Source: Trichoplax adhaerens
Lineage: Eukaryota; Animalia; Placozoa
Direction: 5' to 3'
Length of the DNA stretch: 64,000 nucleotides
NCBI RefSeq assembly: GCF_000150275.1
Contig: NW_002060943.1
Location: 2,262,987 to 2,326,986, forward strand
Shown: positions 1-64,000 of the stretch, piece by piece
How positions within the stretch are numbered: position 1 is the first letter of the stretch
Layout of the letters: the number at the start of each line of letters is the position of its first letter
Notes under the pieces: model-generated
Databases searched by the model: none
What the model saw: only the letters and a program-made list of their open reading frames with translations
What the model was told of the DNA's origin: nothing
Program-made: the position numbers and the translations under genes

Positions 1-563
1 AGAGCAGAAGATTTATAATGTCATATACAGCATATCGTTCTTATTCGTATCCATCTCTTAGCTACTGTAAATGTCATATACATGTGCAGACGAAGGTCTA
101 TTGATGAACTGTAGATGGTTTTTTGGGGCGATATTTTAACTTTTTCTTCATTATCGAAGGCGAAATTAAACATAAATGATAGGTGGATAGGATTATAAAT
201 CGCTAACATTTTATCATGTATAGGTAGATGTACTGTATTTAGTTTAATCTATTCATTGACTGATATTAACTTGGAAATCTTGATTTTTTCTCAGTAAGAT
301 GGGTTGCAATTATTACAAGCACATGATTTGGACTGTTTCAACATTTCAATTTGACTCATACTGTTCTACATTTCTTGTATAAGAGTAGACGTAACTAGAT
401 CTGCCATGATCTAGTATTACTTATTCAGTAAGTAATTAAAAAGAAGTTGTAATAGATAAATACAGTAAAAAAAGAAACTTTAAAATTGGTGAGGGATAAA
501 GAACTGATGCAAACGTAATGGTTGCTTCTTTAAACGAAGATTAATGTCTTAGTTATCATTTTA

Positions 564-930
564 CTGACCACAATCTTGACCAAGAGCAACCATAAAGGAA
601 GAACCCGTGTTGGTGAGTAGGCTATCCGAGCATGGAGAATAAGTGATTTTCAGTGGATGATCAAGTAAATCTTGTTGAAAGATTTGCTGGCTACATTCTA
701 TATCTATTGGAGATTGGTAATGACCATTAGCAAGAGGATAATCGTTATGCCACTTTTCTGGACCTAGCATCGATTAAGAATAGAATAAGATAAGTTAGTT
801 TTACCGATCCTTTTGATGGAATCTATTAAATTGTAGGATAATCTGCACGATCTTACAGTATAAATAAGAATTAAGCAATTATCTTATCGATATTTGATGT
901 AAGACCTTGATCAGTATAGTTCCAAACCAT
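564..930 (-). CDS. Alpha-carbonic anhydrase, cytosolic CA2/CA7/CA13-like; first two exons only, gene continues off the left edge
   Basis: Exon 906-930 (MVWNYTDQ-G) joins in phase to exon ~564-764 (GPEKWHNDYPLANGHYQSPIDI...LTNTGSSF), giving the alpha-CA N-terminal W-x-Y...GP-x-x-W...QSPIDI signature. No signal peptide. The exon-2 donor position is uncertain by a few nt. Confidence 0.9.
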
Positions 931-2449
931 TGCAATTGTAAACGACTCAGAATAAGGTAAAATATCGAATTTTATTACTTCTAGAAGAAAAGGATAAATA
1001 ACAATAAGACTATAGGATATCAGCGACAAATAATCCAATGTCGAAGATTAAGTAATAATTAATCGAACCGAGCACAAATTCGATGTCCAAGTAAATTCTT
1101 CTTCTATCCGCAAACTAATCTTGCAAGATTGGATACTGATGCCGATTGAACAGAAGCCAATCCAACCAATTCGAATTGGAATCAATATGAAAAAATAGTT
1201 GAATGGCTGTCGTTTTATTGAATTAGAATCTTAGCAAAGGGTCAGCTTAGCCTTTGTCTGCAAGCTAGAAAGGCCCAGGAAGCAATCAATCCTATTAACA
1301 ATTAATAACAATAAACTGTTAAATAGTATATGGAAATAATAATGTTGTACCTATATAACCTTGTCCATATTCATTGTGATTGGCTACTCAATAATATGGA
1401 TTCCAAATAAGAAAAATAAAGGCCGAAAATTAAGCATGCGTGCTGCTGATTCCAATCGTCTTCATGGGGCGGCAATTTATGCTAATATCAAGAAAGGTGG
1501 AGGTAGAATTGATACCCGAATAAAGTTGTAGATATAACTGGAAAGATGTTATGATCGTATATATATTTATTAGTCTAGGTAGGATAAGGTTGTACAGAAT
1601 CATTTGTTGTAAGTATTGCAGTAAATATTTTGATATATATTGTATACAGTATATGTGTTGAAGTCAATGCTAGCAATGCCAAATTGCCTATATATGCTGA
1701 TATATACTGTATGTTATACAACATAATAGCTAATCCAAAATAATGAGAAGTAGGTAGGGACATGTAATATGGATGGAGGCGTGGCTGGAAGTGATATTTG
1801 CCATCGTATCTGCTCATTATTTCTATAATCACCAGATAGAAGAATTACGAATATGATCGATTTGATGTGCTGTACGTATAATATTAGATGGATGAAAATA
1901 TAATATGTCGTAATAGAGGATGCACCTCAAGATACTGTCCGGCATGAAGGATACCATCAGACAAAATTAGTTTATCCATAGATATCATAGAGGGATACAT
2001 CACATGATCACGTATGGACTCCAATCAATTACTGCAAATATGATAGTTTTTTCTACTATTCGTTTATTACAGCGATTGTGCATATACCATGTACTGTATT
2101 TATATAGTCTAGCTCTTTATTGCAATATGTATAATCATAAAAACTGACGTAATAAGGAAGAATGAAAACAATATAATTTAGACGTCGAATTAAAACACAA
2201 CATATCAGTCTTGGTCAACTGCATAAAATTCTACAATATAAAATGGTCTAAAGTATATGCAAATATGAATTTAAAATACAAAACATCGGCTTTTTGTTTC
2301 TCCAACACTTCAGCTATTCCTTAGAAACGGGATTGATGACATTTATCCGAATCTAGCGTATTCATCTACTAGTTTATTACGTTTGCAATATCCATGGGGT
2401 GTTTTATTCGTATTGGCAACATTCCAGAAATTTCGTATAAAATTGTACT

Positions 2450-5400
2450 TTAATTATTTCGTAAAATCCTCATTGCATGCCACACATCCAACTTCATCCT
2501 TGCTAGATTTTGCTTGCAGACATTTGTTAACTTTTTGCCATCAATGATTGCCAGAACGTGACTTTCTAGGTCTGAGAGTTTATTAAATACTGTACGCAAA
2601 GTATTGCCTGGTGACCGTACACTCGGAGCTTGAGTTCTAGCCTCATTAATCACTCCAACAATGCAAATTTCATCGTCGTTGCCCGAATTTATTGTAGGTT
2701 CTTGTACAATCATTTGAGTAATCAGAATATCAATCAGACAAGTCAGGCTCGTCAAATATAGTTCACAACTCTCAACTTGGACAATGTAAGATTTATATCC
2801 TACGTCGTTAGCTATGGATGTTAGCCTCTTTTTTTTCTTTTCTTCGTCTACAAGTTCCAATGGTGTAACATCGCAGGAACCTTGGTGGGTTAAAAAAAGA
2901 GGACCTACAATTATATAGAAAATCGCTCATCTAGGGTATACTGTTTAATATTTACCACTTCTTTTTTTGAAAATTTTAAAAATACATACCACCATATTCA
3001 AGCAATACTACAGCAGCTTCATAGTGATCGTTTAGAATAGCATCATGCATAGGCGTAACGCCTCCGTCACCAGAGGCAACCATGTTATGATTTTTATTTA
3101 ATTTTTGACTCAATTTAATCATAGCTTTAGCAGCTTCAGTATTTCCACGATTACAGGCTTCATGAAGTGGAGTCCAATCGCAGTTATCTAATGCATTAAC
3201 ATCGGTGCCACTTACAATTAATTTCTTAATTTTGTTAACTTCATTACGTTTACAAGCAAGGTGAAGTTTCGTCTCTCCTGGACAACACCGTACAAGAAGA
3301 AAGAACGAGTAAGATCGATGAACAGTTTATATGTTGGGAAGGAAATAGCAAAGCAAACAGTAAATTAAACTTTCTTCATATTGACTCCACTCTGATAGTA
3401 TAGTACCCTTTGCATTTCTTTTCTCTAAATTTCCTTTAACACGCTTGCATCGAGCTATTGATGAGCTGTAATACAGAATTAGCTTATCAGCACTGCCTGG
3501 CATCATACATGAATAGGTTAAAATGTGAAAGATGCCGTTCTGCCTATTTGTAAGATATTTACTGGCAGGTTATATTCATGTTTAAAATTGTATTTAAATT
3601 TACCTTTGAGGAATTTTAAATTGCACTTTCTGAAAATCATTCGATTTTATTTTACGGCCATACGGAACTAATTGGAAGTAACAATTCAGCTGTATACACG
3701 TATACATATACCAACAAAATAATATTTATCATCAGCTAGAACGGATTATTGCAATTACGATTAAAACCAGTCAAAATTTACAATAACACATTTACCACTT
3801 TTTGAAGCGACAAAGATTCGTTCGTTAACTTTCCACTTGTTTTGACAATTGCGTTACTTCCATCAAATGTTAGCAATATAAATTCGCAAACACATGCAGT
3901 GAGCCAATCGAGTGGTATGTTGTTAATCAAATTCAATTTAGAGTGGCTGCATTTCATCTGATCAGTTCTTCCAGCTAATTTGATAGCAAGTGATAGCCCT
4001 TGTTCACCAAGGAATGGTTGCCAATCGGATTGATGGAATGATTTTGGGTACTGATCTGCTACATAGCAGCAATCAATGGATAGTAGGTATATGGAGTATA
4101 CCATTGATACCTGAATGAAATACGACCAAAAATATAAGCAACTGTAAGATGTAGGTTTAAACAGAATGAGACCAATTATAAATTATATGGTTTAAATAAA
4201 TAGAATGAAACTAATTATAATCAGTTGTTTGAAAGCATATCTATGTAGGCATCTGAATGCTTGAGGAATGAGGACATACAGCTTCGGATGAAAAATTCGG
4301 GTTTCGTTCGTATAGGGATAGAAAGGCATTTAATAGTTCTGTATGTTTGTCGCACGCACAAGGCGTTTGGTAATGATAGGGCCAAAGTAGTGAAAACATA
4401 ATTGGCTGCTTACTCTTTTCTTTCGTGTTAATAATTCTATAGTGATCAGAGAATACAGTATTGGAAATTAGCGCGATAGGACTGCGTTCAGTCAGGGTGA
4501 ATATTCTCGCTTAACAGTATATTAGATTTATCATCGATTGTACAAATGTGTCTCAAATTAACTTACGAGCTGTTAAAGAATGCTTTGTAATCCGTCCATA
4601 ATAGTTTAACAATGAAACGTAAAATTATTACATGACTATTGTTTTCGTTTCCTGTTAAAAATCTGAACAAGTGTAGTAATTAGACATAGTTTTAGATTGA
4701 GTTATTAAAATGATTTGAAGTCCAGTCGTTTACAAAGCCATTCAACATACTTGTCGATACATTCTATAATAAATCTCCACATCTCTGTTGAGATACTATC
4801 TGGAGTGTATTTCTTTGAACAATGAATAGAGGGGCAAAGCGATAGCTTGTATTCTCTTTTCAACTCTGCTGAGGTCGGTGGATAGCGGCGTAGGCATTCC
4901 ATTAATAGCGAAAATCCTTCATTTTGAAGGGCATCATCCTCGTTCACCTATAGACAGTACATGATAGCGAGATAGTTATTTGAAAGGAGACGTCTAGATA
5001 AAATGAAATCTATGTATAATTTTAGCAAATAACGTTATGGCAAATATACCCATAAAAATTAATAAGAATAGTGAGTTATTAGTGCGTATTTACCATAATG
5101 AAGCTTTGGACCAATGCACGAAGTACTACCGAAGTGGGATAAAATTGTATCATACAATTTTTAATGATTTGTATAGCTGAATGGTAATGCTTGTGATAAA
5201 GATGATTCTCGAATAAGGTTACTTCATCGACGGGCATCGGATTATAATTCTGGCGCTGGCGATTATGTACCTAACACAAATGATTAATCTATATTTACAT
5301 CAACATAGAAATGACACTATCGAGTCTAGTAAATTGATAATAGTATACTTGTTCTTCTGTATGAATAAGAAAAAGTCGATTGCGACATATTTGGTCTTGC

Positions 5401-8400
5401 TGCCTATTGACTGGTATTCGGAGACTACTTGGGCGAACTAATCTTCTTGAATAGTCAAATCCACAACTTTCAATCATGTCCGTTCGCTTCCTATTACGTG
5501 AATCGGTTACTAATCTTCGCTTCTTCCCTGTTGAGGCTGAGGTAACGGCATAAACGTATTGCCGAATTAGGATGCAAAATTAAGTTATAAAAATGAAAGC
5601 AGTATGATACGGATAAGAAACAAAAACCTATTTGCTACAGTAGCCTCAATTTAAGTCTATTTGCATTATCGTAAAAGATATTCGTTAATAAAACAACATC
5701 AATAGGAAACAATCGCATATTTTTTTTATGTACAGTGGTAATACCAAGAGCATCAACGGTCATTTAATTATGATCTCATGTAAGCATAAACTAGCAATCT
5801 TTTCAAGTATAAGAAATGATGATTGAAATATTTACGTCGTGGTAGATCAATCCCTTCGCTAAAAAAAGCTGGCCTTGTCATTAATGTAGCTGATTCATTA
5901 CAGGCCTAAAAATCAGATGAGACGCAATTAGAGATAGGGCTACTGATTTCTTTCAAATTTTGAAGGCAGCAGCCACTTCTGCAAGTAACATTTGCGTATA
6001 ATAAAGTAATAGATTAAAATAGGTGCAGCTGAGTAGTCAGTGGGTTAAAGTTACTGGAAAGACTTCTCCATCTTGCGATATCTACATGGGTAAGCACTAA
6101 ATAAAGGGAAATTATATGTGTAATCAAGCAGTTATCATCTGATATACGATTACTGTACTGCACACTAGGTCGGATATAAAACTGCCTTTCGATGTGTTTA
6201 CCGCAATATCTTTTATACAATCTAACGTTAGCAAAGGGTTCGACGTATTATCCTATCCTAAATTACTACAGTATTATTATAACACTACACCAATTCCTAA
6301 CTTAGGCAATGTGTTACGAAAGCTCTAATACAGCATACCAAACCCTGGAAAAATACCTGATTTATTATGATATCGGCAATACTATCAGTCTGATGGATTT
6401 GCGGAACGATCTTTTCGTATTTGGCGACAAATTGTTTGCAATTCGGCTCGAAGAAGAGGAAATTAGCTGTCCTTGGCTTCTCTTCGAATTCTTCACGCGT
6501 CATTACCCTCGCTCCACCGATATCTAAAACGCTATCCATTCAAGTTGGAGAATTCCGTATTAAAACCGAGGAATCTTCAAAGTATTTCAACGGTGGCCGA
6601 CATGACCTAATGCTGATTTGCTATTGATTAGAAATATAGTTTATATCTCGATACCTTTGGTAGCCTCGAAGCTTTTGTTCATCGTTACAGAAAATCACGA
6701 CAGTACACTTTTCAAATGGTAGGTAATTTCGGGACCTAGCTTCTCTCCAAAATTTTGGAGCATGGAAGAGGTTTTTTTCAACAAATGGATAATGTTTGGC
6801 ATCATTTGACGACCATTCGAACTGACTTTCGTCAAGCCAGCGGCCGACTTTCTCGCTATCGTCGATGAATGACCTTTTCAAAATCCAAATCCCTAACGGG
6901 CAAGCACCAAAACAGATTAAGGTAAGAAAGCGGATATAAATTAGACTGTACACGATGCTTGCAAATTGTTAGAGCCCAGTGGCAATGCTACAGAATTTCA
7001 GGCTCTCCATATACGATATCTGCTAATACAGATTGCAACTTGAAGACTACGTCTTCCATAATAAATATAGTGTACTGTAGAGAGCACCTTTTATCGCTTT
7101 TAGTAGCAAGTGTATTTATGCATAAGCTTATTACCGCATTAAAGTGAGAGTAGTATATAGAAAGGGAATACGACCATTTACGTTCAAGTCGCGCTTCTAT
7201 ATTTTTCTACTGTTGGATACCAAGGGGATCAATCTACTTCTATGGTAGTTGCTAGTCTTAGTAAAAACGTCTTCGTCAAGTGGTCAACTATCCTAACAGC
7301 GGGACTGACTTAATATTTTAGGACATAGTAGAGGAATATACAAGACATTTTCTGAAGCTCAACTGTTTCGCTTTTATTAATCGAAGTACTCTAACATAGT
7401 TCGGAGCTCGATTGGTGGCAGCTGCAATAATTATAATGATCAGACTTTAATGAAGTTTGCACATTCTATTGAATCGAATGCAGAAATTTATCTGCTTCTC
7501 GTGCAAATGTATGTGTATATACTCCTATATAAAATCACAAGTTATTTGATTTACTGTACCTTTAGCACAAGCTCCAACAAATATTCCTGATCGTGTGGGT
7601 CTTTTGCAAATAAGATGGGTGGTAGTAGAGCCAAAAGGCTAATCGTAAACATAGAATCAATCCATCGATGGAAAAGTTAGTAACGTTCGCTTGTCAAGTT
7701 TCTTTTTTCTCTTAAACAGTGTGAGCGCCAAATTTGATAATCAATACTACGTCACGTTATTTAATTTCAGTGTCAAAAATAGAGTTGCAGTTGACGATAT
7801 AAGGTAGAAAACATGCTAAAAATAAGTAGGGTGCATTCAAGACGTGATCATGGCTGTTTGATCTGTAGATCATTTTCACTCTACTAAGGGTATTTGTACA
7901 AGAAAAACTTTTTGCTGTTACTGGCAATCATTGGATAGATTTGTTTAGAATACCGATCGCTTGTGTTTACAGGTTAGTAGCTATGATGGCCGATTGAAAG
8001 TAATCCTTGCCGATTAGCATGCATGCTCCATTCTACTAAGTGTATTTGTACAAGAGAAACTTTTTGCTGTCACTGGCAATCGCTGGATAGATTTGTTTAG
8101 AATACCGATCGCTTGTGTTTACAGGTTAGTAGCTATGATGGCCGATTGAAAGTAATCCTTGCCGATTGGCATGCATATTTATCTTCATTCTACTAAGGGT
8201 ATTTGTACAAGAGAAACTTTTTGCTGTCATTGGCAATCGTTGGATAGATTTGTTTAGAATACCGATCGCTTGTGTTTACAAGTTAGTAGCTATGATGGCC
8301 GATTGAAAGTAATCCTTGTCGATTAGCATGCATATTCGTTATTCATTTCAGATCGTCTTCATTCTACTAAGGGTATTTGCACAAGAAAAATTTTTTACTG

Positions 8401-8802
8401 TTACTGGCAATCATTGGACAGATTTGTTGAGCATACCGATCGCGCAATAACTAAATTGCAAACACTTGATACGATCGCTTGTGCTGACAGGTTAGCAGCC
8501 ATGATGGCCGATTAGCTTGGATATTCATTCTTCATTTCAGATCATCAATGACTCAAAGTAATCCATGCTCAGACTCGACTACACTAGGTATTGGTTGTTT
8601 ACGATTCAGTTCACATGGATTAAGGATGATCGAATGGTAGAGAAAGATAGACTAGAGAGAACAAAACTCTCTTGTAGGGATTGCCTACCAATTTATCTAA
8701 TTTGGCGCCTAATTTCATTATTTTTTCGTCCAGTTCTTCGCATTCTTTTACAGTAAAACCAGACAGTTGGATATGGTAGGCATTAATATCCTCCTCGGAC
8801 AT
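2450..8802 (-). CDS. SLF1: SMC5-SMC6 complex localisation factor 1 (ANKRD32/BRCTx): N-terminal tandem BRCT plus C-terminal ankyrin repeats; multi-exon
   Basis: Exon 8689-8802 MSEEDINAYHIQLSGFTVKECEELDEKIMKLGAKL; exon ~7560-7637 TTHLICKRPTRSGIFVGACAKG; exon ~6650-6890 IWILKRSFIDDSEKVGRWLDESQFEW...APKFWRE; ankyrin exon ~2990-3280 GETKLHLAC...DWTPLHEACNRG...GVTPMHDA...LLEYG; last exon to the stop at 2450. Domain order and motifs match SLF1. An upstream in-frame ATG is possible. Confidence 0.88.
7878..8545. repeat. Tandem repeat, about 4 copies of a 152-174 bp unit, in SLF1 intron 1
   Basis: Anchor ctactaag(g/t)gtatttg(t/c)acaaga at 7881, 8033, 8190 and 8364; shared body ...gaataccgatcgcttgtgtttacaggttagtagctatgatggccgatt; the fourth copy is diverged. 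Confidence 0.95.
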
Positions 8803-9724
8803 GGCAATTAGTGCGACTGCAAGTCGTTTCTTTGCGCTCCTACAACATTTCTTACTTCTACTCGATCCTGTCTTCACTTTGTCCATAGCGATTCCTCTTT
8901 GCTTGACTAGGATGATCAAGTCCACGAATTCTTGCTCTTGGTATTTCTACTCTATCACTATCGGTTTTTCCGGTGTTACGGAAAAGAGAAATGTAATTTT
9001 CAATCCTTTTATACCAGCGTATTGGATGCTTTGGATAGCACCGCTAGCCACCGGGAAAGAAAACGCGCCGTCATGGTACCGCAATCGAACTCATAGGTGT
9101 TATTCCTCTTCTTCTTCTTCTTATTATTATTATTACCTTATTTACTCTGGCTGATTACTTCAATACGATATCGGGTCAATAGGCAACAGCATCGAGTTAT
9201 TGGTCAACAAGGAAAACTGTTGGATTAGTTAACCTAATATGGTTTCCCAATGCGATCATTTTGGATATACCTGCATCATGGCTGCATGGATTTTTAGTCA
9301 ATGGAAATCATGATTACTATTATTATTGATCAGCAAGGCGTTATGCAAAGTAATATTAAATCGCTCGCTTGAAATGGGTAGGCTAAGCCTAATAGCGCCA
9401 TATTTCGTATTGAAATATGGAGTTTGCATACCGCCTCTCGTCGCATAAGGAAGGCATCGAGAAATGCAAATGTCAGTGCAAAGTACTTGTGGGTGTTACG
9501 ATTTGGATAGAAAATGAAAAATTGTTTACTGTCGTGTAATTAATCATAAATAAATCGATATTGACTGTGTTATCAAGGATGACTACTAGGTATTCTAGGC
9601 AGTATGAGAGTTTTGCAAAAAGGTTACGCTATCGATAGCCCGCACGAAAACTGAGCTGGATGGAAATCCAAGAGATGCAATATATGTACGATGAGTTAAA
9701 GTCAAGTCAAAGGTTGCTGCACAG

Positions 9725-10345
9725 AAGTTGCAGACGGGCATGTTGAGAGCAATTGCAAAATGCGACTAGAAACAAGATGCAGTTGGTAGCGGCTAAAATG
9801 TACAAAGTGATTATTTAGGTATTTTTGCAGTACTCCCAATGCACAACACTAGTCCATAGTAGTTTGTACTTGAAGGGTTAATACAAGAATTAAATGATCG
9901 TTCATTCTGTGTCGCTCTGTGTCTGAATAACGACGGTAGTTAGCATCATTACCCTGCTAATAAAGCAAAGCTGCTTGACTAGCTACATTGTGAATCAACT
10001 ATTGATTCATTTTTTGGACGGAATTCGTCAAAGATTGCTATACTGTACATAAGTTGCAGACAGACAGTGCATGTTGAGAGCAATCGCAAAATGCGACTAA
10101 AAGAAGATGCAGTTGATAGCGGCTAAAATGTAGCAAGTGATCATTTTGGTATTTTGCAGAACACTAGTCCATAGTGCCTTGTACTCAAGGGTTAATACAA
10201 TAAATAAATTACCCTTCATTCTGTGTCGCTCTATGTCTAAATAACGACGGTAGTCAGCATTGGAGACCCTGCTAATAAAGCAAAGCTGCTTCCCTAAGCT
10301 ACATTGTAAATCAACTATTCTCATTCATTTTTTGGACGGGATTCG
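9725..10345. repeat. Diverged tandem duplication, 2 x ~325 bp, in the SLF1/TIMM10 divergent intergenic region
   Basis: aagttgcagac...catgttgagagcaat(t/c)gcaaaatgcgacta...ccctgctaataaagcaaagctgctt...ttcattttttggacgg starts at 9725 and again at 10051. Confidence 0.9.
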
Positions 10346-10447
10346 AGATCGGACACTCGGACGCGGGTACAGCACATAGAGGTAGAGAGGAAAATGGATA
10401 TTAATTATTCTTAAAGTCAATACTGTAGAAATTATTGAGAATAATGA

Positions 10448-10934
10448 CAATTGCTCATCAGAAAAATCTCTTCTACCTTTTTAACTTTTTTAAGTATTAA
10501 AAATCAAAGATGGCTTTTAGATTTGCTTTGATTTGTAATTGACAGTGTTGGCATGATCAAGGAATACTCGGGCATATTTCGCCACTCAAACCGATAACTG
10601 TATGAGCAATAATATCAATTGCTCATCAGAAAAATCTCTTCTACCTTTTTAACTTTTTTAAGTATTAAAAATCAAAGATGGCTTTTAGATTTGCTTTGAT
10701 TTGTAATTGACAGAGTTGGCATGATCAAGGAATACTCGGTCATATTTCGCCACTCAAACCGATAACTGTATGAGCAATACAATAATGTCAATTGCTCATC
10801 AGAAAAATCTCTTCTACCTTTTTAACTTTTTTAAGTATTAAAAATCAAAGATGGCTTTTAGATTTGCTTTGATTTGTAATTAACAGTGTTGGCATGATCA
10901 AGGAATACTCGGCCATATTTCGCCACTCAAACCG
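10448..10934. repeat. Near-perfect tandem repeat, 3 x ~170 bp
   Basis: caattgctcatcagaaaaatctcttctacc...ttcgccactcaaaccga starts at 10448, 10616 and 10789 with only a few substitutions. Confidence 0.97.
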
Positions 10935-11042
10935 AACAGTCAATAGTGCTACTGTATGGAAGTGCCTATACTTGAACAGGTGTAAATAGTAAGTCTATTG
11001 TATGCCAGGAAACTTCAAGAAAGAAGCTTTCAAAAGTCTGAA

Positions 11043-11179
11043 AGGGTACGGTACGGTATCCGAGTTCTCGACAACGCGCAGGCGCAGTAAAGCACATGGT
11101 ATGGTAGAAAACCTCTCTGGCTGCTCAGATGGATGTTTTACCCTGTCCCCTTATACTGTACAGTGTACAGTATAAGGGG
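11043..11179 (+). promoter_or_regulatory. Probable TIMM10 promoter: (GGTAC)n, NRF1-like site and 33-bp palindrome
   Basis: gggtacggtacggtat at 11043-11058; CGCGCAGGCGCA at 11075-11086; ccccttatactgtaca-g-tgtacagtataagggg at 11147-11179; all 135-270 bp upstream of the ATG. Confidence 0.5.
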
Positions 11180-11314
11180 TACTGAAATGCTACAAGCCTA
11201 CAGGCTGTCCAGGCATAAGCCACAGGTGCCATTTTAATGATTGGGTTCAGTAGAGGCAAGTTGGGCCAGTAATTGATTTAAAGTGATAGAAAGAGTAGAT
11301 TCCAATCAACCATC

Positions 11315-11661
11315 ATGGCTGGCAATATCAACAATTTAGACGAACAAGCTAAAATGGAAATGGTAGCTGGATTAGAAATAGAAATGATGACAGATATGTA
11401 CAATAGGTGAGCTGATTATTTTTGTGGGACTTGTTATGAGCATTAAATTGACTCTGGATATTGACCATCCATTGCCACAGGATGACCAACGTTTGCCAGA
11501 AAAAGTGCATTCCTGCAAAGTATCGTGAAGCAGAATTGAATAAGGGAGAATCCATTTGTATTGATCGTTGTGTTGCAAAATATCTAGAAGTTCATGATCA
11601 GATTGGTAAAAGATTAACTGCGTTATCCATGCAAGATGATGCTGCTAACAAAAGAGCTTAA
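11315..11661 (+). CDS. TIMM10: Mitochondrial intermembrane-space chaperone Tim10 (exons 11315-11406 and 11481-11661)
   Basis: [31 protein letters not shown]|[38 protein letters not shown]: twin CX3C motif plus Tim10-type EMMxDMYNR and KGE motifs; GT-AG intron in phase. Confidence 0.96.
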
Positions 11662-12656
11662 AGTTCATGCCACACCAAACCAAGCGCTATAGCCGATGGA
11701 TCATGATCATGGCTTGACTACATGGATCATATGCTTGATAAAGCGTATGTGCAAAGCGTGAAATACTGTGCTGTCGATGGCTGTTTGGTGTATCTTTGCT
11801 TTAGTAGAAATTGAGTATTCTTATTATTCTATATTGTGTTTACTAAAATTGAATTATGTCGATTAAACTATGTACTCAATGCAACATGATAATTTGTGCG
11901 TGATTAGCTTACAATGAGACACTACCATACTCAGCGTACTGTGTGATTGTTACTATTAGCAGAATGATGAACACTAGGTTCTTGATTGATTCAATTTTCG
12001 CTAGTAACGATAGTGAAACATTTGTAAGGTATATAGAGTTGATTGCAAAGTAACAGAGTCCTAATATATATATATATAACATACACATTCCTTTCTGTTC
12101 TCGGACTGCTAGAATAGGGGATCACATGTAGTAGTTTCTATCTCTTATGTACTGTATGCAAAAATAGGAATGGACTGTTGTAAATCATCTTTTAAATGTA
12201 CAACGCGATAACTGGATAATGAATATGTTGCTGAGATAACCAGTTACTATCATGTAGTCCTATGGCCACTGCATTATTTCCAAAAGTTGCAAAATTGACA
12301 ACATCTCATCTATTGTATGTGCTATTGGGTCTAGGTTATAACGAATCGGTCTTCATCAATACAGTATTTATCAATGAATTAATTCGTTATTATAGGCAAG
12401 AAGTTTCAACGCGATTTTACATTTGCTCCTTGGCAATAGGAATTAATTTTTTATTTGGTTTGACAATTATGTAGCAGTAGTAGTAATGTTGTAAATTCTA
12501 TTTCAGCAATTACTGTCATTCAATGTTAATGTACATATTGTACAGTAGAAATATAATACAAATAAATCGAAATTACAAATGATATGTGCCCACTTTTCTC
12601 TGTGCTATACATGAATCTGTAAGTTCAATCCCCAGTTGAAGACCTTTACTGTACAT

Positions 12657-13424
12657 CTACCATACAAAGACTTTAGTTTTTCCTTTCTTTTTGATTCCTA
12701 AGCGTTTAAGTTTCTTCTGTGCTTTTAATTTCTTCTTCGCTGCGTTGGATGATTTTGATGTTTGACTCATTTCGTCATTGACATCCATCTGCCTTTCGTT
12801 ATCTTTTTGAATAAGCAAGAAAATGATATTTAGATATAGCTCACCAAGGAAACTTGCATTGTACATAACTTTGACAACAGAAATACACGATAAAGCCTGA
12901 AATGGTCTAATTTAGGAAACTTATACCACTAGGTATTTATATACCTCTTACTGTAACTGCAACTACTTCAATTGATGCGCTCGTGCATCAGAAGAATTAA
13001 GTCTCGAGTACGATTGAAGAATGGACTATTTTTCCTTCTGACATATCGTATGTTCTATACAGTACAGTACTGTATACCGTAATACAGAATCGCACTTTAA
13101 CACACCATCTACAACATGGCCTAAATTTCATCATACCATATTACAAGTAAAAGCTGTGACTAGTTGGAATAAGTCTACAAACTTTCATTTCATGCACATC
13201 AAAGCTAAAGCGAATCTGCTGCGTAGTAAGACATCATTCAAACATTACTAATCATCATCACCTTTTGTGAAATCACATTGCATCTTGGCATTGTCTTGGT
13301 CTAGCACTGACTTTTTCATATTTTGAACGGCATTTTCAAGAAGTTTGTTTTGTTTTTCTATAGTTTTCGTTCTCTTAACAGCCCGAAAATACCTTCTCCT
13401 CTTGGATCGAATACTTTTCGCCAT
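12657..13424 (-). CDS. LLPH: LLP homolog (LAPS18-like), small basic protein; exons 13262-13424 and ~12657-12802
   Basis: N-terminus MAKSIRSKRRKVFRAVKR matches the LLPH MAKSLRSK...R motif; Lys-rich C-terminus ending ...KKKGKTKVFVW*; phase-1 GT-AG join (G|AT). Confidence 0.85.
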
Positions 13425-14371
13425 TAGCTCCGCTTACCTCGCGAGGTTGCCACTTGCTACTACGATTTCCAAAAATGTTCAAGTCAGAAAGCATGGTTTC
13501 ACACGGTGCGGTAAGCCAGTCCAGCCATACGGTGGCACGCTGCCCATGCAATGTATTTCACTGTCCGCATGGTAGTGATTGCGTATGTATAGTACTATAC
13601 CGTACAGTGGGAAGATGTAGCTACAGTATACTGTACTCTAGTGGTGACGTTACGGTACTACGGTACTGTGGAATTTGGATAGACAGTATAGTGCTGTAGA
13701 GTGGAAAAAAGCTCATGGGAAACTCCCCATTCTTCGGACTAGGGTATTGATTGATGAACTTAGAGGACTAGAAATTGAGCAAAGGCTTATGGCCTTAATG
13801 TCGACAAGCAGATTGAGACTCTTTCAAGGTTGCATACGAGTCTAATAATATTAGCCTAGGCATATCATTATTGGTAGTGTCCCGCAGTAACACGTACGAG
13901 TCACTGGCTAGTTCAAAATTTTTTTAATAGCTAATAATAACAATCAGTAGTATTAGAAGAGGTGTCAAACAGCTATGCCGACGACAGAATCGTCGGGTGA
14001 TAAATCAATTATCACTAACAGAATCAATACAACTACGCTACGATATCGATTAAAATTTTAAGGAATAAAAAAAGCCTGACACTAAGGCATGACAAGCATG
14101 ACAACTGCCTTTGTTATGATGCAGCAATTCCAGTATAATCATTATTATTGTTATTAATGATATGGCCTCTGCAATATATTCAAATAATAGCATGACATGG
14201 CCTAGTACTATATGATACGTACTCTCTATACCTTTACAGTACAATACAATTACTAAATCCTAATACCAGGGTTGTCAAAATGCAAGTATTTGTAGCAATT
14301 GATTAAATACGAGTAAAATAGTCAATGGCAATCTTCAAGTCTTGATATTGCTGTATCATTGACAGCTCCTT

Positions 14372-17300
14372 TTAACTCCAGACATCGCAAGAGTATTTAC
14401 CTTGTGAGGACATCTTCTTTACAAAGGCTTCTGCTTCTGAAGCAGTTTTATTACCTTTTGTCTTAATAACGTCCAGAAGTAGTTGATGAACATCACGAGC
14501 CATATTTCTAGCGTCACTAAAAAAAATACACGTACATACCATTATAACTTGAATACCGGTAGCTTGACCATTGAAGGCACTCTCATAATTATAATATAGA
14601 AATGTAAAGTTTACTGACATACCCGCAGACATATATATGACCCCCATCATTAATCACGTTCCACAGCTCTTCAGTATTTTCTCGTAATAAATGGGTTACA
14701 TATACCTTTTTATTCTGAAGTATACAACAGTAAATCCAAATTAATTTATAACAATCTAAGGAAAATCATATAATTCCTATAAAGAAACTAATAAGTTACC
14801 TGATCTCGTGAAAATGCTACATGCAATGCTGAGAGTGTTCCATCATTTTCAAATTCAGTCAATTCATTCTGGTATAGGTAATCGATTTTTTTGTTACGAC
14901 AGCCAAAATATAAAACACTCTTTCCAACTGGTTTATCTGCAATTGAAAAGGTGATGAGCTATAAATGTCGTAGCGATAGAAAAATTTTGCAACTCATGTA
15001 TGATATTGTTAAATCATGACCTTGCTTTTTCTGAAAGTTCCTTTCCTGAATAAATCCTCTAAATGGAGCCAAACCCGTTCCAGGACCGATCATTAGAATT
15101 GGTAATTGATGCTTTCTCGGTAACTTAAACTGAGATCGACGAACATAAATTGGTACACGAGGAGGATTCTCATCTAAACGAGTAACAAAATATATTATTA
15201 TTTATTATAATTTATAGTAAGTGAACAATATCTGAAATTGGTTATCTGACGTATTTTACCATTAGGTATTAGATTTTTCAACCAAGTTGTGGCAACTCCT
15301 TTATATTCGCGACCAGTTTTTGTAGTAAAATTAACCAAGACGGCAGTTACATGAATTGCAGTGGGATGGACCTGCAAAAGAAACAATAATGTAAATTGAT
15401 ATACTAGCTAGCAATATGCAAATAGTCATAAGGTTTAACATCAAAGACTATATTTTGCACTGGACGTACTTTAGAGGAAGATGATATCGAATAATAGCGA
15501 ACTTGGAGGCGGGGAGCCAACTCTAGAATCAAATCTAGGGGCGGTTTCAATGATGGTAAATCCTCTAAGACAGCCAGTATATTTCTTTGGCCCTTTAAAA
15601 TCCATTCACTATATTCTTTCTGAGAAATGAAGGACGAAAACTTGTCAATTGGGGTATCCAGTTCCAAAGTTGGCAATAACAATGTCGTATTATCATACCT
15701 TTCCTTCAGGTGTCGGTTTAGCTAGTAGTTTTAAAAATTCTTTCTCTTTGGGATCTTCAGTAAATTCAGTTAGCGCTTGAATAACGTGCGTACGAGGAAC
15801 GCCAGCTATGTCTACGTAATAGGTTAAGGCAGTACGATAGGTACATGGGCAGGGGAAAGGATGTTGTTTGCTGGCTTCCTCTAAACATTTTTGTCACAAA
15901 AGTTCAATATTAATAAGTAGAATGTTTCTCTTACGTGATTAGTACTGTATTATATGTGCATATATCTGTATTACCGTCAATGTTTTTAAGAGAAAAGACT
16001 GTATCTAGGTCAACGTTCAAGCGTTGACCAATTCGTTCTACTGTTTCGCTGTCATTTTTTGGATAAATTGCAACATGATCGCCAGCTTCATATCTATTTT
16101 ACATACAATCAAAATTAAGAATTTTCTGACTAAAAGTAAAGCCATAGCGATGTCTATTATACTATTTATAGTATAATAAATTGAGACGTAAGGTATTGCT
16201 CTACTTACTTGATCCCGGAATCAGTAATGTCAAGTTCGATATGCATGCAAGATCGATCGCCTCCTTCGTGTAGCTCTCGGTTGACCCTTATAGGAGCTAG
16301 GAAAGGATTCTTAGCATCAAATGGTCTGTAATATTAGAAGAATATAGAAGTCGTGTAAGATATTAATTTTCATATTACTATAAACGTAATTTGTAACGAT
16401 AAGATATACTATTAGCTCGCTTTTCATCATTTGTCAGTAAATTAAAAATATTTTCGAGTTGAAGGGCCAACCTCTTTTGTTTTTGAAAACTGTGTAGTCG
16501 CTGGGGTTCACCAGTAAAAATTTGGTCACTAGCCATATCATCATGAATTTCGAGATTATATTCTCTAAGCCTATATCCGCCAAAGACGATAAACAAGCTC
16601 TAATTATTAAACTTTAAAGTAGTAACAGTAAAGTAAAATCTGCAGCAGTCGAAAATCATCCCTACACAGTATCTTCGCCTAGTGGCTCTAATCCAAATCT
16701 TTCAGAGATAGATGTCCAAAATTTTTCTTTCCATGTGACAAAATCTTCCTCAATACTTTACACAAATGTCATAAATGTGAAATCAGTACTAAATATTTGG
16801 TGTATGGTATGTAATACGTAATGATAATGTAACCCATTGCTTTACCTTGTCAATATAAATTAAAGTTAGTACTTAGTTGTAATTATATGTCAATGATGGC
16901 TAATATATCTTATCAGCTTACTTTCCGTCATCATCGCCAAGTCCTAGATCAAAAATGCGCTCTGCTCCCAATTCAGACAATTTTTTATCAACATATTTTC
17001 CCATTGTGTTATAGTTTTCATAAGTCTTGTTACCTAATCCAAATACCTAAGTGTAACACAACGGCTAAATATTATGATCATCATCTTAAGTAGATATTCT
17101 ACTATTAGATAATTATCTCGTAGTCATAAAGTTAGAAATAGTTCGGATGCATGATTTAACTAATTTTGAAATTTTCAGTTTCTATTTTTTATTACCGCAT
17201 ATTTTAAATCTGATAGATTGTGTCCATCCTGTTGTAACCAATCATGAAATTCTTGAGAGTTGTCAGTAGGATCTCCTTCACCATATGTAGCCATGCAAAA

Positions 17301-19317
17301 GACAGCAAAGCCGTTTTCTACCTGCCCCATGTTTTCTAATTCTTCCTGTAAAGTACATGTTAATGATGACATTTAAGATTTTTTTGCATTGATAGGCATC
17401 GTAATTTCAAAAATAAAAATTGTTTATTATTATAGTACAACATAATGTTTAGTTGTATATCGGGTACGTCAACATAGTCAGATTTTACCATATCACACTC
17501 TTCTGGATCTCCAGTAATTGCTTTCAATCCATATCGTCTGGCATCTTTGGCCAAGCGTGTAGCAAATTCTTCAGCAGTACCAGTCTGTGAGCCAAAAAAA
17601 ACTACCATTTTTTTGCCCTAATACACAAAAATCAAAATTTACTTAGCATATGAAACACTCGCATTCTCTCGTACAGTCGTAGTGTACTGATGACATCACA
17701 CGATACCGATAGTGAGCAGTCTAAAGATTACAATTAATATAATAATTATAATCAGGCTGTAATTATCAAAGTCGCAATATTAGTTCATTATTTTAAGGCA
17801 ATAGGCATTAGCTAGGTTACTTACACCTTTGTTCATACGTCGAACGAAATTTGAATCAAATCCGACTCTTCCAGGTCTATAAATTGGAAGAGTTTTATTA
17901 GTTGCAAGGACAAACTAGGGCAATTGATGCAATTTATGTTTATATATTATATGCAATGTAGATGATATTATATAATTATCATATTTTTTAAGATTAACAT
18001 CAATGCACTAGAAGTTAATCTGCCTTTTTGAGATTGGGACGTCTAGCAGTAAATTATGCTATGTAAAAGATTAAATTCATGATTGCATTTTAGTGAAGAC
18101 AAATCTCTCAATTACAATGCATAGTCATTTCGTTACAGTTGTACGAGCATTTTATAGTGCTCTACCAATAATATTAAATTGGCATGTTGCACTGTAGCTT
18201 GGCAATTGTGTATGTAGAAATCATGAAACACTTCTATATAAGCTTGACGGTTGTTCTAAAAAGGCTTACGTTAAACTAGAATATCCAATTGTTATACGCA
18301 GTAATTGATGCTAATAGATATGGCTATTTATAGTTAATTTTATTTCTATATAGGTTAGTAATTGCTGGTCGATGAATAATTAAATTATTTGACCTTACAA
18401 CAGTATTAAGTAATCATTAATAATTGATAAGGTTATAAATAAGCTAATCACTGGCGATGTAATATTCAAACAGAAATCGTTTTGCATGATGAGTGTGTGT
18501 GGATAATGATATAGCAAGCGTTATTTTACACGACTAAGCTCTTATTCCTAATATTTCTACATGGCAGTGTATAGAATTATCCACATCCAACTGTGTACAG
18601 TTGTACGCACTGTACAAGCACATTGACTAAAATTTTCCTTGATTTCTATCTTGATCCGCTCAATTTTAAGTCACGTTGTCAACGAGCAAACACATCCTAC
18701 TGCAAGTGTTACGGTAAGTGAATAGTCGTTATTGATTGATTGATTATTTGACCGGTTAATTGATATTAAGATTGACTTGTATAGTATTAATAATGAATAA
18801 TTGGTTGATGATGGGATATCGTAGCAAGAGTTTGTTTTAACAATGTTAACTATAAGCAAGGACTACTAAAGGAGAATATGGCACTCTTTGAGCTGCATCT
18901 CGAGCGAGTTTGACTGAAATGCACTAGACTGATCTCTATCACATTCAACGTATCCATTACACGTATGTAAACTACCATATTACATGATGCTCCAAGTTGG
19001 TAGATACAAGATAGTAATCAATCGACTCCATCATGTTGGCGATGGGGCGCAATACGGATATAGCCTGTTGTCGACAACAGTATTTCGTATGATGGATAGT
19101 TGTAGTACGAAGATTGTCAGTCAATTTAGGTCAGGAAATGTGTTTGGGCAAGGCGATGTACTTACGTTACAACACTAAGCCTTTTGAATGACTCTGTTTC
19201 CACTTCAGGCTTCTTTCGGAAAAAAAGGAAATAAGCCACAGCGGCAACAGCGACTGCGATCACCACAATATCCGTACTGCCTAGCATGGCTGCACTACCT
19301 TCTGCTTCTTGGCTCAT
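14372..19317 (-). CDS. POR: NADPH-cytochrome P450 reductase; multi-exon
   Basis: N-terminal anchor [21 protein letters not shown]; FMN motifs [15 protein letters not shown] and [14 protein letters not shown]; FAD motifs RYYSISSS and GVATTWL; NADPH motifs [13 protein letters not shown] and YFGCR; C-terminal YSCDVWS*. Confidence 0.98.
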
Positions 19318-19544
19318 CGTTTTTGATTTTGAATTTGGAATGAAGAAACTTGAATAGTTGACGAATCCCAAATTGGCTTCAATAATTCCCAAGTGGACTC
19401 CGGCGTCCCTCTGCCTGCAATTTATAGATTCGGCACGATCGGGATACGATTGCGGCGGACGAGGTTGCAGTTTAATTGTTACCGCTTCGGAACGGTATGG
19501 TACGCTATTAACACGTCCTAACTGGTACACGTCAGGTGAATCCT

Positions 19545-19850
19545 GAATGACGCTGTACTGTACAGTGTACAGTACAGTAAAACGTACAGCAGAGCGTTGA
19601 GTACAGTATTGTACACTGTACAGTACAGTACTGTACAGTATACTGTAGTATCCTCTACAGTACTGTGTATTGTGTACAGTGTACTGTACATTGTAAATAA
19701 AGTCATTGATGGTGAAATACTGTACGAATTTGCACGTGTACACTGTACAGTGTACAGTGTACAGTACATCTTCCAGCTACGTGATGTACTGTACATACTG
19801 TACTGTACTGTACACTACTGTACAGTAATTGAATACTGCATTGTCTGAGT
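19545..19850. repeat. Low-complexity TACTG/TACAG (tactgtac/gtacagta) tract upstream of POR
   Basis: Dense imperfect run of tactgtacagtacagtactgtac-type pentamers in both orientations. Confidence 0.9.
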
Positions 19851-20094
19851 ACAAAGTAGGGATTGTATTGTATTGTATGTACTGTAGTAGTTCAGTCAAA
19901 CGCCCATCGTCTGCAAGGTCGAGGAATTCATCAATGAATTCATCAATGAATTAAGCGAATAATAATGGTCGGACTACAGTACAACGTAGGGATTGTATAG
20001 TATGTACTGTAGTAGTTCAGTCAAACGCCATCGTCTGCAACGTGGAGGGAATTCATCAATGAATTCATCAATCAATTAGGCGAACAATAATGGT
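19851..20094. repeat. Tandem duplication, 2 x ~130 bp, in the POR/RAD1 divergent intergenic region
   Basis: acaa(a/c)gtagggattgtat...tagttcagtcaaacgcc...gaattcatcaatgaattcatcaat...taatggt at 19851 and 19981. Confidence 0.92.
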
Positions 20095-20801
20095 ATTAAT
20101 TCAATTACTATATACTATGGGTACTATATATGGTAGTAGGCGATTATTTGCATCAGCATTTATTACTATAGATCCATGTTGTAAGTACTGTAATAAAACA
20201 GCACCATTAGTGATATGATGACGATTCTCTCTTTCTCTTTGCTGATTCATAGGGAACAGTCTACTGTACATGTACAATAATGTACATGCGGTACACTACG
20301 GTAGAGTACTGTACACGTAGAGTACGATGCAAGTTGATGACTAAGGATGCCTTATGTTGACAGGAACCAGTGATCAAACAATCAATCTTCTACCCAAAAT
20401 GAGACTGCTTATGTTTTATAGTTTTAACATCAACTACCAAGTGCTCAATCTGGATGAGATTGACCGCAGCTAGAGAGGAGACCTCTATGTATTTCCCAGT
20501 CCTTGAGTATACGTTTTAAATGACAAGTGGCAACACTGTCAAATGGCTAAAAATGTGCAGACTGCGCCATTTAGCAAATCATTTGAACTATATTGTATGG
20601 CTGCAACTGTACAATATATTGATACTGTCCGTGACTATAATGATCATCCAGCTGCCTGGTTGCTTTTGCTAGGGATTTCTAAAAAAGAATTCCTCGAAAA
20701 ATTGGAGGTTCTGCCAGTTTGGCTATGAACCATTAAAGGCCTTCAAGAGTCCACTACTATATACCGCCATGAAATTAGGAGTCTTCTGTACAGCACATAC
20801 C

Positions 20802-20819
20802 GGGGGGGGGGGGGGGGGG
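20802..20819 (+). repeat. G18 homopolymer upstream of RAD1
   Basis: 18 consecutive G in an otherwise AT-rich region. Confidence 0.9.
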
Positions 20820-21158
20820 CTTCAACCCAAATACGGCAGCGGTTATACAGACGTACAGACGTGCCTATCTAGCTGCATTTTATAAGTGCAACCGTATTGA
20901 CCAATGTACGCAGGTCTTAGGAGACTACTGCAAAAGCCTGTCTATAATTTTGCTTTTGCACCTCCACTTCTTAACGAATGGTAGACAGTGGAGAAATTCT
21001 ACAGATTAACTTGATAATTATGTTGACGTACAGCATTGTAAATTTGTAATACATTTCATTCATTCTCTTGAATCAGAGTAAAAGTGAACGTTGTATCATA
21101 TCTGATAGAAGAAATACTGTACCGGCATTCTAGCCTACGTGCGCACTGCATAGATGCC

Positions 21159-23362
21159 ATGACGTTAGTGGCCAAACTAGATAACGTTAAAAACATTACC
21201 AGCTTGCTCAAAGCTATCCATTTCAATGAGGTACGAAGTGCGATTAACTTTTATTTAACTGATACAGTATCACTTGTGTGACGTAGTATACAATGTCTAA
21301 CTGCAAATGGATACTATTGCATGAGAAAATTTCACTCGTATGCGATACAGTAATGTAGGATTGAATTGATGATTTCTGCATACTTATAACTGTGCATGCT
21401 TCGAAATAGTGTAAATTAGGTATATTAGACGCGTATACGTTATTGATAAGTACGAAAGTCGCACTACGTGTATATTGAATGTTTAGGCTATCTATAATTA
21501 TCTTCTTTACTATTACAGCTTGCAACCTGTTTTCTCAGCAGCAACGGTATAAAAGTAACTGTCGAAGAAGCTCATTGTGTTCAAGCTAATGCCTTTATCC
21601 AAGCTGCTATCTTTCAAGAATATTCATGCAAAGAAGATGGAGAAATTTTTACTATTAATTTGACTGTATTGTTGGTAAATAGATAGGACTTGATAACTTA
21701 AGCTATAATATTGTAATTTCGTCATTAGTAATCGTAATTATATAAAAATATTACCGTACAGTATGTACAGTATACCTTGTATTTAATGCCATTCGATTGC
21801 AATCGCGAAATAGCTCTTGACAGGATAGCTTTACTGTATATATGAGTAGCAGTTAATTACATTGCAACACATATTGTTGATATTGTACTGTACAGTAGAC
21901 TACTGTATCTGAGGATCAACACTTTGCAGAAAATACCATTACAAGATACGAAATTATGGAAGTAAAGGCATTTTAATTTATCATGATTAGGAATGTCTAT
22001 CCATCTTTGGCAATTCGTCTCCAAACACAACAGCTGCAATGAAAATGTGTTATAATGGCTATGGAAATCCATTAATACTGATGTAAGAGATGCATAGAGT
22101 CCTTGCTCTACTACAGCTTACTCGATACAAAATAAGCATTAAAATTGTATTAACTGCAAAAGGCTAGTCAATTACAACACATTAGAAACCTCTATCATGC
22201 AGTGTTGCCAATAATTGTATATCGAGTTTTTCATTGGTTTTGTCCGTTGAGCTAGTAGTATGGGTATTTTACAATTGAAATTTGAAACTCTATCTTGAAT
22301 ATGTTTGCACGTCGTTCTAGGCTAGAAGAAAATGAAGTTCTTACAGATTGTAACATTCAGACTCAAGAATCTTCGGAAATCTTAGATTTCAATTTCTTAA
22401 GTACCAATGTTATTAATAAAATTATTATGAAGGTAAAATACTTTTAGCCTATCTACTCTATAATGCTATTCAGATACTAGTTCATCATTGAACATAAGTC
22501 GGTTGAAATCTTTTGGTAGTTGTTGTATATTTAGATGTAGTGAATTGCTTTACGGAAAAGATTCTATATTGGTGATGTCAGATTTTTGAAAGAAAAATAA
22601 TTAATTTCATATCGTTAATTACAGTCAGAATGCCTGAAAGAAGCATTTAGTGAGCTTGATATGACAAGTGAAGTGATAGAAATCCTTATGTCTCCAACAA
22701 CACCTTATTTTCGCTTATCAACTTTTGGAGATTATGGCGATATTCATGTAAACATCAATTTCTACATGAGTTACTTAATATCAACATTCGAATGATTTGA
22801 ATGATAAAATTGATGTTATATTAATGTTTTAGTTTGATTATCCAAAAGATTCCGAAATGGTAGAATCTTTCGAATGCCGTCAATTACAAATTAACAAGTA
22901 ATAATTATAATATATGTTAAAGATAGGTGTAAATTTTTCGTTGCTAAAAAATTGCTCACCAAGTTAACTCTCTTTGTTAAATATTTTTAATTTAGATATA
23001 AAATTACTCTGATAAAGCCTTCAGTGAAAGCCTTAACATTATCCAGCAAGATATCAATTCGTATGGATAATCGTGGATTTTTATCTCTGCAATTTATGAT
23101 TCAAAATGACGATAATCAAATATCATTCGTTGAGTATTTAGTAAGTTCTTGTTTCAACATTGGATCTTCTTTGACTAATCATGATGATAAACAATTGATA
23201 CTACATCATTAGATATTGGTAGTAACTGCTGTAGTTATGCTTAATGATATGAACGTACCATATTTACAGTTCAGCTAGTTGTTAGTTGAAAAGTCCTTGA
23301 GACTAACTATGTTTATTCTAATTTAGTGTGCACCAAACGAAGACGATGAAAACGATGAATAG
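21159..23362 (+). CDS. RAD1: Checkpoint clamp (9-1-1) subunit RAD1; multi-exon; an additional short upstream coding exon is possible
   Basis: MTLVAKLDNVKNITSLLKAIHFNE|LATCFLSSNGIKVTVEEAHCVQANAFIQAAIFQE...SECLKEAFSELDMTSEV...PYFRLSTFG...FDYPKDSE...KISIRMDNRGFLSLQFMI...FVEYL|CAPNEDDENDE*; closely matches animal RAD1. Confidence 0.96.
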
Positions 23363-24480
23363 AGCGATGATATGGTTGCTATTATTATTTCTACTTTGGT
23401 TTCGATGTTGTGCGTTATGTCGCCGCCGAAAAACTGTTGCTCTTTGTAACTTGAGCTGTGTATAGATTGTACAATCAATTGACCTGGTATAAAAATGATA
23501 TCTTTAGCAAGATTTTAATTAGTAATTATATTGCTTTTGATAACATTCTCTATGAAAGCGTAGTTGCCAAAAAAGGAATTATCAAAAGTATTTACTTACT
23601 ATTAGTTTTCTTTATTTATTTCGACTAGTTTGTTTGTAGATACTTTTTATTAAATTTACGACTTGTTGAATACTTTGTAAGAAATATACTTCACATACGA
23701 TCTTACTGTAAATCTGATACCGTTTATACCCGTACTTACTTGTATCTAGTACCAATATAATTTCTAGGATCATTGTAATGGATCATTATAAATATGTGGG
23801 ATTGCTCTATTATTTTTCTCATAACATCGTTGTTGTAAATATACTTATACCTCGTACAATACAGATTGAGTTACAGTATGCAAGACCTCTAGTGCATAGC
23901 AGATATATTTCTAGTTCCCCATAATAAACTTGAAACAAAGCGAATATTACGCGTATGTATTCAATTTATAGGGTTATAGCTACTGCTGTTGTTTTAATAA
24001 TATTGCCTAGCTAGTTGATCGTATGTGTGCACTTCCTGGTCCCGCTTTGCAATTGATTTGCCTTGGGTAATCTTAGTGTAGCTTTATAAGATCCTTAGAA
24101 AAGTATATTTGGCGAATTTGGTTTTATATACAGTACAGTAGACTCGTTGTAAAATGATTTTATTATGTTTTGTGATAGTGCATGTTCATATGTATAGTTA
24201 AAGTTGTGAAGCTATCGACGTTTTGTCTCTGCATTGTATTTATCACATACACGTATACGGAAAATATTTGTTACTTTTAGATTGAATACTGCAAAAACAA
24301 TAATATTCCAAGTTTGCCCCGTATTTTGATGAAATTAAAGATTATATATATAGAATGAACCTTAAGCTACGTATAAATTCAGAGGTTCAAAGTTTCAAAT
24401 CGCTGACTTATAAAATTTAATCTTCAGGCAAGACTTGAAATCGCGTAATATTAAAGATACACAGTGCGACTACTTTAGCT

Positions 24481-25044
24481 ATGGCCAAGTTAGCTTTCAT
24501 TTCAGTTATATCGGTTAGCATTTTATTACTATGTCTGATCAAGCATTCAGCAACTTCGTCCTGTAATGGCAAGTTGACTGCAGATTGCAATAAAATGACT
24601 CGAGTATGCAATCAGGAACTATCTTGGAGGGCTACCAAAGAAGAAATTGAATTTACGATTACAGCAAAGACAGATAAATGGCTTGGCGTTGGTGTTTCTA
24701 AAGATCAGTTAATGCCATTTACAGATACCTACGTAGGATGGACAGCAAGAGGTAAAACTTACTTATCCGATCGCTACATCGGTCAGTACAGGACAGCTCC
24801 TACGCTCGATAGTAATCAAAATGTATTTAATGTTAACGGATCTTACGCCAATGGCTACTCAAGTTTAAGCTTTAAGCGACCCATTACAACAGGTGATAGC
24901 AACGATATTTCAGTCAATGGTTGCAGATACTTTTTCCTAGCAATAGGTGGTTCATTTAATGAGGCGACAAAGCAAATTGACCGTCACGTTTCCACACCTA
25001 TCGCTACTCCACAAGCGATTTGTATCGATCCATCGAAATGTTAA
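24481..25044 (+). CDS. Secreted stand-alone DOMON-domain protein (heme-b binding class, related to FRRS1/Skeletor-type DOMON); single exon, 187 aa
   Basis: Hydrophobic signal peptide, then SW...EFTITAKTDKWLGVGVSKDQLMPFTDTYVGW...LSDRY...NGYSSLSFKRPITTGDSND...IDRH. This is the DOMON pattern W-x-G-x-G-x-S...M...D and FxR...D, with the conserved Met and a C-terminal His. Confidence 0.85.
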   Translation: MAKLAFISVISVSILLLCLIKHSATSSCNGKLTADCNKMTRVCNQELSWRATKEEIEFTITAKTDKWLGVGVSKDQLMPFTDTYVGWTARGKTYLSDRYIGQYRTAPTLDSNQNVFNVNGSYANGYSSLSFKRPITTGDSNDISVNGCRYFFLAIGGSFNEATKQIDRHVSTPIATPQAICIDPSKC

Positions 25045-26007
25045 TGAGCTCATAAATAATTCCTATATGAGAAGTTGTAGTAGATTATCTGAAGCTCATG
25101 AAAATTTTGTGAAGCTATTATTTTGTGTTTCAATATAGGCTAATGATTTAATATTCATTTATTACAAGCTAATGGAATTGATTATTAATGTTAATTATAT
25201 CTGTCATATTATAATCGTCTTGAGGACTTATTTCGTTATGCTCATGATATAGTTCAAGCATGTCGAAATTCATGCTATATTGATTGATTTGCATTTAATG
25301 GATGTAATGATTTACGTGCATGTATGATATGAATAAGGAATCGAGTAAAGTACAGTAGTTACGAGAAGATTGATTGCTCTTATTTCATTATATTACCCAT
25401 GAAATTTGCAGTGGCTACAAGGAACTTCCTCATCCACCCGGTGTAACCCCTTAATCTACTATATGACATGCTGATGCTATCTCTTTGCTTACATTGATAT
25501 CATTGTTGATGAAATGATGATCGCGGCGTTATGTGTATTTGTGTAAATGAAATCTGTAGCTATCAGTGGAGCTTAATTTGCTGATGAATGAATAAATAGT
25601 CAATATTAAAGCTATACCCTACTGGTATTTTTTATGATTATGAGCTCATTGGTGTAGCTGTAGCTGCCTTGCAATGTAGCGGCTGTGAATTTTATGCTTT
25701 TAGGTGTCCTATTCGCTATGCTAGAGGTTTGCACTGTGCAATGAGCATAGGAATTCTAAGCATACAGCAGGGCTTAATAACTCGTTCTAATATCTGTGAG
25801 TAAGGGACTATCCGCGTTGAGAAGGAGTTCTTTAATGAGCGAGTCTACGTAATAGCAATACTGTTGTATACTGTACGACGGACGACAGTACAGTAGTATA
25901 CTAAGCAGCGCAAGTTGCAGTATGGAGTAGAGACATTTGACATTAGTAATAAAATATTATAGAACTGCTGCAGTATACAGTTCAACTTTCTGTATATCAA
26001 GGAACAC

Positions 26008-28223
26008 ATGGAGGCAATTCAAGACATCATTTTAGGGATTGATTTAGGAACAACGTCTGTTAAAATATGCTTACTAAACGAAGAAAATCGTAAAGTGATT
26101 TATTCAACAACAGCTGAGACCAATGCTGATGTACCGTCGGATAATGAAAATGGTAGCGAACAAAGTGTGCAGTTAATTTTGCAAGCTGTCCAAAAAGCGA
26201 TGTTAGATATACCTGATTTGTATAAGAGTAAAGTCAAGGCTATTGGAGTTTGTGGTCAGATGCATGGTTGCTTGTTATGGCAGTCAGGTAACTAATGGTC
26301 TTCAAAGACGTTTTAAATTCACCAGACACATCCAGCGGATGATTTGCTACATCGGTTAACATTACCACTACCATGATTATTATCGTTTGATGGTCGACAA
26401 GTACTTATTTTTACAATAAATTAGTATCTTGCTCTATCATTTATTTGTCTTCATTAAATGAATGACTTTTAGACAGTTGCTGGGAGATCACGAAAGGAAA
26501 CTACGAGTCTATTCAAGTCACCAACTGCACTCCTTTGTACACCTGGCAGGACGGGCGATGTGATACGCATTTCTTGCAAAGTTTACCTTCGAGTCAGTCC
26601 ACGGTGAAAATTGCCACAGGATTTGGTTGTGCAACGTTGTTTTGGCTGTTAAAAAATCGGTACAAGGATTGACTAATTTGATTAAGCTTGCAAGTTTCTG
26701 CATAGTATCTTTTGAATCAATTATTTTACAAATGACATTGAACTTAGCATTGCTCTATGTTCTGTTATAGACCTCAGCTAATCGGTCAATTTGATCGTGC
26801 ATCAACAATTCAAGATTTTTTGGTTTGTATTCTATGTCATACCAACAAAGTTGTTATGTCTGGTCAGAATGCTACAAGCTGGGGTTATTTTGATCCTATT
26901 CGAAATTGTTGGGAAACAGAAGTGTAAGTACACAGTGATAAAAGAGTTCGTGCTTGCAGGAATTGGCATAGCCATGTCATCTACATGTGTTATTTAGTGT
27001 AAATAATAATGATAATCATCAACGGTACTAGCTAAACACTAAGTGTCTGCTACAGTGCTGTTTATGGCAGTTGGAATAATAATTTAAATTTTAGAAATGA
27101 AGGACACTGGAGTGAAATTCTAGTGTTGCTGCATACACGCACAAATAGTTACTGAATATTTACGAGTAGTAAGGGAATAATGCAATATGGTTACTATTCA
27201 CTCGTTGACATTTTATATTCTTGACTATTGTTTTACTATAGTCTTGAGCCAGCTTCTTTTCCAATAGCGCTCTTACCTGAGGTATCAGATGCAGGTGAGA
27301 AAGCTGGCTATTTGCAACAAGCGATGTGGGGTTTGAAAGCTGGCATACCAGTGAGCGTAGCAAGTGGCGATATGCAGTGCTCTATATATTCTGCTCTGAA
27401 AGATAATACGGATGCAGGTAATGAAATCATGTAGATGTTTACTAGTTGTAAGAGGTTCAGATTCAAATATTGGAGATGATAGATCAGATTTTATGAAAAA
27501 TCATTTTAAATTAATAATATATCATTCTTTATATACGATAACGGGTCATGCCTGTATGTGGATTACATGCTGTGGTGAAACTTGTGGATTCTATGGATGT
27601 GGTATTCTATCGTAGTCATGAATATTAGTACTTCAGCTCAATTGGCATTTGTGGCAAGTCATGCGTTTATTCAGGATAATTTAACCGTTATTCCAGCTAG
27701 TATTCAAATTCAACCTTTCTTTCAAAAATCCTTTATCTCTGTTGCTGCAGCTCTAAATGGGGGCAATGCTTTAGCTGCATTTGTTGACATGTTGGCAAGC
27801 TGGATGAAGGATTTAGCAGTTGTTGATATACCAAATAAGGAAGAATTATTTGATAGAATACTGAGGTTAGCCTCTTCTGTAGAATCTGTACCGTCGTTAA
27901 AAATTGAACCGATATTATTGGGTGAGAGGCATGATCCAAAGCGCAGAGGTTGCGTTTCACACATTACACCGCATAATTTGCAATTGTCTAATGTTGCCAA
28001 TGGCCTCTTATATGGAATTATTCATAATTTAAATGATATGATGCCTGGTGAGTTTCTGCGAAAGGCTGGAATACGTCGTATTGTTGGTAGTGGACGGCTG
28101 CTGGCTTCTCATGCGTTCATTCGTGATATTGTTGAAAGTCAATTTCACCTACCTGTAACTATAGGGGCAACTGGCGATGCAGCAACAGGTGCAGCATTAG
28201 CTGTGATGCTAACAAGGCGTTAA
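26008..28223 (+). CDS. SHPK: Sedoheptulokinase (CARKL), FGGY carbohydrate kinase family; 5 exons
   Basis: LGIDLGTTSVK, IGVCGQMHG, LYTWQDGRC, ATGFGCATLFWL, QNATSWGYFD, GDMQCS, NISTSAQL, AAALNGGNALA, LGERHDP: SHPK-type motifs in order. Confidence 0.95.
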
Positions 28224-29265
28224 ATTAATCGATGTTTGGCATGAAATTGGAGTTCTGGATGAAATAGTGTGATACACTTAGCCTGATTGAAAGGTACCGT
28301 ATATTGAAATTGTAATCCATTCCATATTTGTTGGTATAAGATTATTATCAACATTGCTAAACCAACCAATTTCTTGGAGTGATTTTATGCTAGGATATAA
28401 TTTCTAATTCTAATCAAGTTCAAAAGCTAGGATGTTTTATTTAAAATATTGTTTGATGTTGTTTTTTATTGACTAGAGTTATATTGAAATTTATTGAGGC
28501 CGTTTAAATCACGTATTTGATACTATTTAGAATTTGACATCATAATAGAGAAATTTGATATAGTACAAGTTATCTTCTTGTTTAATCTTTTATTTTAACT
28601 CATCTTTGCGATTGTTATACTATACATTGTACCAGCTTTCATGTTCCAATTATTCTTGTAATAATTTTGAATGAGAATGTTATTTTGTTGTCTATTTATT
28701 GGTGAATTTGAAAATTTTGAATTATTTCATAACAGTGAATGGTATGATGGTGATATCAGATATAGCCTGAAAGTGGATTGCTGTATGTACTCATAGTTTC
28801 TACTTTGATATGCTTTTAGTATAATTGCTTAGTCTGTGTATCCACTTCTTTTTATGGATGATGGACGTATCCATTTTTTCCTGTATATATCGTTCAACGA
28901 ATGCAGTTTATTATGTTGGAAAGCGTTGTACTATTTTCGTATAGTAATGAAAGAGAATTATTTTAATTGAATAATGGTACTGCTCTTGGTGTAGAGTAAT
29001 ACTCGTATTAATAGCGATGGACATGATTCACCTTGAAAGTTACCCTTTTCCAGCATTGAAATTCTATTATGGAAGGATAGATTGATTTTTGAACGTATGC
29101 TAACTTTATGATTGTCTCAATTTCTTTTCAGAAATGAACCTGGAATTACATACTTGTATCTATCTACTGTCGATACACCTGTTTACAGATGTCTGTGGAA
29201 TAGGATTTCTGATTTTTTGAAATACTTTCTATCTTGAGGTGATAAGCATGTATTTGCATGGCTGT

Positions 29266-31277
29266 ATTGCAGTCATTTTGACATAGGATTCATTATTGGA
29301 CTAGTGCTAGAACAGACCAAGATGGCCGTAGTGCTAGTTTGAAGTTAAGGGATCATCTGGTATTGTAATACAGTATGAGCTAGGAGATCTTCGTGATCTA
29401 GTGTCGAGTCCACAGTCGAGTACAGTAGTGTACTGCACTGTATACGTCACTGGTCTGCACCTGCGCACTTTTGGACAACAGGATTTGCAGTCATTTTAAC
29501 ATAGGATTGATGATTATTGGACTAGTGCTAGAACAGACCAAGATGGCCGTAGTGCTAGTTTGAAGTTAAGGGATCATCTGGTATTGTAATACAGTATGAG
29601 CTAAGAGATCTTCGTGATCTACAGTAGTGTCGAGTCCACAGTCGAGTACAGTAGTGTACTACACTATACACGTCACTGGTCTGCACCTGCGCACTTTTGG
29701 ACAACAGGATTTGCAGTCATTTTAACATAGGATTGATGATTATTGGACTAGTGCTTGAACAGACCAAGATGGCCGTAGTGTTAATTAAGGGATCATCTGG
29801 TATTGTAATACAGTATGAGCTAAGAGATCTTCGTGATCTACAGTAGTGTCGAGTCCACAGTCGAGTACAGTAGTGTACTACACTGTACACGTCACTGGTC
29901 TGCACCTGCGCACTTTTGGACAACAGGATTTGCAGTCATTTTAACATAGGATTGATGATTATTGGACTAGTGCTTGAACAGACCAAGATGGCCGTAGTGT
30001 TAATTAAGGGATCATCTGGTATTGTAATACAGTATGAGCTAAGAGATCTTCGTGATCTACAGTAGTGTCGAGTCCACAGTCGAGTACAGTAGTGTACTAC
30101 ACTGTACACGTCACTGGTCTGCACCTGCGCACTTTTGGACAACAGGATTTGCAGTCATTTTAACATAGGATTGATGATTATTGGACTAGTGCTTGAACAG
30201 ACCAAGATGGCCGTAGTTTAANNNNNNNNNNNNNNNNNNNNNNNNNNNNNNNNNNNNNNNNNNNNNNNNNNAGCTAAGAGATCTTCGTGATCTAGTGTCG
30301 AGTCCACAGTCGAGTACTGTACAGCAGTGTACTGCACTGTACACGTCACTGGTCTGCACCTGCGCACTTTTGGACAACAGGATTTGCAGTCATTTTAACA
30401 TAGGATTGATGATTATTGGTCTAGTGCTTGAACAGACCAAGGAGGCTATAGTGCTAATTATGGGATCATCTGATATTCTAATACAGTATGAGCTAAGAGA
30501 TCTTCTTGGTCAAGTGTCGAGTCCATAGTACTGTAGAGTAAACTGAAACTCACTGAGTACAGTAGTGTACTGCGCAGTACACGTCGACACCTGCGCACTT
30601 TTGGACAACAAGATTTGCAGTCATTTTGAGATAGGATTCATGATTATTGGATTAGTTAGTGCTTGAACAGACCAAGATGGTCGTAGTGCTAGTTTAAAGT
30701 TAAGGGATCATCTGGTATTGTAATACAGTATAAGCTAAGAGATCTTCGTGATCTAGTGTCGAGTCCACAGTCGAGTACAGTAGTGTACTGCACTGTACAG
30801 TGTACACGTCACTGGTCTGCACCTGCGCACTTTTGGACAACAGGATTTGCAGTCATTTTGACATAGGATTCATTATTGGACTAGTGCTTGAACAGACCAA
30901 GGAGGCTATAGTGCTAATTATGGGATCATCTGGTATTGTAATACAGTATGAGCTAAGAGATCTTCGTGATCTAGTATCGAGTCCACAGTCCGAGTACAGT
31001 AATGTACTGCACTGTACACGTCACTGGTCGGCACCTGCGCACTTTTGGACAACAGGATTTGCAGTCATTTTAACATAGGATTGATGATTATTGGACTAGT
31101 GCTTGAACAGACCAAGATGGCCGTAGTGTTAATTATGCGATCATCTGATATTCTAATGTACAGTATGAGCTAAGAGACCTTCGTGGTCTACAGTACTGCA
31201 CTGTTACACGTCACGTCAAATACACGTCGACACGTCACCGGTCGACACCTGCGCACTCTTGGACAACAGGATTTGCC
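29266..31277. repeat. Minisatellite-like tandem array, at least 9 copies of a ~219 bp unit, with a 50-N gap at 30222-30271
   Basis: Anchor gcagtcatttt at 29269, 29487, 29713, 29932, 30151, 30386, 30617, 30849 and 31061; the units at 29713 and 29932 appear identical. Confidence 0.98.
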
Positions 31278-31837
31278 TGAGCGCGTTCAAAGTGCAGTCA
31301 ACCAACCACTGCCAATCTGGCCTGAACCTTCTTGCTTCAGTCCATAGTGCAGTTCACTCATGGTACGGTACGGTACCAAAGCTTCAGTTTATGGTACGGT
31401 ACGGTACGGTACCAAAACGTCAGTTTATGATGCTGGACACAGCGTGCCCTGTCTTTTTTAGTACTGTACAGTACAGCACACTACACAGTATTCTCAAGCT
31501 GAGTGAAAGAGATGTCCGTCATAGCATACTAGAGACACATTTGAAGATGACATCCATTTGACTTGGAACGGATAACAAGTTGTTCAATTATCCAATACGA
31601 TACTATAGCTTTGATAAGGTGAGTGAACCAAATCAATGTCACTATAATGTGCCTATCATTGCCTTGGAATGGCGATGCTATAGTGCCAGAGGGTGACATC
31701 TATTTTGATAAGTGAACCCAACTACAGTACGTCGTACTGTAACCTACAGTACCTCGGGTGAAGTCAAATCGCAGCGATCCATTCTGTTCAATCGTTGCTC
31801 GACAGGGAATAGAAATCCTTTCCACCACCAAGAGAAA

Positions 31838-34800
31838 ATGTCCAAGAAGCAACGAATATCTTCCAATCCTACCGAAAAAGCCACACTATCCTTAAATGAG
31901 AGGATACTACGAGAATGCCATGGGCTCTATGCAGATCAGGATAAAGGTGAATTCTCCCTTCGATACAGATAAAATACGTCCACAATCTCCTTGATCATCT
32001 CCTGTCATAATCGTTGATGATTGCACTGTAATCATGGAATGATTTGAAAAACGGCGGTTGCCAATGCATTCTGCTGTCCATTTCATCTTGCACTTTTTAA
32101 TTTATTTATACCAATCTCTATGGATAATGATGAAATGGGAAAGAGTGAATTATTATTGTCGTCAGTTGATTTGCAGGCTTAATCCAATGGTGTAGTTTGC
32201 AAATATTGAAATGATTGGACAATGACAGTGCAGACCAACTCATTCAACTGATCACTTGATGTCTCCCATGGTAACAAAAGCATTTACTGTATCTACTTCG
32301 GCTTCATTGATCGGTAGCCTTTGGTATGGATGGATAAGATACACTGATAATATCAACAGTTTAGCATACTTGCACCAGGGACTACTAGAAGATTGTACTT
32401 TCATGATAAAATAGGAAGAAGAGCAGTTAATCATGCGATCGCCATCAGTTAGTAGAAATGATTGTCATGACTGCATAATTCAGCATTGGATGGGCACGTC
32501 CAATCCATCATCCAACAGTACAATAAATAGTTTATCTAACTGATGCTAATTGAGAATTAGACTAGCTGTAAATTATACCACAGTCGATACTCGATAGTCC
32601 TATCCATCGAGGTAAGAAAAGACCTCTATAGGCTGATCGATTGATTGGAGACGATCCATGACTTCCCATTTTATTGCCTTCCATATCTGCAATCTATCCT
32701 TGTAGCCTTGAATGACACACGGAAATGACCTTGGATAACTTGGCTGCAGTGCTGGATCATCAAGGCTAATTCTTATTTATACTCGTAGGTCATTATAGTA
32801 TCGCTTTCCATACCAGGATGCAATCAAAATTTAATTGAAAGTATCAGCATCTTCGCCATAAATTAATCCATTTGACGATCATCATTGAAGACCAGTAAAG
32901 GGCTTTTGCTACCGGATATCCCAGCCCAAATCAATCAATAGTTTCCCATACAGTAGAGTACATGCTACTAACACCACAATGTGAGAAAAACATAGTATCT
33001 CAACTCTTGCATGCTGTCGTCATCAACACTTCTTGATCGAAAGGGTGATATGTTTATTGCCATCTTGAGCAGTAGCTATATAACTATGTTTCGTACCTAT
33101 GCTGGCCTTAACGAATTGCTATTAGGATTGCCATTTAGAATAAATTTATGCATTTCGTAATGTTTCAATAGTGGCTTTACAAGTAACCATCTGTAATGCC
33201 TTCTAACCAATACATGCAATTTTACATTACTTTTATCACTGTATATAGGCTTGGTTTCCATGGCTAAAAGCCTCGATCTGTCTTTATTAACCCCTCGAAA
33301 TAAAATTACAGTTTTACTGATTGGTAATCACTCTGCTGGTAAATCATCCTTTATTAATTGGTGAGCAACAACTATTTGTTCATATCGAATCGATTACGAA
33401 TGCCAACAGATGTAGAGCTACTGTATACAGCAAATAGGCGAATGGTTAAGATAACAGTAATTTCATGATAGAGAATTCAGTTATGGTATTCATGCAGTAT
33501 TTAGTAATGATAGCGTATAATTATTATGGATAAATAATAAAGAATAAATTGAATGCTGTTACTAGGTATGTCGAGGAACATGTTCAAAAAACTGGAGTTG
33601 CAATAGAAACGCAAGGGTTTACTTTTGTTACTAGCGGCAAGAAACGTGAAACTTTAACTGTAAGAAAATTTTCCTGGCTAATACAGGGTTAAATGATAGA
33701 AGTGTATTCGACTTTTAAACATTGCTTCATGAAATGAAATAGTAATGACTACTTAAATATACGGATTTACGTAAACTACAGTACGTATAAAGTAACTCCT
33801 TCTTACTAAGCATCGAAAACTACGTATTCGCTCTGGTAACGTTGACTAATCCATGTAATTCGCTTTTATTGCTTGGTATAATATAGGGTAATGCTACTTT
33901 ACATTTATATCCGCACTTTAAACCCCTACAAAGATTCGAAGGTAAACTTCTAATTTAAAGCATTCTAAAGATAGATATATCGTTGTATATTTATATTAGA
34001 TATGGCTATAATTATGTGGGTGAATCAGTATTAATGGACAGAATTTTTGAATGGATTGACTTTATTAGGCGTAGTAGAATATTTGACAACGGAAATTTCT
34101 ACTTCTAAGCAAAAGAAATTCTCCGTAATTACGTTTATTGATACTCCTGGCTTAGTGGATGGCGATATGTTGTATCCATTTGATGTAGACAAAACAATCG
34201 AATGGCTAGGTAAAATTCACTGATCTATGCTCGACTGCTAGGACAACATTTCTTATAGGATGCTCACCTCTAATAGAATTGTCCTGGATTTATTGATAGT
34301 AAAGTAAAATTGCCTTGAAGCATGAGTCACACCTGGAATTGCAACATTTACAATGTTTTTGACCATACTGTTGTTATGTATAATTTAATTTATTCATTAG
34401 GCAACATGGCAGATTTGATTTTTGTCTTTTTTGATCCAATTGGTCAAGCTCTTTGTAAGAGAACACTCAATATTGTTCGTAAGTAGCAAAACATTTTCAA
34501 TCTTAATTAATTTTTGGTAATGCTAGCATACTTATCACACTCGATATCCGAATTGCAGAAACTTTAAATGGTAAGCATGGAGATCGCCTTCGATTTTATT
34601 TAAGTAAGGCAGATACAGCCGGGACAGAAACGGATAGGCAGGCAAGTTCTACAGTAGTTCTATCTGATAAGCTTTATGCTAGTACTTGTAAAAAATCATT
34701 TCAAAAGGGCCCCAATTGGGCGTTTATTACAATTCATCACTATTAATTCGATTATATGAAGATCCAGGATAATTTTAAATTTGGATTATTCTTTCAGCGG

Positions 34801-36334
34801 GTTATGATGCAAATTACTCAAGAACTATGCAAACGGCCTGGATTAAATAAGACAGGGTTTGATATGCCGACAATTTATGTACCGTCTATGACCTCAGGCA
34901 AGGTACGCAGTAGGATTAGTGTACTAATGTATATTAGAAGTCGTTTTTATTAGGACAGTGATAGGTGAAATCCATGTGTTATTATGTTTAGCCTATAAGA
35001 TGTGAGAATCAAATTGAAGATGTTTGCAAAACTGTGGAGAAGACAATTAGCCAGACGATTCAAAATACCTTAAATTCATTGGAAAAAGACTGCCAAAAAA
35101 TTGCAGATGCTGTAGACGAGAAGCTTCGGATTAATGCGTGAGTACTACGTTAGCCTTTATCTAATTTTAATTTTACGCCTGCATTTGGCCTTAAAGCTAA
35201 CATTCCAGTCTAGGGATTAACAAAATTCATGTAATGTGTACTGTATGATGCAAATTTTATAACTTCTTAGGCAGTAAAATACAGTACAATGATGTTTGAG
35301 TAGTTAGTACAGTATGATTCAATGTTTTTACCTGTTTCAATCTGATTATGTAAACAGTGAAAATTCATCGTACAACCTAAAAGCCCGTGGCAAAGGATTC
35401 ATTTTCGGATTTTTTGGTTTAACATTGCCGTTGTTAATTTTGGTTGCATGGCTTACAAGCTTGCCAGTCATTAATAAAGTTCTTGGTTCTGAATTAACAG
35501 ATACACTAAAGTCATACCTGGTATGTACTATGAATTTTGAGTAGAGGTGATCAATATTAGTGTCGTCAATAAAATGATTTTTATTTTTAAGAGTGGCATT
35601 GCCACTCTTGTTTGCTTTATGTGAGTAGTGTAACTACTTTTTTGTACTTGTTAGGTGCATTTTACTGACTTATGGAACACCGTACCAGAGGAATACAAAA
35701 CAAACTTATTAATTATTTTCATTGTGGTATCGTTATTATTACTTTATTTATCTCGGTGGATGTCAAGGTACGGCATATAGGATCGCGTTGGTTTGTTGAG
35801 ATTTTTCATTGTATTACAGCACATGCGTTCTGTAACATACGCAACTATTGATGAAATAATATAGCATGCAACAGTACCGTAGTATGATAGTAATGCCATT
35901 AAAATTTGGTAGCTTCTTCTATTGGATACTGATTATATATTGTACATGCGTTGTTGTTATAGACTGAAAGACACAATGTCACGCAAACAAATTCGACGCA
36001 TGATGGAAGTTCAAAGTTATGTAACTGGTCATGTGAAGACTAAAAAAGTAAGTTTAAATTTTGCAAATATCTTTAAACGATATTAACCAGTATTGACAAT
36101 AACCATTACATCGATGCGAATTACGCATCGCATATTCATATGCAATCATGCCTACTGCATTAATTACGCCATGATAGACGTGTAAATCACTAAGCGTTAT
36201 CAAGAACGTCAGAGTTGTCAATAGTCCTTTGAAACTCAATCTGCATATATTTTTCTTTTATTTACTACTTCTCTTAGGAACAACTATATCAAGAATATCT
36301 AACTCAAAGTATCGGTTCAACAGACCTGTCTTAA
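31838..36334 (+). CDS. Uncharacterised EHD/sarcalumenin-like dynamin-superfamily P-loop NTPase with two C-terminal TM segments; 13 exons
   Basis: Stitched protein MSKKQR...ITVLLIGNHSAGKSSFINW (G1)|YVEEHVQKTGVAIETQGFTFV (G2)...ITFIDTPGLVDG (G3)...DLIFVFFDPIG...FYLSKAD (G4)...helical region...GFIFGFFGLTLPLLILVAWL (TM1)...LLIIFIVVSLLLLLLSRW (TM2)...EQLYQEYLTQSIGSTDLS*. Exons join in frame. Confidence 0.88.
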
Positions 36335-37178
36335 TTAATTACCCACGATGTCATCTGCATGCAAATATTTGCTATTTTTAGTTATTCAACATGTAATTGA
36401 AAATTTTTCGCCATTGGTTATAGCGTAACAAATAAAAAGCAGCATTCGTTGCTGTATCAGTGTTCCATAATCCTGTCTTTGCTACTAGCTTAAACCGAGT
36501 AATCTCTGATATTCCATATTCATTCGCTGACAATGAATTTGTAGTTGCTCCAGATTTTAATAGCATAGCTAGGGTTGCACTTATTATTCAATAGATGTAA
36601 AATAAGGATAACTCTATATACAGACCTAGATAGAGACTGTTAACATCAATGTGGCATACTGACTTTTAATATTATAAAAAACAACGCTCTTTCAATCGTT
36701 TCGGCAAATAATCAGGAAAAATTTACATTACAAAATTGAATTGAGAACAGCTACATAACATCACACAGTTAAAATAATCACTTCTTACATTCATGATATG
36801 AAAGAAAGTTCAACGGTATTCGATGACGCTAAAAGGCATTACAATATTGCTTTCTCAGGCCTTTAGTTCAACATCTACAACTAGAAAGTAACATAATGAA
36901 GTTATCCCTAATATTTGTAGGTAATAATTATTGATTTTTCAAGTATCTTAAGTATCGATACAGTAAGGAATCCTACATTGGCAACATAACTAACGATCAT
37001 GATGTTTTATGCTATCATTTTAGTAAACGGTTTAATATTATGGATAGCATAACCGGCATAGAAATAACCAAAACCGACCTAATAGCTGCACATTTTTTTC
37101 TACTTTTACATCATACCAAGCAATATTTAGATATACGCGTACAAATACAGTCTGCTCAGTACCGTTATAATAGTCATC

Positions 37179-40100
37179 TTAATCGTCTCCTGCTTCATTG
37201 CCATCTTTCCAGCTTCGTGGCCGTGCTCCTCCAAATAAGTTCCTGGTATCTGAAGCAACAGATAAAGCTGGCGCACCTACCGATCTCGGTTGCAGGTTCA
37301 ACTTAGGTCGACGAGAAGCAGTTTCTACAGGAATGTTAAAAAGCGATATAAAATGAATTTAACATCTTTAAGTATTTAGGGTATTCGATTCGCTATCAAC
37401 TTTGTCTTGTATATTGGGTATAAATTTTCATTTGGCAAAATATTAATTACTTACACACATACACCGTACGTACAATGATACTGTATACTCGCAATGTGAA
37501 CGTTAAACATTGCAAAACGACTCATTATTAAAATCTCATTTATAACATCTGTAATAAAAATGTGGCTAGTTTTCTACTATTATAATTGACCATCACATTT
37601 AAAATACAAATACGACTATAATAATTTACCAGGGGAAGGTTCACGAAATTCTTCCGGTGGTGGCCTACTGCTGCTGCTGCTGCTGCCGCCACGGCCTCGA
37701 CCTCGATAATTCTGATATCCACCGCGGCGCGGACCTCCGCGTCCGCCACCATCTAGTGAAACAAAAGATTCTAGTGAGATGAAACTTATATTGTAGGTCA
37801 TGCACAAGCTATACATGACGATATTTGACTATTCAAGAGAATAGCAATCCACATCAATGAGTAAAGAGTTACTGACATGAATTATCACGGTATCGACCAC
37901 CATCTCTTCTACCATATTGTCCTAATGATATACGAATACATCAAATCACCATAATTGCATCGTATAGTATGTACTGTAATATAATTTCTGAAGTTAGAGT
38001 CATTAGATCCTAATCAAAGTGGAACATTACCTTCGCCATCACCACGATCACCGCGATCACCGCGATCACCGCGCTCGCGATCTCCATTGCCGCCACCACG
38101 ATCGTTTCTTTTACCACCAGCGATATCAACTTTTATATTTCTATTTTCAAATTCCTGTAATACATTGAAGACAGTGTTAAAGTTGAACGCTTTAAAATCC
38201 GTTTTAACATCAGCAGAGATTCATCTACCATTTTAAAAACTATATTTACTTTGTACATTAAATTGAGAAATGCAGGGGTATTAATAAATAAAATCTCTAG
38301 TTGAGTTCAATCTACAGGTTTTATGCGCACAAGATAATAAACATAGTAGAAAAAATGTCTGTAAAGTCAGTTTCAATATCTATATCTACTAGATGAGATT
38401 TAATTAAACAACAGTGGGCATCAATAATAACTACTATCGTATTCTACAGCTACGGTCTTTGAAATTTTTACAACCTAAATTTATAGGCCTAGTACATACT
38501 GAATAATCTACGGTACCATTTAGAGATTTAATTTTTATAGTCAGTTAATTTCTTAATTGACGGAAAATCGAGCAATCTGAATTAATATACCGTCGTACTA
38601 ATTGAATCGATTACAATTAACATTATGCTTTGCTGTTTTTCATCTGTCAAAATCAAAACACCGAATGCCTTACCGATCCATTGTACTCAAGAGCTTCTTT
38701 CAATCCTTCAGGTGATGAAAATTCTACATAACAAAAGCCTAAAAAAATAGATAGAATGTTACGTTATGATTTATAAAGCAACTAGGGTGTCTTAAGTGTA
38801 GAACAGATATGCTACATAGTTATTCGATGTCAATGGCAATCAAAATTGCGGTACTGTACTTTTTAAGACTATAAATAGTCTACGGTAATTGTTGTCAGAA
38901 GGGTACTATGCAGCACAGACACTTTTATACTATTCGGTCTTTATGCGGTATTACGCGGAATGTTATCAATATTTAATGTCTAGTCAATTTTCTACATCAC
39001 GTTCAACGTGCACATTGTGGCAGAATCTAGCTTCCGTTTACTGTTGTAATGTCGCTTGCAAGATCTATCCAAGGCAATGTATTACGTTAATTAACTGCTT
39101 CTATGAATGTGCCAATCGTGGCGCGATCAGTTATTTGGTATTTTGCGTATATTGTATGATGTAACAGTCGAACGGTAGTCACTTCCGATAATTTTAGTTG
39201 ATCAAAGCCTGATAATGTTTTCATCTTAGTCAGCCTATAACTCTGACGTGAGAGAATAATTATGCGTTACAGTACGGTATTTTAAAAAAGACTGGATAAT
39301 AAAAACCAGAGATAGCACCATAGTGCGATTAGTTACTCTCAAACAAAATGTCGACATTGTAATTACCTTCTCATTACTACATATAATGAGTTTAAATAAC
39401 ATTGATACCATGTACAGAACACGTCTCATAAATGTTAAAACGGAAAAGAAGGCAATCATAATGGAGGTATCCATTGAAAAATTTCCGTAGTAGTAGAGGA
39501 AAAGTAGTTAAGGTACTTTTGTATGTCAAGAAAATCCATTGACGTGACGAATCTCTCACAACCAAAAAGGCATCGGAAATTGATAATAAACTTCAATTAT
39601 GATCTTCTACGAGCACCAGCTAGTGTACACTGTACAGTAGTAGCGGATACATTTCATTTACAAACATTGTGGGGATGGTTAAAAAATGGATACAATGTAG
39701 TATACCCTGACTCGATTACGTTATTAAACAGTACAGTATAGGAAGTCATTAATGTTGGAATTTTATACGCGCTTATTCATCATCCGATACACTTGCATTT
39801 GTATAGAGTAATGAAATATATACTAATTATTAAAACGGCTAAAATGAAACGAAAGTGTCTTAATGTATTCATGATGGAATAGAAAAGTTACAAAGAGAGA
39901 AGAGACTTTAATCGATGGCTAAAATCAAACTATTCCAATGATAGCAAGCATGCATGCACATTTAAACCATCGCAAGGGCACCCTACAATGGCCTACATGG
40001 GTCGATGATTATAGGATTATTACACACATACTGTATTGCCTTATTCATTTAACAAATATTTACGTAAAGATAATGACAATCTCGCCATTAGGTGAACAAG

Positions 40101-41850
40101 GTAGTGAAAATACCGTAGTATAATGAATGTATGATAGATACGTATCATTCTCCACGACTTGTCAAGGTAGCGTATTTACGATGACGTTGTAGGTCCTATC
40201 GTTATGTACACGTCTACTGAAACGATTGCGCTTCATGAATTGTCCTTGTGACTAAAAGAATTGCAAGGTCAAGTAAAGAAAATCCTGTGCGATGATTAGG
40301 TTTTCATTGTGCTCTGTGTCATTAATGAATTCATCTCGACTCGTTTGAAGGCATTGATCGCATCGCCGACTACTACAACACGTCTACAAGAGTTGGGTCC
40401 TATTTGTCCAAGTTTATATTTTAAAAATAAACCTCTTTCAAGCTTACAGTATACTTGCTGATTAGGGAAAAAATGGAATTAGAAGTTTACTTTACCTCGG
40501 AATTTGTCGGTTTCTCTATCACGGACCAAACGTACACTAACCACCTAAAAAAAAAAAATGTCAACAATTGGAGAAGTTATTACCAGTATTTAGCTCATGC
40601 ATTCAAGGTCCATTCTATCCGTAGCTAGAGAAAGAAATTAATTTAAGATAACATTTTCTTTCTGGGCGATTTATCGTTGCTCTTATGGATTCATTTGCCA
40701 GCAATATTGAAGGCGTGCTATCTACCGATTGGCCATGAATTCATGAATTCAAGAGAGATTGATTCATTTCAGGACAAGCCTGAATCATCTTGTCTCTGCC
40801 ATGAATTACGGTACATTCTTCACGTCTACACTGACAGTATGAAAACCCATCATGATGGATAGATATTGTTGTAACTTGATGTACGGTAATGTACGATCGT
40901 ATTTTACAAAGCATAAGCTGGCTATAGCCAGTCTAGAGGACAAATTGTTGCCTAAGGAAAAGGATGCAAAGGGTAAGGAAAATGTTGGAAGACATGGCAA
41001 CCAGCGTCGGCTGCAGTAAGTGAGAATCGCACGTGTACTGTACGACCATGTCGACTATAGCATGGACAGTCACTATCGATGTACCCAAACATGGGTCCAT
41101 GTACGATACGGTACATGAGTGTTGACGGGTATTTTCAATGCTGGTATGGATGACCAATGCATTGCAAGGGGTATCATGGAGGCAAGTTAAACGAGTTACT
41201 ATAACGTACAAGGTAGCGTATACGCTAGTCCATAGTGGAAATTCAAAGAAGAGAAAATGAAATCCATGGTGGCAAAGAAAATTTTCATTGACGATGTCCA
41301 AGACTATCTGTCGTTCAATATTGATAGCAACACCTTGTAAGTGTTAATACATTATCCAACTGCGACAGTCTACTGAGAATTGGGCTGGTTACGAGAGGAA
41401 GAAGATAGACTAGAGTAGTATACTATGTCCTGCCCTGTTGATCTTTTGCTCCATTGACGAAAGAAGACATTGGAGACAGTAATGGTTTGGAATGGGGAAG
41501 GGATGACCATAAATTGCCTGTGCAAGATACTTACATCTAAGTGCTTGAAAATTTGCTCTAGGTCTCTTTGAACACAATTAAAGGGCAAATTACCAACATA
41601 AGCTGTATAAGGAGGCTCTTCAGGAAAAGGTTTCCGAACCCTGCTACCTCCGCCATAGCGTTGACCGCTACCACCTCTATCCGCGTCAGGTGTCCAATCC
41701 ACATTATGAAAATGGAAAAGAAAGAGTCCGAATTTGAGTTCAACATCCATTCTAGCGCTACTCTACTTTAATCAAGAGTTTAATCTAGCGTTTATTACTC
41801 TCTATCACAAATTAAGGGATGGATTTTCCTTGTCTCTTACCTTCCGCCAT
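37179..41850 (-). CDS. EIF4H: Eukaryotic translation initiation factor 4H; multi-exon
   Basis: [26 protein letters not shown]|[17 protein letters not shown]|FCYVEF (RRM), [27 protein letters not shown]. The first exon ATGGCGGAAG|gtaag at 41841-41850 is inferred and the exon-2 acceptor is uncertain. Confidence 0.93.
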
Positions 41851-42989
41851 AATTTCTGTCTCTATCCATGATGCCAGTGATTGTCAAGGAAAGAATCTTA
41901 GACCAACTAGCCGAATTGGCTTTGAAAATTGCATACAGTGGCACTGCTGATGTTTACTTCAATCCATGCCATGGCTCGACCCTACAAAACGCTTTACAAC
42001 GGGCTATGGTACGGTACCGTAGGCCATGGCAGCACGTCCAAGAGCACCCTACGGGCCCAGTGGTTGTGAACAATACTGTACTGACGACAGCAGTAGCAGT
42101 GAAGCGCGTTGTACCACGACCGTGACAGGCTGAATCGCTGGGGGGCCTACGGCATGTTATCCAGTACGATGCCTGCCACCTACAGTACTGTACACTGTAG
42201 AGTACCATACTTTACACTGCGCGGCAGGGTACAGCTTTTTCTTGACCCTTTTACCCGGTGTTTTCAAACACTGGGTAAAATTGGTTTGGCCTGGTTTTAC
42301 TGACTTGGGTTACAACCCTTTGTTACAGCCTGTTGAAGTTGTATTTTTGTACTGGGCTTATTGGACCCGGGGTTACAACACTGTTTTGACGGCATGAAAA
42401 AAAGTCAACCCGAAACCTGGGGGGGGGGGATTCGCCTTCAGAATTGGTATCGTGGATACAGTGTTTGTATAGCGATTGCAGTCATTTCGGGTTCGAAAAT
42501 CAACCATAACATGTCGTTTTATTGGGTTCGGGTTGCGTTTTCACTTTATTCAATGACGCACTCTAGCCAGAGCTGCATGAACATTTACTATGTTGAATAT
42601 TGACTGAATAGTGTACACTGTACTAGAAATTAGGAATTCCGGTCCATTTTATGCCCTAGTACTGTACTTAGTACTGTACTTGACTGCTTACAGTGTACAG
42701 TAGTGTGTAGCGTGAAGAAATTCAACTCCAATTTTTCAAAATGAAATAAAAATGCCAAAACTTCATGAATTTTATTCCAATTTTGGATGAATCGGCGGTA
42801 CACTGTAGCCTCCGGCATTTTGGAATTCTCTTTTAGTACCTAGAATACTGTAGGTGCTAAAATAGAATTACAAAATGTTGCCGTGGACGGTACACATCGA
42901 AGTACTCTACTGTACCGTAGTCCGACCAAGACCAAGCACTGTACTCTGCACTACTGTAATCCAGTCCAGGCCAGAACACTACTCAGTCA

Positions 42990-43326
42990 TGGACTGGAAA
43001 CGTTCCTCGGATGGACGGACTTTCCATACCAGATAACGCCGAAAATGTTGGAAAAATAGTTACGCGGTCAATCTTCCGTGTCTGTTTTCGAAATCACTCG
43101 TACTCATTTGAATAATATTTATGATCGAAATTCACTGCTTCTCAGCAGAGCTTAGTAACAGGTAATGGAATACAATGCGCATTACTTAATTTAGAAAAAA
43201 ATCAGTCCATTCAGAATCGACTATTTGCATACTAAAGTACTGTCATAATGAAGTGTTTGACACAATTTAAAGTATTGATCAAATAAGGCCAAATGTCTGT
43301 CCGTCCAAAGAGGAGTTTCCAGTCCA
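42990..43326. repeat. Long-range imperfect inverted repeat (~30 bp arms, ~280 bp spacer); possible degraded MITE or structured RNA
   Basis: TGGACTGGAAAC 42990-43001 pairs with GTTTCCAGTCCA 43315-43326; TCCTC with GAGGA; TGGACGGAC 43012-43020 with GTCCGTCCA 43299-43307. Confidence 0.6.
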
Positions 43327-44207
43327 GGTATTTTCCCTAGCAGCCATGACTCAGGTACTACTTGGCGTAGCAGGTAGTCACTGATGGTTTGTAAATATAA
43401 ATTGGAAAGAAACAAAATAACTCAATAATGCTGTAAAAATTAAAAAAAAACATCCTCTACCAATATTGCTCAAGGTTAGAGTGATCTGGATTCGTGAAAT
43501 TTTAGCCGAATTTGATAGTAAATGCCTTAAAATGAATGACCTAATTAAGGCCTACACTATGGCTGAATAGTAAATAGTTTTCAACCAGTACTGTATAATT
43601 TGTACATTGTACAATATACAGTATAACGCCCGCCATGACCATCAAATAGTGGTCCAAACATTGATCCAACATTCTCATCTCCCAGTCACTACTCATTATG
43701 CGTAGCTCAACTTCAAATTTTAAAACAGAATTTTATTTTAATCATAAAGATTGAACCAGTTCCTATATGGATACTGTTTCTTCGCCAGAAATGAAATCAT
43801 CGTCGTTACTAATTGATAGTCATCAGAATCGATCAAAGATATCTATATTATTATCATCTCAGAAATAGAGATATGAAGCACTACGACCAGCATAGACTAC
43901 TTACTGTTATATTATTAATTAATTGATTAATTATTAAAAAGTGAATGCATGACTATTTTCATTTGGATACATCATCGTATGATTTAATTTTTTACTTCAA
44001 GAAACATGGTTCTTAAAACGTACTCTTTCTCCTATAATATATCTAGTTGAGACATACCGTTTAACATAGTGGTCAGTTGTGTAAACATTTGCTATATAAT
44101 TTAATCAAATAGAGAGAATCACATTTCGCTAAAATTGAATTTATGTAATGGTATACAAATATACATCCATAGTATCTACAATTGAAAACCTGATTAACAA
44201 TTGTATA

Positions 44208-47200
44208 CTACACATCTGTACTGTTTGATTGCAATATATAGTCTTCCTTCCCCAAGCGATTATTCGACTTTGCTTGATATTCATTGGATATCGGTGATTC
44301 TCGCTTGCTAGTGGTAGTATTTTCTGCTAATCAAACGTAAAAGAACTGAAAGTTACTTATGATGAACACCAAAATCCAACAAATCTATGAACTATGAAAG
44401 CCTTTCTAAAAACCACGTTTACAGTGAAACAACAAGAACTCTGAGGTACCGGGTATGCGATAAAGTTTTATAGCTAAATTTGCAACTTAATATAAACTAG
44501 TATAGCCACTACTGAAAATGCTATAAAATCATAAAATTGACAACTAATTCCGCCAATAAATTAAGTTCTCTGTCAACCTATAGAGCTGTCGGGTATATTT
44601 GCTCGCGTAGGCAGCGGCGAGTGCGGACTCTTGAGATCTTTTTCCTTGGCATTTTTCTTACCAAATAGCTTTAATGATAATTTTTTCTTGGAAGGTTTAT
44701 CCTGCGTGGTATAAATAGTAAAGTTTTTATTACACTTGGGTCAGGTTACAAGACAACATTTAGATATCCTTTGCAAAAATAAAATCGCGCTATGCAGAAA
44801 AACATTAGTAAGTGACAGGAAGTTTGGATAAAACACCTGCATGTTAGAATTACAAAATTTATTACGGCAATGAAACGAACAAAGTATTAATGTATGAATC
44901 TTACCTGTACTCCAAGTAGTAGTCTGTACTTATCTTGGTCCGATGTTTTACTATCCATATTTCAGAAACGATTTAATCAAGAGCTTAGCGAATATAACTA
45001 TTACCTTTCATTGCTGTAACAAAAATTATAAACTATTCATCTTACGAGGCGTCGATATCTTTTGGGTTAGATTCTCCATCACTTGTATGACGAAATCGTA
45101 ATTTTTCTTTAATCGCCTAATACGCGTATACGCATGAAAGCGGTACAATGTAAGCTTACGATAAATATTTTAAATTAAGAAGCTATGATTTGTAGACAAG
45201 GAAAGTTGGTAGTCATAAAATTGTTTGGACATCTGTCCCTTATTATCGCATGTGCTAATAATAGTCCTGATAATGCAATACTATCCAGCTCAATATACAG
45301 TTACATCAATTAGGATTACCTGAGACAAGAGTGCCTGGCGGCAATCTTTTTTCATTGCTAAAAGTAGGTCAATCCATTGCCAGGTAACATTATGATATTC
45401 TAGTGTGGGCAGCGCTAGATTGAAGTCATTCACGTCAGCTAGATTTTTGTCTTTCTGACCCTAGAATCAAACAAATACACATATTCATGGCATATACTTG
45501 ACCGTAGGTATACAATAACTACTGAAAGAGCATAAACTTAAATACTCAAAGTTTGGTTCTATACTAACCTTGTAACTAACAAGCAAGGGAACCTGCGGTA
45601 TTTTAATGTAAATGAAGGTTTGATTTTTTGAGGCTCTCTCCTACGATTACATAATCATTCATCAGTTATATTATAATTATAATAAGAACTTAGCAATTTT
45701 ATGAGGCAATATCACACAAACTTAGTTTAAATTTTTAACTAGGTTTATAGTATAAGATTACTTTCATTTTGTTGAGAACATCTTCATCATCTAACATCCG
45801 CCTCAAGAGTTTCTTGCTCTATGGTTTTTATATAAAAGTAAAGATAGTTTACTTCCATATCAGTATAAATCTAATGCACTTCTAGTAGACAAACAATTAG
45901 CAACAAGATCCTAATGGTCAATCATATATCAATACTTTAACAATAACAAATGGTGCGCATTTACCCTTTCGGCTTTTTGATCTTGATTAGACTCGCTATT
46001 ATGTGTAAAGGAAATTCTCCTATGACTACCTTCAGATACAGATGCACGGGATCGAACACTGTCAATGCTGTCGCATCTCTTAATCGACGAAGTGTCTTGA
46101 CTTCTTGAATAGCGCTGTTCAGTAAAATGATGTAGTTGAGGTAAGTACTTTTCAAGAACTTACGTAATAGTAGCGTAGGAAGTAGTGGTCTGCTTTACCG
46201 AAGCATGACAGTTTCTGAATTCAAATAACTTACAAATTCTTTATGGCTTGCAGCTGGCGAAGAAGGAAAATTAAAGTGACTACTTCCACCGCTTTCACTA
46301 ATAATACTCATTGTCTAATGTGACAGGAACAGTTATTATCTCAATATTTACGTCAATTAATATACTATAAGACAGCCTAAATCTAAAGAGTGATTAGAAT
46401 TATAGTGTTCTAGCTGTATCATGCGATATTAATAACATATCTCTATCTAATCCTTACTAGCTAAAACTTCTACTTATATTAAACAAATCACATGAACTTC
46501 TAATCGAATATTGCTTAGCAATTTCTAAAATCTATACTTTTGTTAATTACTAAAGTTTATTCGTATTTTTATTACGTACGTCATCATCAGAGTCACTATC
46601 AGATCCTAATCAACAAAGTGATGATAAAAGTTAGCGCAATAAAAACTTATCACAGATACAGGTGAAATCAAATATTTATTACCAGGATATTAATATGCAA
46701 TAATTTTACCTAGTCTACTAGCGGTTTCATCATCATGTGATGCATCTGAATTTTCGAAACGATGCGGAAAAAAGAACTTCATAAAATTTTTATATAAATG
46801 GTTGGTTAATCGTACAGCCAGGGGTACAACGTTAACTTCAAAATGTTCTTTAACAGAGATTCCACCAACTTCATAGTACAAACATGATTATGAAAGACAA
46901 TTTTAAGCAGCTTAGTAAGTACGATAATGTACTTTCTTAATTGAGTTGATTAAGTCTTAGTTAGTAGGTTTAACGTTACCACGTGGCATTTCACGGCAGA
47001 ATATCCGAACAGCAACATCGCGATCGATTTGAACTTTAGTTTTCAGTTTTTGGGGGCAGAGGGCATCCTGAATGCGTTAGAGATAATAAAAAATATCACT
47101 TTGGCATGGTAATTAAATTTAGAGTTTGCTACTTTTACTGATTTTGTTTATTAGAGCCACAGCAGTCTTAGAGTACAGTAATATCCTAACCTTAAAAGAA

Positions 47201-50200
47201 TTGTTTGGAACTTGTAATAAATTATGAACAGCGAAATCGCCAATCTCAAGTTTATGTTCAACACAATCATTGGACATATTCCTCTTTGTATAACTATATA
47301 TAAATCGATATACATATTTTAGTTCGAAATTTAATAAATTAAATAAACTAGATTTTTTGTTCAGTTTCTTCGTAAATGGTACGTAGGGGTATTTTATCAT
47401 TACTATACCAAAAATTTTTGAGTTCGGCACTAGCCACGTTATGATTTCCATTAATTTGGACGAGTGACCATCCAGCAGATCCAAATAAAACTTCAACCCG
47501 CTTGACTTCAGAAACATTAGCTAAATGACAAATTTGATAACAACTACTTACTAATGAGTATCATGCCAGTTTTATAGAACTGTCACAAATTGTATCTCTA
47601 AACTAAGTAGTTAATAATTCATATCCAATTACTATGAGAGAGGCTGCTGATACCAGAATACAACTTGCTTTCTTTTAAAGATCTACATTTAAATGAGAGG
47701 CAGTTATAGAAGTCCATGTAACGATACATAGACAAGTCAATCTGATGCTTTCTGATATTGTTTGAGTTCTTGTCAAAGATTACAATATCTAACATCCTTA
47801 CGTAATCATGAGTCGTAGTTCATCACATGCCATGTCAACATTTTCCTTAACTTCTATGATTTCATCTTCTAATTCTTTAATTTGATCAGTTAATCTGATT
47901 ATTTGGAAAAAAAATATCAGGACTCTACTTTTTACATTGACTATACATGTAATACACGTAAACTGTTCGACCAAAATTTAAGATTTTCCCGTTACTAGTA
48001 ATTTCTCCGTTACCTTGATGCCTTCTCTTCTTCATGTAGTATTAATTGCTGCCGCGCTAAAAACATAGCTCGTTCTAACTTTCTCATCGTTCGTAATTGA
48101 TATCTAGTACAATTTCAGTAGGTCAGTTAATTTATTAGTAATTTCATTAAGCTAAGTGTAGCGAATGATACTACATACTCGAACACAAAACCAAAGGCTA
48201 TGTAACATACCGGACCGTATTCTGTAATTGCAGTAGAGGAGTGCCAATGTCTTCGTCTTCATTAAGTTGAAGTTTAAACTTCATCTTTTCTATCAATTCC
48301 GACTCTTCCTGATAGTGCAAGATTTTTAATAATTTACTCAGATCATTTCATTAACATAGTTTCGTTAAAATTTTGTAAATGGAATATGTTAAGTAATTAA
48401 TAGCGTCACTTTGCTGTTATCAGCATACGTGTATATATAATTATAATACGTCATTTACATAAGTGCTTATTTTTATGTTGCTTAGCCTATACAAATTACC
48501 TTCTTTTTCGGTTCAACATATAAAACGAAATTCTCCACAATATCAATTAACATTGCATATTGAGCCTATCAAAGGTACAATTCAGAGAACTGACGAAGTA
48601 ATCCATCTGACATACTAACAATTATAATCAGCCCATAAAGAACGAAAAATTTGAGAAATACTTTACCGAATTAGTCGATATCTCTAATGATGTATGGTAA
48701 ATTTTGATGGAATCAACTGCAGGCTCTAATTCTGATTGGTTGGATATGGTATACGTTGGCTATAAAAAATTAAAGCTTTAGACATTTCATTGAATCAAAT
48801 CGAATAATTTTACTATGAGAATATTTTTGTCGGACTTTGAATTCAATTAACTCGAAATAAAGTGCAGAAGATAAGCAATTTACCGATTCCATTAGTACAT
48901 TGCTAGCTTCATCCATATAACTGATATAAGAAAATTGAGCGCTACAACGTGAAATAATTCGTTGTAATTGCACAATTTCTGGGACTGCAATCTTCGTTTG
49001 ATCCTGATCTTCATCCTCTTCAGTTACCGCATCCAGATTATCTCCGTCACTGATTGTTATTTCCAGATCGTCTTCATCATTATCCAGTAAGCTTGTAGAT
49101 CTCAAGAAACTGCATTAACAAATAAAATTTTCTAATAGTCTGCAAGAAGCGTGGAGGCCTATATATTGAATAATCGTTCTAATCAATATTGACTAATGTA
49201 CCTTATTGACTTTCTAGGGGCTCCACGCCGTTTCTCAACATCGTGAACTACGTGACCGACACCCTCTGATACAATAGAATCCATGCTGTCAGTACCTCTG
49301 GATTGAATCAATGACGGCTTTAACCAAGGTATGTCGTCAGTTTTATAGTAACTGCCTCCAACCGTACCAAAATACTATTGAATTATATTACAAAACATAG
49401 TTACTGATAGTTGCATCTCTTTGGTGTAACTAGTTATTGAACATATCATAGCATACCTGTATATTATCAAATAAGGCCGACCATGACGTTTTTAAAAGTA
49501 ATTTATGTGACCGCCACCGCGGTGTATGAATAAGGCGATATAAGCGGGTATTTGCAGCCGAAGTAACAAGGCAACCGTTTGTTTCGGTTCCCTTTAAAAT
49601 GACTTGAGAATTGACGGCTTCAACTAGCGATGAAATCAAAGGTCTTATTCGCTACATGAATTCAGCTGGCGTATAGTAGGTCTTAAGGCATTTTATCATG
49701 CTACAATGAAGCTATATACATAATATTGGACCAAACGTAAATATCTAGAAATATTTTTGCTTACTAAGTATATGTCGTTGATGAACGTCTTCCTCATCTG
49801 GTAAAATATTCTTCGTCGTTTGAGCAGTATTATCACTTTTCTAAAATTACGCAGAGCACCCATTTATAATATATATTTATAAGATGATAATTAATATAAA
49901 ATCAATTTGTGACGTAATATTAAGCTGTATCTAGAATTAGAGTTCAGAACCTCATCTTCGCATGTTACTACAAAATTGGATTGATCAGACAATAAATCTT
50001 GAAGCATATTGCCGAACGGCTTGGATTCATTTGCAGAAAATGACCTTTGCGATTCAGGCTCCGGTACATTCTATCGATATACGATAATTGACACAGTCAC
50101 ATCAAGATCATGTTACAATTAGCAGTAACTAACTTCGGATCTTACTCTAAACTCACCTCAGTGATGACAACAGGTTTGGCAGTACTATGCTTTATTTGTT

Positions 50201-53200
50201 TTATAAAGTCACTAGACAAATCGTGTTTGAGCGTCTGTGTGATAAATATAATTTAGGAATTTCATTATTCTCGTATTTTAGTTTGAGGCAATAATATTCA
50301 ATGTTAATATCGCGGAAATATTTTCTTAAATCTATAGAAATATCATCGGCATTCGATAAAGTTTATGGTAAAATAAGCTCGAGTACGTCTTGTAATTATC
50401 ATACTTGCGATTTTTTGTTTGCCCAAAATATACTAAGAGCTGTATCCCGATTGAATGTTGTCCATGAAGCTTTAAGATCATTTATCTTAATTGTATGCGT
50501 ATATGGATTTGTATCGTCTTTGCTCGGGGGTATTGCTTTGTTATTGTAGCGATATGTTAAGCTGAAGTAAAAATTGAAAATTTAAATTTATATTTATCGT
50601 CGTTTACATTTAAAGTGAATTGAGTTCAAGAAGCGAAATAATAAAAGGATGCTACCTTTTAAGACTTAATAAATGTTCCTCCTTATCAAAATCCACAAAG
50701 TCTGGCGACAAATATTCCTATTTATACAGGTTTTACATCCAAAAAATTCATGATTTTGTTAGTATTCCGATATACATGATCATATGCATATTGTAATGGG
50801 AAGATTTAATTCTACATTGCTTACGGTATCGCTGTTAAGATTTGCGCATAACATTATCGTAACGTCGTTGATATCATATCCAGATTCTGACGTGGTCCAA
50901 ATACTATTTGGACGTCGAATTAAGCCATCTTGGTATGGTATCAAAGCATGTTGAAACATAATTGATAGGTGACCCCTTGCTGAAGTTGCACGAAAACCCA
51001 CTTTTCTTGCAAATGATCCGCTGTAAGTTAGCATTAATTTCGGGAAACTAACATCTAAATCTAACACGCTGTAAATAGATAGGACATAAGAATGTCATTT
51101 ATTCATTATCCGATATTATAGCATCATTATTTATTAACTAGGAATTATATGAGACTAAATGTATTCATTTAACGGTTGGTATCAAGCGAAAACAAGTATA
51201 TACTTCTTCTTGGTCTGTAGCTATTGTTAAAGGTACAAAAATTAGGTTGTTAACATTAATCTTACTCGATGTGCTGAACAAAACCCGGTTTGCGAACTCT
51301 AACGTTATTATATAGTTTTCCGCGCCTGACAGGACGTGTTATATGATGTAATACGACCAACTACAAGCGGTAATAAAGTAGAATCTTTGGTCAATTATAT
51401 TTGAAAGCTGGATCATTTGGATATATATCTAAATACAACATTTTCTGTATTACCTTAAAATGTTCTAACCATCTCAGGCTACTAGCGTACAGGTAACATT
51501 CAGGTATGGAGCTCATGGCTTTACCAACCTTAAAAGCATATTAATTATTTTAATTTAGTTTCCTTTACCTTGATATTTATACGTACATATTAAATTACTA
51601 AATACTACCGTATCATTAGCTGCTTTTTCCATAAACTTTAAGGCTAATTTGATTTTTAGAGCGCGAGATCTGAAGGCTGCATACGAATCATAAGCCTATA
51701 TGTTCATCAGCACGAATATAAAAAGAGAATCGTATTAGCTTAATGCAATATACAATATGTTCTCAAATGTCTCGTAAAGCTTTGTAACCTTATCAGATTG
51801 ATGAGCAGGAATTTTATCAGGTGCGCAAGGCAATACGGAATGATGATCTTTACAATCGCCATGACAATTCCATATAAGATCGATTCTATTAATAAGATAG
51901 CATTTTTTATGTATAGAATCAACAGTATTCGGCACTAATAATTTTTATGAATTTAAGATAACATGCAGCCAAATCGTTCTAGTACTTTTATCAATAATAA
52001 TATGTCAGTGAGCTTAATAATAATCATGAAATGCGTACCCAGCTTCCATGTGTGGTACGTTAAGTAAGCAGCAATCATCATATTTAGAAGCAGTCCGAAG
52101 TAACAATCTCAATTTACCCATTAAATTGATGTGACCTGAAATGAAATAGCTCTGTTAGATTTGTGTACCACTAACCTTACAAATAACAGAAGATGTACAG
52201 TACGAGTTATCAGTTCTATATAATTAAGAATGACAAATTATAAAATTACCATTAAACCAATCTAGATCCGCATTCTTTCCTCTTATTTCCATTCTTTCGC
52301 TCTTATCATAGGGATCAAATGATGCATGCCAGAAATAATGTAGCGCACTAGCGAAAATAGATACTCGGCCATGAAATAGTAAACGCATCTGGTTTGATAT
52401 AACAAGGTTAATATGTTATCCAATATCGACATATTGTAATTTTATTAAAATCTTAAATTTTAGTCTTACTTTGTCCCACCAGGTTAAGCGTGGACTAGGG
52501 TCACGGCTGGTCTTAGATAGCAAATCTAAATAGAAGATCAAAGGTTATGTGGTTAATCGAGCATTATGTAAATCTCTTCCAGGAGAGAAACACGCATTCA
52601 TAAAAGGTAAAATTCTTTTCAGATATCATACGGTACCAAGAGCTAAGCCAACTTGCGCCAATGCAGGGCTAAAACATGGCCCATAAGCAATTTCTAAGTG
52701 TTCAACATCTACAATTTGCAATTAGGCAAAATAGAATGACTGTAGAAATAGAAACATTATATTAATATGAATGTTATAATATTTACCAATCTTTAAGTTA
52801 TAGTAGTATTTCTGTGGGGGCATCCGGCGTGTTATTTCCATATCATTCCATGGTTGGCCAATATGTATGGTACTAGTATAAGTGGCTACAAACCATATAT
52901 ATCTATTTTTAATAATAATTTCTCGCAGCACGGCATATATGACATTACGACTGAGTTGACGATACCATACTATGACCACAATTCGACCACTTCACATCTA
53001 GTACTATATTTACATGTAGCTAACCTCGATCAGGCGGTATTACTTCTGCGCCAGCTAGCATCCCGTCAACTTTGAAACCTTTAATATTTATTATTGACTG
53101 AGGATAATCTCGAACCGGCATATTTAATATTTTAGATTCAATATGTATTAGGCGACACCATAATGTGGAGTAATCAGGATCGGAATCTGGATACGGGCTA

Positions 53201-56200
53201 CGATAGGGTTTTACAAGTAATGATCCCATAATTAAGTAGGAACATGAATAAAAGGAAATCTACAATCGTTGTAACGGCGTTACATTTTACCTATTCGGAT
53301 CTAATCGCCTCATGCATGATACAATATTTTCTTTTCCATGCATTGATGGATCAGCAAATGCAAATATTCGCAGGTCTTCTCCTTTCCATGAAAATAAATT
53401 TCTTCGAAGTGGGCTACCATGTAGTTTCTGTGATAGATATACAGTTAATCAAGGCTAAATTACTAATGCTATAAAGCAACTATGTATGCAGACCTTCGAT
53501 CTTTGCAAATAAATTTGTACGTTCTTTTCATGCAAACTTCTGTATAACTCTTCAATCTTTTTTACTAAAAAATATTAATTATCACAAAAATATATTAAAC
53601 TGGTAGTAAGAATTAAAATAGTGCAAGTTTTAAATTAAACATTACCGGGAATGAATTCTCCTTTGGTTTTGCGGATTTTATCTAGCCTGGCCTCTAATAG
53701 CTCCTCACGTTGAGTGCATTGATCCGCCTCATCTAGAAGCAGCTGTTGATTTAAAGAACTAAATTAATAAACTTATCATTGTAATTATGAGTTGCTATCG
53801 TATCATTTACACGCATAATTTTATCTTTTCTCCTCAAAAACTATGCATGAATACGCGTATAATAACTATAATTGAGAAATCTTGAATAGATTTGTATGTA
53901 CCGCGTAGTTCTCTCCAAGTTTAACTTCAAACGGATCATCTTCGCAACTGAAATTTGCGTTCTAATATCATGTAAATTTGACAAATGATCAGTCAGATTT
54001 AAGGTGGGATGGACGTAATGTGTGCGAATTGATAAAGTATCGTTTATCAGACCTCAAACTTTATTAGCAAGTCCCAAGGTAATTTTTCAATTGCTCCCGG
54101 CTTTTTAGACGGTTTATGAAGGATTCTCAACATTTTTATGATACCTGTGAACTAATATTTTATGTAAGACATTACTTAATTTTCAAAAATTTATCAATTG
54201 CTTATAATATCAGCCGAAAAACAAAGCTAATGGCGTTGCTGCTAGAAATTAATAGCACTCACATCGCTAAAGGCCACACCAAAGTTATACGCAAACGGGA
54301 AAAACGCGTTTGCATTGACAACAGACCAACACCTAGATATATGCAGTTAAATATATCTAATTAAACAAATACCCCGTTTCACTGCCAACTATAAAAATCT
54401 ATTTACCAAGATTTGTTAGTAGGATTAGTCAAATTGGGAAGAGTTTGGCGCAGGCTTTGCATTTCTTGGTCTTCGTGTGTCGATGTCATGCAAACGGTCT
54501 ATTAAAAATAAAGTACAATATAGTACTATCATAACAGGAAGCTACAGTACCTATTATGGCAGTAATTTAAAAATCAATTTTAACATACTGTACCTCGAAT
54601 GAAAATATATCGTTACCATCCAAATTCCAATACAGTGTTTTACTAGATATAGTGAAATTGTCAGTATTGACAATAATTGACTTTAACGCAGTTGCCTTCC
54701 ATGTAGTTCTAAAATGAAATAGATTTAAGTTATCAATTGCGGAAGAAAGTAGAGTATGACTGTAAAGGCACAGTCGGCTATAAATTCGTATTGATAGCAA
54801 CAGCGAAACTTACGTTGTTCTTTCAGATAATTTCATATTTACAGCTATAAGGTCTAAAGTTACGAATTTCTTAGATATGGCAGTTGAAGTGTTTGTCTGT
54901 ACATCATTCTTTGTCGAAGTAGATTCTTTAGTAGATCCTTGTCGATACTCTGCGAACATCGTACATGTCAAATATTTCGGTTGAAACAGCAAGATCAATA
55001 CACAACGCAATGGATTATATATATCTACGTTACGAAGTACGTTTATGGTGGTAATTGATCACTACTGCTGCAATATTATTCTAATGTCTTTTCAAGACCT
55101 TTGATTTGCTTGATTGTTGATACTGCATAGGTTATATTGTCTGCGATACATCTATGTGTAGTTGGGTCCCAATCCACAATAAATTCTGTTAGGACAATGT
55201 TTATATTCTAATTTAAAAAAAATTGGCATTAAAACACGTACGACGCTTGGTAATTTCCTTAGTACATATCAAGACAACTTACATCGAGATCTTTCGTTAC
55301 TCTTACAGATGGACAATCTAAAAATCCCATTTTTATAGCATTCGCCATTTCCCGTTTGAATGTATTATTTTCCTACACCAGTCATGCCAGTTGTAAATCA
55401 CAAGTGCAACAAATCAAATTTTTAAAACGCAATACCTTATCTTTCTTCGAAATAGTAGCACATTTGATTCCGCTTATATTAAATGTTAAAGGTTCAGATG
55501 AGTTGTTCAAGAATAATGCATCATCAATTCTAAGCATGATTGGGTTGATATCTACAGCATGAAATACAGAAAATCTATACATTAATACAGATTTAATAGT
55601 TCGATGAATCCAGTATCTATTAAATCATGACAAATTTAAGAAATATAGAAATAAACGGTGATAAAAGAACCATTATTCCATGTATCATACAAGATAAAAT
55701 CACCAGTAACGGTAAAATGAAATGTACCTTTGTTATAATGGCATAAAAATAGATTAACATCTGTAATTTTAATATTCATTTCAGCAATTATCTTCTCATC
55801 TAGAAAGAAATTAATAGTAATTTACGGTTACTCGTATGTGTTAAATACCAACCACGTATGCGAAAAGAGGCTAATAAAAATGATTGTACTTGTCCTATTA
55901 TTAGGATCGCTCTTTATACGGGTATTGTTAGCTGATTTCGATTTAGGTATGTATATTTTAGCCATAGTTATAAAGTCTTCGACTGCCTCTGAAAATTCTA
56001 TGCAAGGTGCTGTAGCTTGACTACTAATTGTAATCGAGTGCAGCTTTCCACTATGTATATGTGCGAAGGCCTAAAATATTAATATGTATTGATTAATTGA
56101 TACTATTAACATATATAATTGGTACTTAAATATGACTATATATATATAAATATGTCTAATCTCATCGCTCTCAGAGTATAATATAGACAGTGCCGCAGAA

Positions 56201-59200
56201 CTACAGTATTATGATTGCTACTGACTACAATTTTTTAAACCTGAGCCTGAAGATTCGCAAAAGAGATTACGCGGCCCCAAACGTGCTTCCTACTTTGAGG
56301 CAGTACAAAAGTGTTGTTTTTCCGTAATCTTCCGTATAAAATTTCACTATTTTTGTTAGTCTCTACCAGTAAATTCTCCATACCAAAATCAATCCTTGAT
56401 GAAAGTGTTAACAACAAGATTGTATGGTTATTAGAAAGCGTATAGAATAGCATTTTACAAGAGTTTACAAGGTATAATTTTATTTGCTTAAGTACTTTAA
56501 ACGGTTTGCTTCCGGCACTTCTGCAACAGTGTTTAATGATCCCATAACAATACGGGTACAGTGAGATGGTTTACTCGTATCAGTACGGAAATCAAATTCA
56601 AAGGTAATATCAGCAAGGGTAATATTAACGGTTATTAGTAGTTCTTGTACAATTCTTTCTAAGGCAGTTGAACGTGCAGTCCTGCAAAAAAATTGCATTG
56701 CAATTTATGTTACAAATGATAATTATCAAGTACTTTCATTCAAAGTTCTCACATACTTGATTTCAATTCTATCACTCTGGCTGCTATTCTCGATTTCTTT
56801 AACTTCTCTTCTTGGCAATAAATGATGCCAGTACTGTATACTACTTGCAGAATATTTAAAAAATATAGTACTTATATCACCACCAACAGCGAGCTTTAGC
56901 TTATCATCACAGATTTCAGTTCTAGCGAACGTAGTAAGTCTTTGTAGTACACAAATCTCATTCGACATGTTCTCTTGTACTTGAAGGCCTAAAAATCAAA
57001 ACAAGTTAGTGATAGAAGTATAAAAGAATTTCTAAATATGGCAATGAAGCAGTAATTGCGAATTAACCATTAAGGCTTAGTGATGCACTAAAAACGGGCA
57101 AAGAAAGATTTTTTTCCCATTTATCTTTAGATAGGCGAGCTGAAAATACATCTAATGCGACTTGGAGACACCTACAAGAATATATCAGAATTTTAAAAAT
57201 AAAGTTAGTGACATACAATGATTCTACGAATGTGTAACAGTACATGATAGATCTAGCAACCATAGCAAGGAGAGTGGATAGGATAACAGATATCATTACC
57301 GCTTGGAAGATTTCGTCGACAATGTGGCATTACTTTGACATATTGATAAGTCTATTGACTGTAATTAGGAAGCAATTTGTTCTAAATTCAAATACATTTA
57401 CTACAAAAAATTAAAGCCTAAGTTATGTCAAGAATTGGGCAAAATGACCAACCTTTGGAAGTTTACTGTAAAGATTCTGCAAAGGGCTACTTGGATCACT
57501 TTCATTATTGACTTCACGATTAGTGGCTAATGGTGCCATTTTAATGAATTACAGTATAATTTCCATAAATAGAAAATTAGAAAAAAATATTATTAAAATA
57601 CATCATGAGTGTTGGGGTGTAATTGTAGCTATAATAGAGTTATATGCAATCTGTTGACCATTTCACACAAGATACTAGATACGAAATGAATAAATAGATT
57701 GCAGTCCTTATAAATGTCATAGGTTGTAATATTTAACAATTCAATCACGTCTTTATTTCTAATTATTAATAATTTTAATTTCAATACATAGCATAATACC
57801 TGTCTGGCTACTTGATCTGGGTGTAGATATTGGTGCCAATAATGATAAAGATTCTAAAATAAAAATTATGTTATTACAATATTTTATCAATATATACGTG
57901 TGTTACGAACGAAATTTGTATTGCGGGTAATACATTGAAAATGAAGTAAACGTATTGATTTCAATTATACTCTAATTTTGTATAAAAATACAAAAGCACA
58001 TCTAAACAATATTCTAACATACCTTCGGCAACAACTATCTCGATCTTATCTAGTTTTATTCTTAGTTCCTGCGTTATTGGATAATATAAAGAATTAGTTT
58101 TCACTTTAAACCTTGCCTGTATACTGTACTAATCAAATATTCATGATGAAATTGAGCAATACATTCCTTAAAAATTAATGTATTTACAATATGTACCAAT
58201 ATTATAAATTATATATGCAAATATGGTACTTACCGCTGAACCTATACCTGCCATAGGTTCTATTATTAGATCTACGTCAATATGGACCGACATTTCTGCC
58301 ATTGGCTTCGCAATGTCGTCAACTTTAAACTGAAATTTCATTTATCACCAGTTTTATCAAGTTGACATAGAAATATTATCAATTAATATGATATTACCAT
58401 AATTGTGACAAAGCTAGATATTAACAACAATATTGATATGTTTGCAAAAACACAGATAATTCTATATCAAAAGATGTTCACAAGTGTTAAAATGCAACTA
58501 CTGCATGATGTTATCACTAACATTAGGTGACCATTGCAAGCCTTGCATAGAATATAGTTTGGTAACTTGTCGCTTGCTTGATAAGTGCATATTAAGAATG
58601 CTAGTCCTATGGTTAGAAGGCGGAAATAGTCTCCGTTAAAACATATATTATATATAATTCTTGAATAAATAGGTCAATTTGTATATTTATTACTAGAATA
58701 GAAAATTAACTGAAAAATAAACATCTTTTTCTACACTTTGATTTAACAAGCACATTGTCAATGGAATAAAGATAATGCTACCGTCGTCGATCTGCAACTG
58801 AAGCGAAGATTTTGATTCCATCAAGGACAACTACTTCCGCATATAAACTCGGAGAAGCTTCTCTATATATCTTCAAAGTTAATTGTTTAATATCGATGTC
58901 TAGACACTACCCAAGACAAAAAATGATCAATAATTAATTAATTAGCTAAATACTGTATTGAATTTTGACACCATAATCATCGTTGTCAGCGTTGTACACA
59001 ACGATAGTATGAATATTATTATATCAGTGGTAAAATTTAGATGAATTGATAACTAATTAAATTATCGTGTATCGTGACTACAAATGAAGGCAAGGATAGT
59101 GAGAACGAATCAATTTTGATAATTTGGACGCCTGTATAGGTTTATAACAAGCAATAAGCGTAGTAAGGTATGTATGGCACCACTCAATTGCTCCATAATG

Positions 59201-61331
59201 TAATCCTAACTAGTTAACGAACTGTTACATGTACACAGATAAATTAATTTCTATTTTACCTTGCTTGTTAAGAGCACTATAAGTCTGGATAATAGTTGTC
59301 TTCTCTTTTCTGTAACCACTTTTGTAAAATATAAAATGAATGCACAGTGTGAGAAAATTCATTGGGATTTAACATTTGAACATGCTACTTGGATTATTGT
59401 GACATTGTAATGTTAAGGCAAGGCAGTGTTGATGCTCATACCTTGCATACTTAATGTACATTGTTTGAACAGGGACTTTTTCAATTTTTTTTTACCCCTG
59501 GGGTAAGAAACAATCGAGAAGTCCCTGGTTTCACAATGGCGATGCATTAACGTCAGAGTCTATACCCTGAATTTTGAGTCTGTTGGAAAGACTATCATCA
59601 CACACCAAGGCACTAAAAGTTTGTTGTCAATACTGGCTGTGCCTATATACCATACATATTATTATCTAGAACTACTGTAGGCTATTCTATGCGCCACTGT
59701 AGTTACCATACATTAGAAGAAGAAGAAGCTGGCATATAACAAACCTTTGGATGGCTTGGCTTTATTACTATATTGCTCATTTGTCTCCTTTTCTTGATTG
59801 CTTGGTGTTTCATCTTGCTGTATTTTAATATTTTTGATTAAATTGAATTCTAATTTATCTACTACAATAGAGAACCATCTATGTAATGAATAGATAGATA
59901 GATAGAAAAACATTCTTAGAATTCGTTTTAATTGCAATATGAGATAATACAATAGAAAAAAGCTGTCGATAATATTGTGTTTGCAAACAGCAAGATTGAT
60001 GGTTATGAGGCTTATTATAAAGAAATTAAGTTGTGATCCGTTTTATGAAATTGGGTAAGGTATGCATCACTCTGCTAGGTATAGGCAGTACATCAAAATA
60101 AGCGATAACTAAATACAGTCTACAGTATATGTTATTGTTGCTGATTAAGGTGACTGTATTGAAAGAAATTGCAATTGACTTTATTTCAAGTTATGATTTA
60201 GCAATCTACTGATGACCCAAAAATGGATCGAATTCATTGGAATGTCATGATTTTACGAGATTCTTCATTGGTGGCTTGAGTTATACATAAAATGGAAGAT
60301 TGTGTCAATAATTCAACTTACTTTTTGGAAGTATCTCTACCAAAATTGAAATGAAAGCAGATATTTTCAAGAATCTATTGAAAAAGCAATGATACTTTAT
60401 TAAATGGATTTCTTTGTTGGAGAAAATTTTGTTAGAATAAGATGTTGAGCTCGTTTGAGTCATGAATGATGATGATTGCATGGATTTATGTCGAAATGAA
60501 ATCAATAGCGTGTGTTTTTGTTTTTTTAGAGAGAATAGAATGAATTAAATATAAGCAAGATGAAGTGAGCTCCAATCCTACTTACTGCTGCTTGTTGGCC
60601 ATAACCAATGCTTAAATATTTTAATCGAAAGAGGCGACAACCTTTAATAACCAGTTTGATGGCAAATTTTCGATAAATATACTGTATCAAACACCATCGT
60701 AATAATCTACAATAGAATCAAGCAAATTGAGGTCAACAAGTATCCGAGTATGGCAAGATTACCGTCGACATTGTTGCAATATCATTTCATCAAGTGGCAT
60801 CCTATGAGCAATCACCTAGGGGGCCATTAGGCAATGAATACCAGTGCTATACTCTACTGTATCCATTCTCTTAGGGTAAATTACTGTTTTACTCCTATCG
60901 AGCTGCCGAGTATGTCCAGCTCATCTCTCTCTAGTCTACAGTATACGCTGTACTGTATAATATACTGTATCTCTCTGTCAGGTCTAATCTAGCGCATTTT
61001 TTCTACCTCCATCATGTCATTGAATGAAGTCAAAGTAGAATGAATGCAACTTTTGATACAATTGTACACTCAATGTTGGATAGAGATATGACTTTCTACT
61101 CAATGATAGCATGTCTATCTACCATGGAAATTGTAGAATGGATGATGTAGGCTTTTCAAATTTAAAAATTCAAAGCCAATCCATTGTAATGTTGTGCTAG
61201 CATCAGTGAGAAAGTATCAGAAACAACTGGCCTTTGCTATGTCGACTCGATCATCCTTTCTGGACCAACCTGAATAATAAGATGACTCCAATGATAATAT
61301 AGCCAAGATAGAATAATTTACTGTTCAACAT
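44208..61331 (-). CDS. BLTP2: Bridge-like lipid transfer protein 2 (KIAA0100/Hobbit/Fmp27 family); dozens of short exons
   Basis: First exon MLNSKLFYLGYIIIGVILLFR (N-terminal TM anchor, 61270-61331). Family motifs: MRLLFHGR, SFDPYDKSE, AVNSQVILKGTETNG, LQRIISRC, VGGISVKEHFEVNVVPLAVRLT, RASKNQTFIYIKIPQVPLLVSYK, NLALPTLEYHNVTWQWIDLL. Stop at 44208. Confidence 0.95.
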
Positions 61332-61589
61332 GGTTCCTATTTCATCGCCAATTTTGGCCAAGGTAAATCATGACCCAAGACGATGGTTGGAGGAGGTTTG
61401 GCGTATGAAAATAATCTCGATTTGCTGACGCAATGTGTTTAGCGTTGGATAAACTCACTACCAAGAGTTCGATTGAATGTTCCACTCATTGGCCATAGTA
61501 GAATCCTTCAACTATGGTATACTACACAGTACAGTCGAGCGTGATGGGTGAAGCTAGTAAAGGGTCGATTTGGTCAAAACACTCATTCA

Positions 61590-62510
61590 GGGTTGTGTAC
61601 ACTAAGTACGGTACTGTACTGTACTGTACAAGTGTCATACTGTACTATACTGTACTACAGTATACAGTATGTGGACTAAGTACTGTACAGTACAGTACGT
61701 NNNNNNNNNNNNNNNNNNNNNNNNNNNNNNNNNNNNNNNNNNNNNNNNNNTTGACCGAATCGAACCTTTCTCAGGTCTACAGTACAGTACAGTTTGTACA
61801 ATGTCCAATCTACAGTACAGTACAGCACAGTTCGTACAATACTGTATTGTACTGTACACTTGTACAGTACTACACTGTATTGTACAGGGTACAGTATACT
61901 GTAGTACAGTACAGTACACAGTACTGTAGTCTAGTCCTGTATGAAATTCCATCCTACCCACTTGAAAGGTTGGTCTATCCAGGTAAACGGAGGAGTCTAT
62001 CAGGCTAGGCGTGTGCAAAATGAAATGTCACCCCTCATCCATGCTCTTGATTTGTTATTTTGCAATCACTGTGCTCCATATATACACTACATCATAGATC
62101 ATAACGGTTGAACCGAATCGAACCTTTCTCAGGTCTACAGTACAGTTTGTACAGGGTACAGTATAGTACAGTACAGTACACAGTACTGTAGTCCAGTTTG
62201 TACAGGGTACAGTATACAGTAGTACAGTACAGTACACAGTACTGTAGTCCAGTCCTGTATGAAATTCCATCCTACCCACTTGAAAGGTTGGTCTATCCAG
62301 GTAAACTAAGGAGTCTATCAGGCTAGGCGTGTGCAAAATGAAATATCACCCCTCAGCCATGCTCTTGATTTGTTATTTTGCAATCACTGTGCTCCATATA
62401 CTGTATACAGTACAGTACATCATCGATCATAACGGTTGAACGGAACCGAACCTTTCTCAGGTCTATAGTACAGTTTGTACAATGTCCAGTCTACAGTACA
62501 GTACAGTCTG
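61590..62510. repeat. TACTG/TACAG tract plus tandem array of ~330-360 bp units (2 full and 1 partial visible) next to a 50-N gap at 61701-61750
   Basis: Anchor cgaacctttctcaggtct at ~61761, 62120 and 62447; shared body gtcctgtatgaaattccatcctacccacttgaaaggttgg...ggctaggcgtgtgcaaaatgaaat...cactgtgctccatata. Confidence 0.95.
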
Positions 62511-63743
62511 TCCCATCACTTTTGTCACTTTCGGGCAATATTTTTCTTTCAAAATACAGTCAAGCTATCATAGAATGATATATTACATTGATGGAGAGAT
62601 TCTGAAAGATCTGAATCTGGTAAAGTTAGAAAGTTAAACTTGCTCTTAAGTCCATAAATAATGAATGTATCGCTGACCGTTCTACTGTACCTGTCTTGAT
62701 CAACTGTACTGGACACTACTTGTACAACATACTATACAATACTGTACTGTTCTGCATAGCTACCTTATTACACTACAGTATATCATCATCCAGTTACTGT
62801 ATGCATTTCCTCATCATAAGCATTCTTCATCTACCGTACTGGACTCCTTCTCTGATGATCTATCTCCTCTATCTTCGTAACAACACCTGCTAACGTGTGT
62901 TGGTGATATTTCTCGAAATCTACTTTCTATCCTCCTCAATCTACGGACATCCTTTGGACATACGTACAGTACAGTGAACTAAATAAAATAATATAATATT
63001 GTACGTACAGTACAGTAATATGACTGACATTGTAACGATGACGAGTACCGGGTTGGACTACCGTACTGTACACTACAGTATGTGTCATGAATGTACAGTA
63101 CGTACTTTACAGTACTGGACATTGTAGCCCACAGTACTGACTGTAGCTATCGCAAGCAAAAATAATGTCATCTTCTACATATACTTCCAGCTTGTAGAGA
63201 CCGACAAGTTACAACGCTTCGGTTGAACCATAGAGGTACCTGGACGCGCGCATAGGATTCTTTCAATACGGTAGTTACTCTACTCTTCTCAGTTTTGAGT
63301 ACTGTACTGTAGTCCCGGATGAGTGAGTACAGTAGTCAACTGGAAAAAAAGGTCCAACGCGATTTCCAGTGCTGCCCTGGCTGTCAAGCTGATCATCATG
63401 ATCATTCTTCAATTCATTTAATTCAAGATTTAATTTATTTCTACATCTGGGACCGACAACAACTGATTACGCCACTATTGTACTATCTTACTACATATCA
63501 AGAATTGAACAGGAGTAGTATATTGCACAGATTGAGCAGGCAGGATTGGACGTGTGTCAATCAACGTTTAATTCAACTGACTCAACAACAACAACAACAA
63601 AAATCGATTCCACTGCTTCCAAGGGCATCACTTTCATTGGCACTGGCCATTGGTGTCTAGTGTATGAGTTAATATCAAAAGTTTCTCCAATCTCCACTAC
63701 CACTGGTCCTGTAGCCAGAAAATCATCCAATTCATTAACAAGC

Positions 63744-63825
63744 ATGGACAATTCCCAAGTTATACCGTCTAATGGTGATAGCGACGCCATGGAAATTGAA
63801 ACAGCCAATCAATTAGCTGATGATG
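63744..63825 (+). CDS. Probable first coding exon of an unidentified gene running off the right edge
   Basis: ATG at 63744, MDNSQVIPSNGDSDAMEIETANQLADD followed by a strong donor G|gtaagc; preceded by a TACTG-rich, CpG-containing segment at ~62960-63320 like those before other genes here. No recognisable domain. Confidence 0.45.
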
Positions 63826-64000
63826 GTAAGCAAATTGATAACTACCCTTAATCACTGCAGATAGATAAATACTCTACCTATTTTACTCGTATACCTCCAT
63901 GCCAAGTACAAGACGCAGTAATTTAAAAATAGATTCCGTCATTATGCCAATTGGATGTTGATTCGTACAAATAGAATTAGATACATTTATTTCCAGTTTT

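Follow-up and report, generated by a model that had tools for sequence, protein, structure and literature searches.

Several of the closest described systems are proteins with an EHD-type G domain. EHD1-4/RME-1 ATPases (PDB 5mtv, 2qpt, 7sox) cycle on and off membranes, which they tubulate, stabilize or cut and do not fuse, and the α8-α9 loop is the membrane-inserting part of EHD4 (PMC9741607). In bacterial EHD/sarcalumenin relatives, an EHD-type G domain combined with a TM pair was described in 2020 (PMC7016017). The same layout is present in the experimentally studied trypanosome protein TbMfnL (Tb927.7.2410), which raises membrane branching and connectivity and requires an intact G1 lysine and the TMs to do so (bioRxiv 10.1101/2023.06.28.546890). 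Eukaryotic MfnL proteins have a cleaved presequence, face the mitochondrial matrix and are reported absent from opisthokonts and plants; the preprint also has a small 'ancient paralog' group (its Fig. S3). The published layout had been missed in an initial annotation of the locus studied here.

The window, a stretch of 64,000 nucleotides of Trichoplax adhaerens DNA, contains a gene of 13 exons that runs on the forward strand from an ATG at 31838 to a TAA at 36334 in a single open frame of 446 aa (Table 1). GT-AG borders were found at 11 of the 12 introns and GC-AG borders at the remaining one (34642-34797). All 12 were seen in RNA contigs, from which strand and expression level could not be read: every joint was present in four of eight runs (X6, X10, X9 and X13), 11 of 12 joints were found in run X8, where intron 12 was retained, and the unspliced, DNA-like runs X4, X1 and X11 contained none. 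The database model P0002 is identical to this model except for 4 extra residues at intron 7, where the GC donor is favored because 156 bases are skipped in RNA. G-domain exons and both hydrophobic exons were joined on single RNA contigs (X13 record 11, 1908 nt; X8 record 19, 2445 nt), which refutes a separate transcript for the TM exons. These contigs, together with full-length relatives of 440-470 aa, also rule out a gene-model artefact or a fusion of two genes. It is concluded that the gene is real and spliced, as proposed in the initial annotation. No connection to the neighboring genes in the window (FGGY kinase, DOMON, RRM, ankyrin) was apparent.

Table 1. Exons of the Trichoplax gene and the features that they encode (positions in the window).
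Exon	Position	Strand	Encoded feature
1	31838..31946	+	Residues 1-37: a short leader of polar residues, then the first N-terminal helix belonging to the helical domain; RNA joint
2	33249..33360	+	Second N-terminal helix and G1 P-loop GNHSAGKS (33323-33346)
3	33566..33659	+	Switch I including G2 Thr89 (33609-33611)
4	33887..33941	+	Aligns with the EHD KPF loop; YPHF-like in Trichoplax
5	34069..34209	+	G3 DTPG (34140-34151)
6	34401..34478	+	Family signature FDPxGQALCxR
7	34559..34641	+	G4 SKAD (34603-34614); GC-AG intron directly 3'
8	34798..34902	+	Helix equivalent to EHD α6; conserved Gln pair; without the EHD dimer-interface Trp
9	34992..35137	+	Hinge with invariant Asn; the long stalk helix (EHD α8 equivalent) begins
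10	35358..35520	+	Last part of stalk helix, basic flank, hydrophobic segment 1 (35395-35463) and first part of the loop
11	35655..35767	+	End of the 35-residue loop and hydrophobic segment 2 (35703-35762)
12	35963..36047	+	Basic flank, then the first half of the stalk helix that is predicted to return
13	36278..36334	+	Last part of the returning helix, with conserved LYxEYL; stop codon

The protein matched Pfam Dynamin_N with 35 bits against a cut-off of 27 and carries the extended G domain with G1-G4 that is characteristic of the dynamin superfamily, as judged from Pfam and motif conservation in 109 sequences. G1 GNHSAGKS starts at residue 62, G3 DTPG at 148 and G4 SKAD at 212. The P-loop residues G62, S65, G67, K68 and S69 are invariant (109/109), the G4 consensus of the family is [ST]KxD, and the switch-I residue T89, which aligns with that of EHD2, is Thr in 100 of the 109 relatives. 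The mean identity to the query was 0.65 in the G domain versus 0.16-0.26 in the membrane part. An analysis of mutual-information covariation in 284 sequences (effective number 126) gave only a signal of conservation and kinship.

The type of the G domain was assigned correctly in the initial annotation. In a PDB sequence search only EHD2 and EHD4 passed E 0.001, and the best sequence match was to EHD (E 7e-11 with the single sequence, 1e-17 with a profile). EHDs and the family also have the composite helical domain in common. No match to an EH domain was obtained in three of three members and five of five protist members, confirming the predicted lack of this domain, and no match to Pfam EHD_N or DUF5600 was obtained in members, whereas a control EHD matched EH, EHD_N and DUF5600 (EHD L011 matched PF12763). 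Although the product matches a Trichoplax protein named 'EH domain-containing protein 2', this label is wrong since no EH domain is present; likewise, the database names 'EH domain-containing protein' and 'sarcalumenin' on family members are wrong. A published EHD/sarcalumenin list contains two other Trichoplax proteins, which at 572 and 535 aa have the length of EHDs. Further differences from EHDs were found. The position of EHD2 W238, the α6 dimer-interface Trp, is Gln or Lys in the family depending on the register, and Trp is absent in either; the α6 face instead carries a conserved Gln pair (106/109 and 96/109). The Met after G4 and the EH tail are absent, and in the KPF-loop region a hydrophobic residue is retained (F or L in 98/109).

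The two hydrophobic segments, called from hydropathy and charge, have Kyte-Doolittle 19-mer mean peaks of 2.18 and 2.12 and are separated by 35 residues. At least two hydrophobic segments follow G4 in 102 of 109 relatives, so that the noted pair is conserved. Across the 109 relatives the outer flanks are basic, with a mean of 4.1 and 5.1 K+R, and the loop is net acidic. A structure model was obtained with pLDDT 93.3 and pTM 0.86. Its best fold match was the open form of EHD4 (residues 18-443 of the model on residues 19-403 of the chain; Z 25.6, rmsd 3.6, 323 aligned). When the model was aligned to truncated mitofusin-1 (Z 19.9) and dynamin/Drp1 GTPase-BSE fusions (Z ~17), the alignment likewise finished on the C-terminal bundle helix of these proteins. 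In the model, the N- and C-terminal helices lie in one bundle with the membrane site at its tip, the register being taken from profile alignments. Query residue 303 aligned with residue 301 of a bacterial relative; the profile of this relative could be followed along EHD2 as far as residue 320 of the latter, adjoining the α8-α9 loop. The hairpin is therefore predicted to occupy the position of the EHD tip, which in EHDs binds lipid.

The model also predicts that the C-terminal helix is a stalk helix returning into the bundle. The basic amphipathic tail of the initial annotation is only moderately amphipathic (moment up to 0.45) and, in the model, is not a free tail. The placement of this helix rests on the model: when the post-hairpin region was used in profile searches, neither EHD nor bacterial C-terminal helices were matched significantly. 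The xHDL ending of animal members was considered as a KDEL-type signal, but this was dropped, as the C-terminus is predicted to be cytosolic.

A fusogen-like layout had also been suggested, and the predicted layout resembles that of mitofusin and MfnL. In mitofusin/Fzo1 and bacterial BDLP/IniA, the stalk likewise carries the membrane segments at its tip and the C-terminal helix runs back to the G-proximal bundle, but these proteins are much longer and the family has a single helical bundle. The fold match to mitofusin/BDLP-type structures was partial (Z 18-20, truncated mitofusin constructs), and the sequence similarity to MFN1 was marginal (profile E 0.03). For atlastin/Sey1 the suggestion was not supported. 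Atlastin/Sey1/RHD3 proteins are of similar size and, like the family, combine a G domain with one helical bundle, a pair of hydrophobic segments and a C-terminal helix; however, G4 is RD and the P-loop residue Arg in atlastin, compared to [ST]KxD and Ser in the family (the Ser is shared by Sey1/RHD3), and the tail helix of atlastin works on the bilayer rather than on other domains, whereas the family tail is predicted inside the bundle. No atlastin or GBP was among the matches listed in the fold and PDB sequence searches. Sarcalumenin, whose name is used in some database entries, has an EHD-type G domain without EH, as in the family. It is a luminal protein with a signal peptide, and it was set apart by this description: an N-terminal hydrophobic stretch was found in 1 of 109 family members.

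Among animals, members of the family were identified as far as lizards. Outside animals they were found in a chytrid, an amoebozoan, a green alga, SAR and cryptophytes, and also in the oxymonad Blattamonas nauphoetae, which has no mitochondrion (PMC10703272). The family includes zebrafish si:ch211-11k18.4, for which sarcalumenin is the best human match (E 2e-5) in a table of PMC3530609, with si:dkey-98f17.5 as a second zebrafish gene, and further members are present in Xenopus and Anolis; no mammal, bird or turtle was among the 101 named matches listed. Identity across animals is ~60-68%, and lineage losses are apparent. No study of the family was found in the literature, in agreement with the earlier failure to assign a named, characterized gene, and the family appears to be conserved in eukaryotes and unstudied. 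Searches of viral contigs yielded neither relatives of the family nor relatives of EHD. A plasmid search with the bacterial protein gave one weak match.

Trees were calculated from 39 of 63 rows and then from 27 of those 39, leaving out near-duplicates and two very long outgroup rows. With EHDs represented by 2 rows and MfnL-type proteins by 7 bacterial two-TM rows, all family members fell into a clade of their own (100/100), separate from both. In topology tests with thin EHD sampling, neither a grouping with EHD (p-AU 0.22) nor one with the bacterial two-TM proteins (p-AU 0.36) was rejected. Among the groups tested, the best profile match was the Planctomycetota two-TM group (P0320, L001-L020; E 1.6e-35 over 277 aligned columns, versus 2e-18 for EHD), which shares G1 GNHS[AS]GKS and was typed as MfnL-like by layout and phylum, not by comparison with TbMfnL. 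In the Planctomycetota, an amidohydrolase gene lies immediately upstream and, in L009, a phospholipase-D gene farther up, giving no functional clue. In MfnL and its bacterial relatives, as is also predicted for the family, two TM segments lie C-terminal to the G domain and the two protein ends are on the same side. The family differs from MfnL in its 35-residue loop, in its lack of a presequence and in its presence in animals, a chytrid and a green alga, and it lacks the α6 Trp that the bacterial two-TM group retains. Presequence-like N-termini were found in none of 106 members (median leader 22 residues) with a composition rule that is crude, outer-membrane targeting moreover requiring no presequence.

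The reading preferred here, with a confidence just short of even, is that the protein is an endomembrane GTPase facing the cytosol, which would tether membranes and either fuse or branch them. The EHD-type G domain would be anchored by the predicted two-segment hairpin in a non-mitochondrial internal membrane, a site to which the N-termini and the Blattamonas member point. A single bundle is predicted, made up of the N-terminal helices, the C-terminal helix and a 75-residue helix that continues without a break into segment 1. The hairpin would lie at the tip of this bundle, the site of the lipid-binding residues that EHDs insert, and both protein ends would be cytosolic. As neither a signal peptide nor a presequence was recognized, insertion may occur first into the ER. 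The invariant P-loop Ser could support cation-assisted hydrolysis. The nucleotide is somewhat more probably GTP than ATP, although the argument from the missing Met is weak because one EHD examined also carries Gln, not Met, after G4. G domains might pair in trans across two membranes via the G interface, and a swing of the stalk could then tether them and fuse or branch them. The basic flanks and acidic loop of the hairpin, the absence of the Trp of the constitutive EHD dimer in either register and the branching activity of TbMfnL, by analogy of layout, would fit this reading. Against it, the nearest solved relatives, the EHDs, do not fuse membranes, and a different constitutive dimer is possible because the α6 face is conserved as a Gln pair.

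Possible, but rather unlikely, is a permanently membrane-bound EHD-like enzyme that assembles side by side on one membrane, where the hairpin would act as a wedge to bend, stabilize or cut tubules. EHD2 and EHD4 are the closest relatives in sequence and fold, with the open form of EHD4 as best model match, the hydrophobic residue of the KPF loop is kept, and EHD filaments work by inserting the same tip (PMC9741607). However, the dimer Trp is absent and KPF altered, EHD cycling on and off membranes is impossible for an integral protein, and TbMfnL of the same layout increases connectivity. A membrane-anchored nucleotide switch or scaffold in stress, immunity, osmoregulation or organelle contact, with no membrane reshaping of its own, is distinctly improbable: the much stronger conservation of the G domain than of the membrane part, the work of the dynamin-related IRG and GBP families in immunity and the apparent lineage losses would fit it, but a complete dynamin-type bundle with hinge and tip anchor is retained, and the identity across animals suits housekeeping better than an arms race. 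That the family is the opisthokont counterpart of MfnL, shaping mitochondrial membranes, is very improbable. The TbMfnL layout, the basic animal leaders and the best profile match to the Planctomycetota group speak for it; against it are the N-termini that by the crude rule are not presequence-like, the member in an amitochondriate oxymonad, the separate clade and the reported absence of MfnL from opisthokonts (bioRxiv 10.1101/2023.06.28.546890).

The reading as an endomembrane GTPase can be extended: the family would be an overlooked fusion GTPase, as old as LECA, independent of atlastin, mitofusin and OPA1, retained from metamonads to lizards and lost in mammals. It would still show the membrane-integral condition of the ancestors of EHDs, in which the hairpin was later exchanged for an EH domain and a tip that binds lipid. 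In this full form the reading is doubtful. The apparent loss in mammals would explain why the family was overlooked. The dynamin superfamily is small and heavily studied, and a conserved, apparently unexamined branch throughout eukaryotes is therefore unusual. The family contradicts the published absence of the MfnL architecture from opisthokonts. Its presence in zebrafish, Xenopus and Anolis makes it directly open to knockout and tagging, and, because an EHD-type motor is here combined with an anchor of the fusogen type, it allows one to test directly how the choice between fusogen and fission or curvature is made on one dynamin scaffold.

The window gene is real. Exon borders fixed by script gave a single frame of 446 amino acids, and the locus was compared with contigs from eight public RNA runs. 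All 12 introns were present as RNA joints in four runs, a fifth contained 11 joints and retained the last intron (intron 12), and three DNA-like runs contained none. Two single contigs (X13 record 11, 1908 nt; X8 record 19, 2445 nt) each covered every exon from the first to the second of the two hydrophobic ones, which places the membrane segments and the G domain on one transcript and confirms the complete spliced reading frame, with its G1, G3 and G4 motifs and two hydrophobic segments, of the initial annotation. Intron 7 (GC-AG) was joined in five runs by a skip of 156 bases, which fits the GC donor. P0002, a database Trichoplax model found with exon 5 at 100% identity among 410 matches and named 'EH domain-containing protein 2 [Trichoplax sp. 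H2]', uses a GT donor 12 bases downstream and is four residues longer, the rest being identical. Part of intron 1 was covered by RNA contigs and intron 12 was kept in one; both may stem from unspliced RNA or DNA. Retention of intron 12 would alter the end of the returning helix.

Features of the window gene and its surroundings (window coordinates, or residues of the translated gene model)
Feature	Position	Strand	Details
DOMON-domain gene and FGGY carbohydrate kinase	24439-28223		upstream of window gene
Tandem array	29267-31195		unit ~219 bases, 8.6 copies, 82% matches, N gap
Window gene	31838-36334		13 exons
RNA-contig cover, part of intron 1	31918-32836
Intron 7	34642-34797
Intron 12	36048-36277
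Convergent neighbour gene	36850-41760	minus	weak RRM match, RGG-rich exons
G1 GNHSAGKS	residue 62
G3 DTPG	residue 148
G4 SKAD	residue 212
Two hydrophobic segments			spacing 35 residues

The tandem array stops ~640 bases short of the start codon. The spliced 3' end of the convergent neighbour, putatively an eIF4H/eIF4B-like gene, meets the 3' UTR of the window gene near 36850-36880. No link of the DOMON gene and FGGY kinase to the window gene was seen.

The family typified by this protein matched Dynamin_N and MMR_HSR1 in Pfam, but not EH, EHD_N or DUF5600, all three of which matched a control EHD. EHD2 and EHD4 were the top PDB matches (E 7e-11 by sequence, 1e-17 by profile), and in a fold search of 48,161 chains EHD4 was best (Z 21.1 versus 14.0 for the next entry). 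The EHD-type G domain without an EH domain, as first annotated, was thus upheld. Two predicted models agreed with each other (37 sequences, pLDDT 78.1; 109 sequences, pLDDT 93.3, pTM 0.86), and the better one aligned its residues 18-443 with residues 19-403 of EHD4 (Z 25.6, rmsd 3.6, 323 residues), ahead of mitofusin-1 (Z 19.9). The predicted order is two N-terminal helices, the G domain, a 75-residue helix entering segment 1, three short loop helices, segment 2 and a C-terminal helix of 33 residues. Since the EHD2 helical domain ends at residue 399 (PMC13427840, available text), this last helix, initially described as a tail, is present but predicted to be the last stalk helix of the bundle; sequence alone gave no confirmation of that placement. 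Among 109 aligned members, catalytic residues were near-invariant, at least two hydrophobic segments followed G4 in 102, both outer flanks of the hairpin were basic, the loop was net acidic, and one member had an N-terminal hydrophobic stretch. Based on this pattern, both protein ends are predicted to be cytosolic. The start of the hairpin lies a few residues beyond the site that corresponds to the membrane-inserting alpha8-alpha9 loop of EHD.

The family is real and conserved. Its members bear the zebrafish names si:ch211-11k18.4 and si:dkey-98f17.5 or are 'uncharacterized'. Identity to the window protein was 58-68% across 36 relatives (animal or without taxon name). An exhaustive search returned 218 cluster representatives with E values of 1e-30 or lower; 30 distant ones were examined, and those with a taxon name, about half, included Pigoraptor, Clastostelium, Hemimastix, Chytriomyces, Tetraselmis, Hemiselmis, Vitrella, Blattamonas nauphoetae and Eukaryota sp. 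TZLM1-RC, and a further search added oomycetes and Cryptosporidium. The best 120 of 1207 matches to a newt query (101 named) comprised amphibians, lungfish, coelacanth, fishes, sharks, lampreys and seven squamate rows. Mammals, birds, turtles and crocodilians were missing from these 120, and the family was likely lost in those lineages. A published table in which the human match of the zebrafish gene is sarcalumenin (E 2e-5; PMC3530609, in part) agrees with mammalian loss. Many animal homologues end in [ED][HQ]D[LM] (EHDL 6/109, DHDL 5/109, EQDL 3/109), a conserved end motif on the predicted cytosolic side; the window protein ends differently. Callorhinchus milii has, beside a conventional copy (P0340), a divergent second paralogue (P0144) whose G1 reads GNRSAGKS and whose G4 is degenerate, possibly with changed nucleotide handling.

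The layout also occurs in bacteria. The Planctomycetes protein P0320 combines GNHSAGKS with two hydrophobic segments; ten such loci were fetched, and 22 of 101 genomes of the phylum had matches at E 0.001, eight of them full-length and strong. In most of the ten loci the gene lies directly downstream of a ~420 aa gene (an amidohydrolase in L001; preceded by a phospholipase-D gene in L009). Matches of this bacterial group reached E 8e-51 with EHD2 and E 1.6e-35 with the query family. Trees were built on the G domain and stalk start, from a sample with two similar EHDs and without sarcalumenin or eukaryotic MfnL. The query family came out as a single clade, with support of 98.6/100 in the 39-row tree and 100/100 in a mixture-model tree of 27 rows, and was united with the bacterial group and EHD against other bacterial dynamin-like rows (100/100). 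The two EHD rows grouped with the bacterial two-TM rows (82/96); none of the alternative groupings tested was rejected.

By analogy, tethering with fusion or branching of membranes is tentatively the leading candidate activity. It is preferred because characterised superfamily members with stalk-tip membrane segments are mostly fusion-type (PMC5084822, in part) and because the trypanosome mitochondrial protein TbMfnL (Tb927.7.2410) raises connectivity, its overexpression giving more branching that needs G1 and TM (bioRxiv 10.1101/2023.06.28.546890, available text). Loss of TbMfnL left shape unchanged (same preprint). The protein would insert into the ER by default, pair through its G interface, hydrolyse nucleotide with cation assistance via the invariant P-loop Ser, and transmit the stalk swing rigidly into segment 1. 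GTP is the probable nucleotide, as the family lacks two features that favour ATP in EHD2 (PMC5084822), an EH tail and a Met following G4; one EHD with Gln after G4 weakens this argument. An EHD-like scaffold on one membrane is unlikely and ranks below tethering with fusion or branching: the family lacks the dimer-interface Trp of EHD, two conserved Gln lying on that helix face. Less probable again is a nucleotide switch without membrane remodelling. An MfnL-type role in mitochondria is very improbable: TbMfnL has a presequence before its G domain and two TMs and lies in the inner membrane facing the matrix (same preprint), whereas 0 of 106 query-family members had a presequence-like N-terminus, and a member (38% identity over 274 residues) occurs in Blattamonas nauphoetae, which has no mitochondria (PMC10703272, in part).

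A literature search, mostly outside subscription papers, found no paper on the family; si:ch211-11k18.4 appeared in one table row and si:dkey-98f17.5 nowhere. The available portions of a 2026 EHD review (PMC13282721), a Dictyostelium dynamin review (PMC8565484), an Mx phylogeny (PMC11789081) and PMC2775675 do not mention it, and the supplementary list of PMC7016017, as far as available, covers proteins down to 529 aa, above query-family length. The available text of the MfnL preprint nowhere mentions EHD and reports that the architecture does not occur in opisthokonts or plants. A small 'ancient paralog' group in that preprint (stramenopile, alveolate, haptophyte) could be protist members of the family. 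The enzyme, first proposed to be of the EHD clade with a fusogen-like layout, is apparently unstudied, but the layout has precedent in TbMfnL and in bacterial EHD/sarcalumenin relatives with a C-terminal TM helix pair (PMC7016017, in part). The architecture is of a known kind, and the family is apparently an unstudied branch of it with a different predicted location.
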